Assembly (NCBI RefSeq): GCF_054482525.1
Contig: NZ_CM137006.1
Length of the DNA stretch: 64,000 nt
Direction: 5' to 3' (one strand)
Shown: positions 1-64,000 of the stretch, in pieces
Layout of the letters: every line of letters starts with the position of its first letter
How positions within the stretch are numbered: position 1 is the first letter of the stretch
Translations under genes and position numbers: made by a program
Notes under the pieces: model-generated
The model's database searches: none
Told to the model about the DNA's origin: nothing
The model's input: only the letters and a program-made list of their open reading frames with translations

Positions 1-96
1 GTGTATATGGAAAACGGTCATATAGTAGAACAAGGCGACGCGAGCTGCTTTACCGAGCCGCAAACCGAAGCATTTAAAAACTATCTCTCTCACTAA
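1..96 (+). CDS. artP: Arginine ABC transporter ATP-binding protein ArtP, C-terminal fragment (5' end outside window)
   Basis: Frame 1 reads ...[28 protein letters not shown] then TAA; it sits immediately upstream of artI as in the art operon. Confidence 0.8.
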
Positions 97-113
97 TATT
101 CGGGATAACAACA

Positions 114-845
114 ATGAAAAAAGTTCTGATTGCCGCGTTAATTGCAGGTTTTAGTCTTTCCGCCACAGCTGCCGAAACCATTCGTTTTGCTACCGAAGCC
201 TCCTATCCTCCGTTTGAATCGATTGATGCAAACAACCAGATCGTTGGTTTTGACGTCGACCTGGCACAGGCGCTGTGTAAAGAGATTGATGCAACCTGTA
301 CTTTCTCTAACCAGGCGTTTGACAGCCTGATCCCAAGCCTGAAATTCCGTCGCGTAGAAGCAGTGATGGCGGGCATGGATATCACTCCGGAGCGTGAAAA
401 GCAGGTGCTGTTTACCACGCCGTACTATGACAACTCTGCCCTGTTTGTGGGTCAGCAAGGCAAATACACCAGTGTTGATCAGCTGAAAGGCAAAAAAGTC
501 GGCGTTCAGAACGGGACGACACACCAGAAGTTCATTATGGATAAGCACCCGGAAATCACCACCGTTCCGTATGACAGCTACCAGAACGCAAAACTGGATC
601 TGCAAAACGGTCGTATCGACAGCGTATTCGGTGACACCGCAGTGGTCACCGAGTGGCTGAAAGACAACCCGAAACTGGCGGCAGTGGGCGATAAAGTGAC
701 CGATAAAGATTACTTCGGTACTGGCCTCGGCATCGCAGTACGCCAGGGCAACACTGAACTGCAGCAGAAACTCAACACTGCGCTGGAAAAAGTGAAGAAA
801 GATGGCACTTACGAAACCATCTACAACAAATGGTTCCAGAAGTAA
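114..845 (+). CDS. artI: Arginine-binding periplasmic protein ArtI
   Basis: 243-aa ORF with signal peptide and family-3 solute-binding fold; first gene after artP; paralog of the ORF at 2462. Confidence 0.9.
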   Translation: MKKVLIAALIAGFSLSATAAETIRFATEASYPPFESIDANNQIVGFDVDLAQALCKEIDATCTFSNQAFDSLIPSLKFRRVEAVMAGMDITPEREKQVLFTTPYYDNSALFVGQQGKYTSVDQLKGKKVGVQNGTTHQKFIMDKHPEITTVPYDSYQNAKLDLQNGRIDSVFGDTAVVTEWLKDNPKLAAVGDKVTDKDYFGTGLGIAVRQGNTELQQKLNTALEKVKKDGTYETIYNKWFQK

Positions 846-851
846 TTCCTG

Positions 852-1568
852 ATGAATGAATTTTTTCCTTTAGCAAGCGCCGCCGGGATGACCGTCGGCC
901 TTGCCGTTTGTGCATTGATTGTCGGGCTGGCGCTGGCGATGTTCTTTGCGGTATGGGAGTCTGCGAAATGGCGTCCTGTCGCGTGGGCAGGTTCAGCGCT
1001 GGTAACCATTCTGCGTGGCCTGCCAGAAATTCTGGTGGTGCTGTTTATCTATTTTGGCTCCTCGCAGCTGCTGCTGACGCTTTCGGATGGCTTCACCATC
1101 AATCTTGGGTTCGTGCAGATCCCGGTGCAGATGGACATTGAGAACTTCGACGTTAGCCCGTTCCTTTGTGGTGTCATCGCTCTGTCACTGCTGTATGCCG
1201 CCTATGCCTCGCAAACGCTGCGCGGCGCGTTGAAAGCGGTGCCGGTGGGCCAGTGGGAATCTGGTCAGGCGCTGGGGCTGTCGAAATCGGCTATCTTTTT
1301 CCGTCTGGTGATGCCGCAGATGTGGCGTCATGCGCTGCCTGGTCTCGGTAACCAGTGGCTGGTGCTGCTGAAAGATACCGCGCTGGTCAGTTTGATTAGT
1401 GTGAATGATTTAATGCTGCAAACCAAAAGCATCGCTACCCGTACCCAGGAACCGTTTACCTGGTACATTGTGGCGGCGGCGATTTACCTGGTGATCACCC
1501 TGCTCAGTCAGTACATTCTCAAACGCATTGACCTGCGCGCGACACGTTTTGAGCGGAGGCCCAGCTAA
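852..1568 (+). CDS. artQ: Arginine ABC transporter permease ArtQ
   Basis: 238-aa polar amino-acid permease; position in operon. Confidence 0.9.
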
Positions 1569-2236
1569 TGTTTGAGTATTTACCCGAACTGATGAAAGGG
1601 CTGCACACCAGCCTGACGCTAACCGTTGCCTCGCTGATTGTGGCACTGATTCTGGCATTGATTTTTACCATCATCCTGACACTGAAAACGCCGGTACTGG
1701 TGTGGCTGGTGCGGGGTTATATCACGCTGTTTACCGGTACGCCGCTGCTGGTGCAGATCTTCCTGATTTATTACGGGCCGGGCCAGTTCCCGACGTTGCA
1801 GGAGTATCCGGCACTGTGGCATCTGTTGTCAGAACCGTGGTTATGTGCGCTGATTGCGTTATCGCTGAACAGTGCGGCGTATACCACGCAGCTGTTTTAC
1901 GGTGCAATTCGTGCGATCCCGGAAGGTCAGTGGCAGTCCTGTAGCGCCCTGGGAATGAGCAAAAAAGATACGCTAGCGATCCTGCTGCCGTATGCCTTTA
2001 AACGCTCGCTCTCTTCTTATTCCAACGAAGTGGTGCTGGTGTTCAAAAGTACCTCTCTGGCTTACACCATTACGCTGATGGAAGTGATGGGATACAGCCA
2101 GTTGTTGTACGGACGCACCTACGATGTCATGGTGTTCGGTGCGGCAGGGATTATTTACCTGATTGTTAACGGTCTGTTGACGCTGATGATGCGTCTGATC
2201 GAGCGCAAAGCACTGGCATTCGAACGGCGGAATTAA
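1568..2236 (+). CDS. artM: Arginine ABC transporter permease ArtM
   Basis: 222-aa permease; ATG overlaps artQ TAA by 1 nt (translational coupling). Confidence 0.9.
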   Translation: MFEYLPELMKGLHTSLTLTVASLIVALILALIFTIILTLKTPVLVWLVRGYITLFTGTPLLVQIFLIYYGPGQFPTLQEYPALWHLLSEPWLCALIALSLNSAAYTTQLFYGAIRAIPEGQWQSCSALGMSKKDTLAILLPYAFKRSLSSYSNEVVLVFKSTSLAYTITLMEVMGYSQLLYGRTYDVMVFGAAGIIYLIVNGLLTLMMRLIERKALAFERRN

Positions 2237-2252
2237 TGTAGCTGCGTGCTGA

Positions 2253-2288
2253 TGCCGGATGCGTCGTGGACGTCTTACCCGACCTGCA
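2253..2288. repeat. REP (repetitive extragenic palindromic) element, degenerate
   Basis: gatgccggatgcgtcgtggacgtcttacccgacctgc resembles the REP consensus GCCGGATGCG...CTTATCCGGCCTAC; intergenic artM-artJ. Confidence 0.55.
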
Positions 2289-2311
2289 TAGTGCATAAAT
2301 TCTTATAATGA

Positions 2312-2348
2312 AGACGGACAACTCACTAAGTTGTCCGTCTTTTTTTAT
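2312..2348 (+). terminator. Intrinsic terminator downstream of artM
   Basis: Hairpin agacggacaactcactaagttgtccgtct followed by a T run. Confidence 0.75.
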
Positions 2349-2461
2349 TTCATTTAAATTATTTAATCATATTTATTGCATATAAATTCACTTGATGGCA
2401 TTGTTATCCCATGCCGCAGACACGGCCAAAAATCATAAGATTGACAGACGGGAGTTCCATC

Positions 2462-3193
2462 ATGAAAAAGTTAGTTCTTGCCGCTTTACTTGCTTCCTTT
2501 ACTTTCGGTGCTTCTGCCGCAGAGAAAATCAATTTTGGCGTTTCAGCCACCTATCCCCCCTTTGAATCTATAGGTGCTAATAATGAGATTGTCGGCTTTG
2601 ATATCGACCTGGCAAAAGCCTTGTGCAAACAAATGCAGGCAGAATGTACTTTTACTAATCACGCGTTCGACAGCCTGATCCCGTCACTGAAATTCAGAAA
2701 ATATGACGCCGTAATCTCCGGTATGGATATCACCCCGGAGCGTAGCAAACAGGTATCGTTTACCACGCCCTACTATGAAAACTCAGCCGTCGTGATTGCC
2801 AAAAAAGATACCTACAAAACGTTTGCCGATCTGAAAGGCAAACGTATTGGGATGGAAAACGGTACTACGCACCAGAAATATATTCAGGATCAGCACCCGG
2901 AAGTGAAAACTGTCTCCTATGACAGTTATCAGAATGCCTTTATCGATCTGAAAAATGGTCGTATTGATGGGGTATTTGGTGACACAGCGGTGGTTAATGA
3001 ATGGCTGAAAACCAACCCGCAACTGGGCGTTGCGACTGAAAAAGTGACCGATCCGCAATACTTCGGCACCGGCCTGGGTATCGCTGTACGTCCGGATAAC
3101 AAAGCTCTGCTGGAAAAACTGAATAACGCGCTGGCAGCAATTAAAGCTGACGGTACATATCAGAAAATCAATGACCAGTGGTTCCCACAGTAA
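2462..3193 (+). CDS. artJ: Arginine-binding periplasmic protein ArtJ
   Basis: ATG at 2462 (MKKLVLAALL...) gives 243 aa; paralog of ArtI; separate transcription unit after the artM terminator. Confidence 0.9.
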   Translation: MKKLVLAALLASFTFGASAAEKINFGVSATYPPFESIGANNEIVGFDIDLAKALCKQMQAECTFTNHAFDSLIPSLKFRKYDAVISGMDITPERSKQVSFTTPYYENSAVVIAKKDTYKTFADLKGKRIGMENGTTHQKYIQDQHPEVKTVSYDSYQNAFIDLKNGRIDGVFGDTAVVNEWLKTNPQLGVATEKVTDPQYFGTGLGIAVRPDNKALLEKLNNALAAIKADGTYQKINDQWFPQ

Positions 3194-3197
3194 GATT

Positions 3198-3228
3198 CAG
3201 AAAGCCGCACCTGCGGCTTTTTTATTGC
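3198..3228. terminator. Bidirectional intrinsic terminator shared by artJ and rlmC
   Basis: Hairpin aaagccgcacctgcggcttt flanked by A/T runs between convergent genes. Confidence 0.7.
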
Positions 3229-4349
3229 TTCACCAGCAGCGTCAGCACTTCATAGTGCGCGGTGTGCGGGAACATATCAAAAAGCTGTACCCGTTCGATG
3301 CGGTAACCTGGCAGTTCGCGGATATCTTTCGCCATGGTTTGGGCGTTACAGCTGGAGTAGATAATAAAACGCGGTGCCATCGTTGAGAGATAATCACACA
3401 GCGGTTTACCAATGCCGCGGCGCGGCGGGTTAACCAGCACCAGCTCCGGCACTTCCCCCTGGGCGGTGGCAAACTGAGTGGAGTCCAGCGCCTGAAATTG
3501 CAAACGCGTTAAGCCCAGTTCAGCAGCTGACTGATTCGCACAGGCAATGGCCTCTGGTGCAATTTCGATCCCGGTTAACTGCATGTCAAGCGTCGCGCAG
3601 TGTAAACCAAAGCCCCCCACGCCGCAGAAGAGATCCCACATATGGTTTACCGGTAGTTGCCGCACCCAGTCGCGCGCGGTAGCGTAAAGCTGGCTGGCGA
3701 CCGCCGGATTGGTCTGGAAGAAACTTTGCGGACGGATCCACAGCGGTACGTCGTTAAAACGCTCTGCCAGCGCCTGTTGTTCGGTCAGGTAGATCTCCGT
3801 CTCCCCTTCCATGATCGCCATATGTACCGGCTGAATATTGACGGTAATAACTTTTAGCTGCGGCAGTTGTTCCTGTAACCACGGCAGCGCCTTACGCAGT
3901 TGCGCCAGTTTGGTTTCAGAACGCAGTACAAAGCGCAGCATCATACCGCCATCGCTCTGGCTTTCGGTCAGCAGAATGTATTTCAGTTCGCCACGCTTAC
4001 GCGCCACGTTGTAGGGCGTTAACCCCGCTCGGGCGATAAACGGTTTTAGCGCCGCAAAAACGGGCGCAAATGAGGCAGGATAAAGCGGGCAGTCACAAAG
4101 GTCTTCTGGTGTGCCGTCTCGATGCAGCATACCGAGCAGTGGTTTTTCAACGCTACCACTCACCACCATTTTGGCTTTATTACGAAACCCTTGTTCCGGG
4201 CCTGACACCGGCGCGCACCATTCCTCAACCGGAAAGTCGGCGAGCAGATTTTTAAGATCGGCGGTTTTAGCGGAGAGTTGCTCTGGAATCGGCTGCGTTA
4301 TCCACTGACAGGAACGACAGCGACCCGCGTCGTAAAGTGCGCACTGCAT
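3222..4349 (-). CDS. rlmC: 23S rRNA (uracil747-C5)-methyltransferase RlmC
   Basis: 375-aa ORF with N-terminal Cys cluster (CRSCQW) and SAM methyltransferase fold; synteny. Confidence 0.88.
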
Positions 4350-4389
4350 ACATTGACCTTCACATCATCAGGGGCGACGATTATACACA

Positions 4390-4878
4390 TTATTGCAACT
4401 GGAAGAACCGCCGACTGGTCGAGGGAACGAACAGCAGCATCAGGATGAGCATATCCGGCAGCTTCTGCAGCATCAGGCTATGGAAGATTTCACGTTTTGA
4501 TTCACCGGGAATGCTGAACAGCTCCGGATAACCATACCCCAGCGAAGCCGCCCACAAGTAACTTGCGGCCGTGATTTGTGTCAACAGATACAGCCAGCGC
4601 GCCCAGCGACGCCCTTTCACCAGTGAAAACGCACACCAGATCTCAATAAAAACCAACACCAGACTGCTTAAAAAGACCAGCGTTAAACTCCAGGTTTGTA
4701 CGCTGCGATGAATGAACTCGCCAATACCGCGCACGCCCAGCGTATTGAAAATCATCAGCACGTCGAGGCCACGGATCATAATAATGGCGAGCGCCGCCAC
4801 CTGCACCAGCGCAGGCACATTCAGGCGAGCATGAGATGAAGATGTTTTCTTAAAAAATCCCAACGTTTCGTCTTCCAT
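4390..4878 (-). CDS. ybjO: Inner membrane protein YbjO
   Basis: 162-aa hydrophobic ORF; synteny. Confidence 0.8.
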   Translation of the reverse strand: MEDETLGFFKKTSSSHARLNVPALVQVAALAIIMIRGLDVLMIFNTLGVRGIGEFIHRSVQTWSLTLVFLSSLVLVFIEIWCAFSLVKGRRWARWLYLLTQITAASYLWAASLGYGYPELFSIPGESKREIFHSLMLQKLPDMLILMLLFVPSTSRRFFQLQ

Positions 4879-4937
4879 GAAAACAATGCCGCGACATGCG
4901 CGGCATTATGTAGCCAGGTTGGCAAATTTTAGTGTCT

Positions 4938-5783
4938 TCAGCCACGTCTTGCACGCTGGATGTCGCGTATCCGCTGTTTTTCTGCGCGCGCCATCAGATA
5001 CCAGGCGATAAATCCGACAATTCCGACCGCGCCGAGGATCAATGTTGCCAGGGCGTTGATTTCCGGATTCACCCCCATCCGCACGCTGGAAAAGACCAGC
5101 ATCGGTAACGTGGTGGCTCCCGGCCCGGAAACAAAGCTGGCGATCACCAGATCATCAAGCGACAAAGTAAAAGCCAGTAACCAGCCAGAAATGATCGCGG
5201 GCATGATCATCGGTAGCGTAATGACAAAAAACACTTTCAGTGGCGTCGCACCGAGATCCATCGCTGCTTCTTCTATCGAGCTATCCAGTTCCCGCAGACG
5301 CGACGAAATAACGACTGCCACATAAGCCGTACAGAAAGTGACATGCGCCAGCCAGATGGTGAGCATCCCGCGGTCCGCAGGCCAGCCAATGGCATGAGCA
5401 AGCGCGACGAATAACAACAATAGCGACAAGCCCGTGATGACATCTGGCATCACCAGCGGCGCGGTGATCATAAAGGCAAAACCATTTGATCCGCGAAACC
5501 TGCCAAAGCGCACCAGCACGACCGCCGCAATCGTCCCGAGGATCGCCGCCGCCGTCGCCGCACAGGCCGCAATTGTCAGGCTTAAACCAACCGCACTCAT
5601 CATTGCGTCATCGCGCAATAACTCACCATACCAGCGTGTTGACCAGCCGGCCCACACCGTCACCAGCTTCGAGCTGTTGAATGAATAGATCACCAGCATC
5701 AGCATTGGCGCGTAGAGAAAGGTGAAGCCCAGCAGCAAAATCACAATCCGCCAGGGCGAACGAACTACCGGTAAATTATTCAT
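4938..5783 (-). CDS. potI: Putrescine ABC transporter permease PotI
   Basis: Start at MNNLPVV gives 281 aa; 4-nt overlap with potH. Confidence 0.88.
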   Translation of the reverse strand: MNNLPVVRSPWRIVILLLGFTFLYAPMLMLVIYSFNSSKLVTVWAGWSTRWYGELLRDDAMMSAVGLSLTIAACAATAAAILGTIAAVVLVRFGRFRGSNGFAFMITAPLVMPDVITGLSLLLLFVALAHAIGWPADRGMLTIWLAHVTFCTAYVAVVISSRLRELDSSIEEAAMDLGATPLKVFFVITLPMIMPAIISGWLLAFTLSLDDLVIASFVSGPGATTLPMLVFSSVRMGVNPEINALATLILGAVGIVGFIAWYLMARAEKQRIRDIQRARRG

Positions 5784-6724
5784 CCGTGTTCTCCCACGCT
5801 TTTTTGCTGATGCTTGTGGAACCACATTATCGGCACAATTAGCAGCAGCAACATGATGATCGCTACCGCTGAGGCCACCGGCCAGTCGCGATTGTTAAAG
5901 AACTCCTGCCATAGCACGCGCCCGATCATGATGCTGTCCGGGCCACCGAGCAGTTCAGGGATCACAAACTCGCCCACAGCCGGGATAAACACCAGCATCG
6001 ATCCGGCAATAATCCCGCCTTTGGTCAGCGGCACGATCACAGTAAAGAACGTTTTCAGCGGTCTTGCACCGAGATCCAGTGCCGCTTCCACCAGCGAATA
6101 ATCAATACGAATCAACGCGGTATAAATCGGCAGCACCATAAACGGCACATAGGCGTAAACAATGCCAATATAAACGGCCAGATTGGTATGCAGAATGGTC
6201 AGAGGTTGATCGATAACCCCCAGCCACAGCAGAAAATTATTCAGCACGCCGTTATTTTTTAATATTCCCATCCAGGCATAAACGCGGATCAGAAACGAGG
6301 TCCACGACGGCAGGATCACCAGTAGTAATAAGATATTACGGGTCGAGGGCTTACTGTGCGCCACCGCCCACGCCAGCGGATAGCCGATCAGTAAACAGCA
6401 AATAGTCGAAATCGCCGCCACCTGTAGCGACTGGAGATAAGCATCGAAATAGAGCGGATCGTCGGTCAGTTGCAGGAAATTACCGAGATTAAGAGTGATG
6501 GAAAGTTGCCCGTCAGCCCACTCCATCAGTTCGGTATAAGGTGGAATGGCGCGCGCCATCTCCGCCAGGCTTATTTTAAAAACGATCAGAAATGGCAGCA
6601 GAAACAGCAGGATTAGCCAGATATAGGGCAGCGCAATCACCAGTTTTCGCCCATGCTTCATTTGCAACTGCGACAGCCACAGCTTAAAGGGTTTTGGCTG
6701 GGCAGCAGGTTCAAGTGTACTCAT
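5780..6724 (-). CDS. potH: Putrescine ABC transporter permease PotH
   Basis: 314-aa permease; GGAG ribosome-binding site 8 nt upstream of the ATG. Confidence 0.88.
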   Translation of the reverse strand: MSTLEPAAQPKPFKLWLSQLQMKHGRKLVIALPYIWLILLFLLPFLIVFKISLAEMARAIPPYTELMEWADGQLSITLNLGNFLQLTDDPLYFDAYLQSLQVAAISTICCLLIGYPLAWAVAHSKPSTRNILLLLVILPSWTSFLIRVYAWMGILKNNGVLNNFLLWLGVIDQPLTILHTNLAVYIGIVYAYVPFMVLPIYTALIRIDYSLVEAALDLGARPLKTFFTVIVPLTKGGIIAGSMLVFIPAVGEFVIPELLGGPDSIMIGRVLWQEFFNNRDWPVASAVAIIMLLLLIVPIMWFHKHQQKSVGEHG

Positions 6725-6733
6725 CTTTGCTCC

Positions 6734-7867
6734 TTAAACCGTCAGCACCACACAGCTGTCCACTTCCCAGCACAAACGCACTTCGTCGCCCCAGGTCGGT
6801 AACCCTTTACGATGACGATGGGCGTTTTGTAGCTGGGCGCTAATCATCTGCCCACTTTTCAGACGAACGTGATACACCGAAAGATCGCCGAGATAGGCAA
6901 TGTGTATCACCTCCCCCACCGCGAAGTTACAACCATTGGCGGGCGGCTCTTCGCAAAGCATGATTTTTTCCGGACGCAGCGCTACGTGTACCGGCACGTT
7001 ATCAACCACTGAAGCATCTGCATCGACTTTCAGTGGGTGCACCAGTCCCGGCGAATAAAGCACCAGACCATCTTCCTGACGCTCTTTGAGTACACCTTCA
7101 AAGACATTAACCGAACCGATAAATTCAGCGCTATAGCGGGTGGTCGGATGCTCATAGATCTCTTCCGGTTCGCCAATCTGGACAAATTTCCCGCGATTCA
7201 TAATGGCGATACGCCCCGCCATGGTCATCGCCTCTTCCTGATCGTGAGTAACCATCACGCAGGTCACACCGACGCGCTCCAGAATATCCACCACTTCAAG
7301 CTGCATCCGGTCACGCAGCTTTTTATCCAGTGCGCCCATCGGCTCATCGAGCAGTAATAGTTTCGGGCGCTTGGCAAGGCTTCGGGCCAGTGCCACACGC
7401 TGTCGCTGACCGCCGGAAAGCTGATGCGGTTTGCGTTTGGCGAACTCCTGCATATGCACCAGCCCGAGCATCTCATTGACCCGGCTGGCAATTTCCGCTT
7501 TCGGCAATTTGTCCTGTTTCAGGCCAAAAGCGATATTCTGTTCCACGGTCATATGCGGAAACAGCGCGTAAGACTGAAACATCATATTGATGGGGCGCAG
7601 GTAAGGCGGTACCTGTGACAAATCGACGCCATCGAGCATAATCTGCCCGACAGAAGGTTGTTCGAAACCTGCCAGCATACGCAGCAGCGTGGACTTGCCA
7701 CAGCCGGATGCGCCCAGCAGCGCGAAGATTTCACCTTTGTAGATGGTCAGGCTGACATCATCCACCGCATGTTGACCATCGTAGGATTTGGTGAGGTTGC
7801 GGATTTCTAATAGCGGCGTCAGCGCCTTACGGGTTTTCGCCTGCGGGCGAGGGATAGCGTCATTCAC
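6734..7867 (-). CDS. potG: Putrescine ABC transporter ATP-binding protein PotG
   Basis: 377 aa; Walker A GASGCGKST and ABC signature LSGGQRQR. Confidence 0.9.
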   Translation of the reverse strand: MNDAIPRPQAKTRKALTPLLEIRNLTKSYDGQHAVDDVSLTIYKGEIFALLGASGCGKSTLLRMLAGFEQPSVGQIMLDGVDLSQVPPYLRPINMMFQSYALFPHMTVEQNIAFGLKQDKLPKAEIASRVNEMLGLVHMQEFAKRKPHQLSGGQRQRVALARSLAKRPKLLLLDEPMGALDKKLRDRMQLEVVDILERVGVTCVMVTHDQEEAMTMAGRIAIMNRGKFVQIGEPEEIYEHPTTRYSAEFIGSVNVFEGVLKERQEDGLVLYSPGLVHPLKVDADASVVDNVPVHVALRPEKIMLCEEPPANGCNFAVGEVIHIAYLGDLSVYHVRLKSGQMISAQLQNAHRHRKGLPTWGDEVRLCWEVDSCVVLTV

Positions 7868-7998
7868 GGCTGCTCTCCGGCATTGAATGTGTGCAAGCGC
7901 ACCATAATGGTGCGAATTGCCGGCGGGTGTGGTGCGCCTGTCCGGCAGATTAATTTGTCGCAGAACGTCTATTGCTGGCTATCTGTAGGCTGGAACCA

Positions 7999-8038
7999 TC
8001 CCCTCTCCCCTTTGGGGAGAGGGTTAGGGTGAGGGGAA
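7999..8038. repeat. Box C-like intergenic repeat, copy 1
   Basis: tcccctctcccctttggggagagggttagggtgagggg; a near-identical copy lies at 61451-61487. Confidence 0.5.
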
Positions 8039-8071
8039 GCCCCGTCATACCTGTTCAGCAATCTGAACTGA

Positions 8072-9184
8072 TTATTTTCCGCTCTTCACTTTGGTCCACG
8101 CGCGGGTGCGCACACGGTCTATTTTTGGATCCTGCACTTTCAGAGTGAACAACTTCGCACGAACGTCCGCCGGAGGATAAATCCCTGGATTATCACGCAC
8201 TTCCGCGCTTACCAGCGGCGTAGCTTCTTTGTTCGCGTTGGCATAGAACACATGGTCGGAAATATGCGCCACCACATCCGGGCGCAGCAGGTAATTCAGG
8301 AATTGATAGGCTTCGTCTTTATTTTTGGCATCCGCAGGCATGGCGAAGACATCAAAGAACGCCATCGCCCCTTCTTTCGGAATCGAGAACGAGACATTAA
8401 CGCCATTCTTCGCTTCCTTCGCGCGGTTTGACGCCTGCCAGACATCGCCCGCCCAGCCAATAGCGACGCAGATATCGCCGTTTGCCAGGTCGTTAATGTA
8501 TTGAGATGAATGGAAATAACGAATGTTCGGGCGCAGCTTTAACAGCAGATCGGTTGCCGGTCCGGTGTAATCATCTGCTTTAGTGCTGTTGGGATCTTTA
8601 CCGAGATAATTCAGCACGGTAGCAAACACTTCTTCCGGTGCATCAAGGAAAGAGACACCGCAGCTTTTCAGTTTTTCCAGATTTTCAGGTTTGAGGATCA
8701 AGTCCCAGCTATCGACGGGCGCGTTTTCGCCCAGCACCGCTTTGACTTTATCGACGTTATAGCCAATCCCGGTTGTCGCCCACATATAGGGCATAGCAAA
8801 TTTATTATCCGGGTCGTGTTTGGCAACCAACTTCAGCAGTTCCGGGTCGAGATTCTTCCACTCCGGCAATTTGCTTTTGTCCAGCGGCTGGAAAACTCCC
8901 GCAGTCAACTGGCGTTCAAGAAAGCTTGCTGACGGCACCACCAGGTCAAAGCCGGTGCTACCCGCCATTAATTTGCCTTCCAGTACTTCGTTAGAGTCGA
9001 AAACATCGTAGACGACTTTAATACCGGTTTCTTTTTCAAAATTGGCCACCGTGTCCGGGGCGATATAATCAGACCAGTTATAAATGTGGAGTGTTTTTTG
9101 TTCAGCCGCGAGCGTACCGACAGAGACGGCCATCAGAGCACCCGCAACCAGACCCGATAGCCATTTTTTATTTAAGGCGGTCAT
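8072..9184 (-). CDS. potF: Putrescine-binding periplasmic protein PotF
   Basis: Start at MTALNKKWLSG gives 370 aa with signal peptide. Confidence 0.9.
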   Translation of the reverse strand: MTALNKKWLSGLVAGALMAVSVGTLAAEQKTLHIYNWSDYIAPDTVANFEKETGIKVVYDVFDSNEVLEGKLMAGSTGFDLVVPSASFLERQLTAGVFQPLDKSKLPEWKNLDPELLKLVAKHDPDNKFAMPYMWATTGIGYNVDKVKAVLGENAPVDSWDLILKPENLEKLKSCGVSFLDAPEEVFATVLNYLGKDPNSTKADDYTGPATDLLLKLRPNIRYFHSSQYINDLANGDICVAIGWAGDVWQASNRAKEAKNGVNVSFSIPKEGAMAFFDVFAMPADAKNKDEAYQFLNYLLRPDVVAHISDHVFYANANKEATPLVSAEVRDNPGIYPPADVRAKLFTLKVQDPKIDRVRTRAWTKVKSGK

Positions 9185-9534
9185 ATCTCTTTCCTTCTGA
9201 AAGTTCGTTAACAAACGAACAAAAGTTGTCACACTGAAAGATATGCAATAAACGTGCATATTTTTTATCGGCGCGGTGTAAGAAAAGAGAACTCTCTCCC
9301 GGCCAGCACTGCTCGCTATATAAAAGCATCGCAAGAATAACTTTAGCCAGGGTTTGAGACTATAGCTCGGATTAAAAAACGGTATTTAACAAATTTTTAT
9401 GCGTATTTGCTCTATGTGATAAAGCCAAATCGGCACAAGAGAAGTGAAATAATCTTTAAGAAAAGGTTAAAAACAGCAGATAATTTTGCAGCACGCAGTC
9501 ACTGCGGCAGCGACTGCGTACTCGAAAGGAGTTA

Positions 9535-10011
9535 TCAGTGGAGGAAATAGTTTTCGGTAACGTTGTTTTGCCCTTCATCGTCAGTCGGTAACAGCAGTTG
9601 ATGGGCATTAGCTTCAAGAATGACCATCGAAATCTGCTCTTCGCTCTGACGCACGAACCATGCAAACTGCTCATAGGTTACGCCCTGCATAACGGATAAA
9701 GACTGGCAAACCACCAGCTTTGGCAGATTATCATCCTGCATATCAAGAAATGCTTTCACGGTCAGCGAACTGGCATTGATGGCTGATAAATCCGCCGCCA
9801 GCGGCAATACGGCTGAAGGTCGGACTTCCGCCATGGCAGAAAACAGGATCGTGTTATCGATCAGATCGATTTTGGCATCAAAGACACCGTCGAAATTCTG
9901 CATATGGGGCAGATGCAGAGCCTGACAGTTATCACATTCAAAAAAACTCATCCCCAGGTCATCGAGCCATTGACGCAACGTATCCAGACCAGGAACGACC
10001 AGCGATGTCAT
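9535..10011 (-). CDS. ybjN: YbjN, putative sensory transduction regulator
   Basis: 158 aa from MTSLVVPGL; synteny. Confidence 0.8.
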   Translation of the reverse strand: MTSLVVPGLDTLRQWLDDLGMSFFECDNCQALHLPHMQNFDGVFDAKIDLIDNTILFSAMAEVRPSAVLPLAADLSAINASSLTVKAFLDMQDDNLPKLVVCQSLSVMQGVTYEQFAWFVRQSEEQISMVILEANAHQLLLPTDDEGQNNVTENYFLH

Positions 10012-10098
10012 AATTTTGTACAACCTCTTTCGATAAAAAGACCGGCACAGCTTACGCAAAAAGCGCAGGCAAAACCATGATCAGTAATGTGATTGCGA

Positions 10099-11001
10099 CT
10101 AACCACCCGTTTTCAGGCAATATTCGGTCGTAGCGTGGCGTTCGATCCAGCGGATCATTTTACCCGCGATGTCGATACCGGTGGTTTTTTCTATTCCTTC
10201 CAGCCCCGGCGACGCATTCACCTCCATCACCAATGGCCCGCGATTAGCACGCAGAATATCCACACCAGCAACGTCCAGCGCCATCGTTCGCGCGGCTTTT
10301 ATCGCGATTTCACGCTCCTGTGGTGTGATACTGGCGACGCTTGCCGCGCCGCCACGATGCAAATTGGAACGAAAATCGCCCTCTTTCGCCCGCCGTTCAA
10401 TCGCCGCGACCACTTCATCCCCAACAACCAGGCAGCGGATATCGCACCCTTGCGCCTCTTTGATATATTCCTGCACCAGAATATGCGCGTTCAGACCGCG
10501 AAAGGCGTCAATCACGCTTTCCGCCGCCTGACGCGTCTCCGCCAGCACGACACCAATTCCCTGCGTACCTTCAACCAGCTTAACCACCAGCGGCGCACCA
10601 CCGACCATGTCGATTAAATCGCTGGTATCATCCGGCGAATGCGCAATGCCCGTGACAGGCAGGTCGATGCCCTGACGCGCCAGCAGTTGCATGGAACGCA
10701 ATTTGTCACGCGCCCGGGCAATGGCGACCGACTCATTGAGCGGATAGCTCCCCAGCATCTCGAACTGGCGCAGTGCCGCCGTCCCATAAAAGGTAATGGC
10801 GGTGCCAATACGCGGGATCACAGCGTCAAAATGGGGTAACTTGCGGCCTTTGTAGTGAATAGAAGACGCCGCAGGATTTATGTTCATGTAGCAAGAAAGC
10901 GGATCAAGAATTTCAACCAGGTGACCGCGCTGTATAGCGGCTTCACGCAGCCGCTTACACGAATAGAGCGTTCCATCCCGGGACAATATGGCAATTTTCA
11001 C
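10099..11001 (-). CDS. rimK: Ribosomal protein S6 L-glutamate ligase RimK
   Basis: 300-aa ATP-grasp protein. Confidence 0.9.
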
Positions 11002-11061
11002 CCTGCACCTCTCTGTCAGACCTGGTCAAAAGCCCGCGTATCATACATCGGCGTGGCGGTT

Positions 11062-11784
11062 TTAGCGCGTCGCCCAACCCTGTTTGTGCAAATAATCCAG
11101 TATAAATGGGCGGCTTTCTTTAATGATTGTTCGGCGGATATGATCGCTCCAGGTATCCCGGCGATTATTGCTGCCACGTGTGAGGTAATATTCCGCCAGT
11201 TGTTCGTCATACTGCGCCAGTGCGTCTTTATCCAGCGGTTGATAGTTGTTTTCATGCACCAAAATGGAGGCCGGTAAACGCGGCTTAAGATCCGGATTAT
11301 CCGCAGGCCAGCCAAGGCACAGCCCAAACAGCGGCAGAACATGCTGCGGTAATTTCAGCAGTTCCGTCACCGCTTCAATATTATTGCGCAGGCCGCCGAT
11401 ATATACCCCGCCCAATCCCAGCGATTCCGCTGCGGTTAACGCATTCTGCGCCATCATTGCTGTATCAACGACACCGAGCAACAGTTGCTCCGCCAGGCCA
11501 AGTTGTGCATCCGGACAGATCTGTAAATGGCGGTTAAAGTCGGCACAGAACACCCAGAACTCCGCCGCTTGCGCTACGTGTTTTTGCCCGCCGGTCAGCG
11601 TCACCAGTTCATCACGTAACGCTTTGTCGGTAATGCGAATAATGCTACTGCACTGCAAAAAACTGGAACTGGACGTCGCACGGGCGCTGTTAATAATCGC
11701 CTCACGCTGCGCTTCGGAAATGGGTTCATCAGTGAAATGGCGAATGGAGCGATGGCCACAAATAAGTTCAATGGTTGGCGTCAT
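11062..11784 (-). CDS. nfsA: Oxygen-insensitive NADPH nitroreductase NfsA
   Basis: 240-aa nitroreductase-family ORF. Confidence 0.9.
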   Translation of the reverse strand: MTPTIELICGHRSIRHFTDEPISEAQREAIINSARATSSSSFLQCSSIIRITDKALRDELVTLTGGQKHVAQAAEFWVFCADFNRHLQICPDAQLGLAEQLLLGVVDTAMMAQNALTAAESLGLGGVYIGGLRNNIEAVTELLKLPQHVLPLFGLCLGWPADNPDLKPRLPASILVHENNYQPLDKDALAQYDEQLAEYYLTRGSNNRRDTWSDHIRRTIIKESRPFILDYLHKQGWATR

Positions 11785-12055
11785 TATCTTTTTCTCTTTC
11801 TGAACGTGAATATTGCGGTGGACGGTTCATCAGCTGTGGGGCAAGACGTTTTGCCACCTGAAGAATAACCACCACCGCAGCGGGAAGCATGAGCAAAACA
11901 CCGAGAAAAATCATCAGAATCTGCACTTCTGGCCGAGAAAATGGCTCAGGCAGCGACAGGGAGCCGCTTACCGACAGCAGCGCCACCGCCAGCAACATCA
12001 TTCCGATAAATTCCAGTATCAACACGCTTGTAGGCAATTTACCGATCGCGCGCAT
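11768..12055 (-). CDS. ybjC: Small membrane protein YbjC
   Basis: 95-aa ORF overlapping the nfsA start (ybjC-nfsA operon). Confidence 0.8.
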   Translation of the reverse strand: MRAIGKLPTSVLILEFIGMMLLAVALLSVSGSLSLPEPFSRPEVQILMIFLGVLLMLPAAVVVILQVAKRLAPQLMNRPPQYSRSEREKDNDANH

Positions 12056-12214
12056 ACGCTTCCCTCTGCAAAGTGAGCCTTCAGTCTAAAACTTTTCACT
12101 GTATTGTGTTTAACAGTTATAGCTTTTAGCAATTAATGCAACAGGTTAAACCTACTTTCAGCGAATACATTTTAGCGTGATCATTACAGGCATAAATCTA
12201 TGAGGAGAGAAATA

Positions 12215-12472
12215 ATGCAAACCGTTATTTTTGGTCGTCCGGGTTGCCCTTACTGTGTGCGTGCAAAAGATCTGGCTGAGAAATTGAGCAATGAACGCGA
12301 TAATTTTCAGTATCAGTATGTTGATATTCGTGCGGAAGGGATCACTAAAGAAGATCTACAACAAAAGGCAGGTAAACCCGTAGAAACCGTGCCGCAGATT
12401 TTTGTCGATCAGCAACATATCGGCGGCTATACCGATTTTGCTGCATGGGTGAAAGAGAATCTGGACGCCTGA
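12215..12472 (+). CDS. grxA: Glutaredoxin 1
   Basis: MQTVIFGRPGCPYC... CPYC active site, 85 aa. Confidence 0.92.
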   Translation: MQTVIFGRPGCPYCVRAKDLAEKLSNERDNFQYQYVDIRAEGITKEDLQQKAGKPVETVPQIFVDQQHIGGYTDFAAWVKENLDA

Positions 12473-12501
12473 TCGTCTGACAAGCCCTCGCGTTGAGGGC
12501 T

Positions 12502-12879
12502 TTATTGATTTTTTCTGTGCTGTGGTTTAAACAAACTACTGATAAATAAGAAACACAGTGCCCCCAGCGCACACCAGAACACCGCACTCAATAACCATGC
12601 CAGCTCTTGCCAGAATGAGCGCGTCGGTGAAAAAAACAGCCGCATAATAAGCATTGAACAGGGTGCCGCCAGCATTGCGCCAAACAGAGGTTTCAGGACT
12701 TCTCTACGCTGTGAAAAGAAGCTGGCAACTGCTCCAGGAAGAATGAAAAACAGCAAGCCGATTTCAGGATGCCCGGCAGCCCGAAAAGCGCCTTTCATGT
12801 GCGTCGCCAGAAAAAGGCACACCACAATGAAGAGGACAAAACAGCAGATTGCCCCCGCCCAACGTTGTTTATGTTTCAC
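12502..12879 (-). CDS. ybjM: Inner membrane protein YbjM
   Basis: 125-aa hydrophobic ORF; synteny. Confidence 0.8.
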   Translation of the reverse strand: MKHKQRWAGAICCFVLFIVVCLFLATHMKGAFRAAGHPEIGLLFFILPGAVASFFSQRREVLKPLFGAMLAAPCSMLIMRLFFSPTRSFWQELAWLLSAVFWCALGALCFLFISSLFKPQHRKNQ

Positions 12880-13148
12880 TCGTTCCTCCTGACACTGCGT
12901 CTATCGAACACATTTTTCGCCAGTGTGGCGTTCAGTAAGATAAAGCCGCTTCGCATTCCATGCTAATATAGGCCAACGCAATTCATATAGCCGTTGATAC
13001 CTAATGTGATTACACTAGTAAAATATATTGTTACTTTACTATCGTTTAGGTGCGCTGAATGAATCTGCGCCCTGAATTCTGGTAAAAAACATTATCGTAA
13101 ATTACCATTTCTTTCAACAGCTTACTAGTAAACAAGAAGTTAGCCTCC

Positions 13149-14834
13149 GTGAATATAAACGTCGCCGAATTGTTAAATGGGAATTACATTCTGTTATTAT
13201 TTGTGGTCCTCGCGCTTGGGCTATGTCTCGGAAAGTTACGACTTGGTTCGATCCAACTGGGTAATTCCATTGGCGTTTTAGTCGTATCGCTGTTATTAGG
13301 CCAACAACATTTCAGCATTAACACCGACGCGCTTAATCTTGGCTTTATGCTGTTTATTTTCTGCGTCGGGGTCGAAGCCGGACCGAACTTTTTTTCCATT
13401 TTTTTTCGCGATGGGAAAAATTATCTAATGTTAGCACTGGTGATGGTTGGCAGTGCGCTGGTCATCGCCTTAGGGTTAGGTAAGCTGTTTGGCTGGGATA
13501 TTGGCCTGACGGCCGGTATGTTAGCAGGATCTATGACGTCAACACCGGTTCTGGTCGGTGCTGGCGATACACTGCGTCATTCCGGCATGGAAAGCAGGCA
13601 GCTCTCACTGGCACTGGATAATCTGAGCCTCGGGTATGCCTTAACCTATTTAATCGGTCTGGTGAGTTTGATTGTTGGTGCGCGTTACTTGCCGAAATTG
13701 CAGCATCAGGACTTACAGACCAGCGCCCAGCAAATCGCCCGCGAACGTGGCCTGGACACAGATGCCAACCGTAAGGTTTATTTGCCGGTGATCCGCGCCT
13801 ACCGCGTCGGCCCGGAGCTGGTAGCCTGGACCGACGGCAAAAATCTGCGTGAACTGGGTATTTATCGACAAACCGGCTGCTACATTGAACGTATTCGACG
13901 TAACGGGATTCTGGCAAATCCAGACGGTGATGCCGTGCTACAAATGGGCGATGAAATAGCGTTGGTAGGCTACCCCGACGCCCACGCCCGACTCGATCCC
14001 AGCTTCCGTAACGGCAAAGAAGTTTTCGATCGTGACCTTCTCGACATGCGTATCGTCACTGAAGAAGTGGTCGTTAAAAACCATAACGCTGTTGGCAAAC
14101 GCCTGGCACAACTGAAGTTGACCGATCACGGTTGCTTCCTTAACCGCGTCATTCGTAGCCAGATTGAGATGCCGATAGATGACAACGTCGTGCTTAACAA
14201 AGGTGACGTTTTACAAGTCAGCGGCGATGCCCGTCGCGTAAAAACCATCGCCGATCGCATCGGCTTTATCTCGATTCACAGCCAGGTCACTGACTTGCTG
14301 GCATTCTGCGCCTTCTTTGTTATTGGGCTGATGATCGGGATGATCACCTTCCAGTTCAGCACATTCAGTTTCGGCATGGGGAACGCTGCCGGGTTGTTAT
14401 TCGCCGGAATTATGCTGGGCTTTATGCGTGCTAACCACCCGACCTTCGGTTACATTCCGCAAGGTGCATTAAGCATGGTGAAAGAGTTCGGCTTGATGGT
14501 GTTTATGGCAGGCGTTGGTCTGAGCGCCGGTAGCGGTATTAATAACGGCCTGGGCGCGATTGGCGGTCAGATGTTGATTGCCGGATTGATTGTCAGTCTG
14601 GTGCCCGTGGTTATCTGCTTCTTGTTCGGTGCTTATGTATTGCGAATGAACCGCGCACTGTTGTTTGGCGCAATGATGGGCGCACGCACCTGCGCGCCGG
14701 CAATGGAGATCATCAGTGATACAGCTCGCAGTAACATCCCGGCGCTGGGCTATGCGGGCACCTACGCAATCGCCAACGTCCTGCTGACGCTGGCAGGGAC
14801 AATCATCGTCATGGTATGGCCAGGATTAGGATAA
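13149..14834 (+). CDS. ybjL: Putative transporter YbjL (AAE family, two TrkA-C domains)
   Basis: 561-aa ORF with GTG start; synteny. Confidence 0.85.
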
Positions 14835-14877
14835 AACTGAAGTTGCCCTGAAAATGAAATTTTTTTTTGCACAACCG

Positions 14878-14908
14878 CAGAACTTTTCCGCAGGGCATCA
14901 GTCTTAAT
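14878..14908 (+). promoter_or_regulatory. Candidate sigmaE promoter of rybB
   Basis: -35-like gaactt (14880-14885), 16-nt spacer, -10-like tctta (14902-14906), just upstream of the sRNA 5' end. Confidence 0.5.
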
Positions 14909-14912
14909 TAGT

Positions 14913-14992
14913 GCCACTGCTTTTCTTTGATGTCCCCATTTTGTGGAGCCCATCAACCCCGCCATTTTGGTTCAAGGTTGGTGGGTTTTTTG
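14913..14992 (+). ncRNA. rybB: RybB small RNA (sigmaE-dependent repressor of outer-membrane protein mRNAs)
   Basis: gccactgcttttctttgatgtccccattttgtggagcccatcaacc...ggttggtgggtttttt matches the RybB sequence as I recall it; 3' hairpin plus U tract; lies between ybjL and rcdA as in K-12. Confidence 0.85.
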
Positions 14993-15010
14993 TTGCCTGA
15001 AATTTATCTA

Positions 15011-15547
15011 CTACCCTGCAACCCTCTCAACCATCCTCAAAATCTCCTCGCGCGATAGCGGCTTACGGTCGGTGACAAAATGCAGCGTCATCCCCTCAAT
15101 AAACGCATCAAGCGCGCGTGCGGTTCCGGGTTCAAACCATTGTTCGAGCGTTTGCTGACTGCGCTGCATCCAGTTTTGCATTACCGTTTTTAATAGCGGT
15201 TTTCGGCTAGCCAGCGCGTAGAGCTGGTACATCAGCTCCATGTTATCCGGCGTTGCAACCTGTGAGCTGTATATCATATCGGTGATAGCCTGGCATGCGC
15301 CCGTAGCATCACTAACATCGCTAAAAAATGCCTGATATTGCCGGGACATGATCTCAGTAAAACTGCTGAACGCCTCCAGCAATAACTCATCAATTCCTGA
15401 AAAATAGTAGGTCATCGACCCCAACGGTACCCCGGCAAGGGTAGCAATTTTGCGGTGCGTAACAGCATGTATTCCATAAAGTTTCACCGCCTCCAGCGTG
15501 GCCTGGATAATTTTTTCTCGCCGTTGCGGATCGTTAGCGCGACGCAT
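15011..15547 (-). CDS. rcdA: TetR-family transcriptional regulator RcdA (YbjK)
   Basis: 178 aa from [21 protein letters not shown]; TetR helix-turn-helix. Confidence 0.85.
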
Positions 15548-15630
15548 GTCATTTCCTCTCTCTGCAATTGTGTACAAATGTACACAACCTTGCTAATGTT
15601 GTCTTCCCTCTCCTTATTTTGACGTGATCT

Positions 15631-16839
15631 ATGACCGTAAATTCTTCACGTAATGCATTGAAACGCCGAACCTGGGCGCTGTTTATGTTCTTCTTTTTGC
15701 CGGGCCTGTTAATGGCGTCCTGGGCAACCCGTACGCCTGCTATCCGCGATATTCTTTCTGTTTCGATCGCTGAAATGGGCGGAGTCCTCTTTGGTCTGTC
15801 GATCGGTTCAATGAGCGGTATTCTCTGCTCGGCGTGGTTAGTGAAACGCTTTGGCACGCGTAATGTCATCCTGGTCACGATGTCCTGCGCATTGATCGGG
15901 ATGATGATACTAAGTCTGGCACTCTGGCTGACATCGCCCCTGCTCTTCGCGGTTGGTCTCGGCGTCTTTGGGGCAAGTTTTGGTTCTGCGGAAGTGGCGA
16001 TAAACGTTGAAGGTGCTGCCGTTGAGCGAGAAATGAATAAGACGGTTTTGCCGATGATGCACGGTTTTTATAGCCTGGGCACGCTGGCAGGCGCTGGTGT
16101 CGGGATGGCACTGACGGCCTTTGGCGTTCCGGCAACGGTGCACATTTTATTGGCGGCGCTGGTAGGTATCGCGCCTATTTATATCGCCATTCAGGCAATC
16201 CCTGACGGTACGGGCAAAAATGCTGCCGATGGCACCCAGCATGGCGAAAAAGGCGTTCCTTTTTATCGCGATATCCAGTTGCTGCTGATTGGTGTTGTGG
16301 TGCTGGCGATGGCCTTTGCCGAAGGTTCTGCCAACGACTGGTTACCCTTATTAATGGTTGACGGTCACGGTTTTAGCCCTACTTCCGGCTCGCTGATTTA
16401 TGCCGGTTTTACCCTGGGGATGACCGTTGGACGCTTCACTGGCGGTTGGTTCATCGACCGTTACAGTCGCGTTGCCGTGGTTCGGGCCAGTGCACTAATG
16501 GGGGCGTTGGGTATTGGGCTGATTATTTTTGTCGATAGCGCCTGGGTCGCTGGGGTGTCTGTTGTACTCTGGGGACTGGGTGCCTCGCTGGGCTTCCCGC
16601 TGACCATTTCTGCCGCCAGCGATACCGGCCCCGATGCACCAACCCGCGTCAGTGTGGTAGCAACGACCGGTTATCTGGCTTTCCTCGTCGGGCCGCCGCT
16701 GCTGGGCTATCTCGGCGAACATTATGGATTACGTAGTGCAATGCTGGTTGTACTGGCGCTGGTTATTCTCGCGGCTATTGTCGCGAAAGCCGTCGCCAAA
16801 CCCGATACCAAAACGCAGACGGCGATGGAGAATAGTTGA
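15631..16839 (+). CDS. ybjJ: MFS transporter YbjJ
   Basis: 402-aa 12-TM MFS protein. Confidence 0.85.
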
Positions 16840-17654
16840 TGAGCATTAAATTAATTGCGGTAGACATGGATGGTACTTTCTTAAGCGATCAAAAAACCTA
16901 TAACCGTGAGCGGTTTATGGCTCAGTATCAGCAAATGAAAGCACAAGGCATTCGCTTTGTGGTCGCCAGCGGGAATCAATATTATCAGTTGATCTCTTTC
17001 TTTCCGGAAATTGCTAATGAAATAGCCTTTGTGGCTGAAAACGGCGGCTGGGTAGTGAGCGAAGGCAAAGATGTTTTTAATGGCGAGCTGTCGAAGGATG
17101 CGTTTGCTACTGTCGTGGAACATTTGCTGACGCGCCCGGAAGTGGAAATTATTGCCTGCGGAAAAAATAGCGCCTATACCCTCAAAAAATATGACGATGC
17201 CATGAAAACGGTGGCGGAAATGTATTATCACCGTCTGGAATACGTCGATAACTTTGACAACGTAGAAGATATCTTCTTTAAGTTTGGTCTGAATCTTTCC
17301 GATGAACTGATTCCACAAGTACAAAAAGCATTACATGAGGCCATCGGCGATATTATGGTGCCGGTCCACACCGGCAACGGCAGCATCGATCTGATTATCC
17401 CCGGCGTACACAAAGCCAATGGCCTTCGCCAACTGCAGAAATTATGGGGAATAGACGACAGCGAAGTGGTGGTCTTTGGCGATGGCGGTAACGATATTGA
17501 GATGCTGCGTCAGGCAGGCTTTAGTTTTGCAATGGAAAATGCCGGCAGCGCGGTCGTCGCAGCGGCAAAATACCGGGCAGGCTCCAATAACCGTGAAGGC
17601 GTACTGGATGTGATCGATAAAGTTCTTAAACACGAAGCGCCATTTAACCAATAA
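16839..17654 (+). CDS. ybjI: HAD-family phosphatase YbjI (Cof-like)
   Basis: [14 protein letters not shown]... 271 aa; ATG overlaps the ybjJ TGA. Confidence 0.88.
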   Translation: MSIKLIAVDMDGTFLSDQKTYNRERFMAQYQQMKAQGIRFVVASGNQYYQLISFFPEIANEIAFVAENGGWVVSEGKDVFNGELSKDAFATVVEHLLTRPEVEIIACGKNSAYTLKKYDDAMKTVAEMYYHRLEYVDNFDNVEDIFFKFGLNLSDELIPQVQKALHEAIGDIMVPVHTGNGSIDLIIPGVHKANGLRQLQKLWGIDDSEVVVFGDGGNDIEMLRQAGFSFAMENAGSAVVAAAKYRAGSNNREGVLDVIDKVLKHEAPFNQ

Positions 17655-17739
17655 AAACGGCAGCACGCCCGGCAACACAATGCCTGAATGAAGGCTGCAT
17701 AATTCGCGGAAATTAACCCGCTGCATTATTTCAGGCGAA

Positions 17740-18024
17740 ATGATTATGAAAAATTGTCTACTGTTGGGCGCGCTTTTAATGGGCTTTACTGGTGTGGCGA
17801 TGGCGCAAAGTGTCACCGTCGATGTGCCGAGTGGATACAAAGTGGTTGTGGTTCCTGATTCAGTCAGCGTTCCACAAGCGGTCAGCGTCGCGACTGTGCC
17901 GCAAACCGTCTATGTGGCTCCTGCGCCAGCTCCGGCTTACCGCCCGCATCCTTATGTTCGCCATCTTGCCAGCGTCGGTGAAGGGATGGTTATCGAACAC
18001 CAGATTGACGACCATCACCATTAA
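17740..18024 (+). CDS. ybjH: Secreted protein YbjH
   Basis: 94 aa with signal peptide; synteny. Confidence 0.75.
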   Translation: MIMKNCLLLGALLMGFTGVAMAQSVTVDVPSGYKVVVVPDSVSVPQAVSVATVPQTVYVAPAPAPAYRPHPYVRHLASVGEGMVIEHQIDDHHH

Positions 18025-18031
18025 TTCGAGA

Positions 18032-18067
18032 ATGCCTGATCGCACAAAGCAATCAGGCATTTTTTTA
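18032..18067. terminator. Bidirectional terminator between ybjH and mdfA
   Basis: Hairpin atgcctgatcgcacaaagcaatcaggcat plus T run. Confidence 0.7.
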
Positions 18068-19297
18068 CCCTTCGTGCGAATTTCCCATCTGTTTATCTTT
18101 TAAAAAGATAACCATCAGCAACAGCCACAAAATTCCGTTGACAAGGTTGAAGAGATTAAACAGTCCGTTGCCCCCGTTCAGCCAGGCATGTTTGCTGATT
18201 TCAATACCGACGGTAAAGATCAGCATTTGCAGCATCCCCATCGCCGCAGAAACCGTACCTTTACTCATATCGCTGGCAAACAAGGTTAATCGCACCAGTC
18301 CCGCATTCGCCAGACCAATACCGAAAGCATAAATACTTAACCCGGCGGTCATCCATAAATACGCGTGCGATGAGATAACCGTTGCCGCAGCAGCGACCAA
18401 CAGACCAATCATAATCGGCCAGCCGCCCATAATAATCAGCGAACGTACGGTGCGACGCGAGGTCAGACGCGCTAACAGCAAGTTACCCGCAATTAACGCC
18501 CCGAAAATAGGCACTTGCAGCAAGCCATATTCATAGCTGCTCAACTGCTCACCGGTAATGATGATAATCGGCGACTGAGCGATCCACGCCAGCAACGGCA
18601 GGCTAACGAATCCCAGCGCCAGCGCCCCCGCAACAAAGCGACCGTTCTTCAGCACCAGCTTATAGTCACGACCGAGTTCTTTCAGCGACAGTTTCTCGCC
18701 TATACGCGTGGCGGTTTCAGGCATGGCTCGTTGCAGACCGAAAAAGGAGATCGCTGCCAATGCGGCAAACAAGACAAACATCCCTTCCCAGGGCAGCACA
18801 TGGATCCACGCCGCGCCCACCAGCGGGCCAAGTAGTGGAGCAATCAGCGCCACGTTCGCCATCAGCGCGGTGATCTTGATACAAACCGCCTCTTCGAAGG
18901 ATTCCTGAATTGCGGCGTATCCCACAGCGCCAATGAAACAGAGGCTTATGCCCTGCAAGAAGCGCAACAGGGTGAATTGTTCAATGTTTTGCGCCAGTAA
19001 TATTGCCAGACAGGTGATGATAAACCACACCACCCCCGCCAGCATCACCGGACGGCGACCAATACGATCCGACAGCGGCCCCAGGAGCCATTGTAAAAAC
19101 ATCCCGCCCGCCAGATACGCGGTCATCGAAGTAGGAACCCAATCAATGCCCGCCTGATATTGTTCCACCACGGCCAACATACCGGGTTGAATCATATCGT
19201 TGCCGATATAGGTTGAAAATTCGTAAAGCACCAGACAGAGAGGGAAAAGTAACGCCTGACGTCCAAGCCTGGCACCGGAAGCTAATTTATTTTGCAT
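18065..19297 (-). CDS. mdfA: Multidrug efflux MFS transporter MdfA (Cmr)
   Basis: 410 aa from [12 protein letters not shown]. Confidence 0.9.
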
Positions 19298-19581
19298 GCA
19301 ATTTCTTCGCCAATAATAATCGCGCAAAGTTTAATAAAAGCGCAGCTAACGAGAAAGCGAATTTTGTAGCTGAAACCACGGTTAAGCACATTCTTACATT
19401 ATCGCGAGTATAGCTACGCTTTCTTTAAGTTTTATTTAACCTATGCCCGTTACAATCACCCACCGTAAACAGGCCGCTTGAGGGAAATAAGACGATGCCG
19501 CTTTACCCAGTTTAACCTGCACTTTATTCTCAACGACTTGCCTGTATTGGCTCCCTTTTAATCACTTTGCGTCGGGAAGTT

Positions 19582-20178
19582 ATGCTGGAAAATTTGAATC
19601 TCTCTCTATTCTCTCTTATTAACGCGACGCCAGACTCTGCGCCGTGGATGATCTCGTTGGCGATTTTTATTGCTAAAGATTTGATTACCGTGGTGCCGTT
19701 GCTGGCCGCGGTACTTTGGCTGTGGGGGCTTACAGCACAACGGCAACTGGTGATAAAAATCGCTATCGCGCTGGCGGTCAGCCTGTTTGTGTCCTGGACG
19801 ATGGGGCATCTTTTTCCGCACGACCGACCCTTTGTCGAAAATATCGGCTATAACTTCCTGCATCATGCGGCGGATGACTCATTCCCGAGCGATCACGGTA
19901 CGGTGATTTTCACCTTTGCACTGGCATTTTTATGCTGGCATCGCCTGTGGTCCGGCTCACTTTTAATGGTGCTGGCCGTCGTCATTGCCTGGTCGCGCGT
20001 TTATCTTGGCGTCCACTGGCCGCTGGATATGCTCGGTGGATTGCTGGCAGGTATGATTGGCTGCCTTAGCGCCCAGATTATCTGGCAAGCGATGGGGCAT
20101 AAACTCTATCAACGTCTGCAATCGTGGTATCGCTTCTGTTTTGCATTACCGATCCGCAAAGGCTGGGTGCGTGACTGA
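19582..20178 (+). CDS. ybjG: Undecaprenyl-diphosphate phosphatase YbjG (PAP2 family)
   Basis: 198 aa from MLENLNLSLF; PAP2 motifs (PSDH, SRVYLGVHWP). Confidence 0.88.
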   Translation: MLENLNLSLFSLINATPDSAPWMISLAIFIAKDLITVVPLLAAVLWLWGLTAQRQLVIKIAIALAVSLFVSWTMGHLFPHDRPFVENIGYNFLHHAADDSFPSDHGTVIFTFALAFLCWHRLWSGSLLMVLAVVIAWSRVYLGVHWPLDMLGGLLAGMIGCLSAQIIWQAMGHKLYQRLQSWYRFCFALPIRKGWVRD

Positions 20179-20235
20179 TCTCTGCTAAAAAGTGTAGTAT
20201 TGAGCGGCTCGCTTCAATAACTATTCAGAGGGATT

Positions 20236-20994
20236 ATGGAAACACGTCGCGAAGAGCGTATCGGGCAGCTGCTGCAAGAATTAAAACGCAGCGATAAGTT
20301 ACATCTTAAAGACGCCGCCGCCCTGCTTGGGGTTTCGGAGATGACGATTCGTCGCGATCTGAACAACCACAGTGCGCCCGTCGTTTTGCTCGGCGGCTAT
20401 ATTGTTCTGGAACCGCGCAGCGCCAGCCATTACCTGTTAAGCGATCAAAAATCCCGCCTGGTGGAAGAAAAACGCCGGGCGGCAAAACTGGCTGCGACGC
20501 TGGTAGAACCCGATCAGACCCTCTTTTTTGACTGTGGCACCACCACGCCGTGGATTATTGAAGCGATTGATAATGAAATCCCTTTCACCGCCGTTTGTTA
20601 TTCGCTAAATACCTTTCTGGCACTGAAAGAGAAACCCCATTGCCGCGCGTTTCTTTGCGGTGGTGAATTTCACGCCAGCAACGCCATTTTCAAACCCATC
20701 GATTTTCAGCAAACGCTGAATAATTTTTGCCCGGATATCGCTTTTTATTCCGCTGCGGGCGTGCATGTCAGTAAAGGCGCTACCTGCTTTAATCTTGAAG
20801 AGTTGCCGGTAAAACACTGGGCCATGTCGATGGCGCAAAAGCATGTGCTGGTTGTCGACCACAGTAAATTTGGCAAGGTGCGTCCGGCGCGCATGGGTGA
20901 CCTGAAACGCTTTGATATTGTTGTGAGCGATTGTTGCCCGGAAGATGAGTATGTGAAGTACGCGCAGACGCAGCGTATTAAGTTGATGTATTAA
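20236..20994 (+). CDS. deoR: Deoxyribose operon repressor DeoR
   Basis: 252 aa; DeoR-type N-terminal helix-turn-helix. Confidence 0.9.
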   Translation: METRREERIGQLLQELKRSDKLHLKDAAALLGVSEMTIRRDLNNHSAPVVLLGGYIVLEPRSASHYLLSDQKSRLVEEKRRAAKLAATLVEPDQTLFFDCGTTTPWIIEAIDNEIPFTAVCYSLNTFLALKEKPHCRAFLCGGEFHASNAIFKPIDFQQTLNNFCPDIAFYSAAGVHVSKGATCFNLEELPVKHWAMSMAQKHVLVVDHSKFGKVRPARMGDLKRFDIVVSDCCPEDEYVKYAQTQRIKLMY

Positions 20995-21004
20995 CAACGA
21001 ATAA

Positions 21005-21716
21005 ATATCCTCCGGCATAGCCGGAGGTTTTTCAAATGCGCCTATAAGGCTCTCTTACCAGCCGCGCCCTAACAGGCGCACACGATCTGACATTTGCATC
21101 CAACTTCGTTACTTACGGCCCGTAAACGGGCTGCCCGGATAGGGAATCGATAACTGCTCTCCCATTTTATCCTCTTCAAGCTGGTGCTTTATGTAATCCT
21201 GTATCTTCGCCGTGTTCTTACCCACCGTATCGACGTAGTACCCTCTGCACCAGAACTCCCTGTTCCTGTATTTGAATTTCAAATCACCAAACTGCTCGTA
21301 AAGCATCAGACTGCTTTTCCCTTTCAGATATCCCATAAAGCCGGATACGCTCATTTTGGGCGGGATCTCCACAAGCATATGGATATGATCTGCACAGCAT
21401 TCAGCTTCCAGAATCCGTACACTTTTCCACTCACACAGCTTTCTCAAAATACTGCCTATTGCTCTACGCTTCTCTCTGTAGAACACCTGTCTTCGGTATT
21501 TTGGCGCAAAAACTATGTGATATTTACAGTTCCATCGGGTGTGCGCTAAGCTCTTTTCGTTCCCCATTGGGACCCCCTTTTGATTTCTTGTTTGACACTT
21601 GCAGTTGCCAGACCGCAAGGTGTTTTAACAAATCAAAAGGGGTTTTAATAACTGGCTTAAAGCTGAAAGCTTTCCGGAACCCCCAGCCTAGCTGGGGGTT
21701 TTCTGTGCACAATAAC
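21005..21716 (-). mobile_element. IS200 insertion sequence (IS200/IS605 family); ends approximate
   Basis: Encodes an IS200 TnpA; upstream of tnpA lie a perfect palindrome (aacccccagcctagctgggggtt, 21678-21699) and a second stem-loop over the ribosome-binding site; fills almost the whole deoR-dacC intergenic space. Confidence 0.8.
21109..21567 (-). CDS. tnpA: IS200 transposase TnpA (HUH/Y1 single-strand transposase)
   Basis: MGNEKSLAHTRWNCKYHIVFAPKYRR...HIHMLVEIPPK... 152 aa, intact. Confidence 0.92.
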   Translation of the reverse strand: MGNEKSLAHTRWNCKYHIVFAPKYRRQVFYREKRRAIGSILRKLCEWKSVRILEAECCADHIHMLVEIPPKMSVSGFMGYLKGKSSLMLYEQFGDLKFKYRNREFWCRGYYVDTVGKNTAKIQDYIKHQLEEDKMGEQLSIPYPGSPFTGRK

Positions 21717-21741
21717 CGGATGACGTTTCGCGCCATCCGGC
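21717..21741 (-). terminator. Likely dacC terminator hairpin
   Basis: ccggatgacgtttcgcgccatccgg stem-loop just downstream of the dacC stop, abutting the IS200 end. Confidence 0.5.
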
Positions 21742-21751
21742 TATCAGAAGA

Positions 21752-22954
21752 TTAAGAGAACCAGCTGCCGAACCACTGATGGAATTTCATCATCACGAAA
21801 TCCCACATCCGACCAAAGAATCCGCCCTCTTCCACATTTTCCATCACGATTAGCGGACGCTGCTCAATGGATTTACCGTTAAGCTGGAAATCAATGGTGC
21901 CAACAACCTGACCTTTTTTCAGCGGTGCGGTAAGCTGCGGTTCCGTTAACGTGTAGCTCGCTTTCAGGTTTTTCAGCTGCCCACGCGGTATGGTCACTGA
22001 TCCCGCTTCGCCTGCCCCGAGATTCACTTCGCTCTTATCACCAAACCAGACGCGCTGAGTCACAAAGGTGGCATCAGGTTTAATTGGCGTCACGGTTTCA
22101 AAGAAGCGGAAACCCCAGGTCAATAATTTCTCAGACTCATTAAAACGGATACGGTCAGTTTTCGCACCCAGTACTACGGAGATCAAACGCATATCGCCCT
22201 GGGTAGCCGAAGCAACCAGATTATATCCCGCGCCTGCCGTGGTTCCTGTCTTCATGCCATCAACATTCAGATTGCTGCTCCACAGCAGACGGTTACGGTT
22301 AGGCTGACGAATTTTGTTGAAGGTGAACTCTTTCTCTTTATGAATGGCATACTCTTCCGGCACATCGTGGATCAATGCTTTACCCAGCAATGCCATATCG
22401 CGCGCGGTACTGAACTGCCCCGGCGCATCCAGACCGTGCACCGTCTGGAAGGTAGTGTTGGTCAGACCCAGTTTTTTGGCATAACCATTCATCAGACCAA
22501 TAAATGACTCCTGGCTCCCGGCAACGTAATCGGCCAGCGCAATACAGGCGTCATTACCGGACTGGATAATCACACCTTTGTTCAAGTCTGCCACCGAAAC
22601 CTGATCGCCCGGTTTGAGGAACATTACCGATGAACCACGCAGTGCCGGATTTCCCGTCGCCCAGGCATCTTTACCGACCGTCACCATATCGGTGAGTTTA
22701 ATCTTATCGGCCTTAAGCGCCTGCCCAACCACATAGCTGGTCATGATTTTAGTCAGGCTCGCGGGGTCCAGTTTCTCATCCGCATTGCCTTCTGCCAGCA
22801 CTTTACCGCTGGCGTAATCCATTAAAATCCATGCACGCGCATCCACGCTCGGCGCTTCAACGGTTTGTTCCGCCGCGAATGCCGTTGGGGCAAAAAGGAA
22901 TAAAAATGCAGAACCCGCTGCAAGACCACGAAGGAGAGAGGAGTATTGCGTCAT
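21752..22954 (-). CDS. dacC: D-alanyl-D-alanine carboxypeptidase DacC (PBP6)
   Basis: 400 aa from [10 protein letters not shown]; SxxK (SLTK), SGN and KTG motifs. Confidence 0.92.
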
Positions 22955-23200
22955 AAATGCCACCCGAGTATCCATTCAAAAAAAATACGTTATATCGCCG
23001 TATGATAAGTTCGGTGATTAATAACGCACACACAAACTTAAAGAAACCGTAAGTTGGTAAAGTTTTTAAAGTTTATGCAATATCCTGCCGCTTCGCTGCT
23101 TCTGGTGTCATTTTTTTGCCAGCTGTTGCTTAAAAGTTAACTTTACTTCACCATCGGAGTCCTGTTCAGCCTGTGGCTGCCTGTCGGAAAAGGGGTGAGT

Positions 23201-23827
23201 ATGATTACGCTGTGGGGTCGGAATAATTCAACCAACGTAAAAAAAGTATTGCTGACGCTCGAAGAACTGGAACTACCTTATGAGCAAATTCTCGCGGGCC
23301 GTGAGTTTGGGATAAATCACGATGCTGATTTTCTGGCGATGAACCCTAACGGGCTGGTGCCATTGTTGCGTGACGACGAAAGTGATCTCATTCTTTGGGA
23401 ATCAAACGCCATTGTCCGCTATCTGGCGGCACAGTACGGGCAAAAACGCCTGTGGATCGACTCACCGGCACGTCGTGCGGAAGCAGAAAAATGGATGGAC
23501 TGGGCAAACCAGACACTCAGTAATGCTCATCGCGGGATCCTGATGGGATTAGTCAGAACACCACCGGAAGAGCGCGATCAGGCCGCCATTGATGCCAGTT
23601 GTAAAGAGTGCGACGCCCTGTTTGCCCTGCTCGATGCGGAACTGGCAAAAGTAAAATGGTTCTCCGGCGACGAGTTTGGTGTGGGCGATATCGCTATCGC
23701 ACCGTTCATCTACAATTTGTTTAACGTTGGCCTGACCTGGACACCGCGTCCAAATCTGCAACGCTGGTATCAGCAACTCACTGAACGCCCAGCAGTGCGC
23801 AAAGTGGTGATGATTCCCGTTAGCTAA
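23201..23827 (+). CDS. gstB: Glutathione S-transferase GstB (YliJ)
   Basis: 208 aa from [10 protein letters not shown]. Confidence 0.88.
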
Positions 23828-24939
23828 TTGCGTGGGCTAACTTTAAGTAATTCCCCACTGGACTCGTCGGTGAGAACGTATAAATAACCGTCGGGTCCAG
23901 TGCGAACATCACGAATTCGCTGCCCTCTGTCCGTTAAAATACGGCCATCTTCTGTCACTTTGTCGCCGTTGACGCTCATCACAATGACATCTTTATCTTT
24001 CAGCGCGCCAATAAATAATTTTTGCTGCCACTGGGGGAATTTATCGCTGTTATAGAAGGCCATGCCGCTCACGGCGGGCGAATCTTTCCAGTAAAAAACA
24101 GGTTGCTCGGTCCCGGCGACGATCTCCCCTTTCGCTTCCGGTATCTTAAAGCCTGAATAGTTGATTCCCCAGGTTGCCAGCGGCCAGCCGTAGTTTTTGC
24201 CTTTTTGCGGGATATTAATTTCATCACCACCGCGCGGGCCATGTTCATTCAGCCACAGTGCATTACTCCACGGATTCATCGCCATTCCTTGTGGATTACG
24301 AATGCCATAAGACCAGATCTCGGCGCGCGCACCGGATTCCTTTATAAAAGGATTATCATCCGGGATTTCGCCCTGGTCGGTCAGACGCACCAGTTTGCCC
24401 TGTAATTTATTCAGATCCTGCGCCGTCGGGCGCTGATTGTTTTCGCCCAGAGCAATAAAAAGATAACCTTTACCGTCGAATACCAGCCGCCCGCCAAAAT
24501 GGTTGCCGGTAGACAGTTTTGGCATCTGGCGAAAGACGGTGCGGAAGTCGGTCACCTTTGAGAGATCATCACTTAAGCGGCCATAACCCACAGCAGTTCC
24601 GGCTTTGCCATCATCGCCAACTTCGGAATAACTTAACCAGATGCGGCGAGACTGAGCAAAATCAGGCGCTAAAACCACATCCAGCAGGCCACCCTGCCCG
24701 TGCGCCCAAACTTCCGGCACTCCGGAAAGCGGCGCAGATAATCCTTTTCCTGCTTGCCAGTGACGCAACTCGCCGCCGCGCAGAGTGATTAACATACCGT
24801 GATTGTCGGGTAAAAAGGCCAGCGCCCAGGGATGGTCGAGTTTGTCCTGCAGTACTTCGACATTTACCGTTGCAGGAGCCGCCCAGAGAGCGGAAGAAAG
24901 ACAAATAAGGGGCACAAGGAAAAAGGATTGTCGATGCAT
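23824..24939 (-). CDS. yliI: PQQ-dependent soluble aldose sugar dehydrogenase YliI
   Basis: 371 aa with signal peptide; beta-propeller dehydrogenase family; 4-nt convergent overlap with gstB. Confidence 0.88.
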
Positions 24940-25049
24940 AACGCCTCCGGATTGACTCTGGCTTAAAGCGTAGTCAGTGGAGGAGATAACAAATTTATTT
25001 TTACAAAAACTTAAACATGAAGGGGGAGACGCTTTCTCCCCCTTAGTTT

Positions 25050-25433
25050 TCAGGCCTTCTCAAGCATGGCGTGCTTCTGCAGGCTCTGGATACTCAGCGT
25101 TAAGCTCATCAGACAATTTTCAAGCTTATCGGCGTTGACGGTAATAACAGTCGGGCAATCATGGTGCCCACTCATCAAACATACTGCGGCTGTCGCTAAT
25201 GCTTCTTCAGCATGATGAAGAGCACTCCACTCTTCCTGATCCAGATGAAGATTCAACCGCAGCGATTTATCGTGCAGTTCGCGATTCAGTTTAAAAAAGT
25301 TATCTCGTAGATGATTGCTTTCGCTGACGGACATGTATCCTTTTGCCTTCCTCAGTTGCACGTATGCGGCGAGGTCAACGCGTGCGTCGATCAACCGGTT
25401 CAGCAGATCGATTCGCTGTCTGTCAACGAACAT
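25050..25433 (-). CDS. bssR: Biofilm regulator BssR (YliH)
   Basis: 127-aa ORF; synteny. Confidence 0.85.
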   Translation of the reverse strand: MFVDRQRIDLLNRLIDARVDLAAYVQLRKAKGYMSVSESNHLRDNFFKLNRELHDKSLRLNLHLDQEEWSALHHAEEALATAAVCLMSGHHDCPTVITVNADKLENCLMSLTLSIQSLQKHAMLEKA

Positions 25434-25645
25434 ACTTCGATCCTCCTCTTTCCAGCCTTATTGCAATTAAATAGTATGGCTATTTTTTGAGCAAAATGCT
25501 GTCCAGGATCAATTCTTCACGCCGAATTAACAAAATTTACATTTCCTTCGCCTCCGCCAGCGAATGAGATTGCGATACAAATTTTATCCAGAACTCTGTA
25601 GAATCCCTGCCCTGACCTTTCCTGTAACTGAATATTTTTTAAGCT

Positions 25646-26971
25646 ATGAGCAAAGTAACTCCCCAGCCGAAAATCGGCTTTGTTTCCCTTGGCTGTCCGA
25701 AAAACCTTGTCGATTCAGAGCGTATTCTCACCGAACTACGCACTGAAGGTTATGACGTGGTACCGAGCTATGACGATGCGGACATGGTGATCGTCAACAC
25801 CTGCGGCTTTATTGACAGCGCGGTACAAGAATCACTGGAAGCCATTGGTGAAGCGTTGAATGAAAACGGCAAGGTAATTGTGACCGGTTGTCTGGGGGCA
25901 AAAGAAGATCAGATCCGCGAAGTCCACCCGAAAGTGCTGGAAATCACCGGGCCTCATAGCTATGAGCAGGTTCTGGAGCACGTTCATCACTACGTGCCAA
26001 AACCGAAACACAACCCATTCCTGAGCCTGGTGCCAGAACAAGGCGTGAAACTGACGCCGCGTCATTATGCCTATCTGAAAATTTCTGAAGGCTGTAATCA
26101 CCGCTGCACCTTCTGCATTATTCCGTCTATGCGCGGCGACCTGGTGAGCCGTCCGATTGGCGAAGTGTTAAGTGAAGCGAAACGTCTGGTTGATGCGGGC
26201 GTTAAAGAGATTCTGGTGATCTCGCAGGATACTTCCGCCTATGGCGTTGATGTTAAACATCGTACTGGCTTCCACAACGGCGAGCCGGTAAAAACCAGCA
26301 TGGTCAGCCTGTGCGAACAGTTATCGAAACTGGGGATCTGGACACGTCTGCACTACGTTTACCCTTATCCGCATGTGGACGACGTCATCCCACTGATGGC
26401 AGAAGGCAAAATCCTGCCGTATCTGGACATTCCGTTGCAGCACGCCAGCCCGCGCATTCTCAAACTGATGAAGCGTCCGGGTTCTGTAGATCGCCAACTG
26501 GCGCGCATCAAACAGTGGCGCGAAATCTGCCCGGAACTGACCCTACGCTCAACCTTTATTGTCGGCTTCCCTGGCGAGACGGAAGAAGATTTCCAGATGC
26601 TACTCGACTTCCTGAAAGAAGCACGTCTGGATCGCGTTGGCTGCTTTAAATACAGCCCGGTTGAAGGTGCAGACGCCAATGCCCTGCCTGACCAGGTTCC
26701 GGAAGAAGTGAAAGAAGAACGCTGGAACCGTTTCATGCAGCTGCAGCAGCAGATTTCCGCCGAGCGCCTGCAAGAGAAAGTGGGCCGTGAAATTCTGGTG
26801 ATTATCGACGAAGTGGACGAAGAAGGCGCGATTGGTCGCAGCATGGCAGATGCACCGGAAATCGACGGCGCGGTTTATCTCAATGGTGAAACTAACGTTA
26901 AGCCGGGTGATATCCTGCGTGTGAAAGTCGAGCACGCCGATGAGTACGATTTGTGGGGTAGCCGGGTTTAA
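25646..26971 (+). CDS. rimO: Ribosomal protein S12 methylthiotransferase RimO
   Basis: 441 aa; radical-SAM CxxxCxxC (CNHRCTFC) with MTTase and TRAM domains. Confidence 0.92.
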
Positions 26972-26977
26972 TTAATT

Positions 26978-27007
26978 CAGGCCGGGCAAAATCATTTGTC
27001 CGGCCTG
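26978..27007. terminator. Bidirectional terminator between rimO and dgcI
   Basis: Hairpin caggccgggcaaaatcatttgtccggcctg. Confidence 0.7.
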
Positions 27008-27017
27008 CGAATAATGA

Positions 27018-28346
27018 TTACTGCCAGCTAATCTGTGCCCTGCCGTTTTTCTTACTCTCATACAGCCGCTCATCCGCCAGCATTTTCAAGCGTTCGACGG
27101 TAGGACATTCATTTGAATGCGCTACACCGATACTGGTGCTTAAATTAATGCTTCCCACCTGGAAATGAACGATTTCTTTTAGAATCGATAGCAACTCTTC
27201 CAGCGTTCCACCCGTATAAATCACCGCAAATTCGTCACCGCCGAAGCGGTAGACTTTACCTTTATCTACGGGGATCTGTGATTTAAGGATTTTCACCACT
27301 TTCATCAACACTTCATCGCCCAGCAAATGACCGAAGGTGTCGTTGATGTTTTTGAATTTATCGACGTCAAACAGGCACAAATAACCACCTTTTTCCGGCA
27401 GCGCTTTTAAATCTTCGTCAAAGGATTTTCTGCCCATTGCTTTGGTCAGGTCATCCAGGAACGCCGAGTTATACAGACTGTAGAGTTTTTTGACATCGGC
27501 AGCCGAAAAGAAAAGCCCGCCATCCAGTACGCGTTCAAAATGGTTATTAATGATGGCTTCTTTCTCCACAATACCACGATTAATCACTCTGCGTACCAGA
27601 TAGAGGCAACTGACACCCGATATCACTGCCACCAATGCGGCAAAGAAAATAATCAATGTACAGACCCGCAAATAAACATCTTTTTTATACGCAAATACGT
27701 ACAATCCGGTCGGCAAATAGGCGAAGTGCTCCATCGCTTCCGAAACGGTGAAGATGGCGTTTTTAGCATTAAATTCATCACCGGTCACCGGTTTACCGTT
27801 CTTAAACAGAGAGAACATCAGGTTCTCGCTATCCATCGCCAGCGATTTTGACAGTAAAGAAAAACGCTCCAGACCAAGCAAAAATATCAGACTGCGATTG
27901 TGAGTTACCGGATAGAGGTAATAGACGAAGGTTTTACCGTCAAAAGAGATAAACCCTGTATTTTTGACATGTCGATACTTCACAATCTGCATAATATCTG
28001 CACAATAATTTTTCTCGAACTCCTTTACCTGAATACATTCGTCACTGGAAATCAGATAAGGACCGACATCGTACAAATAAGAGGGTGAAACCGAGTCGGC
28101 GTAAGCTGTGCGCAAACCAACCAACAGCTGTTCCTCCGTGGGGTTTAGCGTGTTGATGAGATCAATTGCCACGCTACGCCGATATTCAGCAATATTTGCC
28201 ACCGCAAAAGCAGTATCAATAACGGACTGTTTCAGGCCATACACCCGTTCCTTTACCATTTGAGTGTAGATCCCGCAGGCAACTGCTGAAATCATGATAA
28301 AAATCAGCAGACTGACTGTAAGTACGAACTTATTGATTCTGGACAT
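27018..28346 (-). CDS. dgcI: Diguanylate cyclase DgcI (YliF)
   Basis: 442 aa; membrane N-terminus and C-terminal GGDEF domain (RFGGDEF). Confidence 0.9.
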
Positions 28347-28353
28347 ACGTAAA

Positions 28354-30702
28354 CTACTCTTTTACTAATTTTCCACTTTTATCCCAGGCGGAGAATGGCA
28401 TGGGTTTCTGGTACAGATACCCCTGAGCCTGAACACATCCTAATTTGATTAATTCGCGCGCAACGTCTTCGCTCTCTACGCCTTCCGCAATCACCGGGAT
28501 CCGGTTATAGCGTGCCAGATCGAAAATAATGCGCACAATTTTTCCCGCAGTACCGAAAATATCACCGGTAAATTGTGAGTCCACTTTTATGCTATCTGGA
28601 TTAATTTCATAAAAACGTTTCAGGTTTGACAAACCGGTGCCAAAGTCATCAATCGATATCCGTACCCCTTGTTTACGCAGTTGTTCAATATTGAGATAAA
28701 AATGTTCATTAATTCACTCGATCACGGTTTCAGTGATCTCAACACAGAGGCTGTTCTCCTTCAGGCCATTTTCTTTCATGATGGTGGTAAAACGCTCATG
28801 AAAGTGTGGTTCGTTTAACTGCCAGGGCGAAACATTAATATGCAGTAAGAAATCATCCTTCAGCGACGCACGCTGACTAAAATGTCTGAATTCACCCATT
28901 GCCGTTTTAATAATCTGATAACCCAGCTCATTGATAAACCCGATATCTTCAGCAATGGTAATGAACTTTAGCGGTGAAATGATCCCCCGCTCCGCAGACA
29001 CCCAACGGCACAACGCCTCCGCGCCCAGAATGGCGCGGGTGTTAATATCAACGATCGGTTGATAGACGAGGAATAGTTCGCCAATTTCCATTGCATGGCG
29101 AATATTACGCGCAATCCAGATATTCTCTTCTATTTCGTTGAGTTTCGCGTCATCACAGAAAATAAACTCTGAGAACATATGGTCACGGATACTGGAAATC
29201 GCCAGTTTCAGTTTTTCTGCGTAACTCCAGGCGTTTTCTCCCTGCAAAGGTTCACAAATGGCAGACTTATGGATGCGCAGATTGCGGTAGCCAAAGCTGC
29301 TGTCAAAATCGTTTATCATCGCTATTTTACGGGTAAATGTCTGTACATTTTCCCGGCACAGAAGTAAATAGAGATCGGCATTGAATGTCACGATATCGCA
29401 GCATTGCGCATATTTCTCGGCAATTCGCTGACACAATTTCCTGACGATTTTATTGCGTTCATCAACACCAAACACCGCTTCCACGGCTTCCAGACCACAC
29501 AGTTTGATGATCCCCACAGCCAGATACTGATTATTGTTGGACTCAATAATCGCCATATTTTTAATAAAACCGCTTTCCTGATCGTAAGAGATCAGTGAGA
29601 GCAATTTATTTGACCGTTCAATTTCGGCATCTTTCATTTCCGCGATCGAATTTTTGATGCTGATAATCTCTTTCGCATCGCCTTCGCGAATTTTCAGAGC
29701 CTCGATTTGATCCGTTGAGTCAGGCAAAAACGCCAGCGTATTAACCAGTTCTGTCATTTCAGAAAATTGCCGACGGAACACACGAGTGGTCATTAAATAA
29801 ACCACCAACAATACGATAATAATGAACGCAAACGGCAGATAAAAAAGTTTATCTGATGCGTTCAATAAATTACCGCCAGGATAATAAAAATAGATTTCGA
29901 ATAATGCGTTGTTTGGCACCACTGATGTTTTTTCGATATATTCAGTATCGACAGAATCAATAATATTATAATTACCTTCGCTATTATAAATAATCAGTTT
30001 TTCACGCGCGAGTTGATTCTTGGCAATGATCTCATGGCCTTGTTTCAAAAATAGAACTTCATCATTAGCGCTGATTTGATCAAGATACTCGTTCAGATAT
30101 CGCCAGTTTAAATCGACATGTATTTTATCCACCGCTAACAAATCGTGATCTTTGCCGTTGATGCGTAGCGTAAAAGAGATACATTTTTTACCCGGACGAT
30201 CAAAGCAATTGTAGGCCGGATTCCAGCTGTTGTTAGAGTCATCTGAAGCCACCGACCATGGTCGTTTCGATGGATTAAAATCGGCAAAAATAACCCGCCC
30301 TGACTCGTCGACAAGCGGTCCATTTACTTCTTCCTGATGATAAACAACGATTTTATCATTCGCCCTCCGCGAAAAGAGATAATATTTATTATCATCAAGT
30401 ACCAGTCCCACCGAGTCTAAAAATGGCATCATTTCCATTTTAAGGATCACAGCGCGTTGAATCTCCTCTGTATTTTTTAATAAATACAGTGAGTCCTTTA
30501 ATGTCAGGGCCGAACGTTCAATATCTTTAAAGAAATAGCCAACGTTTTTCTGAATAAGTTCAAAGCGGCTATCGGCACGTTTTACCGCGCGTTCCGATAC
30601 CAGTTGATAGTTAATGATGAAAAAAAGGCCAATAAATGACAGTGCTGCCAATAAAAATAAAATTATCAGCCTTATCTTTATCTTTTCGTATAAACTCAGC
30701 AT
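28354..30702 (-). pseudogene. pdeI: c-di-GMP phosphodiesterase PdeI (YliE), interrupted by an in-frame TGA
   Basis: Single reading frame from ATG 30702 to 28354 is 782 codons, the K-12 PdeI length, but codon 663 is TGA (28714-28716); the stop falls between EITETVIE and INEHF...ISIDDFGTG of the EAL domain. Confidence 0.8.
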
Positions 30703-30879
30703 GTTAATACATTTAACAAAATAACTGTCTGAACGCTGTGCCGCTGCAAAAACAGTCCCTTGCTGCGGCTTTTTAACCAAATTACCCGATTCTACAAAAT
30801 CAGCAGAAAGTTACAACACTTGCTTAGGGCAATAATTTCCTGTGAGGTGATTACCCTTTCAAGCAATATTCAAACGTAA

Positions 30880-31791
30880 CTATCCTTTAATTTTCGGATC
30901 CAGCGCATCGCGTAAACCATCACCCAACAAATTGAACGCCAGTACAGTCAGAAAAATAGCCAGGGCCGGAAAAATAGCGACATGCGGCGCGATAACCATA
31001 TCCGCTCGTGCCTCATTGAGCATTGCTCCCCACTCTGGTGTCGGCGGCTGCGCACCGAGGCCGAGAAATGACAGGCTGGCGGCAGAGATAATCGAGGTAC
31101 CGATGCGCATGGTGAAAAACACCACGATAGACGAGACAGTCCCGGGCAAGATATGGCGCAATAAGATGGTCATGTCGCTGGCACCAATACTGCGCGCCGA
31201 TTCAATAAAAGTTTGCTGTTTCAACACCAGCGTGTTGCCGCGCACCAGTCGGGCAAACGCGGGGATGGAAAAAATGGCGACTGCAATAATCACGTTAGCA
31301 ATGCCGCTTCCCAACACCGCAACAACAGCGATCGCCAGTAAAATACCCGGGAAGGCAAACAGCACATCGCAAATGCGCATGATCAGCCGATCCCACCAGC
31401 CTTCATAATATCCAGCCAACAAGCCCAGCAACGTCCCGATCGCCGCACCGATAAACACGGCAAACACGCCCGCCGCCAGCGAGATTTGTGCACCAACCAG
31501 GACACGGCTGAAAATGTCACGCCCCAGTGAATCAACGCCAAACCAGTGCTGCAAAGAAGGTCCGTTATTCAGATTGTCATAATCAAAATAATTTTCGGCG
31601 TCATAGGGAGCGATCCAGCGTGCAAAAATAGCCACCACAATCAATAAAATAACGAACAATGCGGCGGTCATCGCCATATGCTGACGGCGAAATCGTCGCC
31701 AGAATTCATGCCACGGTGTACGTACCTGGTCAGGTTTGACCAGTGGCATGGCGTTTAACACCGCCTGACGTCGCCAGTTAAATAGTCGCAT
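30880..31791 (-). CDS. gsiD: Glutathione ABC transporter permease GsiD
   Basis: 303 aa; synteny in iaaA-gsiABCD. Confidence 0.9.
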
Positions 31792-31793
31792 CC

Positions 31794-32714
31794 TTACTTG
31801 TACCTGATAGCCGGGTTAATGGCGGCGTAAAGCACATCCACCACTAAGTTGATAAGAATAAATTCCAGCGAGAAAAGCAGAATTTCCGCCTGAATCACCG
31901 GGTAATCGCGCATTTCTACGGAGTCAACGAGTAAGCGTCCAAGTCCGGGCCAGTTGAAAACTTTCTCCACCACGATGGAACCACCGAGCAAAAAGCCAAA
32001 CTGTAAGCCCATCATGGTCACTACCGGGATCATCGCGTTGCGTAGCCCGTGTTTGAGGACAACCCAGGTTTCGCTCACCCCTTTCGCCCTCGCGGTACGC
32101 ATATAATCTTCGCTTAAAACGTCGACAAACGACGCGCGGGTAAAGCGCGCCATCACGGCAGCCACTGCCGCGCCGAGCGTCAGGGAGGGTAAAATGTAGT
32201 GCTGCCAACTGTCTGCTCCCACGGTAGGCAGCCAGCCCAGTTCAACGGAGAATACCTGAATTAAAAGCATCCCCAGCGCAAATGCCGGAAACGAGATCCC
32301 CGACACCGCAATGGTCATACTCAATCGATCCGGCCAACGGTTACGCCAGACGGCGGCGATAATTCCCGCCGCCATACCAAATATCACTGCCCAGACCATA
32401 CTGGTTATGGTCAGCCACAGCGTTGGCATAAAGCGGCTGGCAATCTCATCGGCAACCGGACGACGCGACACCATCGACAGGCCAAAATCCCCCTGCACAG
32501 CATTGCTGATATAGTGCCAGAACTGGTGATACAGCGGCTGATCCAACCCCAGCTGCTGACGCACCAGTTCTATAACCTGCGCATCAGCTTCGGGCCCGGC
32601 AATCAATCGCGCCGGATCGCCGGGCAGCATATGCACAAATAAAAACACCAGCACCGAGACGATAAACAGCGTCGGAATCAACCCCAGCAAGCGTTTGATA
32701 ACGTAATTAAGCAT
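31794..32714 (-). CDS. gsiC: Glutathione ABC transporter permease GsiC
   Basis: 306 aa. Confidence 0.9.
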
Positions 32715-32731
32715 TCCACTCCCTGCGTTGC

Positions 32732-34270
32732 TTATTGCAAATCCGCGTCTTCAAAGCTGAAGCCGGTGTCTGGCATGATCCAAAAACCGGTCAGGTTTTT
32801 ACTGTGTGCCGACACCAGTTTTTCTACCACCAGCGGGATCCACGGCGACTCTTGCCAGATGATATCCTGCGCCGCCTTATATAAGCGGGTCTTTTCCGCC
32901 GGATCATTAGTTTTCAGTGCCTGAGCCAGGAAGTCATCCACCTGTTTATTGCTGTAAAACGCGGTATTAAACAGCGTCGGTGGCCAGTTTTGCGAGGCAA
33001 ACAGCGGCGATAGTGCCCAGTCAGCTTCGCCGGTTGAAGCCGACCAGCCAGTGTAGAACATCCGCACGCCGCTCTCTTTTTGCCCTTTACCTTCAACTTC
33101 TGCCGCCCGCTGTCCGGCATCCATCGCAGTCACCTGGGCTTTAATCCCGACCTGCGCCAACTGCTGCTGGGTAAATTGCAGCACTTTCTGCGCGGTGCTG
33201 TGGTTATGTGACGACCACAGCGTGGTACTGAAACCGTTGGGATATCCCGCCTCTTTCAGTAATTCGCGCGCTTTCACTGGATCGTAAGGCCACGGTTTAT
33301 AACTTTGCGCGTAGGCGATACTCGGCGGTACCACACCAGTAGCTGGCGTTGCATAGCCCGCGAAGGCTACTTTCACCAGCGCCGGGCGGTTAATGGCGTA
33401 ATTCAGCGCCTCACGGACCTTCGGGTTATCGAACGGCTTTTGCGTCACGTTCATACTGATATAACGCTGCATAATTGACGGACTGGCCATCAACTCGATA
33501 TTTTTGTTTTTCTCCAGCAGTGCGGCCTGCTCGTAGGGAATGGGGAAAGCAAACTGCGCTTCACCGGTTTGCAGCATTGCCGCGCGGGTGTTGTTATCCG
33601 CCACCGGACGCCAGGTTATGCTGTCCAGTTTGGGCAATCCTGGCTGCCAGTAACCCGCGAATTTTTTCACCTTCACAAAATCGGTCTGATTCCAGGTATC
33701 CAGTTCATACGGCCCGGTTCCCACCGGATGAAAACCAATCTCCTTGCCATATTTTTCCAGCGCTGCCGGTGAAATCATCGCGGTCGCCGGATGGGCAAGA
33801 ATATTAATAAACGCTGAGAACGGCTGTTTGAGGGTAATCTTTACCGTTGTCGGATCGATCGCTTCCGTTTTGGCAATATTCTTATACAGGTTGTAGCGTT
33901 TAAGATGATTCGCCGGATCGCTGGCCCGGTCCAGATTCGCTTTTACCGCCGCTGCGTTGAAGTCGGTGCCATCCTGGAATTTAATGCCTTCCCGCAGTTT
34001 CACGGTGTAAGTAAGGCCGTCATCGGAAACGGTATAACTCTCCGCCAGCACGTTTTTCAGTTTCATCTCTTTATCGAGACCGAACAGCCCCTGGTAAAAC
34101 GATTTCGCTACGGCCTGAGATAACGTGTCATTCGCGTCATATGGATCGAGCGTGGTGAAGTTCGATCCTACAGCCACCACCACATCTTTGGCAGCGAATG
34201 CACAAGATGCCATCAACGCTGTCGCAATGCCCAGCGCCACTAACCCACTACGGTGTACAGCTCTTGCCAT
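32732..34270 (-). CDS. gsiB: Glutathione-binding periplasmic protein GsiB
   Basis: 512 aa from [14 protein letters not shown]; family-5 solute-binding protein. Confidence 0.9.
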
Positions 34271-34289
34271 TTTATTCTCCGCCTGAATG

Positions 34290-36161
34290 TTATCTACGCA
34301 TGAATGCGTATTCTGATTGTGGTTGTGCGACGTAATGCCCCGGCCCGACGCATTGCAACGAGACGGCTGCAACCTCTTCGCCACGCAGATGAATATTGCT
34401 GGGAAGATCGTCCGACAGCAGTACACGCTGCGGTCGTTGTCGGGACGGTTCAGCGACCGGAACTGCCGCCAGTAATTTACGCGTATAAGGATGCTGCGGG
34501 TTTTCGAAGACCGCGCGCCGTGGACCAATTTCAACAATTTGTCCGAGATACATCACCGCCACACGATGACTAATCCGCTCTACCACGGCCATATCGTGGG
34601 AGATAAACAGATACGCAATGCCGAAATCACGCTGGAGATCGAGCAACAAGTTGATAATCTGCCCGCGAATAGATACATCCAGCGCCGAGACGGCTTCGTC
34701 GGCAATGATCACTTTCGGATTCAATGCCAACGCGCGAGCAATGCAGATGCGCTGGCGCTGACCGCCGGAAAACTCATGCGGGTAACGCCAGGCATGTTCA
34801 GGTAACAGGCCCACGCGCTCCAGCAACCACGCAACGCGTGCAGCCGCTTCTTTACCTGGCAATAAACCGTGTACGCGCAGCGGTTCGATAATCGAATCAC
34901 CGATGGTCTGACGTGGGTCCAGCGAAGCGTAAGGGTCCTGAAAAATAAACTGAATATCGCGGCGCAATGCCTGAAGTTTACCGGATGACAAGGTATCGAT
35001 TCGCTGACCGTTAAAGATAATTTCGCCGCCCTGCGATTCGACCAGGCGCAGCAACGCCCGCCCGGTAGTGGATTTACCGCTGCCAGACTCGCCCACCAGC
35101 GATAGCGTTTCGCCAGGCCAGAGATCAAAACTGACTTTCTCAACGGCATGCACTTCCCGCGTTACGCGATTCAACAAACCGCTGCGCAAAGGGAAACGGG
35201 TGACCAGATTACGCACCCGTAAAACAGGTTCGCCATCCACCACCGTTTTCTGCTCGATGGGTGGTTCCTGTTTCGCTGGATGTTCAAGCGATATCAATGG
35301 GAAACGTCGGGGATAATCTAACCCTTTCATCGCACCAAGTTGCGGAACAGCAGCTAACAGCGCACGGGTGTAAGGATGTTGCGGTGCATGAAAAATCTGT
35401 TCGACGGTACCCGTTTCCACCGCCTCGCCCTGATACATCACCAGTACCCGATCGGCAATCTCTGCCACCACGCCCATATCGTGAGTGATAAAGATAACGC
35501 CCATCGACATCTCTTTTTGCAATACTTTGATTAATTGCAGGATCTGCGCCTGAATAGTGACATCCAGCGCGGTGGTTGGCTCATCGACAATCAGCACCGC
35601 CGGGCGGCATGACAGTGCCATCGCAATCATCACTCGCTGGCGCATCCCGCCAGAGAGTTGATGCGGATAACGTGAAAGAATGGTTTGTGCCTCCGGAATG
35701 CGTACCTGATCCAGCATCCGCTTCGCCTCGACCATCGCCTCTTCACGACTGGCGTTCTGATGCAGACGAATTGATTCGGCAATCTGTTCACCCACAGTAA
35801 ATACCGGGTTCAGCGATGTCATCGGTTCCTGAAATATCATCGCCATATCCGCACCGCGCACATGGCGCATTTGTGCAGCGCTCTGCTCGATAAGTTCAAT
35901 CACTTCGCGACTGCGCCGCCGCAACAGCATTTTATCGCACTGTACTAAACCGCCCGCCTGTTCCAACAGACGCATCAATGCCAGCGCAGTCACTGACTTA
36001 CCGGAGCCGGATTCGCCAACAATTGCCAGCGTCTCACCGCGTTGCAGGCTAAAAGAGAGATTGCGGACCGCAGCTATTTTCTGCTGGTCCTGCATAAAGG
36101 CAATATTCAGATTTTCAACCGCCAGCACATCACCGGCATCAAGTTCATCACTGTGTGGCAA
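34290..36161 (-). CDS. gsiA: Glutathione ABC transporter ATP-binding protein GsiA (duplicated ABC domains)
   Basis: Two Walker A and two ABC signature motifs; 623 aa if initiated at TTG 36161 (no in-frame ATG nearby); start overlaps the iaaA 3' end. Confidence 0.85.
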
Positions 36162-37113
36162 CGGTGTCCCCTTTTTCACGGTAGATACCGGTGGTTGGCG
36201 TATCGCCTGCGTAGCCCCAGGCGCGATACATTCCTTCGGTGTTAAACGGTAGCGCGACGTTACCTTCATGGTCGATAGCGATTAAGCCACCGCTACCGCC
36301 AAGCGCAGGGAGTTTTTCCATTACTACCCGCTCGCAGGCTTCCGCGAGACTTAATCCGCCGTAATCCATTAACGCGGCGATGTCATATGCCGCCAGCGCG
36401 CGGATGAAGACTTCGCCCGTGCCGGTACATGAAACCGCCACACTGGCGTTATTGGCGTAGCATCCGGCCCCCACTAAGGGACTATCGCCAACTCGTCCGG
36501 GTAATTTATTGGTCATTCCGCCCGTGGACGTGGCTGCCGCCAGATTGCCGTCTAAATCCAACGCCACGGCCCCCACGGTGCCCATTTTCTGTTTTTCATC
36601 CAGTGGCGCACCGCTATGGTCGAGAACCATTGCCCCTTCCTCGCGCGCTGCCAGTAGTTGTTCATAACGCAAAGGCGTGGAGAAAATCTCCGGCGAGACG
36701 CGCTCCATGCCATGAGCAGACGCAAAATTTTCTGCCCCTTCGCCAATCATCATCACATGCGGGCTCTGCTCCATCACCAGCCGGGCGGCAAGAACCGGAT
36801 TACGCAGATGACTAACGCCCGCCACCGCACCGGCTTTCAGGGTGTTACCATCCATCACACAGGCGTCCAGTTCATGGGTTTCATCACGCGTAAAGACAGC
36901 GCCAATTCCGGCGTTAAACAGTGGACACTCTTCCAGCAGACGCACCGCTTCCGTCACCACATCCAGCGCACTTTCGCCCGCTTCCAGCATTTTCTGCCCG
37001 GTTTCAACAATGGCAGACAGCGCCTCGATGTAGCGTAATTCCTGTTGCAGACTCATCTGCGCGCGGCTAATTGCACCTGCGCCGCCATGAATTGCAATGA
37101 CTGCTTTGCCCAT
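36148..37113 (-). CDS. iaaA: Isoaspartyl dipeptidase / L-asparaginase IaaA (Ntn hydrolase)
   Basis: 321 aa; [13 protein letters not shown]... Ntn-hydrolase family. Confidence 0.9.
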
Positions 37114-37316
37114 AGTATTCGTCCATTAAGGGTGGCTCGCCACTTTTGCTATAAATATCAGAATTTTTATGAATTACTCATTCAATTTTTGAATATAGAA
37201 AGATGGATATGGCATGTAAAGGCAGGAGCCAGCGCTACGCCCGAGGTGGCATACAGTCTGTGGCGTTTTTCTGACATAATAGGCAAATTCGATTTTGCCT
37301 CCGCAGGAGTGTTTTC

Positions 37317-38552
37317 ATGGAATTTACCACCGGATTGATGTCGCTCGACACCGCGCTTAATGAGATGCTTTCTCGCGTTACCCCACTGACCGCCCAGGAA
37401 ACGCTGCCACTGGTACAGTGTTTTGGTCGTATTCTGGCGAGCGATGTCGTTTCGCCACTGGATGTCCCGGGGTTTGATAACTCCGCTATGGACGGCTACG
37501 CGGTGCGTTTAGCCGATATAGCCTCCGGGCAACCGCTGCCCGTTGCCGGTAAATCCTTTGCCGGTCAGCCGTACCATGGTGAATGGCCTGCGGGTACCTG
37601 CATTCGTATTATGACCGGTGCGCCGGTGCCAGAAGGCTGCGAAGCGGTGGTGATGCAGGAACAGACTGAACAAACGGACAATGGCGTGCGTTTTACTGCT
37701 GAAGTGCGTAGCGGGCAAAATATTCGCCGTCGCGGTGAAGATATCTCTGCGGGTGCGGTTGTTTTCCCGGCGGGGACTCGCCTGACTACCGCAGAGCTGC
37801 CAGTAATTGCTTCACTGGGGATTGCCGAAGTTCCGGTGATTAGTAAAGTGCGTGTAGCGCTGTTTTCTACCGGTGATGAACTCCAGTTGCCAGGCCAGCC
37901 GCTGGGCGACGGCCAAATCTACGATACCAACCGTCTCGCCGTACACCTGATGTTAGAACAGCTGGGATGCGAGGTAATCAACTTAGGGATTATCCGCGAC
38001 GATCCCCATGCCTTGCGCGCCGCATTTATTGAAGCCGATAGCCAGGCGGATGTGGTGATCAGTTCCGGCGGTGTTTCAGTGGGGGAAGCGGATTACACCA
38101 AAACCATTCTTGAAGAGCTGGGGGAGATCGCCTTCTGGAAGCTGGCGATTAAACCAGGTAAACCTTTCGCGTTCGGAAAACTCAGCAATAGTTGGTTCTG
38201 CGGCCTGCCGGGCAACCCGGTTTCAGCAACGCTGACCTTCTATCAACTGGTACAGCCATTGCTGGCAAAACTAAGCGGCAACACCGCCAGCGGCCTGCCC
38301 GCGCGCCAGCGTGTGCGCACGGCATCGCCTCTGAAGAAATCGCCAGGACGCCTTGATTTCCAGCGCGGCGTGCTGCAACGCAACGCCGATGGCGAACTGG
38401 AAGTGACGACCACCGGACATCAGGGTTCACATATATTTAGCTCCTTTAGCCTCGGCAACTGCTTTATCGTACTGGAGCGCGAGCGCGGCAATGTGGAAGT
38501 GGGCGAATGGGTGGAAGTAGAACCGTTTAACGCGTTGTTCGGAGGCCTGTAA
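37317..38552 (+). CDS. moeA: Molybdopterin molybdenumtransferase MoeA
   Basis: 411 aa. Confidence 0.92.
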
Positions 38553-39301
38553 TGGCGGAACTCAGCGATCAGGAGATGCTGCGCTACAACCGGCAAATCA
38601 TCCTGCGCGGTTTTGATTTTGACGGTCAGGAGGCGCTAAAAGATTCTCGAGTGCTGATCGTCGGCCTCGGTGGACTCGGCTGCGCAGCTTCGCAGTATCT
38701 GGCAAGCGCCGGTGTCGGCAACCTGACGCTGCTCGACTTCGACACGGTTTCGCTCTCCAATCTGCAACGCCAGACGCTGCACAGTGATGCCACGGTCGGG
38801 CAACCGAAAGTGGAATCCGCCCGTGACGCCCTGACGCGGATCAACCCACATATCGCGATTACACCCGTCAATGCACTGCTAGATGACGCAGAACTTGCAG
38901 CATTGATTGCTGAACACGATCTGGTGCTCGACTGTACGGATAACGTTGCGGTACGCAATCAACTGAACGCAGGCTGTTTTGCCGCGAAGGTGCCGCTGGT
39001 TTCCGGCGCGGCAATTCGTATGGAAGGTCAAATCACGGTCTTCACTTATCAGGACGGCGAGCCTTGCTATCGCTGCCTTAGCCGTTTGTTTGGCGAGAAC
39101 GCGTTAACCTGCGTAGAAGCAGGCGTGATGGCACCGTTGATCGGCGTAATTGGTTCGTTGCAGGCAATGGAAGCGATCAAACTGCTGGCAGGTTATGGCA
39201 AACCGGCCAGCGGGAAAATCGTCATGTACGATGCGATGACCTGTCAGTTTCGCGAAATGAAACTGATGCGTAATCCGGGGTGTGAGGTGTGCGGGCAGTA
39301 A
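38552..39301 (+). CDS. moeB: Molybdopterin-synthase adenylyltransferase MoeB
   Basis: 249 aa; ThiF/MoeB fold (GLGGLG) and C-terminal CxxC pairs; ATG overlaps the moeA TAA. Confidence 0.92.
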   Translation: MAELSDQEMLRYNRQIILRGFDFDGQEALKDSRVLIVGLGGLGCAASQYLASAGVGNLTLLDFDTVSLSNLQRQTLHSDATVGQPKVESARDALTRINPHIAITPVNALLDDAELAALIAEHDLVLDCTDNVAVRNQLNAGCFAAKVPLVSGAAIRMEGQITVFTYQDGEPCYRCLSRLFGENALTCVEAGVMAPLIGVIGSLQAMEAIKLLAGYGKPASGKIVMYDAMTCQFREMKLMRNPGCEVCGQ

Positions 39302-39387
39302 TTGCCACCTCAGGCCAGATAAGACGTAGCAGGCATCGGTGCACTCCGCCACGTCATCAGCAATTTATGAGGATGCAGAACGTCCGG

Positions 39388-40050
39388 TTAAATCGACGTT
39401 CTGCCAAACGCTCCCTGCCAGTCCTGCTCAAACTTCGCCACTGCGGCATCAACCGCCGGATAGCTAATCATCTGTTGTGCCACATCCAGCGGCAGAGTAA
39501 TTGATTCACATCCTGCCAGTAAGCAGTCCAGAGCCTGACGCGGGGTTTTGAAACTCGCTGCCAGCACTTTCGCCTGCGGCGCATGCATTTTCAATAACTG
39601 GTGTAAGTCGGTCACAGTCTGAATACCGCAACCGCCCTGAGCATCAATACGGTTGACGTAAGGCGCAACATATTCCGCACCTGCCAGCGCCGACAGCAGC
39701 CCTTGTGCCGCGCCATATACCGCGGTTCCCAGCGTCGGAATCCCTTCCGCTTTTAACATCTTAATAGCTGCCAGCCCCTCGGCGGTCACCGGAACTTTCA
39801 CCACGATATCCGCAATAATAGAGCGCAGCTTACGCGCGTCATTCACCATCCCTTCAGCAGTGGTAGCCATTACCTGGGCAAACAGACGCCCCTGACCGCC
39901 CATCGCTTCATGAAGTTCCGGAAGCACAACCTCCAGCGGTTTTTTACCCGCGGCGATAATGCTTGGGTTAGTGGTCACACCCGCCAGCGGAAAAATACGT
40001 GACAGCGCCTTCACCGCAACAACGTCTGAAGTATCCAGATACAGTTCCAT
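39388..40050 (-). CDS. fsaA: Fructose-6-phosphate aldolase 1
   Basis: 220 aa from MELYLDTSD; transaldolase-like fold. Confidence 0.9.
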
Positions 40051-40180
40051 AACCATCCTCAAAATGTACTTTTTGTCTGAATGTAGACTATCACGGGAAA
40101 ACTCTCTGAACAGTTGACGCACATCAATCTAACTTTCATTCGAAAGTATTTTAATGTTTGAACGAAACAGAGAGGCAACT

Positions 40181-41080
40181 ATGATTTTCAATATTCAGCG
40201 CTACTCGACCCATGATGGCCCCGGTATCCGCACGGTCGTATTTCTTAAAGGCTGTTCGCTGGGCTGCCGCTGGTGTCAGAACCCGGAAAGCCGCGCCCGC
40301 ACGCAAGATCTGCTGTATGACGCACGACTGTGTCTGGAAGGCTGCGAGCTGTGCGCTAAGGCCGCGCCGGAAGTGATTGAGCGCGCGCTGAATGGTTTGC
40401 TTATTCATCGGGAAAAGTTAACCCCGGAGCATCTGACGGCGTTAACCGACTGCTGTCCGACACAGGCGTTAACCGTGTGTGGTGAAGTGAAAAGCGTTGA
40501 GGAGATCATGGCGACCGTTTTGCGCGATAAACCGTTTTACGATCGCAGCGGCGGCGGCTTAACGCTTTCCGGCGGTGAACCATTCATGCAGCCGGAAATG
40601 GCGACGGCGCTGCTGCAAGCCAGCCACGAGGCCGGCATTCATACTGCGGTAGAAACCTGTCTGCATGTGCCGTGGAAATATATCGCCCCTTCTCTGCCCT
40701 ATATCGATCTGTTTCTTGCCGATTTAAAACACGTTGCCGACGCGCCGTTTAAACAGTGGACCGACGGTAACGCCGCCAGAGTGCTGGATAACCTGAAAAA
40801 ACTCGCCGCAGCGGGCAAAAAAATCATTATCCGCGTGCCGCTGATTCAGGGCTTTAATGCCGACGAAACCTCTGTAAAAGCCATTACCGATTTTGCCGCC
40901 GACGAGCTGCACGTTAGCGAAATTCATTTCCTGCCCTACCACACGCTGGGCATCAACAAATATCACTTACTTAATCTGCCCTATGACGCCCCGGAACAAC
41001 CGCTTGATGCGCCAGAACTGCTCGACTTTGCCCAGCAGTATGCCTGCCAGAAAGGGTTAACCGCGACCTTACGAGGATAA
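40181..41080 (+). CDS. ybiY: Glycyl-radical enzyme activase YbiY (PflE)
   Basis: Radical-SAM activase with Cys clusters; ATG 40181 has a GAGAGG ribosome-binding site (299 aa), while the upstream ATG 40154 (308 aa) has none. Confidence 0.8.
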
Positions 41081-41085
41081 CAACC

Positions 41086-43518
41086 ATGACCACACTGAAA
41101 CTGGACACGCTCAGCGACCGCATTAAAGCGCACAAAAATGCGCTGGTGCATATTGTGAAACCGCCGGTCTGTACCGAGCGCGCGCAGCACTATACCGAGA
41201 TGTATCAACAACATCTCGATAAGCCGATCCCGGTACGTCGCGCGCTGGCACTGGCGCATCACCTGGCGAATCGCACCATCTGGATCAAGCACGATGAGTT
41301 GATCATTGGCAACCAGGCAAGCGAAGTTCGCGCCGCGCCGATCTTCCCGGAATATACCGTCTCCTGGATCGAAAAAGAGATTGATGATCTGGCAGACCGT
41401 CCCGGTGCTGGCTTTGCGGTGAGCGAAGAGAACAAACGCGTTCTGCATGAAGTGTGCCCGTGGTGGCGCGGTCAGACCGTACAGGATCGCTGCTACGGCA
41501 TGTTTACCGATGAGCAAAAAGGTCTGCTGGCGACCGGCATCATTAAAGCGGAAGGCAATATGACCTCCGGCGATGCGCACCTGGCGGTCAATTTCCCGCT
41601 GCTGCTGGAAAAAGGGCTTGATGGTCTGCGCGAGAAAGTAGCGGAACGTCGCTCGCGCATCAACCTGACGGTGCTGGAAGATTTACATGGCGAGCAATTC
41701 CTGAAAGCGATTGATATCGTGCTGGTAGCGGTCAGTGAACACATTGAACGTTTCGCTGCCCTGGCGCGTGAAATGGCCGCGACCGAAACTCGCGAAAGCC
41801 GTCGCGATGAGCTGCTGGCGATAGCAGAAAACTGCGATCTTATCGCCCACCAACCGCCGCAGACTTTCTGGCAGGCGCTGCAACTGTGTTACTTCATCCA
41901 GTTGATTTTGCAGATCGAATCTAACGGTCACTCCGTATCTTTTGGTCGTATGGACCAGTATCTGTACCCGTATTATCGTCGCGACGTTGAACTCAACCAG
42001 ACGCTGGATCGCGAACACGCCATCGAGATGCTGCATAGCTGCTGGCTGAAACTGCTGGAAGTGAACAAGATCCGCTCCGGCTCACACTCAAAAGCCTCTG
42101 CGGGAAGTCCGCTGTATCAGAACGTCACTATTGGCGGGCAAAATCTGGTTGATGGTCAACCAATGGACGCGGTGAATCCACTCTCTTACGCGATCCTCGA
42201 ATCCTGCGGTCGCCTGCGTTCCACTCAGCCTAACCTCAGCGTGCGTTACCATGCAGGAATGAGCAACGATTTCCTCGACGCCTGCGTACAGGTGATCCGT
42301 TGCGGCTTCGGGATGCCGGCGTTCAACAACGACGAAATCGTGATCCCGGAATTTATTAAACTCGGTATTGAACCGCAGGACGCTTACGACTATGCAGCGA
42401 TTGGTTGTATCGAAACCGCCGTCGGTGGCAAATGGGGCTATCGCTGTACCGGCATGAGCTTTATCAACTTCGCCCGCGTGATGCTGGCGGCGCTGGAAGG
42501 CGGTCGTGATGCCACCAGCGGCAAAGTGTTCCTGCCACAAGAAAAAGCGTTGTCGGCGGGTAACTTCAACAACTTCGATGAAGTAATGGACGCATGGGAT
42601 ACGCAAATCCGTTACTACACGCGTAAATCAATCGAAATCGAATATGTCGTTGACACCATGCTGGAAGAGAACGTGCACGATATTCTCTGCTCGGCGCTGG
42701 TGGATGACTGTATTGAGCGAGCGAAAAGTATCAAGCAAGGCGGCGCGAAATATGACTGGGTTTCTGGCCTGCAGGTTGGCATTGCCAACCTCGGCAACAG
42801 CCTGGCGGCAGTGAAGAAACTGGTGTTTGAACAGGGCGCGATTGGTCAGCAACAGCTGGCTGCCGCACTGGCGGATGACTTCGACGGCCTGACTCACGAG
42901 CAACTGCGTCAGCGGCTGATTAACGGCGCGCCGAAGTACGGCAACGACGATGATACTGTCGATACGCTGCTAGCTCGCGCTTATCAGACCTATATCGACG
43001 AACTGAAACAGTACCATAATCCGCGCTACGGTCGTGGTCCGGTTGGCGGCAACTATTACGCGGGTACGTCATCTATCTCCGCTAACGTACCGTTTGGCGC
43101 GCAGACTATGGCAACGCCGGACGGGCGTAAAGCCCACACCCCGCTGGCAGAAGGCGCAAGCCCGGCCTCCGGTACTGACCATCTTGGCCCTACCGCGGTC
43201 ATTGGCTCGGTGGGTAAACTGCCTACGGCAGCGATTCTCGGCGGCGTGTTGCTCAACCAGAAACTGAATCCGGCAACGCTGGAGAACGAATCTGACAAGC
43301 AGAAGCTGATGATCCTGCTGCGCACCTTCTTCGAGGTGCATAAAGGCTGGCATATTCAGTACAACATCGTTTCCCGCGAGACGCTGCTGGAGGCGAAAAA
43401 ACATCCCGATCAGTATCGCGATCTGGTAGTGCGCGTCGCGGGCTATTCCGCCTTCTTCACCGCGCTCTCTCCAGACGCACAGGACGATATCATCGCCCGT
43501 ACTGAACATATGCTGTAA
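41086..43518 (+). CDS. ybiW: Glycyl-radical enzyme YbiW (PflF; pyruvate formate-lyase-like)
   Basis: 810 aa; C-terminal glycyl-radical motif RVAGYSAFF. Confidence 0.9.
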   Translation: MTTLKLDTLSDRIKAHKNALVHIVKPPVCTERAQHYTEMYQQHLDKPIPVRRALALAHHLANRTIWIKHDELIIGNQASEVRAAPIFPEYTVSWIEKEIDDLADRPGAGFAVSEENKRVLHEVCPWWRGQTVQDRCYGMFTDEQKGLLATGIIKAEGNMTSGDAHLAVNFPLLLEKGLDGLREKVAERRSRINLTVLEDLHGEQFLKAIDIVLVAVSEHIERFAALAREMAATETRESRRDELLAIAENCDLIAHQPPQTFWQALQLCYFIQLILQIESNGHSVSFGRMDQYLYPYYRRDVELNQTLDREHAIEMLHSCWLKLLEVNKIRSGSHSKASAGSPLYQNVTIGGQNLVDGQPMDAVNPLSYAILESCGRLRSTQPNLSVRYHAGMSNDFLDACVQVIRCGFGMPAFNNDEIVIPEFIKLGIEPQDAYDYAAIGCIETAVGGKWGYRCTGMSFINFARVMLAALEGGRDATSGKVFLPQEKALSAGNFNNFDEVMDAWDTQIRYYTRKSIEIEYVVDTMLEENVHDILCSALVDDCIERAKSIKQGGAKYDWVSGLQVGIANLGNSLAAVKKLVFEQGAIGQQQLAAALADDFDGLTHEQLRQRLINGAPKYGNDDDTVDTLLARAYQTYIDELKQYHNPRYGRGPVGGNYYAGTSSISANVPFGAQTMATPDGRKAHTPLAEGASPASGTDHLGPTAVIGSVGKLPTAAILGGVLLNQKLNPATLENESDKQKLMILLRTFFEVHKGWHIQYNIVSRETLLEAKKHPDQYRDLVVRVAGYSAFFTALSPDAQDDIIARTEHML

Positions 43519-43526
43519 TCTCCTCG

Positions 43527-43549
43527 GCCCGGCGGCGTCGTCGCCGGGC
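43527..43549 (+). terminator. Hairpin downstream of ybiW
   Basis: gcccggcggcgtcgtcgccgggc. Confidence 0.5.
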
Positions 43550-43663
43550 TAAATCATTCACATAATCAATTCCATCCTTACTTTCATTCGAAATATAATT
43601 TGTGCTCTGCGTCACATTGTTATTACACTGTTACGGTTTCATTTTCGAGCCAGGAGCACACCT

Positions 43664-44479
43664 ATGAGCGTAAAAGTTATCGTCACAGACATGGACGGTA
43701 CTTTTCTTAACGACGCCAAAACGTACAACCAACCACGTTTTATGGCGCAATATCAGGAACTGAAAAAGCGCGGCATTGAGTTCGTTGTCGCTAGCGGTAA
43801 TCAGTATTACCAGCTTATTTCGTTCTTTCCTGAGCTAAAGGATGAGATCTCTTTTGTCGCGGAAAACGGCGCACTGGTTTACGAACATGGCAAGCAGTTG
43901 TTCCACGGCGAACTGACCCGACATGAATCGCGGATTGTGATTGGCGAGTTGCTAAAAGATAAGCAACTCAATTTTGTCGCCTGCGGTCTGCAAAGTGCAT
44001 ATGTCAGCGAAAACGCCCCCGAAGCATTCGTCGCACTGATGGCAAAACACTACCATCGCCTGAAACCTGTAAAAGATTATCAGGAGATTGACGACGTACT
44101 GTTCAAGTTTTCGCTCAACCTGCCGGATGAACAAATCCCGTTAGTGATCGACAAACTGCACATAGCGCTGGATGGCATTATGAAACCCGTTACCAGTGGT
44201 TTTGGCTTTATCGACCTGATTATTCCCGGTCTACATAAAGCAAACGGTATTTCGCGGTTACTGAAACGCTGGGATCTGTCACCGCAAAATGTGGTAGCGA
44301 TTGGCGACAGCGGTAACGATGCGGAGATGCTGAAAATGGCGCGTTATTCCTTTGCGATGGGCAATGCTGCGGAAAACATTAAACAAATCGCCCGTTACGC
44401 TACCGATGATAATAATCATGAAGGCGCGCTGAATGTGATTCAGGCGGTGCTGGATAACACATCCCCTTTTAACAGCTGA
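43664..44479 (+). CDS. ybiV: HAD-family sugar phosphatase YbiV (SupH)
   Basis: 271 aa; paralog of YbjI in the same window ([14 protein letters not shown]). Confidence 0.9.
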
Positions 44480-44630
44480 CCTCTCTACCGGAGCCATGCG
44501 CTCCGGTTTTCCCTTCTTTTTACATCCTGTACATCACATCAAATCATTAAACTTGCATTAACTTATTTATAACTTATATTGTCACATGCAAATCATTATA
44601 GTTTCGAATGAAAGTTAATGCGAGGTGGTT

Positions 44631-45896
44631 ATGGCTTCTACTTTTACCAGCGACACATTGCCTGCCGATCACAAAGCAGCTATCCGTCAGATGAAGCACG
44701 CGCTGCGGGCACAGCTTGGCGACGTCCAGCAGATCTTTAATCAGCTAAGCGATGACATTGCTACGCGAGTGGCTGAAATCAACGCACTCAAAGCACAGGG
44801 CGATGCCGTCTGGCCGGTGCTGTCTTATGCCGATATCAAAGCAGGTCATGTTACTGCAGAGCAGCGCGAACAGATTAAACGTCGCGGTTGTGCGGTGATA
44901 AAAGGCCATTTCCCCCGCGAACAAGCGCTAGGCTGGGATCAGTCGATGCTGGACTATCTGGACCGCAACCGCTTTGACGAGGTCTACAAAGGCCCCGGCG
45001 ATAATTTCTTCGGGACGCTCAGCGCTTCACGTCCCGAGATTTACCCCATCTACTGGTCGCAGGCGCAAATGCAGGCTCGCCAGAGTGAAGAAATGGCGAA
45101 TGCGCAGTCGTTTCTCAATCGTCTGTGGACATTTGAAAGTGATGGAAAGCAATGGTTTAACCCGGATGTGAGCGTCATCTACCCTGACCGTATCCGCCGC
45201 CGTCCGCCCGGAACGACCTCCAAAGGTCTTGGAGCGCATACCGACTCCGGGGCACTGGAACGCTGGCTGCTTCCAGCGTATCAGCGCGTTTTCGCCAACG
45301 TCTTTAATGGCAATCTGGCGCAATATGATCCCTGGCATGCGGCACATCGTACGGAAGTTGAAGAGTACACGGTGGACAACACCACCAAATGTTCCGTGTT
45401 TCGGACATTCCAGGGCTGGACAGCGCTCTCTGATATGCTGCCTGGTCAGGGGCTGCTGCACGTCGTGCCTATTCCTGAAGCCATGGCGTACGTACTGTTA
45501 CGTCCGCTGCTTGATGATGTGCCGGAGGATGAACTGTGCGGCGTAGCGCCCGGAAGAGTATTGCCGGTATCAGAGCAATGGCATCCACTGTTGATTGAGG
45601 CGTTAACCAGCATTCCAAAACTCGAAGCCGGAGACTCCGTCTGGTGGCACTGCGACGTCATCCATTCCGTTGCCCCCGTTGAAAATCAACAGGGCTGGGG
45701 CAACGTGATGTACATTCCTGCGGCACCGATGTGCGAGAAAAATCTTGCCTACGCGCACAAGGTGAAGGCCGCACTGGAAAAAGGCGCATCGCCGGGCGAC
45801 TTCCCGCGCGAGGACTATGAAACAAACTGGGAAGGACGCTTTACGCTTGCCGACCTCAACATTCACGGTAAGCGAGCGTTGGGAATCGACAGCTGA
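44631..45896 (+). CDS. ybiU: DUF1479-family protein YbiU
   Basis: 421 aa from MASTFTSD; synteny. Confidence 0.85.
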   Translation: MASTFTSDTLPADHKAAIRQMKHALRAQLGDVQQIFNQLSDDIATRVAEINALKAQGDAVWPVLSYADIKAGHVTAEQREQIKRRGCAVIKGHFPREQALGWDQSMLDYLDRNRFDEVYKGPGDNFFGTLSASRPEIYPIYWSQAQMQARQSEEMANAQSFLNRLWTFESDGKQWFNPDVSVIYPDRIRRRPPGTTSKGLGAHTDSGALERWLLPAYQRVFANVFNGNLAQYDPWHAAHRTEVEEYTVDNTTKCSVFRTFQGWTALSDMLPGQGLLHVVPIPEAMAYVLLRPLLDDVPEDELCGVAPGRVLPVSEQWHPLLIEALTSIPKLEAGDSVWWHCDVIHSVAPVENQQGWGNVMYIPAAPMCEKNLAYAHKVKAALEKGASPGDFPREDYETNWEGRFTLADLNIHGKRALGIDS

Positions 45897-46966
45897 GTGT
45901 CGTACAGCCCTTCCCGTTCCACGGCGGTGTTCCCTTTTCCTGGGCGAACCCGCCGCACTGACTCCCGCACCGCCAATCGTCCGTGCAGCAGCAGCGAGCC
46001 CACCGGAGCATCCGGGCGAATCAGCCGCTGTTGCAACATTTGCACCGCTTCATTGCCTAGCTCATCGCGTGGCACATGCACAGCCGTCAGGGGAACATCC
46101 TCGATTGCCGCAAGGTTAAAGCCGTCGATACTCATCACCGAGACATCCTGTGGTACGCGCAGACCACGACGATGTAGCGCATTTACCGTTCCCGCCGCCA
46201 TAAAATCCCCGCCGACCAGAAACGCCGTCGGCAACGTCTTGCCATTGGCGGCATCCAGCCACGCTCCGACCTTTTCTTCCGCTTCTTTAGCGCTAAAACT
46301 GCTGATATTCAGCAAATGACGGTCATGGTGAAAGGCCAGATTATGCTGACGCCATGATTCTTTAATCCCTGCAAACCGCTGCTCCATAGTGTAGCGGCGC
46401 AGGCACATCACATTCATCACCTCCCGGTGACCCATTTCAAACAGATAGCGGGCGGCGAACGCGCCAATTAACCGATGGTCCGGCGCAATCGCCGGGAGGC
46501 GCATTCGTTCATCACGGCAGTTGATCAGCACACAAGGCTTAGCGAGATCGGCGGCCAGATCATGGATGTGCGGATCGTCAATCCCCAGCAGGATCGCCGC
46601 CTGCGTATCTGCTTCATTCATCCGCGAGAGAAATAGCGCGGGATCGCTGTCAAACTCCTCCAGCGCGCAGTAACGCAGCCGCACTTCATGCGGCGATAAC
46701 GCTTTGCTGATGCTCTGGATCACACGGTAATAAAAGATATCAGATCGTTGGTCAAAAGCGCGTTGCGGCGCGAAAATAATCAGGTTGTTCAGCAACATAC
46801 GACCTGCTGCCATGCCATCCATCACGCCCAACTCACGCGCGCAGGCCAGCACCTGTTCGCGAGCGCGTGCACTGGTATTCGCTTTGCCAGCCAGCACCCG
46901 CGAAACCGTACTCGGCGATAGCCCGGTACGTGCGGCGATATCGGCGATTTTCAACTTCTTGTCCAT
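45863..46966 (-). CDS. LacI-family transcriptional regulator (accessory; absent from K-12 at this position)
   Basis: N-terminal helix-turn-helix MDKKLKIADIAARTGLSPSTVSRVLAG and periplasmic-binding-protein-like sugar-binding core; 367 aa from ATG 46966; 3' end overlaps the ybiU 3' end by 34 bp. Confidence 0.85.
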   Translation of the reverse strand: MDKKLKIADIAARTGLSPSTVSRVLAGKANTSARAREQVLACARELGVMDGMAAGRMLLNNLIIFAPQRAFDQRSDIFYYRVIQSISKALSPHEVRLRYCALEEFDSDPALFLSRMNEADTQAAILLGIDDPHIHDLAADLAKPCVLINCRDERMRLPAIAPDHRLIGAFAARYLFEMGHREVMNVMCLRRYTMEQRFAGIKESWRQHNLAFHHDRHLLNISSFSAKEAEEKVGAWLDAANGKTLPTAFLVGGDFMAAGTVNALHRRGLRVPQDVSVMSIDGFNLAAIEDVPLTAVHVPRDELGNEAVQMLQQRLIRPDAPVGSLLLHGRLAVRESVRRVRPGKGNTAVEREGLYDTQLSIPNARLP

Positions 46967-47260
46967 TTTGTGATCTGCCTCTAATTCGGAAATGACAGAA
47001 TTTTCATGAGCAAAAAAGCCCATTCTGTCTGGCATTAAATCCATTTCAGTAATGTATATCAGTCACTCATGGAAAAACGTGCACAAAACCCGCTTTCTTT
47101 CGCTTTTAGGGTCTCTTACTGTGAATTGGTAGAACAACTTCCATACAAAAATAATGGAAAAACGAACAATAAAGACTTTATTTATCAAAAAGTTAAAAGT
47201 GGTGTGACAACTCCATTCTGACGTTGCCGCACAAACCCTATACCATTCTGTGGAGTGCAT

Positions 47261-48562
47261 ATGAGTCAGGGTATCAATAACGATATGACTGCCAGTAAAC
47301 CGCGCCATATCGTCAAAAATCTGCGTTGGTGGATACTGGTCCTTTTTTTGCTCGGTGTTACTGTCAACTACATCACGCGTAACTCGCTGGGTATTCTCGC
47401 CCCCGAACTGAAAAGCAGCCTGGGGATTACCACCGAACAATATTCCTGGATTGTAGGTGCTTTCCAGCTCGCCTATACCCTATTCCAACCGTTGTGTGGA
47501 TGGCTGATTGACGTCATTGGCCTCAAACTGGGCTTTATGATCTGCGCGGGACTGTGGGCGCTGGCCTGTCTGATGCATGCGGGGGCGGGAAACTGGGTAC
47601 ATCTGGCGCTGTTGCGCTTCTTTATGGGCGGTGCGGAAGCCGCGGCAACCCCAGCAAACGCCAAAACCATCGGTGAATGGTTTCCAAAATCAGAACGCCC
47701 GATCGCCGCAGGCTGGGCAGGCGTCGGTTTTTCCATCGGTGCCATGCTGGCCCCACCGATTATCTATTTTGCCCACGCTTCATTCGGCTGGCAGGGTGCA
47801 TTTATGTTCACTGGCATCCTGGCGATGCTGTGGGTGGTGCTGTGGTGGGCGTTCTATCACAACCCGGATAAGCATCCTAACCTCAGCAAAGCCGAACTGG
47901 ACTTTATCCGCCAGGATAACGAAGCGCCCCCTGTCAAGTTACCCTTTCTGACCGCACTGAAAACCGTAGGCAAAAATAAACGCTTTTACGGTATCGCTAT
48001 CCCGGCCTTTATGGCAGAACCGGCGTGGGCGGTGATGAGTTTCTGGGTTCCGCTATACCTGTCCAAAACCTATGGCATGGACCTGAAGCAGATCGCATTA
48101 TTCGCCTGGTTGCCGTTCCTCGCCGCTGATCTTGGCAGTATTGCCAGCGGCTATCTGACCAAACTTTACACCCGCCTGTTTGGGCTGAGTCGTGTGAACT
48201 CCGTTGTCGCATCATCGGTCAGTGGCGCATTCCTGATGGTTTCGCTGGCGGTGATGGCCTTTACCAATAACCCGTATATCGCCATCGTCCTTATTTCCAT
48301 CGGCGGCTTCGGTCACCAGATCATCTCCTGCATGCTGAGCGCACTGGTGGTGGAATCCTTCGACAAAGGTCAGATGGCCACTGTTAACGGCATGCGCGGT
48401 TCTGCCGCGTGGATCGCAAGTTTCCTGTTCTCCCTGATTATCGGGGTTACCGCTGACAAAATCGGCTTTACCCCCCTGTTTATCGCCATGGGCTTCTTTG
48501 ACCTGATTGGTGCTTTCTTCCTGGTCACCTTTATTGCTGAACGTCGCGCAAAACGCGCCTGA
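47261..48562 (+). CDS. MFS transporter of the anion:cation symporter family, ExuT-like (accessory)
   Basis: About 40% identity by eye to E. coli ExuT across the N-terminal half (LAPELKSSLGITTEQYSWIVGAFQLAYTLFQP...); 12-TM MFS; start ATG 47261 or GTG 47255. Confidence 0.85.
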   Translation: MSQGINNDMTASKPRHIVKNLRWWILVLFLLGVTVNYITRNSLGILAPELKSSLGITTEQYSWIVGAFQLAYTLFQPLCGWLIDVIGLKLGFMICAGLWALACLMHAGAGNWVHLALLRFFMGGAEAAATPANAKTIGEWFPKSERPIAAGWAGVGFSIGAMLAPPIIYFAHASFGWQGAFMFTGILAMLWVVLWWAFYHNPDKHPNLSKAELDFIRQDNEAPPVKLPFLTALKTVGKNKRFYGIAIPAFMAEPAWAVMSFWVPLYLSKTYGMDLKQIALFAWLPFLAADLGSIASGYLTKLYTRLFGLSRVNSVVASSVSGAFLMVSLAVMAFTNNPYIAIVLISIGGFGHQIISCMLSALVVESFDKGQMATVNGMRGSAAWIASFLFSLIIGVTADKIGFTPLFIAMGFFDLIGAFFLVTFIAERRAKRA

Positions 48563-48576
48563 GAGTGGATGTAAAC

Positions 48577-50940
48577 ATGAAAACGCTGAAAAACTGGACC
48601 CTGCACAAACAGTCTGCCCACCACGTTGAACTGCTGGTCGATGGCCAGCATATCCTGTGCCTGTACGTGCTGGAAGAAAATCTGTTCCGCGTGCTGTTAA
48701 AACGCAAAGGCGAGCTGGCGCTGGATCGCACCTGGAGCATTGCTCCGGCGCAGGATGTGCCATGGGAAGGGCGCAGCCGCGAAGATCTCAGCGGCTTTAG
48801 CCTGCCCGCGTGGACATTGATCCAGCACGACGACACCGTGGTTATCGCCACCGAGTCACTGCGTGCCACCGTTCACCAGCCGCTGTGGCTGGAGTGGCAC
48901 TATCGTAACAACGAAGGCGAATGGCTGCCGTTGGTGAATGACCGCCCGACCAGCGCTTATCTGCTGAATGCCCACGGCGACGGCGTGGCGCACTATCAGA
49001 GCCGTCGTAAAGATGAACGCTTTTATGGCCTCGGAGATAAAGCCGGCGACCTGCAACGCAACGGTAAACGTTACGAGATGCGTAACCTCGACGCGATGGG
49101 CTACAACGCCGTTAGTACTGACCCGTTGTACAAACACATTCCATTCACCATCACCCGCCGCGATGACATTAGCTTCGGCCTGTTTTATGACAACCTCAGC
49201 AGCTGCTGGCTGGATCTGGGCAACGAGATCGACAACTACCACACCGCCTATCGCCGCTGGCAGGCGGAAGCGGGTGATATCGACTACTACCTGTTTACCG
49301 GCGAACGCGTACTTGATATCACCAAAGCCTTCGTACGCCTGACCGGAAAAACCCTGTTCGGACCGAAATGGAGCCTGGGCTACAGCGGTTCAACTATGCA
49401 CTACACCGATGCGCCGGACGCACAAAATCAGTTGATGAACTTTATCCGCCTGTGTGAAGAACATGCGATTCCCTGCGATTCGTTCCAGCTCTCTTCCGGT
49501 TATACCTCAATTAACGGCAAGCGCTATGTGTTCAACTGGAATTACGACAAAGTGCCGCAGCCGAAAGTGATGAGCCAGGCATTTCACAATGCTGGTTTGC
49601 ACCTGGCCGCCAATATCAAGCCGTGCCTGTTGCAGGATCACCCACGCTATAACGAAGTGGCAGAAAGAGGACTGTTCATCCGTGATTCAGAAACAGATGA
49701 ACCAGAACGTTCCAGCTTCTGGGATGACGAAGGTTCTAACCTCGACTTTACTAATCCGCAGACCATACAGTGGTGGCAGGAAGGCGTGACCACACAGCTT
49801 CTGGAGATGGGTATCGACTCCACCTGGAACGACAACAACGAATTCGAAGTGTGGGACGGTGAAGCACGCTGTCACGGCTTTGGTCAGACGATCGCGATCA
49901 AACATATTCGCCCGGTGATGCCACTGCTGATGATGCGAGCCTCGATGGAAGCCCAGCAACGTTTCGCTCCGGAAAAACGTCCGTACTTGATCTCCCGCTC
50001 CGGCTGCGCGGGAATGCAGCGCTATGTGCAGACCTGGAGCGGCGATAACCGCACTAGCTGGGACACTCTGCGCTACAACACCCGCATGGGTCTGGGGATG
50101 AGCCTCTCCGGGCTGTATAACCTCGGTCACGACGTCGGCGGTTTCTCCGGTGATAAGCCGGACCCGGAACTGTTTGTACGCTGGGTACAAAACGGCGTGA
50201 TGCATCCGCGCTTTACGATTCACTCATGGAACGATGACCATACCGTAAACGAACCGTGGATGTATCCGGGTGTCACTCCGGCGATCCGCAGCGCTATTGA
50301 GTTGCGCTATCGCCTGCTGCCCTACTTTTATACCCTGATGTGGCAGGCATACGCCGATGATGAACCAATGCTACGTCCGACTTTCCTTGACCACGAGCAC
50401 GACGTTCAGACTTTTGAAGAGTGTGATGACTTCCTGCTTGGTCGCGATATTTTGGTTGCCAGCGTCGTAGAGCAAGGCGAGCGCCAGCGCCGTGTATGGC
50501 TGCCAGATAACGAAACTGGCTGGTACGATTTCTACAACGGCGAATGGTTCAGTGGCGGTCAGTGGATCACCCTCGACGCACCGCTGGAGAAACTGCCGCT
50601 GATGGTGCGTGCCGGGGCTGGTCTACCGCTCAGCAAACGCATCACCTATGTGAGCGCAGAACAAGACGATACCCGCGAACTGAAACTGTTCCCGCTGAAA
50701 GGTGTGGGCACAACGTCCGGCCTGCTGTTTGAAGACGATGGCGAAAGCTGGGGCTACCAAACTGGTAATGCGCTTTGGGTGGAATGGGAAATGGTTTGCG
50801 ATGGGGCGACCATCAACCTGAAAGTCAACGCGCGCGGGGATTATCGTCCTGCATGGAGTGCACTGAAAGTGTCATTACCAGTGGAAGAAAAACGCACGCT
50901 GCTGGTCAATGGTGTTGAAGGGAGTGAATGGATGCGTTAA
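48577..50940 (+). CDS. Glycoside hydrolase family 31 alpha-glycosidase (accessory), specificity unknown
   Basis: GH31 motifs: nucleophile region STWNDNNEFE, acid/base region QTWSGDNRTSW and GHDVGGF; 787 aa from ATG 48577; 14 nt after the transporter stop (operon). Confidence 0.85.
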   Translation: MKTLKNWTLHKQSAHHVELLVDGQHILCLYVLEENLFRVLLKRKGELALDRTWSIAPAQDVPWEGRSREDLSGFSLPAWTLIQHDDTVVIATESLRATVHQPLWLEWHYRNNEGEWLPLVNDRPTSAYLLNAHGDGVAHYQSRRKDERFYGLGDKAGDLQRNGKRYEMRNLDAMGYNAVSTDPLYKHIPFTITRRDDISFGLFYDNLSSCWLDLGNEIDNYHTAYRRWQAEAGDIDYYLFTGERVLDITKAFVRLTGKTLFGPKWSLGYSGSTMHYTDAPDAQNQLMNFIRLCEEHAIPCDSFQLSSGYTSINGKRYVFNWNYDKVPQPKVMSQAFHNAGLHLAANIKPCLLQDHPRYNEVAERGLFIRDSETDEPERSSFWDDEGSNLDFTNPQTIQWWQEGVTTQLLEMGIDSTWNDNNEFEVWDGEARCHGFGQTIAIKHIRPVMPLLMMRASMEAQQRFAPEKRPYLISRSGCAGMQRYVQTWSGDNRTSWDTLRYNTRMGLGMSLSGLYNLGHDVGGFSGDKPDPELFVRWVQNGVMHPRFTIHSWNDDHTVNEPWMYPGVTPAIRSAIELRYRLLPYFYTLMWQAYADDEPMLRPTFLDHEHDVQTFEECDDFLLGRDILVASVVEQGERQRRVWLPDNETGWYDFYNGEWFSGGQWITLDAPLEKLPLMVRAGAGLPLSKRITYVSAEQDDTRELKLFPLKGVGTTSGLLFEDDGESWGYQTGNALWVEWEMVCDGATINLKVNARGDYRPAWSALKVSLPVEEKRTLLVNGVEGSEWMR

Positions 50941-51119
50941 ATCATTACCGGGGCCGGGAGGCGACTGCGCCTTACCCGGTCAAGCCATCGAATCCTTTAC
51001 CTCAGTATTTCACGCTGCAGGAAGGCAGCAAACCTGTAAACCCCGGGAGCTTAAATAAGTAAGTGACCGGGGTGAACAGGTGAAGCCAATGCATCTGCCG
51101 CATGAAAGACGGCGGGAAA

Positions 51120-52715
51120 TTAACCGTCGATCCCTTTACTACGCAGGTAATCTTCGTAATTACCGCTAAAGTCGATCACGCGTTCCGGGGTGATTTCCAG
51201 AATGCGGGTCGCCAGGGAGCTTACAAACTCACGGTCGTGAGAAACAAAGATCAGCGTGCCCTGATACAGTTCCAGTGCCATGTTCAGCGACTCAATGGAT
51301 TCCATATCCAGGTGGTTGGTCGGTTCGTCCATGATCAGAATGTTCGGCTTCTGCATCATTAACTTACCAAACAGCATCCGCCCTTTTTCTCCACCGGAAA
51401 GCACTTTCGCTGGCTTTTTGATGTCGTCCTGGCTGAACAGCAAACGACCGAGAATGCTGCGTACCGCCTGCTCGTCATCGCCTTCCTGCTTCCACTGACT
51501 CATCCATTCGAACACGGTCAGATCATTTTCGAACTCATATTCGTGGTCCTGGGCGTAGTAACCAATGCGCGCGTTTTCAGACCATTTTACGGTGCCGCTG
51601 TCCGGTTGCAGATCGCCCACCAGCGTTTTCAGCAGCGTTGATTTACCGACGCCGTTGGTACCCAGTACCGCCAGTTTTTCACCGACTTCCAGCAGCAGGT
51701 TGAGATTTTTAAACAGTGGACCGTTATCAAACCCTTTGGTCAGACCTTCCACTTCCAGCGCGTTACGGAACAGTTTCTTATCCTGTTCAAAACGGATGAA
51801 CGGATTCTGACGGCTGGAGGCTTTCACCTCTTCCAGTTTGATTTTATCAATCTGGCGCGCGCGCGAAGTTGCCTGGCGAGATTTCGAGGCGTTGGCGCTA
51901 AAGCGGCTAACGAAAGATTGCAGCTCAGCAATCTGCGCTTTCTTCTTGGCGTTATCGGCCAGCAGACGTTCACGCGCCTGGGTCGCCGCCGTCATGTACT
52001 CATCGTAGTTACCCGGATAAACGCGCAGCTCGCCGTAATCCAGATCCGCCATGTGGGTACAAACCATGTTAAGGAAGTGACGGTCGTGCGAGATGATGAT
52101 CATGGTGCTGTCACGCTCGTTCAGCACCTGTTCCAGCCAACGAATGGTGTCGATGTCGAGGTTGTTGGTCGGTTCGTCGAGCAGGAGAATGTCCGGATCA
52201 GCAAACAGCGCCTGCGCCAGCAGCACACGCAGCTTCCAGCCAGGAGCAACTTCACTCATCGGGCCGTAGTGCTGTTCCACTGGAATTCCCACGCCAAGCA
52301 ACAGTTCACCGGCGCGAGCTTCCGCAGAGTAACCGTCCATTTCGCCGTATTTCACTTCCAGATCGGCCACTTTATAGCCGTCTTCTTCACTCATTTCCGG
52401 CAAAGCATAGATGCGGTCACGCTCCTGCTTCACTTCCCACAACTCTTTATGCCCCATGATCACCGTATCCAGCACAGTGAACTCTTCAAAGGCAAACTGA
52501 TCCTGACGCAGCTTACCAATGCGCTCGTTGGGATCGAGGGAAACGTTACCCAACGTCGGCTCTAAGTCGCCGCCGAGGATCTTCATAAAGGTGGATTTAC
52601 CACTACCGTTCGCGCCAATCAGGCCGTAACGGTTGCCGCCGCCGAATTTGACGGAAATGTTTTCAAACAACGGCTTACTGCCGAACTGCATGGTGACGTT
52701 ACTGGAAACTAACAC
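51120..52715 (-). CDS. ybiT: ABC-F family ATPase YbiT
   Basis: About 530 aa; two ABC cassettes ([18 protein letters not shown]) and no membrane domain. Confidence 0.9.
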
Positions 52716-52933
52716 AGGCGTATCCTGAAAAGAGATATGACAAACCGCGCATTATGCCATAAGTCTGAAAGAAGATCCTGCTCCTCGCTTAAGGTCTACA
52801 CTCAAGCCAAAGGCAAAAAATGTGATTTCGTACACATCTGATTTCACTGTGAGCTGGAATGAACTTATAATGCGCTTCCAATACTCTAATATTCTCAACC
52901 CAATGGCCTGCCAGGCACAAAATCTCGCTTAAC

Positions 52934-53854
52934 ATGAATATGAAATTGAAAACATTATTCGCAGCGGCCTTCGCTGTTGTCGGCTTTTGCAGTACCGCCT
53001 CTGCGGTAACTTATCCTCTGCCAACCGACGGGAGTCGCCTGGTTGGTCAGAATCAGGTGATCACCATTCCTGAAGGTAACACTCAGCCGCTGGAGTATTT
53101 TGCCGCCGAGTACCAGATGGGGCTTTCCAATATGATGGAAGCGAACCCCGGTGTGGATACCTTCCTGCCGAAAGGCGGTACTGTACTGAACATTCCGCAG
53201 CAGCTGATCCTGCCGGATACCGTTCATGAAGGCATCGTCATTAACAGTGCAGAGATGCGTCTGTATTACTATCCGAAAGGAACCAACACCGTTATCGTGC
53301 TGCCGATCGGCATTGGTCAGTTAGGCAAAGACACGCCTATCAACTGGACCACCAAAGTTGAGCGTAAAAAAGCAGGCCCGACCTGGACGCCAACCGCTAA
53401 AATGCACGCAGAGTACCGCGCTGCGGGCGAACCGCTTCCGGCTGTCGTTCCGGCAGGTCCGGATAACCCGATGGGTCTGTATGCACTCTACATCGGTCGC
53501 CTGTACGCAATCCATGGCACCAACGCCAACTTCGGTATCGGCCTGCGTGTAAGTCATGGTTGTGTGCGTCTGCGTAACGAAGACATCAAATTCCTGTTCG
53601 AGAAAGTACCAGTCGGTACCCGCGTACAGTTTATTGATGAGCCGGTAAAAGCGACTACCGAACCAGACGGCAGCCGTTACATTGAAGTCCATAACCCGCT
53701 GTCTACCACCGAAGCCCAGTTTGAAGGTCAGGAAATTGTGCCAATTACCCTGACGAAGAGCGTGCAGACAGTGACCGGTCAGCCAGATGTTGACCAGGTT
53801 GTTCTTGATGAAGCGATCAAAAATCGTTCCGGGATGCCGGTTCGTCTGAATTAA
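52934..53854 (+). CDS. ldtB: L,D-transpeptidase LdtB (YbiS)
   Basis: 306 aa; signal peptide and YkuD domain with catalytic SHGCVRL. Confidence 0.9.
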
Positions 53855-53872
53855 TCGTCAAAACGTAAAACA

Positions 53873-53899
53873 AAGGCGGACTCATAATCCGCCTTTTTA
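53873..53899 (+). terminator. Intrinsic terminator downstream of ldtB
   Basis: Hairpin aaaggcggactcataatccgccttt plus T run. Confidence 0.7.
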
Positions 53900-53911
53900 A
53901 TTTGCCAGACC

Positions 53912-55030
53912 TTATCCCGCCGGGATCATAACCAACAAAACATATCCCACCAGCGCCGCCCACAACAGCATCGGTATTGAATAGAGATGGAAACGCCACC
54001 AGATACGGCGATCGTTCGCCATCCGTAACGCAATCAAATTTGCCAGCGATCCGGGTAATAAACCAAAGCCACCCACGTTTACCGCCCATGCCAGTAATAA
54101 AGACGGCGGCACATAATTGAGCAGCAAAATCGTGCTCGGCACGTTACTGATCACCTGCGATAAACCGATTGCCGTTAACCATAATCCGGGTTCGGATAAA
54201 TGACTCACGTTACTTAACACCCCCTGCAAAGCTGGCAGTTGGGTTAGTAAATGGACGTCGATAAACATCGCCATAAACACCAGCAGCAGCGTCCAGTCCA
54301 CACTGAGCAACACGCGACGTGCCAGCAGCGCAAAGCCCACCGCCACAATCACCAGTCCCCACAGCTCTTGTTTTAACTCCAGCGCCATCAGAAAGACGAT
54401 ATACAGCCCCAGACAACTCCACACCAGCCGCGGTTTCCACTCCGGCGTTTGCGCCCCCGTATGGTATTGCAGCGCCTTTCCAGGGAAACAACACCAGCAC
54501 AGGAGCAGGAGCGTCAGCATCATTGCGCCAGCCAGTGGTGCCATTTGGGCAATAAATCCGGCAAACGAAAGACCAGAACGTCCCCAGATAAGAATATTTT
54601 GCGGGTTGCCAATTGGCGTCAGTAGCGAACCAGCGTTGACTGCCAGCGCTTCAAAAATAATCAGCCGATTAACCGGGATCTCACACAGTCTTTTTAGCGT
54701 GATAGTCAGCGGAACAACAATAAACAGCGCGACATCGTTGGTCAGAAAGGTAGAAAGCAGCGCCGCCGCCAGCACCATAAACATCGCCAGCCGACGCTCC
54801 GTAGCAAAGCGGCGCACCATTTTGCGCCCCAGCACATCAAAATAACCGCTTAGCTCCACACCTTTAGTCAGCAGCATCAGGCCGCTTAAGGTGATGATGG
54901 TGTGCCAGTCGATAGCAGCAGGCCAGGATTTCGGTGCAAAGGGAACAAAAAAACTTAATCCGATGCCAACAAGAATTAATAACTGAAAAAAACGATCGCC
55001 TTGCAGCGTGCGTAAAAAAGGCAGGCTCAT
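53912..55030 (-). CDS. ybiR: Putative transporter YbiR
   Basis: 372-aa polytopic membrane protein; 4-nt overlap with mntR. Confidence 0.85.
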
Positions 55031-55494
55031 TTGGCACCGTGTTTCTGGGTAAACAAACGAAAGGCATCCAGCGTCTCTTCACTAACATGGTGCTCCATGC
55101 CTTCCGCGTCGCGACGGGCGATTTCCGGACTGACGCCCAACACCAACAAGAAATTTTCGACTATCTGATGTCGCTCGCGGCTTTCCTGCGCCAGTTTCTC
55201 TCCTTCTGCCGTTAAAAACACGCCACGCCAGGGGATCATTTCAATCAGCCCCATGGTTGCCAGCCGCTTAAGCATTTTCGCCACCGTCGGTTGCGAAACC
55301 CCCAGACGAGCAGCCATGTCCACCTGACGAGCTTCCCCCACTTCCCTGATCAAGTCAGAAATCAGCTCAACGTAATCATCAATAAGCTCGCGCCGATGCG
55401 CCTCTCTGACCTGGCGGAACCCTTCAACGTGCTCTTCCACGTTCACTAACTGCGTCACTTTTTTTGCTGTTGGCGTACCTGCGCGACGACTCAT
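55027..55494 (-). CDS. mntR: Manganese-responsive transcriptional regulator MntR (DtxR family)
   Basis: 155 aa. Confidence 0.9.
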
Positions 55495-55587
55495 TGTGCT
55501 TCCTCATTATGGTGACGCATACCTAGCGTTCTCATTTCGTGCGCACATTGTAAACCAGAGTTGCGAAGGTACAAAAAATTAACGTTT

Positions 55588-55625
55588 TAGCAATAGCTAT
55601 ATAATATAGCCTGTGCTATATCTGT
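55588..55625. promoter_or_regulatory. Candidate MntR operator(s) upstream of mntS
   Basis: AT-rich dyads containing repeated atagc/gctat half-sites (agcaatagctatataatatagcctgtgctatat). Confidence 0.4.
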
Positions 55626-55679
55626 ATGTAATGCAATCATCCCTCAAGGATCGACGGGATTAGCAAGTCAGGAGGTCTT

Positions 55680-55808
55680 ATGAATGAGTTCAAGAGGTGT
55701 ATGCGCGTGTTTAGTCATTCTCCCTTTAAAGTACGGTTAATGCTGCTCTCTATGTTGTGCGATATGGTCAACAACAAACCGCAGCAAGATAAACCTTCCG
55801 ATAAATAG
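55680..55808 (+). CDS. mntS: Small protein MntS (manganese homeostasis)
   Basis: 42-aa sORF MNEFKRCMRVFSHSPFKVRLMLLSMLCDMVNNKPQQDKPSDK; AGGAGG ribosome-binding site 5-10 nt upstream; not in the supplied ORF track (below its length cut-off). Confidence 0.85.
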   Translation: MNEFKRCMRVFSHSPFKVRLMLLSMLCDMVNNKPQQDKPSDK

Positions 55809-56079
55809 CGGCGTCGCGGTACGCCGCTTCACTCCTGCTTTTATGCAGGCACAACGCGTTTTGGTCTGAAAAACCCCACTTTTTGTCGGATTTGCAATCC
55901 CCTTCGCAAAAGATTTGTTCGTCAGTAGTTGACCTGAACGGCGGCTCGCTCTATCTTCTTGCAGCCCTGCGTATATTGCGGCTCGCGGATGCGGACCCCT
56001 TTCCCCTCTTCACGCACTCTTGCAGGTATTGACCCTTGACGCCAGGGTAAGCACATGGCGTTTGTTACGATAGTGGCAT

Positions 56080-57663
56080 ATGAATTTAACCCTCAAAGAA
56101 TCGCTTGTTACCCGTAGCCGGGTATTTAGCCCGTGGACTGCGTTCTACTTTTTACAGTCGCTATTAATTAACCTCGGCTTAGGTTATCCCTTCAGTTTGC
56201 TCTACACCGCTGCGTTTACGGCTATTTTGCTTTTGCTATGGCGAACATTGCCTCGCGTACAAAAAGTTCTGGTCGGTGTCAGTTCGCTGGTGGCGGCTTG
56301 TTATTTCCCTTTTGCTCAGGCCTACGGCGCGCCTAATTTCAATACATTGCTGGCATTGCACTCCACCAATATGGAAGAGTCGACCGAAATCCTGACGATT
56401 TTTCCGTGGTACAGCTACCTGGTCGGCTTATTTATTTTTGCGCTCGGCGTAATAGCAATCAGGCGGAAAAAAGAGAGTGAAAAAGCGCGCTGGAATACCT
56501 TCGACAGCCTGTGTCTGGTATTCAGTGTGGCGACATTTTTTGTTGCTCCCATGCAAAACCTGGCCTGGGGCGGCGTATTTAAACTGAAAGATACTGGCTA
56601 TCCGGTATTTCGTTTTGCTAAGGATGTCATCGTCAATAATAACGAGGTGATCGAAGAGCAAGAACGGATGGCAAAACTTTCCGGAATGAAAGATACCTGG
56701 ACGGTCACTGCCGTTAAGCCGAAATATCAGACCTATGTGGTGGTGATCGGTGAAAGCGCGCGTCGCGATGCCCTCGGTGCCTTTGGCGGTCACTGGGACA
56801 ATACCCCGTTTGCCAGCAGTGTTAACGGTTTGATATTTGCTGACTACATTGCCGCCAGTGGCTCCACGCAGAAATCGCTTGGCTTAACGCTCAATCGCGT
56901 AGTCGATGGCAAACCACAGTTTCAGGATAACTTTGTCACCCTGGCAAATCGCGCGGGCTTCCAGACCTGGTGGTTTTCCAACCAGGGCCAAATCGGCGAA
57001 TATGATACCGCTATCGCCAGCATCGCCAAACGTGCAGATGAAGTGTATTTCCTGAAAGAAGGTAATTTTGAAGCAGATAAAAACACGAAAGACGAAGCGT
57101 TACTGGATATGACCGCTCAAGTGCTGGCGCAAGAGCACTCGCAACCGCAGCTGATTGTTTTACATCTGATGGGCTCACATCCGCAGGCCTGCGACCGGAC
57201 ACAAGGCAAATACGAAACCTTTGTGCAATCGAAAGAAACGTCGTGCTATCTCTATACCATGACGCAAACAGACGATTTACTGCGCAAGCTGTACGATCAG
57301 TTACGCAACAGCGGCAGCAGCTTCTCGCTGGTTTACTTTTCTGACCACGGTCTGGCCTTTAAAGAGCGTGACAAAGACGTGCAATACCTTGCCCATGATG
57401 ATAAGTATCAGCAAAATTTCCAGGTGCCTTTTATGGTCATTTCGAGCGACGATAAAGCGCATCGGGTGATTAAAGCCCGCCGCTCTGCCAATGACTTCTT
57501 AGGCTTTTTCTCGCAGTGGACGGGAATTAAAGCGAAGGAAATTAACATCAAATACCCGTTTATATCTGAGAAGAAAGCCGGGCCGATATACATCACCAAC
57601 TTCCAGTTACAGAAGGTGGATTACAACCATCTCGGAACCGATATTTTCGACCCGAAACCTTAA
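56080..57663 (+). CDS. opgE: Phosphoethanolamine transferase OpgE (YbiP)
   Basis: 527 aa; membrane N-terminus and sulfatase-like domain. Confidence 0.88.
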   Translation: MNLTLKESLVTRSRVFSPWTAFYFLQSLLINLGLGYPFSLLYTAAFTAILLLLWRTLPRVQKVLVGVSSLVAACYFPFAQAYGAPNFNTLLALHSTNMEESTEILTIFPWYSYLVGLFIFALGVIAIRRKKESEKARWNTFDSLCLVFSVATFFVAPMQNLAWGGVFKLKDTGYPVFRFAKDVIVNNNEVIEEQERMAKLSGMKDTWTVTAVKPKYQTYVVVIGESARRDALGAFGGHWDNTPFASSVNGLIFADYIAASGSTQKSLGLTLNRVVDGKPQFQDNFVTLANRAGFQTWWFSNQGQIGEYDTAIASIAKRADEVYFLKEGNFEADKNTKDEALLDMTAQVLAQEHSQPQLIVLHLMGSHPQACDRTQGKYETFVQSKETSCYLYTMTQTDDLLRKLYDQLRNSGSSFSLVYFSDHGLAFKERDKDVQYLAHDDKYQQNFQVPFMVISSDDKAHRVIKARRSANDFLGFFSQWTGIKAKEINIKYPFISEKKAGPIYITNFQLQKVDYNHLGTDIFDPKP

Positions 57664-57664
57664 A

Positions 57665-57698
57665 ACAAAAAATCCGCCCCGAGAGGCGGATTTTTTAT
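57665..57698. terminator. Bidirectional terminator between opgE and ompX
   Basis: A run, hairpin atccgccccgagaggcggat, T run. Confidence 0.75.
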
Positions 57699-57711
57699 AT
57701 CACCGAAGTGA

Positions 57712-58227
57712 TTAGAAGCGGTAACCAACACCGGCAATCCAGGTGCCTACGTCAACGCTACGAATACGGCTCTGCTCGTAAGAGAAGTCCAGAGCAACGT
57801 TTTCCATCGGGTTGAACTGCAGACCAGCACCGTAGGAGAAACCGTAGTCGCTGGTGTCGTGTTTGTAGGTCGGGTATTCAGTGGTCTGGAATTTACCATA
57901 ACCCACACCCACTACACCGTAGATGCTTGCCCAGTCGTTAATGCGGTAAGCCGGACCAGCAGTGATGCCGTAGTACTGGTTTTTGTTGTAGTCACCAGAG
58001 CTTGCAGTACGGCTTTTCTCGGTGTAAGTGAAAGAACCGATCACACCCAGCGGGCTGTTGTCTTCTTCATAGCGGTATTTCAGGTTGAAACCGCCCATTT
58101 TGTTCATTTGGCCCTGAGCGTCGCTCTGTGCGTAACCGCCAGTTACGGTAGAAGTTGCAGCTACGGAAGTACCTGCGGTGAAAGCCAGAACTGCGGCCAG
58201 TGCTGAAAGACATGCAATTTTTTTCAT
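57712..58227 (-). CDS. ompX: Outer membrane protein OmpX
   Basis: 171 aa from MKKIACLSALAAVLA; 8-strand beta-barrel with C-terminal ...GYRF. Confidence 0.92.
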   Translation of the reverse strand: MKKIACLSALAAVLAFTAGTSVAATSTVTGGYAQSDAQGQMNKMGGFNLKYRYEEDNSPLGVIGSFTYTEKSRTASSGDYNKNQYYGITAGPAYRINDWASIYGVVGVGYGKFQTTEYPTYKHDTSDYGFSYGAGLQFNPMENVALDFSYEQSRIRSVDVGTWIAGVGYRF

Positions 58228-58579
58228 AACCACCTCAAATGTGATTCAAATAAGTCCTAAGTTTTAAATATATCAAAAATTAATGGGAAACTCTTCGCGA
58301 TTTGTGATGTCTAACGGGCCATTTCATGTAACAGAACGTTTCCATACACCGCTATCCATCTAAATTTAAATCACTTTTTCAGAGAACTGCGTAAGTATTA
58401 CGCATGTTTTCCCTGTCATTCATCCAGATTATTCCTAATCACCAGACTAATGATTCCATCAATCCTGGCGCATTTTAGTCAAAACGGGGGAAAATTTTTT
58501 CAACAAATGCTCAACCAGCATTGGGTATATCCAGTACACTCCACGCTTTACTTAAGTCTAGATATTTGTGGGAGAAAGG

Positions 58580-59467
58580 ATGCCTGGTTCATTACGTAAA
58601 ATGCCGGTCTGGTTACCAATAGTCATATTGCTCGTTGCCATGGCGTCTATTCAGGGTGGAGCCTCGTTAGCTAAGTCACTTTTTCCTCTGGTGGGCGCAC
58701 CGGGTGTCACTGCGCTGCGTCTGGCATTAGGAACGCTGATCCTCATCGCGTTCTTTAAGCCATGGCGACTGCGCTTTGCCAAAGAGCAACGATTACCGCT
58801 GTTGTTTTACGGCGTTTCGCTGGGTGGGATGAATTATCTTTTTTATCTTTCTATTCAGACAGTACCGCTGGGTATTGCGGTGGCGCTGGAGTTCACCGGA
58901 CCACTGGCGGTGGCGCTGTTCTCTTCTCGTCGCCCGGTAGATTTCGTCTGGGTTGTTCTGGCGGTTCTTGGTCTGTGGTTCCTGCTACCGCTGGGGCAAG
59001 ACGTTTCCCATGTCGATTTAACCGGCTGTGCGCTGGCTCTGGGGGCCGGGGCTTGTTGGGCTATTTACATTTTAAGTGGGCAACGCGCAGGAGCGGAACA
59101 TGGCCCTGCGACGGTGGCAATTGGTTCGTTGATTGCAGCGTTAATTTTCGTGCCAATTGGAGCGCTTCAGGCTGGTGAAGCACTCTGGCACTGGTCGGTT
59201 ATTCCATTGGGTCTGGCGGTCGCTATTCTCTCGACCGCTCTGCCTTATTCGCTGGAAATGATTGCCCTCACCCGTTTGCCAACACGGACATTTGGTACGC
59301 TGATGAGCATGGAACCGGCGCTGGCTGCCGTTTCCGGGATGATTTTCCTCGGAGAAACACTGACACCCATACAGCTGCTGGCGCTCGGCGCAATTATCGC
59401 CGCTTCAATGGGTTCTACGCTGACAGTACGCAAAGAGAGCAAAATAAAAGAATTAGACATTAATTAA
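58580..59467 (+). CDS. rhtA: Threonine/homoserine exporter RhtA (DMT family)
   Basis: 295 aa from MPGSLRKMPVWLP. Confidence 0.9.
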   Translation: MPGSLRKMPVWLPIVILLVAMASIQGGASLAKSLFPLVGAPGVTALRLALGTLILIAFFKPWRLRFAKEQRLPLLFYGVSLGGMNYLFYLSIQTVPLGIAVALEFTGPLAVALFSSRRPVDFVWVVLAVLGLWFLLPLGQDVSHVDLTGCALALGAGACWAIYILSGQRAGAEHGPATVAIGSLIAALIFVPIGALQAGEALWHWSVIPLGLAVAILSTALPYSLEMIALTRLPTRTFGTLMSMEPALAAVSGMIFLGETLTPIQLLALGAIIAASMGSTLTVRKESKIKELDIN

Positions 59468-59475
59468 ATTTACAT

Positions 59476-59510
59476 TTCTGCATGGTTATGCATAACCATG
59501 CAGAATTTCT
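59476..59510 (+). terminator. Terminator downstream of rhtA
   Basis: Perfect palindrome ttctgcatggttatgcataaccatgcagaa followed by tttct. Confidence 0.65.
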
Positions 59511-59621
59511 CGCTACTTTTCCTCTACAGCATCTTTATATATCGAATTATGCAAAAGCATATTTATTCCGAAAATTCCTGGCGAGCCAATAAATAAGAAT
59601 TGTTCTTATCAATATACCTAA

Positions 59622-60269
<648 letters not shown>

Positions 60270-60496
60270 ATCCATCGCTGATGGTGGAGAACTTTAGTAC
60301 CCGATAAAAGCGGCTTCCTGACAGGAGGCCGTTTTGTTTTGCAGCCCACCTCAACGCACTTATTTAGTGCATCCTTCTGCTATCCCCAGCTGATTAAGTA
60401 AATTTTTTGTATCCACATCATCACACAATCGTTACATAAAGATTGTTTTTTCATCAGGTTTTACGCTAAATAATCACTGTGTTGAGTGCACAATTT

Positions 60497-60535
60497 TAGC
60501 GCACCAGTTTGGTGCCCCAGAATGGTGCATCTTCA
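60497..60535 (+). promoter_or_regulatory. Candidate NtrC-binding sites upstream of glnH
   Basis: gcaccagtttggtgcc and an adjacent tggtgca-like half-site resemble the NtrC consensus TGCACC-N5-GGTGCA. Confidence 0.5.
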
Positions 60536-60602
60536 GGGTATTGCCCTATAAATCGTGCATCACGTTTTTACCGCATCTCGATAAATCAATGAGTTGCAAA
60601 AC

Positions 60603-60618
60603 TGGCACGATTTTTTCA
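60603..60618 (+). promoter_or_regulatory. sigma54-type promoter (glnHp2-like)
   Basis: TGGCAC-N5-TTTCA about 55 nt upstream of the glnH ATG. Confidence 0.6.
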
Positions 60619-60657
60619 TATATGTGAATGTCACGCAGGGGATCGTCCCGTGGATAG

Positions 60658-61419
<762 letters not shown>

Positions 61420-61450
61420 TAACGCTACGCCTGTAAGGCGCACTGGCAGT

Positions 61451-61487
61451 TCCCTCTCCCCTCTGGGGAGAGGATTAGGGTGAGGGG
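61451..61487. repeat. Box C-like intergenic repeat, copy 2
   Basis: tccctctcccctctggggagaggattagggtgagggg; near-identical to 7999-8038, same orientation. Confidence 0.5.
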
Positions 61488-61557
61488 CGCAAACCCGCTC
61501 CGGGGCCATTAATTACCCTGAATTTGATTATTTACACCACGGTAACAGGAACAACAT

Positions 61558-62217
61558 ATGCAGTTTGACTGGAGTGCCATCTGGCCTGCCATTCCGCTTC
61601 TGATTGAAGGTGCCAAAATGACCCTGTGGATTTCAGTCCTCGGTCTGGCTGGCGGTCTGGTGATCGGATTGCTGGCAGGTTTTGCACGCACCTTCGGTGG
61701 TTGGATAGCCAACCACGTCGCGCTGGTCTTTATTGAAGTGATCCGCGGCACACCTATCGTCGTCCAGGTGATGTTTATCTACTTTGCCCTGCCGATGGCG
61801 TTTAACGACTTACGCATCGACCCGTTTACTGCGGCGGTGGTCACCATCATGATCAACTCCGGCGCGTACATTGCGGAAATCACGCGTGGTGCGGTGCTGT
61901 CTATTCACAAAGGTTTTCGTGAAGCAGGACTGGCGCTCGGTCTTTCACGTTGGGAAACCATTCGCTACGTCATTTTACCGCTGGCACTGCGTCGTATGCT
62001 GCCGCCGCTGGGTAACCAGTGGATCATCAGCATTAAAGACACCTCGCTGTTTATTGTTATCGGCGTGGCGGAACTGACCCGTCAGGGGCAAGAAATTATT
62101 GCCGGAAACTTCCGCGCCCTTGAGATCTGGAGCGCCGTGGCGGTGTTCTATCTGATTATTACCCTGGTGCTGAGCTTTATTCTGCGTCGTCTGGAAAGAA
62201 GGATGAAAATCCTGTGA
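61558..62217 (+). CDS. glnP: Glutamine ABC transporter permease GlnP
   Basis: 219 aa. Confidence 0.92.
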
Positions 62218-62936
62218 TTGAATTTAAAAACGTCTCCAAGCATTTTGGTCCAACCCAGGTGCTGCACAATATCGATTTGAACATTGCTCAGGGCGAAGTC
62301 GTGGTGATTATCGGGCCGTCCGGTTCCGGTAAATCGACCCTGCTGCGCTGCATCAACAAACTGGAAGAAATCACCTCCGGCGATCTGATTGTCGATGGCC
62401 TGAAGGTTAACGATCCGAAAGTTGACGAGCGCCTGATTCGCCAGGAAGCGGGTATGGTGTTCCAGCAGTTTTACCTCTTCCCGCATCTGACGGCGCTGGA
62501 AAACGTCATGTTTGGCCCGCTACGCGTGCGTGGCGCGAACAAAGAAGAGGCGGAAAAACTGGCGCGTGAGCTGCTGGCGAAAGTCGGCCTGGCAGAACGC
62601 GCTCACCACTACCCTTCCGAGCTTTCTGGTGGTCAACAGCAGCGTGTGGCGATCGCACGCGCGCTGGCGGTGAAGCCGAAAATGATGCTGTTTGATGAAC
62701 CGACTTCCGCTCTTGACCCGGAACTGCGCCATGAAGTGCTGAAGGTTATGCAGGATCTGGCTGAAGAAGGGATGACGATGGTGATCGTGACACACGAAAT
62801 CGGTTTTGCCGAGAAAGTAGCTTCGCGCCTGATCTTTATCGACAAAGGCCGGATTGCGGAAGATGGCGATCCGCAGGTGTTGATCAAGAACCCACCGAGC
62901 CAGCGCTTGCAGGAATTTTTGCAGCACGTCTCTTAA
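62214..62936 (+). CDS. glnQ: Glutamine ABC transporter ATP-binding protein GlnQ
   Basis: 240 aa; GTG start overlapping the glnP stop; Walker [10 protein letters not shown]. Confidence 0.92.
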
Positions 62937-63052
62937 TTTCTCAGCCTCCCTTTCCCCCGAAAGGGAGGCACACCAGATTCCTCTCATTTAAAATCGCCCC
63001 TCCCCCAGCATCTATACTTATCTTTTTGCTCTGTTTTCTCACTGGAGGAGTC

Positions 63053-64000
63053 ATGCGGTGGATCCTGTTCATCCTCTTCTGCCTGCTGGGCGCACCTGCC
63101 CACGCGGTATCCATACCCGGCGTTACAACCACAACGACAACGGACTCAACGACTGAACCGGCCCCGGAACCGGATATCGAACAAAAAAAAGCGGCCTATG
63201 GCGCACTGGCAGATGTGCTGGATAATGACACCTCGCGTAAAGAGTTGATCGACCAGTTGCGCACCGTCGCCGCGACGCCCCCTGCGGAACCCGTACCGAA
63301 GATCGTGCCGCCGACGCTGGTTGAAGAGCAAACCGTGCTGCAAAAAGTCACCGAAGTCAGCCGCCATTATGGTGAAGCCCTTTCCGCCCGCTTCGGACAA
63401 CTTTATCGCAATATCACCGGCTCCCCGCATAAGCCGTTTAATCCACAAACCTTCAGCAATGCGTTGACCCATTTTTCAATGTTAGCGGTATTAGTGTTTG
63501 GTTTTTACTGGCTGATTCGCCTGTGCGCACTTCCGCTGTATCGCAAAATGGGCCAGTGGGCGCGGCAAAAAAATCGTGAGCGCAGTAACTGGTTGCAGCT
63601 TCCGGCGATGATTATCGGGGCGTTTATTATCGACCTGCTGTTACTGGCACTGACATTATTTGTCGGTCAGGTTTTAAGCGACAACCTGAATGCGGGCAGT
63701 CGCACCATCGCTTTCCAACAAAGTTTGTTTCTCAACGCTTTTGCCCTGATTGAATTTTTCAAAGCTGTACTACGCCTGATTTTTTGCCCAAACGTGGCAG
63801 AACTGCGCCCGTTCACGATTCATGACGAGACCGCCCGTTACTGGAGTCGTCGCCTGAGCTGGTTAAGCAGCCTGATTGGCTATGGCCTGATTGTGGCCGT
63901 GCCGATTATCTCTAATCAGGTGAATGTACAGATAGGTGCGCTGGCGAACGTCATCATTATGCTGTGCATGACGGTCTGGGCGTTGTACCTGATCTTTCGT
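63053..64000 (+). CDS. ybiO: Mechanosensitive channel YbiO (MscS family), N-terminal part; continues beyond window
   Basis: MRWILFILFCLLGAPAHA signal-like N-terminus, Thr-rich linker, then TM helices; open to the window end. Confidence 0.8.
   Translation, partial: MRWILFILFCLLGAPAHAVSIPGVTTTTTTDSTTEPAPEPDIEQKKAAYGALADVLDNDTSRKELIDQLRTVAATPPAEPVPKIVPPTLVEEQTVLQKVTEVSRHYGEALSARFGQLYRNITGSPHKPFNPQTFSNALTHFSMLAVLVFGFYWLIRLCALPLYRKMGQWARQKNRERSNWLQLPAMIIGAFIIDLLLLALTLFVGQVLSDNLNAGSRTIAFQQSLFLNAFALIEFFKAVLRLIFCPNVAELRPFTIHDETARYWSRRLSWLSSLIGYGLIVAVPIISNQVNVQIGALANVIIMLCMTVWALYLIFR

Follow-up and report, generated by a model that had tools for sequence, protein, structure and literature searches.

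The window analysed here is a stretch of 64,000 nucleotides that opens inside the artPIQM operon. The 3' end of artP, the complete genes artI, artQ and artM, and artJ all lie on the + strand and, together with rlmC, fill the first 4.4 kb. The genes and the intergenic region of interest are as follows.

Start of window, + strand: 3' end of artP (ORF list)
114-845, + strand: artI (ORF list)
852-1568, + strand: artQ (ORF list)
1568-2236, + strand: artM, the last artPIQM gene, with a TAA stop codon at 2234-2236 (ORF list; RefSeq annotation of the PCN033 locus)
Between 2236 and 2462, + strand: artM-artJ intergenic region, 225 nt (sequence)
2462-3193, + strand: artJ, arginine-binding protein gene, its own transcription unit (RefSeq annotation of the identical locus; ORF list; PMC6640053)
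3222-4349, - strand: rlmC, convergent (ORF list)

A 501-nt probe spanning the artM-artJ site shows 100% identity to E. coli PCN033 and is found in 5424 of 5426 complete E. coli genomes, with flanks annotated as artM and artJ every time. The artJ gene and the artPIQM operon each have their own sigma-70 promoter and both are repressed by ArgR (PMC6640053, citing Wissenbach 1995 and Caldara 2007). The mechanical ORF of artJ opens at an in-frame ATG at 2411, 17 codons 5' of the annotated start at 2462. The real start is placed at 2462 because a GGGAG Shine-Dalgarno sequence is found there and a signal peptide follows directly. The artJ promoter was reportedly mapped by Caldara in 2007. Window positions 2237-2350 are the 3' untranslated end of the artPIQM mRNA, and the following elements can be distinguished between the two genes.

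2254-2287, + strand: decayed Y-type REP, single copy, starting 17 nt 3' of the artM stop codon (consensus match, orthology, fold)
2288-2309, + strand: A/T-rich spacer between REP and hairpin, CATAGTGCATAAATTCTTATAAT (sequence; nearly invariant among E. coli alleles)
2310-2342, + strand: predicted terminator stem-loop with a 14-bp stem, core 2313-2339 and a 5-nt loop at 2324-2328 (terminator scan, fold, covariation)
2340-2350, + strand: predicted terminator U-tract, T7-A-T3 (sequence)
2354-2392, + strand: predicted artJ operator (pattern search, spacing, PMC6640053)
2354-2371, + strand: putative weaker ARG box 1, 4 mismatches (reading made in this analysis)
2375-2392, + strand: ARG box 2, 1 mismatch to the consensus (pattern search)

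The sequence-only reading of this region had described a degenerate REP palindrome followed by a strong hairpin and a T run, together closing artPIQM before artJ. A consensus terminator scan lists 2310-2342 as a terminator-like site with 14 pairs, in agreement with the second part of that description. The hairpin consists of GAAGACGGACAACT / loop CACTA / AGTTGTCCGTCTTT, and its G+C-containing core corresponds to 2313-2339. The T-run occupies 2340-2346 and is followed by an A and by TTT at 2348-2350; the first three T of the U-tract are also paired at the foot of the stem (A-U/G-U foot pairs). The RNA of 2310-2342 folds with -21 kcal/mol (z = -7.4), a stability not reached by any of 200 dinucleotide shuffles; the hairpin on which the reading depends is thus a strong one. 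The full 116-nt artPIQM 3' UTR has a fold z-score of -4.6. The stem begins 73 nt 3' of the artM stop codon and lies upstream of the artJ promoter region. Four features expected of an intrinsic terminator are present in the sequence: a stable G+C stem-loop, a U-tract, a sense-strand position 3' of the last stop codon and structural conservation. No Rfam family reaches its gathering score in the artM-artJ region. Low-scoring Rfam miRNA and sRNA matches over the hairpin were rejected as generic hairpin matches.

Conservation was assessed by anchoring on ArtM in one genome per bacterial species, which gave 80 Enterobacteriaceae loci, 78 of them with artJ directly downstream. When a terminator is defined as a hairpin with a folding energy of -12 kcal/mol or below in front of at least 5 consecutive T, 75 of these 78 artM-artJ loci carry one (dinucleotide shuffles: 11/1560, 0.7%). 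The covariation set comprises 63 distinct aligned hairpin sequences. Of the 437 cells at the seven core pairs, 434 hold a standard pair, a percentage that is inflated because each species is represented by its best hairpin before the T-run; as this choice does not create compensatory changes in aligned columns or the contrast with shuffles, the caveat is limited to the percentage paired. Double compensatory changes occur at five of the seven core pairs, in 20, 24, 1, 15 and 17 sequences, and include G-C to A-U (in 20), A-U to G-C (in 24 and 15) and C-G to U-A (in 17). The covariation score is 0.34 compared with 0.198 for column shuffles (0/500 reach 0.34), and slid registers score at most 0.17. 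Core G·U pairs outnumber A·C combinations by 25 to 2 in the 63 sequences, so the pairing is kept on the + strand (artM-sense) RNA and not on the opposite strand. It is this compensatory conservation, together with the scan and the fold, that bears out the hairpin and T run of the sequence-only reading.

T-run length is 6-10 (median 7) among the 63 related sequences, and the interval between the end of the T-run and the artJ ATG hardly varies (mode 118 nt). Between the artM stop codon and the stem there are 8 to 143 nt; most genera have 20-30 nt, and large values are confined to loci with a REP-type insertion (Escherichia, some Citrobacter, and Salmonella enterica subsp. arizonae and diarizonae). 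Within E. coli, one-sided stem mismatches occur in single strains. Judged from these alignments, it is the hairpin that is conserved and functional, and the REP was inserted in particular lineages. Two relatives, Escherichia sp. MOD1-EC7003 (L013) and Enterobacter sp. kpr-6 (L065), have no recognisable terminator, which suggests that it is dispensable in some backgrounds. In L013, where the intergenic region is 429 nt, the last ~50 nt of artM and the REP are tandemly duplicated to give three REPs, and a weakened stem is followed by a broken U-tract (TCTTTCCTCATC). In the 309-nt intergenic region of L065, a G+C-rich palindromic repeat (CCCTCTCCC...GGGAGAGGG, with GGCCGGGGTGAGGG) takes the place of the terminator in several copies. 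The hairpin and T-run are absent from this locus, and the artJ ARG box and 5' UTR are kept.

Immediately downstream, the artJ promoter, operator and 5' UTR (window 2351-2461) are very strongly conserved across genera. Conserved blocks in this segment are TTAATCAT, TTGCATATAAATTCA, TGGCATTGT, CATGCCGCAGACACGG and the C/A-rich ATAAGATTGACAGACGGGAG before the start codon. TGGCATTGT is possibly an extended -10 element (2396-2404), in which case TTGCAT at 2376-2381 may be the -35. The C/A-rich leader resembles the type of site used by GcvB-type sRNAs on other binding-protein mRNAs. ARG box 2 begins 28-31 nt from the end of the T-run in 62 anchored loci and the window (29 nt in the window). The putative ARG box 1 begins 7 nt beyond the predicted transcript end; both this box and its 21-bp register to ARG box 2 are probable. 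The position of ARG box 2 after the T-run, together with the separate promoters of the two units (PMC6640053), is consistent with the earlier proposal that the hairpin closes artPIQM before a separately transcribed artJ.

The second element of the 3' UTR is found between the artM stop codon (2236) and the predicted terminator (2310). The REP-like sequence 2254-2287, GCCGGATGCGTCGTGGACGTCTTACCCGACCTGC, is identical to the Y-REP consensus (GCCGGATGCGGCGTGAACGCCTTATCCGGCCTAC) at 28 of 34 bases. An ungapped search of both strands of the 64-kb window with three REP consensus forms, allowing up to 9 mismatches, returned this match only; by our own estimate, the chance expectation of such a match is ~4e-7 per window. 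REP consensus searches limited to 3 mismatches gave no match in the window, which fits the term "degenerate" used in the sequence-only reading. A second TGCCGGATG, at 44121, was considered as a REP and rejected, as it sits in ordinary non-REP sequence. The window REP aligns base for base with intact Y-REPs found at the same position in other E. coli strains, in line with the degenerate REP of the sequence-only reading. The intact orthologous Y-REPs fold with -21.3 and -22.7 kcal/mol (z -3.7 and -3.9); the window REP reaches -9.8 to -16.6 kcal/mol, a stability matched by 56-82 of 200 shuffles (z -0.2 to -0.5). At -9.8 kcal/mol (z -0.5), the structure is a weaker alternative hairpin in a non-REP register. 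Two of the changes in the window REP fall on one inner-stem pair (G:C to T·T), and two break the outer stem. In addition, the CTAC (GTAG) foot has become CTGC, the window having CCTGC versus CCTAC in the intact copies. This GTAG/CTAC foot is reportedly a recognition feature for the REP-associated transposase, a point attributed to Ton-Hoang/Messing in 2012.

Thus, two features of a Y-REP are present (the consensus match and the extragenic, transcribed position) but two are missing (the stable stem-loop and the GTAG/CTAC foot). The REP of the window strain is decayed and has lost its stem-loop. It is probably an inert remnant with little or no effect, because its fold is lost and a strong hairpin lies 22 nt downstream. 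As a BIME consists of two or more REPs in alternating orientation, the single REP of the window does not form one. A sub-threshold Rfam match to naRNA4 (RF02564) covers 2244-2284 on the minus strand (23.9 bits; gathering score 59.5). Among the low-scoring Rfam matches, this one alone is meaningful because the family is REP-derived. The similarity of the window REP to naRNA4/REP325-derived RNA is weak, the family being built from REP units; the window REP is not a member, since it scores far below the gathering score and contains one degenerate unit only.

The REP content of this site differs among E. coli strains. When the window is aligned with K-12 and a further seven E. coli strains, the artM-artJ spacer falls into two length alleles. 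The long allele has 65-66 extra bases, which form an inverted Z1-type REP beside the Y-type REP (a BIME). The short allele has the Y-REP alone, and this copy is intact in most short-allele strains. K-12 MG1655 (NC_000913.3, 900,576-900,865) has the same genes, hairpin, artJ operator and 5' UTR as the window. Its hairpin differs from that of the window in one loop-closing base, and its T-run is one T shorter. It has 65 bp more, containing an inverted Z1-type REP and an intact Y-type REP (BIME), whereas the window keeps the Y copy only, with six substitutions relative to the K-12 copy. According to the alignment, removing the 66 bases that separate two direct TGCCGGATG repeats turns an MFDS1019527-type long allele into the short allele, and a short-repeat deletion is therefore the simplest origin of the latter. 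The indel site corresponds to window 2237-2253 in comparisons with K-12 (L001), L004, L005 and L010.

At a coverage of at least 80%, the BIME probe is present in 3410 of 5426 complete E. coli genomes (~63%), and the genomes lacking the BIME mostly have a single Y-REP. When the K-12 BIME from the artM-artJ locus is used as the query, it is found at a median of 7 places per E. coli genome. The window allele (88 nt, 2225-2312) is present in 136 of the 5426 genomes at 99% identity or more and in 295 at 95% or more (~2.5-5%). E. albertii (L016) has the reverse order, Y followed by inverted Z1, and other genera mostly have no REP at artM-artJ. The locus is therefore a clean example of REP/BIME turnover, with variants ranging from a two-REP BIME through a single or a decayed REP to no REP. 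This turnover is confined to the slack between stop codon and terminator, and the terminator and artJ operator are fixed. It is a textbook illustration of such turnover rather than a discovery. The K-12 RefSeq annotation has no repeat feature at artM-artJ; as it has none over 40 kb either, this silence is uninformative. There is no artM entry in the accessible part of the RepRanger supplements, and full-text literature searches combining artM with REP terms returned nothing relevant. A TGCATAA(A) motif is found 12-25 nt 5' of the terminator stem, at 2291-2299 in the window and also in L017, L018, L022 and L026. It recurs in Escherichia, Citrobacter and Salmonella, with or without a REP, and resembles an ARG-box half-site; the full ARG-box spacing is absent.

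Taken together, these data indicate that artPIQM very probably ends at a canonical intrinsic (Rho-independent) terminator that shields artJ, with the REP as an accessory remnant. The proposed mechanism is as follows. Once transcribed, the RNA of 2310-2342 would fold into a hairpin of 11 to 14 bp, followed by U7-A-U3. The rU:dA hybrid is expected to be weak, such that the hairpin would pull the transcript out. The predicted RNA 3' end is at approximately 2345-2349, leaving 5 to 9 nt to the ArgR operator and ~30 nt to the artJ promoter. Termination at this point would both end the operon and shield the arginine-regulated artJ promoter from upstream read-through. The hairpin would also give the artPIQM mRNA an exonuclease-resistant 3' end. 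The REP would be what is left of a mobile repeat, lodged between stop codon and hairpin as the only place where it is tolerated. If this is correct, the hairpin marks the 3' boundary of the artPIQM transcription unit, and artJ would be insulated from artPIQM by a terminator that is conserved across the Enterobacteriaceae. The main use of this result is correct annotation.

In comparison with known systems, nothing essential differs between the artPIQM hairpin and canonical E. coli intrinsic terminators. Like these, it has a G+C stem-loop followed by a U-tract of 7 to 9 nt, is located after the last stop codon on the sense strand and shows compensatory conservation. With 14 bp, three of them A-U/G-U foot pairs formed with the U-tract, the stem is on the long side, and the hairpin is, as predicted here from sequence, unusually close (7 nt) to the operator of the next gene. 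The accessible parts of the supplementary text of eLife 2021 (PMC7815308) and TERMITe 2025 (PMC12207403) contain no entry for artM or artJ. REPs fold into exonuclease-resistant structures and are associated with 13% (22/174) of mapped E. coli intrinsic terminators (PMC6061677). The combination of REP and terminator is thus ordinary, in line with the sequence-only reading, which had called the arrangement typical. REPs and BIMEs are also found in the binding-protein-dependent transport operons hisJQMP and malEFG (Stern 1984 and Newbury 1987, cited in PMC6061677). The Y-type REP of the window is similarly extragenic and transcribed, and lies in an amino-acid ABC-transporter operon. The hisJQMP and malEFG REPs have intact stem-loops that stabilise the upstream mRNA and are often positioned between cistrons; unlike these, the window REP is single, is situated at the operon end before the terminator and has lost its stem-loop.

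Several other explanations of the hairpin were considered. The terminator might be leaky and serve as a partial attenuator, with substantial read-through from artPIQM giving an artPIQMJ message and with ArgR, 7 nt downstream, as a possible roadblock. Such an arrangement would suit the common orientation of the five genes, the tiny gap of fixed length between terminator and artJ operator, the single stem mismatches tolerated in natural E. coli alleles and the broken U-tract of one Escherichia lineage (L013). However, a perfect U7 behind a stem of 11 to 14 bp places the hairpin in the strong terminator class, the structure is tightly conserved in 75 of 78 species and artJ is treated as its own unit in the literature (PMC6640053). 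Leakiness of this kind is unlikely, and would add to the intrinsic-terminator reading and not replace it. The fixed spacing of 28-31 nt could also mean that terminator and ArgR operator work as one unit (arginine-dependent coupling of artPIQM and artJ, modulated by ArgR) or that a terminator fragment is kept as a small 3'-UTR RNA, but either is quite improbable. A related and even less probable alternative is that the segment from REP to terminator, or the terminator alone, is a stable, 3'-UTR-derived, Hfq-binding sRNA with its own targets. Modules bound by Hfq usually consist of a strong terminator hairpin and a long U-tail, and the 22-nt spacer 5' of the stem is nearly invariant in E. coli. 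Outside Escherichia, however, the sequence 5' of the stem is short (8-30 nt) and variable, and no Rfam family scores at the gathering level. Moreover, in the accessible part of a RIL-seq-based prediction table (Bar 2021, PMC8175672), artM appears only as a CDS node (score 6e-5, label 0) and there is no artM 3'-UTR node.

The 3' end of artPIQM could alternatively arise by trimming, in which case the hairpin would be a protective stem-loop to which exonucleases cut back Rho-terminated transcripts from further downstream. Many Rho-dependent transcripts of E. coli do end at stable stem-loops, with REPs enriched nearby (PMC6061677). This explanation is nevertheless highly unlikely, because a U-tract of 6 to 10 nt is conserved right after the hairpin in the 63 sequences, a feature that characterises intrinsic termination and that a trimming barrier would not require, and because the artJ promoter and operator are within 10 to 30 nt, leaving no room for Rho utilisation and a release zone. 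A role for 2310-2342 as DNA, i.e. as a palindromic protein-binding site or a cruciform, has almost no chance of being correct. The inverted repeat is near-perfect and its two strands fold alike (-21.0 and -20.8 kcal/mol), but the stem sequence varies freely across species with pairing kept, and the T-run is on one side only. The DNA-level palindrome was rejected on the G·U versus A·C asymmetry in the core (25 to 2), as G·U pairs form only on the + strand RNA. Finally, the window REP may still be functional: it could stabilise the mRNA or be bound as DNA by gyrase, IHF or the REP-associated transposase. In favour of this, 28 of the 34 consensus bases are retained, the weaker hairpin of -9.8 kcal/mol can still form, and the same allele occurs over 88 bases (2225-2312, at least 99% identity) in 136 complete genomes. 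A function is doubtful, though, given that shuffled sequences fold equally well (z -0.5), that the G:C to T·T change, the two outer-stem breaks and the CTAC to CTGC change affect the stem and foot, that the 3' end is already protected by the strong hairpin 22 nt downstream and that there is only one REP, hence no BIME.

Some further RNA features of the window were observed. A second terminator-like hairpin (3199-3222, AGAAAGCCGCACCTGCGGCTTTTT, 10 pairs) directly follows the stop codon of artJ. On its 3' side it finishes where the rlmC ORF ends (stop codon at 3222-3224 on the minus strand), and it may serve both artJ and rlmC. Two Rfam matches at gathering level, both unrelated to the artPIQM terminator, are found elsewhere: the Hfq-binding RNA STnc490 at 21577-21700 on the - strand (146.1 bits) and the sRNA RybB at 14916-14994 on the + strand (104.8 bits). 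The K-12 map has rybB at the expected distance from artJ, in agreement with the RybB match.

Follow-up and report, generated by a model that had tools for sequence, protein, structure and literature searches.

A GC-rich element of some 38 bp had been noted twice in the 64-kb stretch of Escherichia coli DNA analysed here (the window), once in the spacer between potG and potF and once in that between glnH and glnP. This raises the question of which repeat family the element belongs to and whether it serves the two ABC-transporter operons whose first and second genes it separates. The window is 100% identical to E. coli strain PCN033 over 2.5 kb and runs in the reverse orientation relative to K-12.

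Position and Anatomy of the Two Copies

By direct reading and by a degenerate-core pattern search, exactly two matches were found in the window, at 8001–8036 and at 61452–61487, both on the plus strand. The 36-bp core searched was CCCTCTCCCCTNTGGGGAGAGGNTTAGGGTGAGGGG, i.e., CCCTCTCCCC-NNN-GGGGAGAGGN-TTA-GGGTGAGGGG, which had no match in 100 dinucleotide-preserving shuffles of the window and is not expected there by chance. The two cores agree in 34 of 36 positions; a base of the first loop and the final base of block 2 account for the mismatches. Over the span of about 38 bp given in the original prediction there are three differences, and the near-identical pair in shared DNA orientation was thus confirmed. 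The gene assignments were likewise correct, as the first copy has potG (6734–7867, minus strand) to its left and potF (8072–9184, minus strand) to its right, and the second copy is placed between glnH (60673–61419, plus strand) and glnP (61558–62217, plus strand). Both are intergenic, between annotated genes. The intervals first assigned to the element do contain both cores, but the shared unit proved to be larger. At potF–potG it spans about 7989–8044 (plus strand), as matches at other E. coli loci cover these 56 bp (query positions 50–105 of the query 7940–8075), which is the length of a BoxC unit, and at glnH–glnP it spans 61437–61519.

The potF–potG core (8001–8036, plus strand), a perfect type A copy, consists of block 1 CCCTCTCCCC (8001–8010), a loop TTT (8011–8013), block 2 GGGGAGAGGG (8014–8023), a second loop TTA (8024–8026) and block 3 GGGTGAGGGG (8027–8036). 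In the glnH–glnP core (61452–61487, plus strand), also of type A, block 1 (61452–61461) is followed by the loop TCT (61462–61464), block 2 GGGGAGAGGA (61465–61474), the loop TTA (61475–61477) and block 3 (61478–61487). Both copies accordingly show a pyrimidine block, a complementary purine block and a mirror purine block separated by loops within the range of 1–6 nt. An internal dyad of 9–10 bp had been proposed, and the stem is 10 bp long at potF–potG and 9 bp long at glnH–glnP. With block 3 set antiparallel to block 2, the 10-bp Watson-Crick stem of the potF–potG copy is matched by canonical purine-motif triads (G*G:C, A*A:T, T*A:T) in all ten positions. The glnH–glnP copy reaches nine of ten triads because its block 2 ends in A.

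Although the copies share their orientation in the DNA, they are oppositely oriented relative to transcription, since the pot and gln operons are read from opposite strands; the strand capable of the triplex is thus non-template at glnH–glnP and template at potF–potG. Both hairpins begin 32–35 nt past the stop codon of the gene for the binding protein (glnH and potF), and the RNA hairpins are predicted at about −30 and −23 kcal/mol, whichever orientation is taken. A further small hairpin, GTTCAG-CAAT-CTGAAC (8053–8068, plus strand), appeared in the terminator scan and in the spacer fold; it lies in the variable segment described below, next to the potF stop codon, and was flagged as terminator-like on the plus strand, antisense to potF. 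Small open reading frames over the elements were disregarded, as they are short and overlap a repeat that occurs in both orientations.

Identity of the Repeat

Both sites carry copies of BoxC, for which PIT element and TM-ECO intrastrand triplex motif are synonyms, and there is hardly any doubt about this identification. BoxC is an already known element, described between 1992 and 2000 and restudied in 2015, and no new name is needed. The motif CCCTC(G/T)CCCC-loop-GGGGAGAGGG-TTA/CCG-GGGTGAGGGG was given as the element "earlier described as BoxC" (Holder et al., 2015, PMC4666352), which Maher's group had found again as the PIT element (Hoyne, Maher et al., 2000) and which was later renamed TM-ECO (PMC4666352). 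Among the 23 K-12 copies in Table 1 of the 2015 study, entry 7 is identical to the potF–potG core in 35 of 36 positions (one base off) and entries 9 and 16 are identical to the glnH–glnP core in 34 of 36 (two bases off). The second loop TTA, which defines type A, is present in both window copies. The original prediction had named the Box C family, and these matches bear it out; the two younger names are synonyms rather than rival families, so that no other named family takes its place.

The unit was delimited in an alignment of 19 sequences, comprising 16 Table 1 copies from 11 K-12 loci, the glnH–glnP copy of K-12 and the two window copies. In K-12, the type A unit begins with a 14-bp left extension gcgcacNgacaGTC, continues with the 36-bp core and closes with GAAcag; its total of about 56 bp agrees with the BoxC length given in the two papers cited below. 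The left extension agrees with the type A consensus in 11 of 14 positions at glnH–glnP (see below) and in 7 of 14 at potF–potG, where GAA follows the core. Most K-12 copies have a stem mismatch (CCCTCGCCCC), whereas the potF–potG copy features T instead of the usual E. coli base G at core position 6, which makes its stem perfect.

The glnH–glnP copy is missing from the 23-copy table of Holder et al. (PMC4666352) though it is present in K-12. In the available parts of the main text and supplements of that paper, the potF–potG locus was not found named, and its accessible supplements gave no hit for glnH, potF or the glnH–glnP core variant. The RefSeq record of K-12 MG1655 (NC_000913.3) carries no BoxC or repeat features at either site or at known BoxC sites. 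The original 56-bp BoxC consensus reportedly goes back to Bergler in 1992 and to Bachellier and co-workers in 1996. In the original K-12 record, as reported by two papers, BoxC is 56 bp long (51–59 bp) and has 32–33 copies; the same two papers give BoxC, ERIC and PU-BIME as separate E. coli families.

In complete E. coli genomes, BoxC was found at 78,537 places in 5,408 of 5,426 genomes, single genomes having between 1 and 29 (median 16), and 78,489 of these places are chromosomal. The whole-genome search proposed with the original prediction yielded 19 family places in the source strain.

An Old, Partly Decayed Composite Between glnH and glnP

Virtually the same glnH–glnP spacer was found in 5400 of the 5426 complete E. 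coli genomes, among them K-12, where the copy lies at 847191–847225 on the minus strand and has the first loop TAT instead of the TCT of the window. Its surroundings in the window reveal more than a single unit. To the left of the core stands the extension GGCGCACTGGCAGTT (61437–61451, plus strand), which was compared with the K-12 type A upstream consensus above, and to the right a composite remnant (61488–61519, plus strand) was recognized by alignment with two-armed pairs. It consists of the inter-arm spacer CGCAAACCCGCTCCGGGGCCATTAATTA (61488–61515, ending in ...GCTCCGGGGCcAttAatTA) and CCCT (61516–61519), which is all that is left of an inverted type B arm, namely its first 4 nt. The pairs aligned were those of K-12 at fepB/entC, ygfF/gcvP, alx/sstT and hrpB/mrcB and the yijF/gldA pair of an O158:H23 strain (GCTCCGGGGCgAatAttTACCCTCAC...); five K-12 sites at which type A is paired with type B in inverted orientation have been described (PMC4666352). 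Since only the left extension, the core, the inter-arm spacer and CCCT remain, the glnH–glnP copy makes up the left half of a two-armed composite that has decayed; what remains (61437–61519) fills 83 of the 138 bases of the spacer. Thus, this copy is old, fixed in E. coli and partly decayed.

A Rare, Derived Copy Between potF and potG

The copy at potF–potG has a different history. It is carried by a strain-variable segment of 122 bp (7948–8069), delimited by alignments with K-12, the GTDB E. coli representative and E. albertii, which replaces 12 bp (CGCAGTCGTAGA, in potF sense) of the K-12 / E. albertii type of spacer and extends the latter from 94 to 204 bp. This filled spacer occurs in 33 of 5426 complete E. 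coli genomes (0.6%), the other 99.4% being without the copy. Moreover, species-representative genomes were scanned with the conserved C-terminus of PotF, which gave 99 orthologous loci, 91 of them with a complete potF–potG spacer (86–353 nt). No BoxC block, not even a single one, was found in these 91 spacers of other species. As the spacer is empty in K-12, the GTDB representative and E. albertii and free of BoxC in the 91 other species, the filled state is a derived gain.

The origin of the segment was followed through its non-BoxC part of about 85 bp, which had no match elsewhere in E. coli (distant-mode search), in plasmids or in curated phages. In metagenomes, an exact 27-mer from its unique flank retrieved two contigs, both in potG–potF context, one of which (OWJQ01001963.1) shares no more than 95.3% identity with the window over 2.8 kb. 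Hence, among E. coli genomes, plasmids, phages and metagenomes no donor was found, and the segment occurred only in potG–potF context. In the other carrier strains, the core has the usual form with the G mismatch. Furthermore, the window strain shows 13–14 extra synonymous differences in the 90 bp of potF adjoining the element, a cluster as expected for a recombination tract. On the simplest reading, we infer that a divergent Escherichia lineage gave rise to the segment or took it up, and that homologous recombination spread it. The copy would then be a recent gain in a minor lineage of the genus, brought in within a foreign 122-bp segment that replaced the spacer, probably through recombination with a divergent allele and with no clean local transposition. 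A target-site duplication was considered, as AAATAATC at the potF end resembles AAATTAATC at the far end of the insert, but in the filled spacer the 12 bp of the empty site are gone and not merely shifted; there is therefore no clean duplication, and the resemblance was rejected as evidence of transposition. Local variability between strains has been published for TM-ECO loci (PMC4666352), and the potF–potG site is an instance of it.

Structure and Presumed Neutrality

Taken as a whole, it is likely that the two sites hold structure-prone, largely neutral or selfish BoxC copies, of which the one at glnH–glnP is old and the one at potF–potG a recent gain by recombination. On balance, the copies also seem to have no dedicated role at glnH–glnP and potF–potG and not to be regulators of potFGHI or glnHPQ, a point that we hold with less assurance. 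BoxC is an intergenic repeat scattered over the chromosomes of enterobacteria and many other bacteria, in which the pyrimidine block and the following purine block of one strand pair to a GC-rich hairpin of 9–10 bp. The second purine block, a mirror of the first, can then enter the major groove as a purine-motif third strand, a triplex fold that arises only while the strand is single-stranded. We infer that such copies, both of which lie just past gene ends, are tolerated there as structure-prone intergenic DNA that is largely neutral or selfish.

The structural part of this explanation follows published work. The isolated BoxC strand forms a very stable intrastrand triplex according to CD and NMR, with Tm values of 70–82 °C for type A and type B oligonucleotides with and without the mismatch, and the full element gives 18 sharp imino signals in 1H-NMR, which fit a triplex and not a three-tetrad quadruplex (PMC4666352). 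In the presence of the complementary strand the triplex fold is lost, and in vivo DMS footprinting did not detect the triplex in the chromosome, as has been published. PIT elements had neither promoter nor terminator activity and no effect on RNA polymerase, and loci with the motif vary more between strains than control intergenic regions (PMC4666352). As judged from the K-12 map positions, the triplex-capable strand of both copies would be the K-12 minus strand in the clockwise replichore and hence the leading-strand template. Since this template is rarely single-stranded during replication, a replication-linked role at the two sites receives no support. Besides, we know of no in vivo function of BoxC demonstrated in thirty years.

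Nevertheless, some observations run counter to neutrality. The potF–potG core is identical in 36 of 36 positions, loops included, to one copy in Azospirillum, an alphaproteobacterium, and the three-block design recurs in at least 120 very diverse IMG/VR contigs. Such conservation at the sequence level across classes is not explained by neutral drift and suggests that the core has repeatedly been spread horizontally or that it has a sequence-specific partner. Both copies also occupy the classic position of functional REP hairpins. In addition, the strong but non-homologous hairpins in the glnH–glnP spacers of E. coli and relatives might be a sign that a hairpin is selected for and not just tolerated.

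Alternative Explanations

These observations lead to the question of whether the BoxC hairpin acts in the operon mRNA, where it might block 3'-to-5' exonucleases or uncouple decay in the manner of the REPs in malE–malF and hisJ–hisQ. More GlnH and PotF than membrane and ATPase subunits would then be expected, and the third block would be irrelevant in RNA. We regard such a role as unlikely, the chance that is left to it concerning mostly the glnH–glnP copy, for which it is possible. The distance of the hairpins from the stop codons and their predicted strength in either orientation speak in its favour, as do the glnH–glnP spacers of E. coli, Enterobacter hormaechei, Klebsiella aerogenes and K. 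pneumoniae, which contain non-homologous, equally strong structures (z about −2.8 to −3.2 vs. shuffles), that of Enterobacter hormaechei being a REP-like palindrome. The Enterobacter and Klebsiella spacers were taken from chromosome-sized records in the plasmid collection. Likewise, the yijF–gldA slot alternates between both kinds of repeat, with the BoxC pair of the O158:H23 strain exactly where K-12 has a REP pair. Separate control of the gln genes is known as well, as the small RNA GlnZ represses glnP separately from glnH and pairs near the ribosome-binding site of glnP, within the glnH–glnP spacer, according to published work. At potF–potG, however, the element is absent from nearly all E. 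coli genomes and from the 91 other species, and the empty K-12 spacer shows no structure beyond that of its shuffled versions (z −0.25); therefore, nothing requires the element there. Moreover, selection for a perfect RNA stem is made less likely by the stem mismatch of most K-12 copies, two of the K-12 sites are found in divergent promoter regions, and the published tests without terminator activity or effect on RNA polymerase (PMC4666352) do not fit well. Hairpin-rich repeats may, after all, merely be tolerated at the 3' ends of genes.

BoxC might alternatively be a still-active non-autonomous mobile element, the folded single strand of which is recognized by a trans-acting enzyme and copied to new intergenic sites, even across bacterial classes. 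The recognition site would be formed by the hairpin, the mirror purine block and the GCAC-bearing extensions, and the enzyme might be, for example, an HUH/Y1 single-strand transposase. Enzymes of this type move REPs and IS200/IS605. The breadth of the motif lends this idea some substance, as the core was found in a plasmid collection in Klebsiella, Rhizobium, Sinorhizobium, Azospirillum and others, with 10–30 copies each on some alphaproteobacterial megaplasmids. In the IMG/VR contigs mentioned above, counted by the signature of two purine blocks, the pyrimidine block stands upstream in 121 of 156 occurrences among the matches listed. The conserved GCAC-containing extensions lie outside the triplex blocks, the composites with two inverted arms resemble MITEs, E. 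coli genomes differ widely in copy number, and one copy was gained at potF–potG. If true, mobility would explain the core shared by E. coli and Azospirillum, the MITE-like composites, the gain at potF–potG and the sharing of slots by BoxC and REP. Nevertheless, neither of the two comparisons between filled and empty sites (potF–potG and yijF–gldA) revealed a clean insertion or target-site duplication. The potF–potG copy came with its unrelated flanking DNA of about 85 bp, and the composite at yijF–gldA replaces a REP pair. No associated gene is known, curated phage genomes are essentially without the element, and according to PMC4666352 there is no link to transposons, phages or plasmids and most E. 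coli copies are at conserved loci. Thus, mobilization by an enzyme recognizing the folded strand appears improbable, yet it is retained at that low level because the rules of triad formation alone do not demand such sequence identity.

Much less can be said for a G-quadruplex. The G-rich half of the element (GGGG-AGA-GGG-TTA-GGG-TGA-GGGG) would fold as an intramolecular quadruplex in DNA or RNA and act as the functional structure, a proposal to which we give very little credence. Both copies have four G-runs of at least three with 3-nt loops, except that the second run of glnH–glnP is only GG followed by A, and published CD spectra are compatible with a parallel quadruplex (PMC4666352). The imino signals described above contradict this fold, however, and the complementary C-block, which always adjoins, ties up two of the four G-runs in a very stable hairpin; in the glnH–glnP copy, one run is broken.

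Hardly any weight remains for the view that the elements act between the first two genes of each operon as intrinsic terminators or attenuators. Each copy does offer a strong GC hairpin in an intercistronic spacer, but on neither strand is either hairpin followed by a T/U run, the sequence past the stems being TTAGGGTG or, on the other strand, ATGGTTCC and AACTGCCA. The terminator scans called neither hairpin, and PIT elements lacked terminator activity in the published assays (PMC4666352). Neither copy is a terminator or a REP.

Finally, a chance similarity or membership in another named family (REP/BIME, IRU/ERIC or RSA), suggested by the GC-rich, palindromic and intergenic nature that the stretches have in common with REP, is practically refuted by the empty shuffles, the lack of relationship to the K-12 REP pair in the yijF–gldA slot, the separation of BoxC, ERIC and PU-BIME in the literature and the absence of any Rfam family above the gathering threshold in the whole window, where both spacers gave only sub-threshold generic hairpin matches at E ≤ 10.

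Significance of the Two Sites

The present analysis establishes how far both copies really extend, that the one at glnH–glnP belongs to a composite and that the two are oppositely oriented relative to transcription. It further adds the rarity and the derived status of the potF–potG copy and the sharing of intergenic slots between BoxC and REP. With its 204-bp filled and 94-bp empty spacers, potF–potG represents a natural allele pair within one species, suited to test effects on mRNA fate or genome stability, and glnH–glnP offers a fixed copy in an operon with separately regulated halves that is suited to the same test. Regarding the spread of repeats, BoxC, REP and others share intergenic slots across genomes, and the BoxC core can be identical across proteobacterial classes.

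Comparison With Known Systems

The window copies share with BoxC / PIT / TM-ECO, as described before, the three-block sequence, the second loop TTA, the intergenic position, the multicopy chromosomal occurrence and the local variability from strain to strain. They differ in that the potF–potG copy has a perfect stem and lies at a locus at which K-12 has none, and in that GGGGAGAGGA breaks one triad at glnH–glnP.

A REP is an imperfect palindrome of about 35–40 bp of the type GCCGGATG...CCGGCCTAC, and IRU/ERIC is an imperfect palindrome of 127 bp with a consensus of its own. REP/BIME elements resemble BoxC as GC-rich, palindromic intergenic repeats that often follow the first (binding-protein) gene of ABC-transporter operons, and they use the same slots, namely yijF–gldA in K-12 and glnH–glnP in Enterobacter. 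In sequence, however, they are unrelated; the BoxC pair and the K-12 REP pair of the yijF–gldA slot align only at scattered positions, which does not make the former a REP. REPs also lack the third mirror block, are present in hundreds of copies as opposed to tens of BoxC, and have a partner transposase (RAYT) and protein binders, none of which is known for BoxC.

A certain likeness exists to the Rfam family whalefall-1 (RF01762), which reads UCUCUCC-loop-GGAGAGA ... AGGGUGAGGAC and thus combines a hairpin with a purine tail mirroring its 3' arm. Both cores align to the entire whalefall-1 model, with 15.1 and 15.2 bits against a gathering score of 37, but in whalefall-1 about 24 extra nucleotides separate hairpin and tail. 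As the scores stay below the gathering threshold, the window copies are not members of this family. The boxC of the boxB-boxA-boxC antitermination signal of rrn operons has only the name in common and is an unrelated element in rRNA leader transcripts.

A structural parallel is given by H-DNA and mirror-repeat triplexes, which are built from the same R*R:Y purine-motif triads with the third strand antiparallel to the purine strand. In BoxC, by contrast, all three strands are provided by one DNA strand through a double fold-back, and its triplex therefore depends on single-stranded DNA instead of the supercoil-driven extrusion from a duplex mirror repeat.

Repeat content of the intergenic spacers

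In Escherichia coli, the same intergenic position can be taken by different repeat families. Between yijF and gldA, strain O158:H23 carries a BoxC composite, consisting of a type A unit and an inverted type B arm (positions 587-740 of the retrieved sequence L256), whereas K-12 features a REP pair in this slot (2140-2450 of L258), the flanks being identical in both strains.

In the glnH-glnP spacer of the window, a separate small hairpin (TACGCCTGTAAGGCGCA; 61426-61442) lies between the glnH stop codon, which it directly follows, and the BoxC unit; it differs from K-12 at two positions. The corresponding spacers of Enterobacter hormaechei (L261:1245-1337), Klebsiella aerogenes and K. pneumoniae (L262, L263) feature, after glnH, a non-homologous set of GC-rich hairpins which is different in each genus, with that of E. 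hormaechei being REP-like. The structure of the spacer reached a z of about -3 relative to shuffled sequences in all three species, as it did in E. coli.

Two RNAs of the window met the Rfam gathering threshold, namely the sRNA RybB (14916-14994, plus strand, 104.8 bits) and the Hfq-binding RNA STnc490 (21577-21700, minus strand, 146.1 bits); neither is related to the BoxC copies.

Surroundings and possible source of the potF-potG insert

The 3' end of potF (8120-8210) features 13-14 substitutions at third codon positions which are private to the window strain in comparison with two other insert-bearing strains. This cluster directly adjoins the BoxC segment and looks like a short recombination tract. 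The same insert between potG and potF was found in the metagenome contig OWJQ01001963.1 (L264), of which the surrounding 2.8 kb are only 95.3% identical to the window. The contig probably originates from a divergent Escherichia lineage, and the insert may stem from that lineage.

Occurrence in other replicons and sequence collections

The two Azospirillum megaplasmids compared feature 10-30 BoxC places each. The core in Azospirillum sp. TSH58 (L259:20003) is identical to the potF-potG copy at 36 of 36 positions, including both loops, and that in A. brasilense (L260:20003) departs from it in the first loop alone (TCT).

Additionally, at least 120 IMG/VR contigs labelled as viral (L005-L124) contain GGGAGAGG-N4-GGGTGAGGG; among the matches listed, most occurrences are preceded by the pyrimidine block, and three to five copies are present on some contigs. 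As curated phage genomes are nearly devoid of the motif (five weak matches), many of these contigs may represent prophage-flanking or misassigned host DNA. The PLSDB records CP125156.1, NZ_CP141089.1, NZ_OL790696.1, and NZ_CP134663.1 have sizes of 4.8-5.4 Mb and contain chromosomal genes, glnH among them. These entries of the plasmid collection are in fact chromosomes, so that "plasmid" counts obtained from it are too high for chromosomal repeats.

Resemblance to whalefall-1

The Rfam family whalefall-1 (RF01762) aligned over its full length to both window copies (8001-8036 and 61450-61487), with 15 bits at a threshold of 37. Its consensus resembles BoxC in combining a hairpin with a AGGGUGAGG tail in the same design; given this shared architecture, BoxC-type motifs may have a distant analogue in whalefall-1.

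Follow-up and report, generated by a model that had tools for sequence, protein, structure and literature searches.

The rybB small RNA locus in a chromosomal stretch of Escherichia coli: a minority terminator allele at an empty attachment site of P2-like prophages

Introduction

The gene described here is already known: rybB, the sigma-E promoter from which it is transcribed and its role in the relief of envelope stress are textbook matter. Its context, with ybjL on one side and rcdA (ybjK) on the other, has been described in PMC1804206, where the published sigma-E consensus is given as GGAACTTTT for the -35 box and GTCAAA for the -10 box, and where these boxes are stated to be conserved at rybB. 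The same paper reports that promoter-gfp fusions of the Salmonella rybB are strictly rpoE-dependent, their activity being at background level in an rpoE mutant. The association of RybB with Hfq, the pairing of its 5' domain with omp mRNAs and the faster decay of these mRNAs have also been published (PMC1804206, together with references in PMC4911921). Hfq binds the U-rich 3' ends of sRNAs (PMC4911921), and the seed function of the RybB 5' end is ascribed to Papenfort 2010 and Balbontin 2010 in PMC4911921.

The rybB gene is also known as an insertion site for prophages. The “Rybb” P2 prophages have been described in E. coli strains W, B, and Crooks (PMC3032704), and the site represents the Felsduovirus defence hotspot #29 (PMC10121019). 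A paper devoted to P2-like integrases (PMC3448106) mentions neither rybB nor ybjL or ybjK.

In this work, we analysed the rybB locus in a stretch of 64,000 nucleotides from contig NZ_CM137006.1 (RefSeq assembly GCF_054482525.1), hereafter called the window. We conclude, with a probability of about 0.97, that its positions 14879-14994 are best explained jointly as the chromosomal rybB of E. coli, carrying a sigma-E promoter, encoding an omp-regulating sRNA and represented by a minority allele that is predicted to be neutral.

Results

Identity and genomic context of rybB

The features of the locus, numbered by their positions in the window, are as follows.

13149..14834, + strand: ybjL, upstream neighbour, recognised from open reading frames and matching annotations
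14860..14868, + strand: A/T-rich tract upstream of the -35 box, T9 versus T7 in K-12
14879..14887, + strand: sigma-E-type -35 box, aGAACTTTT, 8 of 9 positions as in the consensus, identical in K-12
14901..14906, + strand: sigma-E-type -10 box, GTCTTA, 4 of 6 positions as in the consensus GTCAAA, ending 6 nt ahead of the start
14913..14991, + strand: RybB sRNA, 79 nt, from the K-12 annotation (b4417) and Rfam RF00110
14913..14928, + strand: 5' target-recognition (seed) region, GCCACUGCUUUUCUUU, unpaired, the same as in K-12
14947..14987, + strand: Rho-independent terminator hairpin, 12-bp helix (14947-14958/14976-14987) and 17-nt loop
14986..14994, + strand: 3' U tract, UUUUUUGUU, termination signal
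14981..15007, + strand: empty attB of rybB-targeting P2-like (Felsduovirus) prophages, from comparison of attL and attR in 11 lysogens and one attP
15011..15547, - strand: rcdA (ybjK), convergent downstream neighbour, recognised from open reading frames and matching annotations

The original prediction had placed an RybB sRNA of about 80 nt between ybjL and rcdA and had proposed two checks, an Rfam scan and an alignment to the K-12 gene. When the window was searched in full with the Rfam 15 models at their gathering thresholds, two matches were obtained in total, RybB and STnc490. The RybB model (RF00110) matched positions 14916-14994 (+) with 104.8 bits (E = 1.7e-20) over model positions 1-79 of 79; the score lies well past the gathering score of this family, which is 40, and the RNA is therefore assigned to it. 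Alignment to K-12 MG1655 placed the annotated rybB (b4417, ncRNA, 79 nt) at 14913-14991 and revealed the same gene in the same ybjL-rcdA setting, with an identical promoter. The RNA starts with G 14913, 6 nt after TCTTA, reads GCCACTGCTTTTCTTTGATGTCCCC... and ends with the hairpin followed by TTTTTTGTT. Both checks thus uphold the prediction, and no evidence contradicting the RybB identification was found in this analysis.

The position of rybB is confirmed by the agreement of open reading frames, homologous annotations and the K-12 interval. The stop codon of ybjL, which is located on the same strand as rybB, precedes the -35 box by 45 nt and the RybB start by 78 nt. The 701-bp query surrounding rybB was matched, with 95-100% identity, in 5,422 of the 5,426 complete genomes of E. 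coli, and ybjL and rcdA were annotated in every case. In most RefSeq/PGAP strain records rybB itself is unannotated, the 82-nt matches carrying no listed features. The same is true for PCN033, the closest record found, which is identical to the window over the 701 bp at rybB and in which PGAP leaves the gene unannotated; we consider this an annotation gap and nothing more.

Other parts of the window differ from this closest record. The nfsA gene (11062-11784, - strand) is intact, with 240 codons and without an internal stop, whereas the PCN033 annotation, despite the 100% identity at the rybB region, lists it as a pseudogene interrupted by a stop codon; in strain NRZ14408 it is frameshifted. 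Since nfsA is intact in the window and broken in PCN033, the window comes from a related but different strain. An IS200/IS605-family element occupies positions 21041-21750 between deoR (20236-20994, +) and dacC (21752-22975, -), a site at which PCN033 carries no insertion. Its tnpA is located on the - strand, with the ATG at about 21566 and the stop near 21109, and its 5' region corresponds to the STnc490 match of the Rfam scan (21577-21700, - strand, 146 bits).

Promoter and seed region

The pattern gaactt-N16-tctta, noted in the original prediction ahead of the sRNA, is present at exact coordinates: GAACTT at 14880-14885, a 16-nt spacer and TCTTA at 14902-14906. In the alignment, the promoter from -43 to -1 repeats that of K-12 base for base. 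Within the window, this exact pattern was found a single time, and 100 shuffles yielded it in no case; its loosened version, GAACTT-N15-17-TCNNA, was found twice versus 1.44 expected, which is the chance level. The promoter motif alone is therefore weak, and its support comes from the identity with K-12 and from conservation. Among 114 Enterobacterales sequences anchored at +1, the conserved upstream columns at rybB are GAACTTT in the -35 region, which is the most conserved block, and AGTC..AA in the -10 region; further upstream, the A/T-rich “aaaattTTTT” columns are moderately conserved. The two blocks agree with the sigma-E consensus and with the conservation of the boxes reported in PMC1804206. 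At the sequence level, the sigmaE-like nature of the promoter is thus substantiated by its boxes, their spacing, the distance to the start and the conservation in the 114 sequences. Published data for the Salmonella promoter and for that of K-12, which is identical to the one considered here (PMC1804206), suggest that the window rybB would depend on sigma-E.

Several minor motifs were recorded as well. The second match to the loosened pattern is located at 506-533 (- strand, GAACTTCTGGTGTGTCGTCCCGTTCTGA) and belongs to a count at the chance level. The T-run at 14860-14868 represents a homopolymer length polymorphism outside the core promoter (T7 in both K-12 and NRZ14408) and has no effect on the -35/-10 spacing. 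A sigma-70-like sequence, TTGAGA-18-TAAATT, resides at 15001-15030 (- strand) within the 3' end of rcdA, antisense toward rybB; it was seen once versus a shuffle mean of 0.9 and is probably due to chance.

The beginning of the RNA is highly conserved. When one genome per species was searched for exact copies of its first 25 nt, at least 120 loci were found, which span Escherichia, Salmonella, Citrobacter, Enterobacter, Serratia, Yersinia, Proteus, Providencia, and Xenorhabdus. A 5' CCAC/GUGG pairing of positions 2-5 with 31-34, obtained by single-sequence folding, is broken in 18 of 62 sequences and is probably not real, which fits a single-stranded seed.

Terminator hairpin and its alleles

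The predicted 3' hairpin and U tract proved to be a 12-bp helix directly followed by TTTTTT and then GTT (U6GUU). The hairpin is supported by covariation in 62 distinct RNA sequences: the terminator helix shows compensatory changes at 7 of its 12 pairs with 97.2% of cells paired, and the tested structure as a whole has 95.2% paired cells, a share that drops to 20-46% upon shifting the partners by 1-3 columns, the observed covariation score being matched by none of 500 shuffles. A generic terminator scan detected nothing at rybB because it allowed loops of 3-8 nt, and the rybB loop has 17 nt with an inner mini-stem; with the loop outside the limits of the scan, we dismissed this miss as evidence against the terminator. 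By analogy with other Hfq-dependent sRNAs, the U tract may serve as the binding site for the proximal face of Hfq.

The original prediction had also pointed to a G-U wobble in the terminator stem at a pair that is a Watson-Crick one in K-12. The alignment bears this out: position 14981 is G in the window and A in K-12, so that the U14953-A pair becomes U14953·G. A further difference, T in the window versus C in K-12 at position 14968 in the hairpin loop, had been missed, and five more differences from K-12 are found within 13 nt after the U tract. The predicted folding energy of the first 82 nt is -25.0 kcal/mol for the window and -25.2 for K-12, with the outer terminator helix unchanged. Folding of the four haplotypes suggests a cost of 0.6 kcal/mol for the stem change taken alone and a gain of 0.4 kcal/mol for the loop change, through an extra A-U pair in the inner mini-stem. 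In the 62 distinct sequences, the pair 14953/14981 is represented by UA (39), AU (16), UG (3), and other combinations (4), so that U·G is present in two other taxa, in which the wobble at this pair is tolerated.

The frequency of the alleles was determined from exact matches of the 82-nt rybB among 5,420 complete E. coli records.

K-12 allele (loop C, stem A): 4,491 of 5,420 records
C/G allele (loop C, stem G): 739 of 5,420 records
Window allele (loop T, stem G): 151 of 5,420 records (2.8%)

The frequency of the window allele is now quantified: 2.8% of records have its exact sequence, and stem G in total is found in about 890 of them (about 16%). The window allele is therefore a real natural variant shared with other genomes, and a sequencing error is ruled out. 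The combination of G14981 and T14968 is predicted, on the basis of folding energies and population frequency, to be a functionally neutral minority allele. The assumption of a “minor allelic difference” has thus stood, given the predicted change of 0.2 kcal/mol and the occurrence of the allele in other E. coli genomes.

Prophage attachment site overlapping the terminator

The comparison of lysogens revealed a shared core, [G/A]TGGGTTTTTTGTT, which corresponds to positions 14981-14994 of the window and is followed by a similar stretch of 13 nt. This core was found at both attL and attR of 11 lysogens and, as a contiguous attP, in Klebsiella phage KP12. In the bacterial chromosome it is made up of the 3' side of the terminator stem of rybB and the U tract, its first base being the wobble-making G14981; in the phage, it makes up the 3' half of a hairpin that follows int. 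In the lysogens read, variants located to the right of GTT are always of the phage type at attL and of the host type at attR, which indicates that the exchange occurs within the core. Exact-match counts for the attL junctions (15 and 75 matches only) were uninformative, as prophages differ from one another within the first 20 nt of their arm.

The window itself has no prophage at this site: rcdA follows 16 nt after rybB, with no phage genes between them. In up to 1,128 of the 5,422 genomes (about 1 in 5), the match to the 701-bp query is interrupted directly behind rybB. In NRZ14408, rybB and rcdA are separated by a P2-like prophage of 34 kb that extends from ogr to the integrase gene. The putative defence cargo of the prophages read is varied and includes a TIR-domain protein, RES NAD+ phosphorylase, KAP P-loop NTPase, and DUF4041 and DUF262 proteins. 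In E. coli G3/10 and E3, internal deletions have reduced the rybB-site prophages to remnants of about 9 kb and about 13 kb, respectively, which keep both att junctions, int, the CI repressor gene, and ogr.

The state of the first core base was compared between the two sides of each prophage. The base 5' of TGGG is identical at attL (host side) and attR (phage side) in all 11 lysogens. Four of them are G/G (NRZ14408, M7424, FDAARGOS_497, and IR53017), with the phage arm ending in ...CCATTTAGATAAG; FDAARGOS_497 and IR53017 share one prophage and one host lineage, and the G/G group comes from at least three host backgrounds. The other seven are A/A (NCTC9008, ExPEC XM, ST131-4224, G3/10, 372_BP0083, E3, and BDSF8-3), with the arm ending in ...TTTACATAAA. 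In the lysogens sampled, the G variant is paired with the integrase-side arm ending in ...AGATAAG, not ...ACATAAA, and the two arm types differ at three more linked positions. With the marginals fixed, the probability of perfect concordance is 1/330 for n = 11, or 1/120 without the duplicate lineage, with kinship ignored.

Discussion

The reading of this locus as the chromosomal rybB of E. coli is based on observed family identity, synteny, promoter identity, conservation of the boxes and of the seed, and covariation in the terminator. The mode of action of the RNA may be outlined from the published work on the identical K-12 gene and the near-identical Salmonella gene, on which Hfq binding and omp targeting in the window strain would rest. 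Unfolded outer-membrane proteins would release sigma-E, and the sigma-E RNA polymerase would start at G 14913 from aGAACTTTT / N16 / TCTTA. Termination at the hairpin and the U tract would produce an RNA of about 79 nt, which, when bound by Hfq, may use its unpaired invariant 5' end, GCCACUGCUUUUCUUU, for base-pairing with many omp mRNAs. The decay of these mRNAs would be accelerated, and the porin load would decrease.

Two alternative readings concern the transcription of rybB and the function of its allele in the window. Because ybjL lies on the same strand, with its stop just 78 nt upstream of the RybB start and with no terminator-like site detected between them by the generic scan, the RNA might mainly represent a 3' product of ybjL ending at the same terminator. 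We regard this as extremely improbable, since the sigma-E promoter is kept at a fixed distance from the invariant 5' end across genera and the Salmonella promoter-gfp fusions are strictly rpoE-dependent (PMC1804206). A functional effect of the U·G allele, by which weaker termination or Hfq loading would result in less RybB or in a read-through form, is hardly more probable. The substitution G14981 does fall within the terminator stem, its predicted cost taken by itself is 0.6 kcal/mol, and GGUUGGUGGG is absent from the other 61 distinct species-level sequences. However, the minimum free energy of the full-length RNA differs by just 0.2 kcal/mol, and the outer helix is predicted to be the same; U·G is still a standard pair, which two other taxa have at the same place, and the presence of G in about 890 of the 5,420 complete E. 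coli records fits a neutral variant.

The origin of the allele deserves a separate consideration, since the differences from K-12 cluster at the 3' end of rybB, exactly over the phage attachment core. One may suppose that a P2-like prophage, since lost from rybB, has left G14981 and the downstream differences (GC, G, and T at 14995-15003) as its scar: all lysogens examined have the window sequence GCCTGAAATTTAT on the phage side of attL, and attP of phage KP12 is close to it. Junction queries and the reading of 15 loci speak against this supposition, which we consider unlikely, and left the allele without support for a phage-borne origin. At attL, A and not G is found in 7 of the 11 lysogens, and the A-version of the junction query matches 947 records versus 437 for the G-version. 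Conversely, empty sites with G were found in several host backgrounds (118UI, AR_0013, and CFSAN061771), and the downstream haplotype is frequent at unoccupied sites, with about 1,900 records being within 3 mismatches of the window 60-mer; among them, one O157:H7 record differs from it at a single position. Moreover, precise excision by the integrase, as is established for tyrosine recombinases, restores attB without a scar.

A mismatch inside the overlap of a tyrosine recombinase is expected to give, after replication, discordant attL and attR, and we apply this expectation to rybB by inference. Discordance at the first core base was seen in none of the 11 lysogens read, and the pattern suggests that host and phage alleles must match. 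In view of the small sample and with kinship ignored, we treat this matching as a lead and not as a finding. It is possible, although we hold it doubtful, that the A/G polymorphism of the terminator exceeds neutral drift and that the two rybB alleles define which attP type can lysogenise the cell. If so, the window strain would be open to the “G-type” phages and would be a poor target for the commoner “A-type”, and, if upheld, this would be a small concrete case in which the terminator of an sRNA is constrained or diversified by an attachment site for phages. At rybB, which otherwise has little weight as a discovery, the connection between this terminator allele and the phage core is the sole non-trivial lead.

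Comparison with the described systems may be summarised as follows. With RybB of K-12 (b4417), the window gene shares the ybjL-rybB-rcdA locus, the promoter from -43 to -1, the 5' 55 nt including the seed, and the terminator architecture; it differs by C>T at 14968, A>G at 14981, a T-run two bases longer upstream, and five changes past the U tract. Its promoter resembles those of the sigma-E sRNA genes rybB, micA, and micL in the -35 GAACTTTT, the -10 GTCTTA, and the 16 nt between GAACTT and TCTTA; from the K-12 rybB promoter it shows no difference, both departing from the consensus at one -35 and two -10 positions. As for the “Rybb” prophages, the window holds their target, represented by the core TGGGTTTTTTGTT and the flanking similarity over the rybB terminator and U tract, but its site is empty and has G as the first base of the core.

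Follow-up and report, generated by a model that had tools for sequence, protein, structure and literature searches.

In the 64,000-nucleotide stretch of DNA analyzed here (the window), the convergent genes deoR and dacC are separated by a spacer of 757 bp (positions 20995 to 21751, from the open reading frame list and the sequence), whereas the same spacer measures 46 bp in Escherichia coli K-12 MG1655, in PCN033, and in other closest relatives. Thus, 711 bp has been inserted, which raises the questions of what the insert is, where exactly it begins and ends, and how and when it arrived. A sequence-only reading had proposed an IS200 insertion in this 757-bp spacer, and the comparison with the 46-bp spacers confirmed it. 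Here, we conclude that the insert is almost certainly a complete, autonomous IS200C element (IS200 group, IS200/IS605 family) that recently transposed into the 46-bp deoR-dacC spacer. The locus is composed of the following features.

20236 to 20994, plus strand: deoR coding sequence, intact, with the stop codon at 20992 to 20994 (open reading frame list).
21000 to 21710, minus strand: IS200C, complete, 711 bp, with the left end GTGCACAGAA... at 21710 and the right end ...GGAGGATATTTATT at 21000 (empty sites, identical copies, IS1541 alignment).
21000 to 21004, minus strand: right-end terminal pentanucleotide TTATT, the putative right cleavage site, the same as the target pentanucleotide (all full copies end ...GGAGGATATTTATT).
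21711 to 21715, minus strand: target pentanucleotide TTATT, host DNA that was kept, adjoining the left end on its 5' side (PCN033 empty site, CCGG-TTATT-CGTTG; target logo of 107 sites).
21716 to 21740, minus strand: native deoR/dacC intergenic hairpin CCGGATGGCGCGAAACGTCATCCGG, a dacC terminator-like hairpin (also in empty sites; single copy per genome).
21752 to 22975, minus strand: dacC open reading frame, intact, with the annotated dacC coding sequence at 21752 to 22954 (open reading frame list and annotation of relatives).

Neither the deoR nor the dacC coding sequence is touched by the insertion, and deoR is 100% identical to deoR of PCN033, SCU-102, and 19KM1776. The left end of the element faces dacC, which lies upstream of tnpA in the same orientation. 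When the filled and empty sites were aligned, the empty site read CAACGAATAA|CCGGATGACGTTTCGCGCCATCCGGCTATCAG and the filled site read CAACG-AATAA-ATATCCTCCGG ... GTGCAC-AATAA-CCGGATG. AATAA (TTATT in the orientation of the element) stands at both junctions, which leaves the ends ambiguous by 5 nt from the deoR-dacC locus alone. In element orientation, the left junction is CCGGATGGCGCGAAACGTCATCCGG-TTATT|GTGCAC, so that, on the dacC sense strand, IS200C begins directly 3' of a TTATT preceded by the terminator-like hairpin of dacC. The comparison with the K-12 spacer that had been suggested earlier places the insertion point directly after TTATT and gives the insert as 711 bp. The interval first assigned to the insertion (21005 to 21751) was shifted, since 5 bp of the right end (21000 to 21004) fall outside it and 41 bp of native spacer (21711 to 21751) fall within it.

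To set the ends, we compared the element with further copies found by a scan of species-representative genomes for the left-end palindrome: 9 in E. coli (L003, L124-L131) and about 50 in Yersinia pestis (IS1541). The first letters of each compared copy are GTGCAC or a variant thereof, and before them stands a T-rich pentanucleotide that varies (TTTTT, TTATT, or TTGTT); the last letters are always ...GGAGGATATTTATT, whatever sequence comes next. Based on these constant termini, the element runs from 21710 to 21000 on the minus strand and is 711 bp long. No target-site duplication was found at the deoR-dacC insertion when the empty and filled sites were compared. The direct repeat of TTATT was considered as a 5-bp target duplication and rejected because every copy ends in TTATT whether its target is TTTTT, TTGTT, or TTATT; the apparent 5-nt repeat consists of the constant right-end terminus of the element and the target.

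Copies with 100% identity to the insert over nucleotides 1 to 711 are present at eight other E. coli loci (cobO, add/ydgJ, ycgB/fadR, lacZ/lacY, yfeX/yfeY, rhsC, a phage-like plasmid, and a prophage), and the flanks diverge exactly at the assigned ends. Full identity at unrelated loci excludes truncation or chimerism, and the claim that the element is intact held: it matches eight RefSeq-annotated IS200C loci throughout and has all the functional parts known for it. The name IS200C rests on the RefSeq annotation of the identical copies ("IS200/IS605-like element IS200C family transposase," WP_000526135.1), from which the window copy differs only by its location. As in other members of the IS200 group, the element encodes a Y1 HUH transposase, carries tnpA alone within about 0.7 kb, lacks terminal inverted repeats and a target duplication, has a short target at its left end, and bears regulatory RNA structures in the left end. 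The only open reading frame with family support in the 711 bp is tnpA; there is no tnpB. The ends GTGCAC... and ...ATATTTATT are unrelated, so terminal inverted repeats are absent, and the left and right ends carry different subterminal hairpins (21678 to 21700 and 21009 to 21027). No second IS200 copy was found in the 64-kb window, in which the left-end palindrome occurs once and a single RF01405 match was obtained. Within the element, the following features were assigned.

21109 to 21567, minus strand: tnpA, 152 amino acids plus stop, from ATG; Y1 HUH transposase with H61-I62-H63 and catalytic Y125 (Pfam, PDB relatives, motif positions).
21678 to 21700, minus strand: left-end perfect palindrome AACCCCCAGC-CTA-GCTGGGGGTT, with a 10-bp stem and a 3-nt loop, nucleotides 11 to 33 of the element (sequence).
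21574 to 21642, minus strand: 5' untranslated region (5'UTR) stem-loop in which the Shine-Dalgarno (SD) sequence is sequestered, nucleotides 69 to 137 of the element (RNA fold).
21572 to 21579, minus strand: SD sequence AAGGGGGT of tnpA (PMC4513863 quotes this sequence for Salmonella IS200 as well).
About 21559 to 21648, plus strand: predicted antisense small RNA (sRNA) art200/STnc490 of about 90 nt, complementary to the 5'UTR of tnpA plus its codons 1 to 3 (homology to the Salmonella mapping, PMC4513863 and PMC2515195).
21009 to 21027, minus strand: right-end subterminal hairpin CCTCCGGCTATGCCGGAGG, with an 8-bp stem, terminator-like on both strands (terminator scan, sequence).

The 152-residue TnpA matched Pfam Y1_Tnp (PF01797) end to end (E value of 4.4e-38, model positions 2 to 121 of 121), and its PDB relatives were 2ec2, the IS608 TnpA 2a6m (E value of 3.9e-19), and 2xm3 (E value of 1.9e-16). 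The HUH motif lies at residues 61 to 63 and the catalytic tyrosine at Tyr125, the residue replaced in TnpA-Y125F, the catalytically dead control of Ellis et al. (PMC4513863). By all three lines of evidence (Pfam, PDB relatives, and motif positions), TnpA is undisrupted, and the intact transposase read from the letters was borne out. The left-end palindrome had also been recognized and is indeed perfect, but it spans 21678 to 21700, one base more than first given (21678 to 21699). The window holds it a single time and none of 100 shuffles contains it; in Salmonella IS200, the corresponding palindrome is a bidirectional terminator that stops read-through into tnpA (PMC4513863). The proposed stem-loop over the ribosome-binding site was recovered at 21574 to 21642: the 127-nt leader has a minimum free energy of -42.6 kcal/mol (z = -4.4), with the SD sequence AAGGGGGU in the 3' arm of the stem-loop.

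The Rfam family RF01405 (STnc490) matches 21577 to 21700 with 146 bits (gathering score, 56). This match is on the tnpA-sense strand, and the papers on STnc490/art200 describe an RNA antisense to tnpA (PMC4513863, PMC2515195). The RF01405 model appears to represent the sense 5' leader of tnpA, and the match was taken here to mark the region of the left end and the 5'UTR, with no bearing on the strand of the sRNA. The only other Rfam family match in the 64-kb window is the RybB sRNA gene at 14916 to 14994 on the plus strand (RF00110, 104.8 bits); no tRNA genes were found in the window.

If the controls described for Salmonella IS200 operate here, tnpA would be nearly silent, with the palindrome halting read-through from dacC, the stem-loop hiding the SD sequence, and art200 blocking translation. 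Between the terminator, the SD sequestration, and art200, only minimal tnpA expression is expected. The effect on the host is likely small. The dacC gene should keep its hairpin and TTATT, and any read-through would then meet the left-end palindrome. The deoR gene would be cut off from the native hairpin and should now meet the right-end hairpin followed by TTTTT, which on the plus strand stands 14 nt past the deoR stop codon.

In the textbook rule for the IS200/IS605 family, the transposase reads hairpins in the ends of the element itself and a short target motif. The sequence-only reading had linked the insertion to a neighboring hairpin or REP-like structure and to hairpin targeting by the family. 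A native terminator-like hairpin does adjoin the insertion, but it is not a REP: REP/BIME identity of the hairpin at 21716 to 21740 was rejected because the empty-site sequence is single copy per genome. Searched with blastn at a word size of 11, the 54-nt empty site was found in 5,424 genomes, with a median of 1 place in each and never more than 2. Hairpin targeting also held in part, since left ends do follow a hairpin and TTNTT at 88% of sites; the mechanism as worded was imprecise and is not the textbook rule.

The association was assessed across 107 independent left-end flanks of IS200-group elements, 94 of which (88%) have a hairpin ending at most 9 nt before the junction. By the same test, a hairpin was found in 7 of 52 right-end flanks, in 9% of shuffled flanks, at 14% of all TTNTT sites in the window, and at 27% of the intergenic TTNTT sites there, a control set taken from a crude gene mask. 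The last five flank positions of the 107 sites are T (.97), T (.83), N (T.61), T (.99), and T (.93). The adjoining hairpin is GC-rich in these IS200-like left ends. All 9 of the other E. coli IS200C sites conform to the pattern of a hairpin and a T-rich run, as does the deoR-dacC copy (TTATT). IS200-like left ends from Yersinia, Vibrio, Brenneria, Edwardsiella, Pluralibacter, and a number of metagenome-assembled genomes (MAGs; L004-L123) nearly always adjoin the hairpin plus TTNTT. Selection alone was considered as the source of the hairpin adjacency and judged insufficient, with 27% of intergenic TTNTT sites against 88% of real junctions.

Directly 5' of the left-end hairpin, GAAAA is invariant across divergent variants, and GAAAAA stands before the right-end hairpin. 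By analogy with the pairing of guide and cleavage site in IS608, this A-run is likely a guide for the T-rich target and for the right-end TTATT. The right end itself consists of a hairpin, ATAT, and TTATT. Head-to-tail tandem copies were observed in E. coli MRSN346595 (L129) and S10EC (L131) and in Y. pestis NCTC5923 (L069, L070, L072, L116); in such IS200C/IS1541 tandems, the left end lies after the right end of the other copy, directly or 1 to 3 nt on. The composition of the right end (hairpin plus TTATT) suggests that it acts as a target mimic, which fits the head-to-tail dimers. One possible reading, which we hold only tentatively, is that the real target of the IS200 group is a GC-rich hairpin followed by TTNTT, that is, an intrinsic terminator, and not any TTNTT filtered by selection, with the right end mimicking this target (hence the dimers) and the GAAAA guide reading the T-run. 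Terminator-like sequences have been described as enriched just upstream of IS200/IS605 elements in a 2025-26 preprint (10.1101/2025.07.22.666184), the only source for an explicit statement of terminator targeting by IS200/IS1541 found in a literature search whose scope did not extend to older IS200/IS1541 papers. The hairpin association is thus not new, the strength of the preference is partly described already, and only the mechanistic reading might be new.

For the deoR-dacC copy, transposition by the single-strand "peel and paste" route of IS608 and ISDra2 can be proposed. The Y1 transposase would excise the top strand from a donor copy in the form of a single-stranded circle, which would then be pasted into single-stranded DNA of the lagging-strand template, and the T-rich target would be recognized by the conserved A-rich guide GAAAA just 5' of the left- and right-end hairpins. 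GC skew is negative on the plus strand throughout the window, and therefore the top strand of the element is the lagging-strand template. Judging from the literature on IS608 and ISDra2, this would be the orientation expected for the family. Together with the presence or absence of the insert in near-identical genomes, it lends indirect support to single-strand transposition.

With a query across both junctions, no IS was found at this site in any of 5,426 complete E. coli genomes, in agreement with the earlier description of the insertion as strain specific. An undisturbed 54-nt empty site is present in 5,420 of the 5,426, PCN033, SCU-102, and 19KM1776 among them. SCU-102 and 19KM1776 share their flanks with the window at 100.0% identity (4 kb next to deoR and 25 kb next to dacC), the bit scores implying no more than a few mismatches in these 29 kb, and the 4-kb deoR-side flank of PCN033 is 100% identical to the window. 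Because no genome has a filled site and strains with near-identical flanks (SCU-102 and 19KM1776) are empty, the insertion is, as far as these sequences tell, recent and lineage specific, in a sub-lineage outside the complete RefSeq genomes.

The element itself is common in the species. A copy covering at least 80% of IS200C is present in 2,063 of the 5,426 E. coli genomes, at up to 35 places per genome, and the closest relatives carry IS200C at 7 to 10 places, with a 100% identical copy beside cobO in both PCN033 and SCU-102. Some IS200C match was observed in 3,097 of the 5,426 genomes, about 1,000 of which thus hold only partial or diverged IS200-like sequence, and 1,287 IS200C places in the E. 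coli genome scan are on plasmids, phage-like plasmids included. No IS200 was detected at megablast sensitivity in the K-12 strains MG1655, C600, J53, ME8067, and ER1709, in which a chimeric query of K-12 flank and IS200 gave a match to the flank only; the stated absence of IS200 from K-12 was therefore upheld. Elsewhere in the neighborhood, IS1 was observed in the deoR-ybjG-mdfA stretch (window positions about 20179 to 20235) of E. coli M15, YZ22MPE6, LF4-1, RM14721, and LR-24, so the surroundings of deoR have been hit independently by different insertion sequences. The exact 22-nt IS200 left-end palindrome was also seen in MAGs of distant taxa (L004-L031, L037, L041-L044, L057-L065), namely, Bacillota, Peptococcaceae, Saccharibacteria, Mailhella/Desulfovibrio, Oxalobacter, and Elusimicrobiaceae, usually about 15 to 110 nt from a contig end. 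These could reflect a genuine wide spread of assembly-breaking IS200-like elements or binning contamination.

The same data were weighed for an older origin, in which the insertion was present in the common ancestor of the lineage and was lost from the relatives by precise excision. The family does excise precisely and restore the empty site, as established for IS608 and ISDra2 (PMC2806898), and SCU-102, 19KM1776, and PCN033 each show a perfect empty site. However, 5,420 of 5,426 genomes across the species have an intact empty site and none a filled one, a single gain is more parsimonious than repeated, independent precise losses among strains a few SNPs apart in 29 kb, and 100% identity to copies elsewhere means that the element has had no time to diverge, all of which makes an ancestral insertion very improbable. 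It is harder still to believe that an assembler misplaced a repeat copy into the spacer. IS200 is multicopy in the related genomes (7 to 10 places), and such repeats break or confuse assemblies, as the many scan matches at contig ends illustrate. Nevertheless, both junctions are base exact against the empty site, and the copy obeys the target rule of the family (hairpin plus TTATT, complete right end) as well as its orientation rule, which is not expected of a mis-join.

Retention of the copy for use by the host, instead of a neutral selfish insertion, was also considered: it might supply the 5' tnpA-derived or art200 sRNA, or its two terminators might insulate deoR from dacC. In Salmonella, a trans-acting sRNA is made by processing of the 5' leader of tnpA (PMC5435999; bioRxiv 2024.06.26.600842), read-through into IS200 left ends gives stable sRNAs (PMC2515195), and at this locus the right-end hairpin with TTTTT is a better-looking deoR terminator than the native site. 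Against this, the insertion occurs in one lineage only and so gives no sign of selection at this site, and host targets of IS200 RNAs have been shown only in Salmonella. A role in the host is therefore very unlikely, and recent transposition of IS200C into the spacer is the reading kept here.

Taken by itself, the window contains a well-understood insertion sequence in a harmless place, with little consequence. The IS200C element and its mechanism are already known, and this is an ordinary copy at a new, lineage-specific site. As had been anticipated for typing, it provides a clean marker, here of a very narrow sub-lineage within the PCN033/SCU-102/19KM1776 clone. In the laboratory, IS200 has the reputation of hardly moving (PMC4513863; bioRxiv 2024.06.26.600842). 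IS200C, often called dormant, has moved recently in E. coli, as seen from the approximately 100% identical flanks of the empty sites and the identical copies elsewhere. Wider interest is limited to how strong the preference is for sites after a terminator hairpin, as seen here and at 107 other junctions, a preference that could account for the benign nature of IS200 and its poor expression.

In layout and positions, the copy resembles the prototype IS200 of Salmonella enterica (707 bp), in which the palindrome occupies nucleotides 12 to 34 (11 to 33 here) and the stem-loop nucleotides 69 to 138 (69 to 137 here), with the same SD sequence AAGGGGGU, a single tnpA with the catalytic Y125, and an antisense art200/STnc490. 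Transcription of the Salmonella tnpA starts near nucleotide 40, and art200 is a 90-nt antisense RNA (PMC4513863; PMC2515195). In the literature, the ends are drawn differently (707 bp against 711 bp here); the present count takes in the right-end TTATT but not the target pentanucleotide. IS1541 of Y. pestis and Yersinia pseudotuberculosis aligns over nucleotides 1 to 711 at 87.5% identity and shares the same ends, the same hairpin plus TTNTT target context, and the tandem dimers. It differs in being 710 bp long, in its left end (GTGCCC instead of GTGCAC), and in its roughly 50 copies in the scanned genome.

IS608 of Helicobacter pylori and ISDra2, on which the mechanism of the family is modeled, have a homologous Y1 HUH TnpA, subterminal hairpins, and no inverted repeats; they likewise make no target duplication, insert 3' of a 4- to 5-nt motif, and have their top strand on the lagging-strand template. 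Unlike IS608 and ISDra2, the IS200C copy has no tnpB, and its target is a T-rich TTNTT beside a host hairpin, whereas theirs is TTAC or TTGAT. The pairing of guide and target is suggested for IS200 by the conserved GAAAA 5' of both hairpins. Group IIC introns also home just after intrinsic terminator hairpins, although they are retroelements with a wholly different mechanism, and the likeness is one of analogy only.

Follow-up and report, generated by a model that had tools for sequence, protein, structure and literature searches.

The pdeI gene of the Escherichia coli strain analyzed here very probably carries a genuine, recent and lineage-restricted nonsense mutation, R663*, which leaves it either as a pseudogene or as a gene for a catalytically inactive truncated protein. 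The mutation lies in the window, that is, the whole stretch of 64,000 nucleotides that was analyzed, and was compared with the K-12 gene, with close relatives and with public genome collections.

Interruption of the pdeI reading frame

Translation of the minus strand from 30702 to 28354 gave a frame of 782 codons followed by a terminal TAG and interrupted by a single internal stop, in the context ...CVEITETVIE*INEHFYL.... The ORF list breaks the frame at this codon, 663, into 28714..30780 and 28354..28632. The sequence-only reading had reported an in-frame TGA at 28714-28716 in a frame of the K-12 length, and comparison with K-12 MG1655 pdeI (b0833; 2349 nt, 782 aa) bore this out. The two genes are collinear and differ at 31 of 2349 nt (98.7% nucleotide identity), and the proteins show five amino-acid differences besides codon 663. 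The gene is preceded by gsiABCD and followed by dgcI, rimO, bssR and yliI, an order found in K-12 and in all relatives examined; its position between gsiD and dgcI-rimO and its full-length near-identity to b0833 place it in the PdeI/YliE orthologue group. A chance break of an open reading frame was ruled out, since the frame matches intact genes at 100% identity once the single changed base is set aside. The features of the locus are:

28354..30702, minus strand: pdeI (yliE, b0833 orthologue), full ancestral 782-codon frame, interrupted (translation, comparison with K-12 and relatives, synteny)
28714..30702, minus strand: truncated pdeI ORF, 662 aa plus stop (Pfam domain limits, 5 public contigs)
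28714..28716, minus strand: premature stop TGA, pdeI codon 663 (translation, comparison with relatives)
28354..28713, minus strand: orphaned 3' part of pdeI, codons 664-782 plus stop (encodes DDFGTG, KVD, EGVE and QGY)
30253..30600, minus strand: region coding for the CHASE9 periplasmic sensor, residues 35-150, retained (Pfam PF17153, E 5e-62)
28402..29109, minus strand: region coding for the EAL domain, residues 532-767, cut after residue 662 (Pfam PF00563, E 2e-69; alignment with 5yrp and 2r6o)
27018..28346, minus strand: dgcI (yliF), intact 442-codon gene for a GGDEF diguanylate cyclase (ORF list, TIGR00254)
27059, minus strand: dgcI missense SNP, AAG to GAG, K430E, derived (comparison with relatives)

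The Pfam limits of CHASE9 and EAL were taken from the intact orthologue, the SCU-102 protein, on which the EAL match covers model positions 2-236 of 236; this sequence is still encoded in the window DNA. K-12 PdeI (YliE, b0833) is a membrane protein of the type CHASE9-TM-(degenerate GGDEF)-EAL. The window shares with it the gsiABCD-pdeI-dgcI-rimO synteny, the 782-codon frame, the CHASE9 and EAL regions and the coding capacity for all consensus EAL residues (PMC3484386), every one of which has been tabulated as intact in YliE of strain CFT073 (PMC3484386). The two differ at codon 663, which is CGA in K-12 and TGA in the window, where the product ends at residue 662.

Origin and age of the R663* allele

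Codon 663 is CGA in K-12, SCU-102, 19KM1776, AST215 and GCA_053421995.1. The alignment thus identifies CGA (Arg) as the ancestral codon, with K-12 PdeI continuing through position 663, and the derived base as the T on the coding strand (A at position 28716 of the plus strand). A Dcm hotspot was considered as the cause of this C-to-T change and rejected, the context GATCGAGCGAATT being without CCWGG.

The closest complete genomes are SCU-102 (human, USA) and 19KM1776 (dog, Switzerland). Both are annotated with intact pdeI, and in each the gene differs from that of the window only at nt 1987, C as against T. The window therefore has what marks a pseudogene, an in-frame stop within a conserved ORF at a codon that is a sense codon in close relatives. 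Among complete RefSeq E. coli genomes 5,422 of 5,426 possess pdeI, and in a 61-mer search over the nonsense site 4583 of the 4584 matching complete genomes differed from the window. The only other complete genome with R663* was AHS8C65RI, discussed below.

Over about 63 kb the window differs from SCU-102 by 6 substitutions, 0 indels and one 706-bp IS200C insertion. Two of the substitutions in the 64 kb alter proteins, pdeI R663* and dgcI K430E; the remaining four (7939, 41397, 54857 and 63211) comprise one intergenic change (potF/potG) and three synonymous ones (ybiW D104, ybiR V58 and ybiO A53). The order of the two protein-altering changes was given by GCA_053421995.1, which is identical to the window across 9,329 bp except for C at the nonsense site and whose pdeI encodes 782 aa. 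Since this genome has K430E together with an intact pdeI, K430E arose first and R663* afterwards, indicating that the stop is very recent. A survey of the allele, which the sequence-only reading had proposed, showed it to be restricted to a small sub-lineage near SCU-102 and 19KM1776, apart from one independent recurrence.

Consequence for the PdeI protein

The EAL motifs of PdeI (EALCR at 562, HINVS at 621, EITE at 655-658, DDFGTG at 685-690, KVD at 706, EGVE at 740 and QGY at 760) match those of the solved EAL domains 5yrp and TBD1265 (2r6o) column for column. The stop therefore falls between EITE and DDFGTG, where the sequence-only reading had put it. The truncated protein keeps E562/R566, N623 and E655/T657/E658, and is left without D685/D686 of the DDFGTG loop 6, K706, E740/E743, Q760 and the last strands of the TIM-like barrel. 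In all, residues 663-782 are removed and with them about half of the metal-binding and catalytic residues of the EAL domain, so that the complete set is absent from the translated product. What would be translated is the CHASE9 sensor, two TM segments, a divergent GGDEF-like linker and the first ~131 of ~236 EAL residues.

Enzymological work on EAL proteins (RocR, TBD1265 and YahA, with mutagenesis of RocR and TBD1265) has established that losing any one such residue abolishes activity. Given the loss of these residues and of barrel strands, the R663* product is expected to be unable to bind metals or to hydrolyze c-di-GMP. The earlier claim that essential EAL residues are removed thus agrees with the residue-by-residue alignment, and loss of phosphodiesterase activity is, by analogy with these enzymes, a safe inference. 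The truncated PdeI probably misfolds and is degraded. The orphaned 3' part offers little for a restart of translation, as its in-frame restarts are TTG or GTG only, none with a Shine-Dalgarno-like sequence; a gene caller gives a 76-aa remnant in this part.

dgcI and the c-di-GMP balance

The sequence-only reading had described the adjacent dgcI as intact. This stood as far as the reading frame and the active site are concerned: DgcI is an uninterrupted protein of 442 aa that scores 90.1 bits against TIGR00254 (cut-off 37.4) and has RFGGDEF and, in the C-terminal helix, K432 and R436, the sequence features of a diguanylate cyclase. The gene is not, on the other hand, identical to that of its relatives, owing to K430E. 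This substitution lies two residues before the conserved Lys432, at a position that varies among GGDEF domains: the aligned residue is Glu in DgcZ, an active cyclase, but Ile in DosC and Lys in 3ign. Because the position is variable and an active enzyme has Glu there, K430E is probably harmless to DgcI, as far as the alignment can tell. E430 was absent from all 5,248 complete genomes matching the site and was found on at least 24 public contigs (26 blocks in the index).

An intact cyclase next to a disabled phosphodiesterase had suggested that DgcI is left unopposed, with a rise in local c-di-GMP, more biofilm and less motility. In favor of this, pdeI and dgcI are neighbors on one strand only 7 nt apart, dgcI retains its full length and active-site residues, an intact dgcI accompanied every broken pdeI sampled, and DgcI is reported to produce c-di-GMP in Shigella flexneri (PMC13320778). 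The published data on the two genes nevertheless make the shift unlikely. DgcI is among four GGDEF/EAL proteins that were undetectable in K-12 (PMC5635695). In CFT073, neither motility nor adherence changed when yliE was deleted, and adherence rose when yliF was deleted, contrary to what is expected of a cyclase (PMC3484386). Biofilm of an MG1655 F' yliE mutant was slightly more invaded by EAEC in vitro, with no effect in mice (PMC3646849). PdeI and DgcI are not known to interact. Moreover, the direction of the net effect of intact PdeI on c-di-GMP is disputed: its overexpression blocks phage N4, as is seen with other phosphodiesterases (PMC7553319, PMC8669469), whereas in another study it raised c-di-GMP 11-fold in a G412-dependent manner (PMC11651652).

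The arrangement of the operon also argues against an unopposed DgcI. The dgcI ATG lies 7 nt past the normal end of pdeI, the only Shine-Dalgarno-like sequence before it is a weak GAG, and the stop at codon 663 leaves 368 nt untranslated upstream of this ATG. With so long an untranslated stretch and so weak a GAG, translational coupling between pdeI and dgcI is probably lost, and expression of dgcI would, if anything, be lowered through the lost coupling. Strong Rho-dependent polarity is not predicted from composition: the 368 nt past the stop have a C/G ratio of 0.73 and contain no C-rich, G-poor window. An internal dgcI promoter was also considered and rejected, 8 promoter-like sites having been found as against 8.5 expected in shuffled sequence.

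These considerations did not uphold the suggested shift of c-di-GMP toward synthesis or the effects on biofilm and motility. The phenotypic effect of R663* would rather be small or conditional. The poor expression of both genes in K-12 and the frequent loss of pdeI in E. coli make relaxed selection the most likely explanation.

Recurrent loss of pdeI and possible selection

In a 2026 pangenome study of 2,377 E. coli genomes, pdeI was one of the genes that most frequently occur as pseudogenes (PMC13322260). Gene callers produce a 76-aa C-terminal remnant where pdeI is broken upstream, and this remnant is indexed in 560 blocks, of which the ten loci listed were taken as a sample. They contained about nine different pdeI lesions, and dgcI was of 442 aa in 10 of 10. 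The lesions were:

R663* (the window allele)
Q674*
E699*
single-nucleotide deletions at codons 679 (in two genomes), 695 and 696
insertion of an IS element at nt 2093
deletion of nt 701-2051 (codons 234-684), linked to IS1
nine single-base indels in one genome, resembling assembly error

In addition, IS1 was found inside pdeI in three complete genomes.

Not all public frameshift 'pseudogenes' of pdeI are to be trusted at face value. In the chromosome-level sequence LR134225.1 the nine single-base indels are scattered over the pdeI region (1390-3731 of the retrieved locus) and are most likely long-read consensus errors. In CP026824.1, gsiD (296-1206 of the retrieved locus), which adjoins a frameshifted pdeI, is also split, into 189 aa and 121 aa, which suggests wider gene decay in that lineage.

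Strain AHS8C65RI (NZ_CP125885.1, QMY05_RS15845; chicken, China) has the identical CGA-to-TGA change at codon 663, with an intact dgcI downstream, and PGAP annotates its pdeI as a pseudogene with an 'internal stop'. Its pdeI differs from that of the window at 49 nt, the differences closest to the stop being 41 nt before and 122 nt after it, and its DgcI has Lys430 where the window has Glu430. Since the haplotypes differ so closely around the stop, R663* in AHS8C65RI is of independent origin.

The recurrence of R663*, and the finding that both protein-altering changes of the window fall in one operon, are two hints of selection rather than drift. A stable truncated protein might keep a role other than phosphodiesterase activity, such as raising c-di-GMP or acting as a scaffold or trigger, and might be selected for it. 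One study has linked the PdeI region containing G412, the residue needed for the 11-fold rise on overexpression, to raised c-di-GMP and persister formation (PMC11651652), and this residue is kept in the truncated product. NCBIfam alignments of tandem GGDEF-EAL proteins (GepA, DosP) run from PdeI residue ~377 onward, which fits a degenerate GGDEF-like region. The stop also recurs on an unrelated haplotype, and the two protein-altering changes would both fall in the pdeI-dgcI operon with a probability of about 0.07 by chance, judged post hoc. If the truncated protein did act in this way, altered signalling, possibly with higher c-di-GMP and persistence, would follow.

Several observations make such a separation of functions decidedly improbable, more so than the shift toward synthesis discussed above. 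Pfam does not recognize a GGDEF domain in PdeI, and residues 330-530, searched against PDB sequences, gave only a meaningless match at E 0.5. Half of a TIM-like barrel is expected to misfold. In the phage N4 assay overexpressed PdeI behaved like a phosphodiesterase (PMC7553319). The lesions found elsewhere are heterogeneous and include the early IS1-linked deletion of codons 234-684, so that simple loss fits better. Furthermore, pdeI has 45 sites at which a transition yields a stop, 4 of them CGA codons, and with this many sites and many pdeI pseudogenes a single coincidence is unsurprising. The probability that R663* was selected as a separation-of-function allele, and that K430E followed by R663* represents an adaptive rewiring of the pdeI-dgcI module in place of neutral decay, is accordingly put a shade lower still.

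Simple loss of pdeI also agrees with what is known of related genes. Natural inactivation of genes for c-di-GMP turnover (pdeR, pdeI, pdeC, dgcQ and dgcE) is recurrent in E. coli and Shigella, and R663* of the window belongs to this pattern, from which it differs in being confined to a small sub-lineage and in being younger than the private dgcI substitution K430E.

Sequencing error and recoding

A sequencing or assembly error, with CGA as the true codon and an intact pdeI in the source strain, had been named as the alternative. The nearest relatives differ by a single base only, and LR134225.1, with its nine indels, is an example of public pdeI 'lesions' that resemble errors. On the other hand, the exact 662-aa product was found on 5 contigs from several samples, which may be one isolate or a clonal set, both in NCBI and among the Logan assemblies, which were built independently. 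Two different contigs with this product exceed 200 kb, and GCA_050498145.1 is 100% identical to the window over 7,989 bp, TGA included. The change is a substitution, a transition, and not a homopolymer indel. The comparison with SCU-102, which gave no indels and only six substitutions, three of them synonymous, over about 63 kb, indicates that the assembly is clean. These results leave very little probability for an error, and a genuine R663* mutation, inherited as its presence in several assemblies shows, is the reading retained here.

Programmed recoding, with UGA read as selenocysteine or read through efficiently to give normal full-length PdeI, is highly improbable: with A as the next base, UGA terminates rather weakly in E. 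coli, but the codon is one base from Arg-coding ancestors, so that no co-evolved recoding signal is possible, the relatives have CGA, an Rfam scan of 28300-28900 gave one spurious sub-threshold hit only, and PGAP handles the identical lesion as an internal stop. Of the three stop codons, UGA is the most prone to leak in E. coli, and the base after the TGA of codon 663 is A; a small amount of full-length Trp663 PdeI may be made by readthrough of the nonsense codon.

Other features of the window

An IS200C-family element of 706 bp occupies positions 21005-21710 in the dacC-deoR intergenic region, with its tnpA ORF at 21109-21618 on the minus strand. It was identified by NCBIfam transpos_IS200 (E 3e-43), and five target bases stand on both sides of it in the alignment. 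None of the complete E. coli genomes searched, SCU-102 included, has the element at the dacC-deoR site; SCU-102 carries about 10 IS200C copies elsewhere. Divergence was considered as the reason why no complete genome gave a contiguous 24-kb match, and was rejected in favor of this insertion, SCU-102 being near-identical on direct alignment.

Between ybiU and ybiT (45863-50940) the window has genes for a LacI-family regulator, an MFS transporter and a GH31 glycoside hydrolase. This three-gene block has the look of an accessory sugar-utilization island; it is annotated in SCU-102, and a part only of the best-matching genomes list it. A RelE/ParE toxin and HTH antitoxin pair lies between dgcI and rimO in AST215 and in a metagenome scaffold (6755-7460 and 5137-5842 of the retrieved loci), and is absent from this position in the window and in SCU-102.

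Conclusions

R663* is a real, ordinary pseudogene mutation of a kind that is already well documented, and the same lesion has already been flagged by PGAP. For annotation, pdeI should be marked here as a pseudogene, the 662-aa and 76-aa products not being two genes. The allele is a further natural knockout in a c-di-GMP gene whose loss is frequent in E. coli, and it carries little weight alone. The window strain and GCA_053421995.1, one base apart over 9.3 kb, form a nearly isogenic natural pair, which could help to settle whether PdeI lowers or raises c-di-GMP and whether the loss of pdeI alters dgcI expression.

Follow-up and report, generated by a model that had tools for sequence, protein, structure and literature searches.

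Initiation of gsiA

The gene gsiA very probably begins at a UUG codon (36161..36159) inside the 3' end of iaaA, where it is served by a Shine–Dalgarno (SD) sequence of its own; it is the second gene of the predicted operon iaaA-gsiABCD, and its translation is probably at most partially coupled to that of iaaA. The data show where the start lies, that an SD precedes it and that both are conserved across genera. The window, by which we mean the whole stretch of 64,000 nucleotides analysed, comes from an E. coli strain that is 99.99% identical to SCU-102. A TTG start within the 3' end of iaaA is already known, since it is the current reference annotation and is backed by published start-site mapping; we therefore regard it as ordinary, and the case matters very little beyond getting the annotation right. 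The features of the junction are listed here.

34290..36161, minus strand: gsiA coding sequence, 623 aa, predicted fused double ABC ATPase (from the ORF listing, arithmetic and RefSeq annotation)
36159..36161, minus strand: gsiA start codon TTG, read as fMet (from length, annotation, TetRP and orthologs)
36167..36173, minus strand: gsiA SD sequence AAGGGGA, inside iaaA codons 314–316, with a 6-nt spacer to the TTG
36148..37113, minus strand: iaaA coding sequence, 321 aa, isoaspartyl dipeptidase / beta-aspartyl peptidase, TGA stop at 36150..36148
36148..36161, minus strand: dual-coding overlap of 14 nt, read as ..(G)TT GCC ACA CAG TGA in iaaA and as TTG CCA CAC AGT GA in gsiA
36172..36174, minus strand: iaaA codon 314, AAA, a TAA stop in most other Enterobacteriaceae
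36126..36128, minus strand: rejected gsiA start GTG at codon 12, 612 aa, the 2006 K-12 annotation
36177..36179, minus strand: rejected gsiA start GTG, 18 nt upstream of the TTG, 629 aa
37192..37220, minus strand: promoter-like site TTTACA-17-TATATT upstream of iaaA, 10 of 12 matches, from a consensus scan only, in which the number of sites was not above shuffled expectation

The two genes lie on the same strand and overlap, and the sequence-only reading of this DNA was right to place the start of gsiA 14 nt inside iaaA. The range 36148–36164 named in that reading comprises the overlap and one further gsiA codon. The in-frame candidates on the minus strand are ATG 36269 (659 aa), GTG 36179 (629 aa), TTG 36161 (623 aa), GTG 36128 (612 aa) and ATG 36095 (601 aa). 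The in-frame ATGs thus give 659 or 601 aa and none yields 623 aa, so that enumeration of the starts also upholds the earlier statement that a GsiA of this length has no matching ATG. The initiator tRNA reads UUG as fMet, and initiation from this codon is weaker than from AUG; UUG is rare here, being the start of only one of the 61 genes in the window.

Pairing with the anti-SD sequence is stronger at the TTG than at any other in-frame candidate, at −7.8 kcal/mol compared with −1.5 to −4.9 kcal/mol for the rival start codons. This value is reached by 3.4% of the 5,921 NTG triplets in the window, as against 26% of its annotated starts. The coding sequence is further backed by the RefSeq annotation of a strain whose junction region is 100% identical.

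Curated annotation and start-site mapping

In K-12 MG1655 (NC_000913.3 / U00096.3), gsiA (b0829, formerly yliA) is annotated at 867520..869391 with a TTG start, and iaaA ends at 867533. Comparison with this curated gene, which had been proposed as a check on the start, gave exactly the same TTG and the same 14-nt overlap with iaaA, together with the same SD and a 623-aa product; the only differences between the window and MG1655 are ordinary strain polymorphisms, such as D11 instead of N11. Four other RefSeq genomes (SCU-102, UTI89, O157:H7 TW14359 and Z1323HEC0067) carry the same annotated start, and of 5,425 E. coli genomes 5,129 match the junction segment with an identity of at least 99%.

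The annotation has not always been so. The 2006 record placed the start of gsiA at a GTG 33 nt downstream, giving a protein of 612 aa (record BAA35517.2), and was revised in 2014. The sequence-only reading named a curated downstream start, ATG or GTG, as the result that would count against it; such a start did exist in 2006, but has been replaced by the TTG, and the reference annotation itself carried the wrong start until 2014. Counted by contig, the 623-aa form of GsiA is found on at least 1000, the 612-aa form on 12, and the 629-aa and 601-aa forms on three each.

Published ribosome profiling, another check proposed earlier, agrees with the TTG. In the TetRP data of Nakahigashi 2016 (PMC4909307, Table S2), depth at the TTG is 46.3/140.5/70.6, compared with 0/0/2.98 at the 2006 start; gsiA is there listed as yliA in row 8, with a shift of −33 nt to TTG, in agreement with the 2014 re-annotation. 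Because the TTG sits within the iaaA coding sequence, part of the depth could come from ribosomes translating iaaA, and the authors of that paper raise the same kind of caveat for two other genes. The comparison site, the GTG at codon 12, falls outside iaaA. Some other genes in the Nakahigashi table have an N-terminal peptide, whereas for gsiA this column is blank; gsiA is absent from the TRAINSPOTTER supplements and, in the passage of the Nakahigashi paper on lacZ fusions that was examined, is not among the genes named. No peak at the gsiA start is present in Ribo-RET (the Meydan column of INRI-seq Table S2), where many genes lack peaks, or in the five in-vitro INRI-seq replicates, where missing peaks are also common. 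A literature search for the gsiA start codon and for the yliA/ybiK operon gave nothing useful.

Comparison of orthologous loci

The start was compared across approximately 80 orthologous loci, of which 28 species-level loci were used for the aligned codon, and iaaA stops were located by walking the reading frame. The codon aligned to the gsiA start is TTG in nine of the 28, GTG in 11 and ATG in eight, with an SD before each. In every genus examined, the SD (AAGGAG, AAGGGGG or GAGGAG) is found at the same position. Over gsiA codons 2–11, entropy is 1.41 at the third codon position, compared with 0.91 and 0.71 at the first and second. Residues 2–8 (PHSDELD) are conserved, with mostly third-position changes, also in genera that have no iaaA overlap there. 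As judged from these alignments, the comparison pins the start at the TTG independently of annotation, since the rival starts are either unconserved or cut off by stop codons.

GsiA itself is classed from its sequence with the peptide importers of the Opp/Dpp type, as a fused double ABC ATPase with oligopeptide-type C-terminal extensions. Its two nucleotide-binding domains match the structures of Rv1281c, DppD/F and OppD/F, its relatives carry PF00005 and PF08352, and gsiB, gsiC and gsiD follow it in the genome; our search found no solved structure of GsiA.

Alternative start sites

It is very improbable that GsiA begins at the GTG of codon 12 (36128..36126) and is 612 aa long, as in the 2006 annotation of K-12 and W3110. 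This was the curated start until 2014, the shorter protein is still the one recorded on a dozen contigs, and it would keep an intact domain, because homology to the solved nucleotide-binding domains begins only at residues 9–13; for the same reason the domain boundary cannot separate this GTG from the TTG. The near absence of TetRP depth nevertheless argues against it, as does its weak SD (−4.9 kcal/mol in the window and −3.1 in K-12). The codon is moreover not conserved, since Escherichia sp. L006 and the Citrobacter loci L008 and L010 have GTA or GTT there, while the PHSDELD peptide upstream of it is conserved. A start further upstream within iaaA, at GTG 36179 or at ATG 36269, is scarcely credible. 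In E. coli both codons share the gsiA frame and no stop interrupts it, a few records have the 629-aa form, and ATG 36269 is the mechanical start of the longest ORF; but neither has an SD (−3.1 and −1.5 kcal/mol, respectively), GTG 36179 is GCG in Escherichia sp. L006 and E. albertii, and in other genera in-frame stops intervene. In Klebsiella, Enterobacter and Lelliottia these stops precede the gsiA start by 15–18 nt (a TGA at the position of GTG 36179 in the last two, a TAA 15 nt before the start in Klebsiella), and in L011 and Salmonella by 33–51 nt. The TetRP screen, which extended over 60 nt upstream, picked the TTG; ATG 36269 lies outside this range and is thus excluded on comparative grounds only. 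For gsiA, both the longest ORF and the nearest stronger-looking start are wrong.

There is likewise very little to recommend two proteoforms, in which the 623-aa protein from the TTG would be accompanied by a shorter one from the GTG of codon 12 or the ATG of codon 23 (36095). The TetRP study did find dual starts in a number of E. coli genes, and there are a few records of the 601-aa form. The ATG of codon 23 is conserved because it belongs to a conserved peptide, FMQDQQKI. The scant TetRP signal at codon 12 speaks against the first of these secondary starts; the second lacks an SD in the 20 nt before it and would cost the protein the first β-strand of the ABC domain, whose alignment begins at residue 12. 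Neither has a peak in Ribo-RET or INRI-seq.

Possible coupling of gsiA to iaaA

The sequence-only reading took the overlap to imply translational coupling within iaaA-gsiABCD. The overlap does not establish this; gene overlap by itself is no proof of coupling, especially at −14 nt. Coupling has been reported to drop steeply with longer overlaps, from −4 in the direction of −25 nt, and spacings of −8 to +10 nt alone are treated as predictive of termination–reinitiation, the best being −4 to +3 nt (Huber et al. 2019, 2023; review PMC12548453). The iaaA–gsiA stop–start spacing of −14 nt is outside the efficient range. The coupled pairs of Huber et al. resemble iaaA–gsiA in that they are co-directional, the SD of the second gene lies within the first, and stop and start are close together; however, they typically overlap by 4, 1 or 8 nt rather than by 14.

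In E. coli, a 10-bp helix formed by 36193..36184 with 36140..36131 encloses the SD and start of gsiA, with z = −2.2 in the window and −1.7 in K-12. The helix is not conserved: z ranges from −0.1 to +0.8 in five of six other genera and is −0.9 in Leclercia. It is approximately zero in E. albertii, Citrobacter, Enterobacter and Superficieibacter, and in Citrobacter the two arms are not complementary. A conserved masking RNA structure over the gsiA start was rejected on this basis, the helix being absent as a conserved feature in the six other genera.

We consider it unlikely that coupling is obligatory, such that the TTG would be used only after termination at the iaaA TGA, or once ribosomes on iaaA have unfolded a masking structure. 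The 14-nt overlap with the SD inside iaaA would fit obligatory coupling, as would the E. coli helix and the consensus scan, which found no promoter-like site inside iaaA, although the scan is weak evidence either way. The spacing of stop and start also stays between about −14 and +22 nt in almost every Enterobacterales locus that has iaaA, and an isolated gsiA fragment gives no initiation peak in vitro, whereas TetRP gives a signal in vivo. Yet the spacing falls where the reported coupling efficiency is strongly reduced, the helix is not conserved, and peaks are often missing in INRI-seq. IaaA and GsiA are not known to belong to a common complex, which we counted against obligatory coupling. 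The same start and SD persist, moreover, in lineages with no iaaA upstream, namely Salmonella arizonae and S. bongori, in which iaaA has shrunk to a remnant of approximately 40 nt, Enterobacter sp. L011 and Kosakonia L018. In approximately 297 O157:H7-type genomes, iaaA carries a Q116* stop 604 nt upstream, and in the one inspected, TW14359, gsiA is annotated as intact.

The evidence favours a gsiA whose initiation would be largely independent and SD-driven, with partial coupling at most. As the second gene of the predicted iaaA-gsiABCD operon, gsiA would be translated from the UUG by way of its own SD, which is embedded with its 6-nt spacer in the last codons of iaaA. Ribosomes that end iaaA translation 11 nt past the first base of the UUG may add some re-initiation.

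Origin of the overlap

The sequence at the iaaA junction is CGN GAA AAA in Escherichia and Citrobacter, whereas it is GAA TAA in Leclercia, Enterobacter, Lelliottia, Phytobacter, Superficieibacter, Pseudocitrobacter, Siccibacter, Salmonella and Klebsiella. This distribution provides good support for a stop-loss in Escherichia and Citrobacter, in which TAA became AAA at codon 314 of iaaA. The change would have shifted iaaA termination from approximately 13 nt before the gsiA start to its present place, 11 nt past the first base of the TTG. The eight-codon tail of IaaA (KGDTVATQ) and the overlap would both follow from loss of this stop. The overlap is most simply seen as a derived accident, in which iaaA reads eight codons further and so enters gsiA.

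The first T of the TTG is the second position of iaaA codon 318 (Val318). A change of the start to ATG would consequently give V318D in IaaA, and a change to GTG would give V318G; by this position the overlap weakly constrains the start codon of gsiA. A weak start codon (TTG or GTG) is found at the gsiA site in two thirds of the genera examined. There is a small chance that the recent, lineage-specific overlap and the weak start together represent a selected way of keeping GsiA synthesis low or of altering its dependence on iaaA. Within the same window, ybjC and nfsA form another co-directional overlap, at 11768..11784 on the minus strand, of 17 nt and so likewise longer than 8 nt; here the downstream gene, nfsA, starts at ATG, unlike gsiA with its TTG. 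The presence of this second pair within the same 64 kb makes co-directional overlaps of more than 8 nt unremarkable in E. coli.

The start codon of gsiA

The gene for the fused double ABC ATPase GsiA follows iaaA (isoaspartyl dipeptidase/beta-aspartyl peptidase), and its reading frame offers several candidate starts:

37113..36148, minus strand: iaaA, 321 residues, with stop codon TGA at 36150..36148
to 34290, minus strand: end of the gsiA reading frame in the ORF listing
36269, minus strand: ATG, in-frame candidate start, 659 residues (the mechanical ORF)
36179, minus strand: GTG, in-frame candidate start, 629 residues
36173..36167, minus strand: AAGGGGA, the gsiA Shine-Dalgarno (SD) sequence, with a 6-nt spacer before the TTG
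36161..36159, minus strand: TTG, in-frame candidate start, 623 residues
36148..36161, minus strand: iaaA/gsiA overlap, 14 nt
36128, minus strand: GTG, in-frame candidate start, 612 residues
36095, minus strand: ATG, in-frame candidate start, 601 residues

The sequence-only reading had placed the start at the TTG, 14 nt inside the 3' end of iaaA, because no ATG gives a 623-residue protein. The lengths of the in-frame candidates bear out this arithmetic, and the overlap is as described. The predicted anti-SD pairing is −7.8 kcal/mol at the TTG. Of the window's 5,921 NTG triplets, just 3.4% attain this value, as against 26% of annotated starts; the rivals reach −4.9 (GTG 36128), −3.1 (GTG 36179) and −1.5 kcal/mol (ATG 36269).

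The same TTG is the curated start in K-12 MG1655 (NC_000913.3; iaaA 866568..867533, gsiA 867520..869391), where the codon at 867520 lies in a sequence context identical to the window. PGAP places the start identically in SCU-102, whose junction region is 100% identical to the window, and in UTI89, O157:H7 TW14359 and Z1323HEC0067. By exact-sequence look-up, the 623-residue K-12 protein occurs on at least 1000 contigs and is named GsiA by NCBI and UniRef; variants of 612 residues (BAA35517.2 among them), 629 and 601 residues occur on 12, 3 and 3 contigs respectively.

Experimental support comes from tetracycline ribosome profiling (TetRP; Nakahigashi et al., 2016, PMC4909307). In Table S2 of that paper, row 8 gives yliA (now gsiA) a new initiation site at 866743 with codon TTG, shifted −33 nt from the 2006 start and differing by 0 from the 2014 annotation. 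A downstream GTG (612 residues), the curated start that had been named as fatal to the TTG, was therefore in use until 2014, and has since been superseded by the TTG. TetRP depth in the three samples was 46.3, 140.5 and 70.6 at the TTG, compared with 0, 0 and 2.98 at the 2006 start. As the TTG lies within the iaaA coding sequence, some of this depth could stem from ribosomes translating iaaA, a type of problem that the authors flag for two other genes. According to the paper, the 2014 re-annotation moved 95 starts within its search range, and TetRP agrees with 63 of them. Table S2 gives no N-terminal peptide for gsiA, which is also not named in the paper's passage on genes tested by lacZ fusion, and no gsiA entry was found in a 2026 N-terminomics data set. 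In INRI-seq Table S2, gsiA is without a peak in 5 of 5 in vitro replicates and in the Meydan 2019 Ribo-RET column; peaks are missing there for many genes. The TTG start is correct, yet it was already annotated and already backed by a published genome-wide experiment.

Conservation of the start

We compared 80 orthologous loci from GTDB species representatives, together with Salmonella arizonae, S. bongori and Klebsiella michiganensis. In most of these loci, from Enterobacterales through Burkholderiales, iaaA lies directly upstream of gsiA. The aligned start codon is TTG in 9 cases (Escherichia coli, Escherichia sp. L006, E. albertii, three Citrobacter species, Superficieibacter, Pseudocitrobacter and K. 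michiganensis), GTG in 11 (two Salmonella species, Enterobacter, Lelliottia, Phytobacter, Kosakonia, Siccibacter, Pluralibacter gergoviae and others) and ATG in 8 (Leclercia, Pluralibacter sp., Cedecea and relatives, Rahnella, Serratia oryzae and Pantoea sp. 1.19). It always stands 5–11 nt after AAGGAG, AAGGGGG or GAGGAG. Variation confined to Leu, Val and Met start codons, always behind an SD, is what marks a start codon.

Downstream, GsiA residues 2–8 (PHSDELD) are conserved and substitutions gather at third positions (mean column entropy 0.91, 0.71 and 1.41 for codon positions 1, 2 and 3), also in genera where iaaA does not overlap this stretch. Among 5,425 complete E. coli genomes, 5,129 match the 63-nt junction segment at 99% identity or more.

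Other starts were rejected. In L006 and E. albertii, GTG 36179 is replaced by GCG, and in Enterobacter and Lelliottia its position is an in-frame TGA; in Klebsiella, an in-frame TAA lies 15 nt upstream of the TTG of that genus. In place of GTG 36128, L006 and two Citrobacter species have GTA or GTT.

The iaaA-gsiA order is kept far beyond Enterobacterales (loci L041–L085: Burkholderiales, Rhizobiales and others), including Achromobacter, Bordetella, Paraburkholderia, Variovorax, Cupriavidus and Methylobacterium. In these loci, gaps of about 20–130 nt mostly separate the two genes, gsiA usually begins with ATG, and GsiA has a longer, unrelated N-terminus.

Origin of the overlap and rarity of the start codon

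In Leclercia, Enterobacter, Lelliottia, Phytobacter, Superficieibacter, Pseudocitrobacter, Siccibacter, Salmonella and Klebsiella, iaaA ends in Y-R-E-TAA, 12–14 nt before the gsiA start, and the TAA forms part of the gsiA SD (TAAGGAG). In Escherichia and Citrobacter that codon (36174..36172) is AAA, which gives iaaA 8 extra codons (KGDTVATQ), ending at a TGA inside gsiA. The overlap is thus most simply a derived by-product of stop-codon loss. Because the TTG begins at the second position of iaaA codon 318, ATG in its place would give Val318Asp and GTG Val318Gly. These genera may have kept TTG because of this mild constraint from dual coding, or because a weak start is preferred; the data favour neither.

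The rare feature is the TTG start; gene overlap is routine. The 61 coding sequences of the homologous 64-kb SCU-102 stretch start with ATG (54), GTG (6) and TTG (gsiA only). Among its same-strand neighbour pairs, 8 of 36 overlap, by 1 nt (three), 4 nt (three), 14 nt (iaaA-gsiA) and 17 nt (ybjC-nfsA), and according to the review literature as many as a third of the genes in prokaryotes overlap, chiefly by a few bases. The ybjC-nfsA pair is likewise co-directional in the window, with a longer overlap:

11768..11784, minus strand: ybjC/nfsA overlap, 17 nt (nfsA ATG 11784..11782, ybjC TGA 11770..11768)

Translational coupling of iaaA and gsiA

The overlap had been taken to imply translational coupling, which is plausible although the geometry is unfavourable. 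The only candidate masking structure is a helix that brackets the SD and start codon in E. coli:

36193..36184 with 36140..36131, minus strand: 10-bp helix, CACCGGUAUC pairing with GAUGCCGGUG

Coupling of gsiA translation to that of iaaA would fit the position of the gsiA SD inside the overlapping iaaA, the finding of no promoter-like site within iaaA, and the proximity of iaaA stop and gsiA start in nearly all Enterobacterales loci with iaaA; moreover, the start is detected in vivo in the TetRP table and not on an isolated fragment in vitro by INRI-seq. However, published coupling efficiency is best at spacings of −4 to +3 nt, drops steeply as spacing becomes more negative and is nil at −25 nt, and Huber et al. 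took only −8 to +10 nt as predictive, compared with the 14-nt overlap here. The helix has z = −2.2 in E. coli but is missing from E. albertii, Citrobacter, Leclercia, Enterobacter and Superficieibacter (z −0.9 to +0.8), and K-12 loses its outermost pair through the N11 polymorphism. The start and SD are also retained in S. arizonae and S. bongori, where only a 3' remnant of iaaA of about 40 nt survives, and in Enterobacter sp. L011 and Kosakonia L018, which have no iaaA upstream. In the O157:H7 lineage, iaaA is interrupted by Q116*, which lies 604 nt before the gsiA TTG; gsiA is annotated as intact in TW14359, the one such genome inspected. Strict dependence of gsiA on iaaA translation is thus unlikely; we read gsiA initiation as SD-driven and independent at a weak codon, with coupling at most partial.

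Lineages with altered iaaA

The TW14359 nonsense change is CAA to TAA, and PGAP calls this iaaA a pseudogene with an internal stop:

36766..36768, minus strand: iaaA codon 116 (2683..2685 in the TW14359 locus, L004)

Among 5,426 complete E. coli genomes, 297 have an identical copy of a 63-nt segment with the nonsense allele; the matches listed are O157:H7 or O157-like in appearance. This lineage offers a natural experiment on polarity or coupling onto gsiABCD.

In S. enterica subsp. arizonae (LR134150, L086 1252..1500) and S. bongori (LR134137, L087), there is no iaaA between moeA and gsiA; the remnant reads ..ggaatttaccgggaaTAAggag.. and gsiA has GTG at the aligned codon. In both assemblies, gsiA is fragmented into several calls, which probably reflects frameshift errors in the long reads.

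A 345-residue gene call (P0008) in one NCBI E. coli genome of 5.08 Mb is 97% identical to the GsiA N-terminus and carries PF01112 (Asparaginase_2, the IaaA family) and PF00005, which suggests an iaaA-gsiA fusion call, perhaps from a frameshift at the overlap.

Elsewhere, the window, otherwise 99.99% identical to SCU-102, has a 706-nt insertion (21005..21710) between deoR and dacC. Many E. coli genomes carry copies of IS200C (IS200/IS605-family tnpA) that match it at 100% identity, in up to 35 places per genome.
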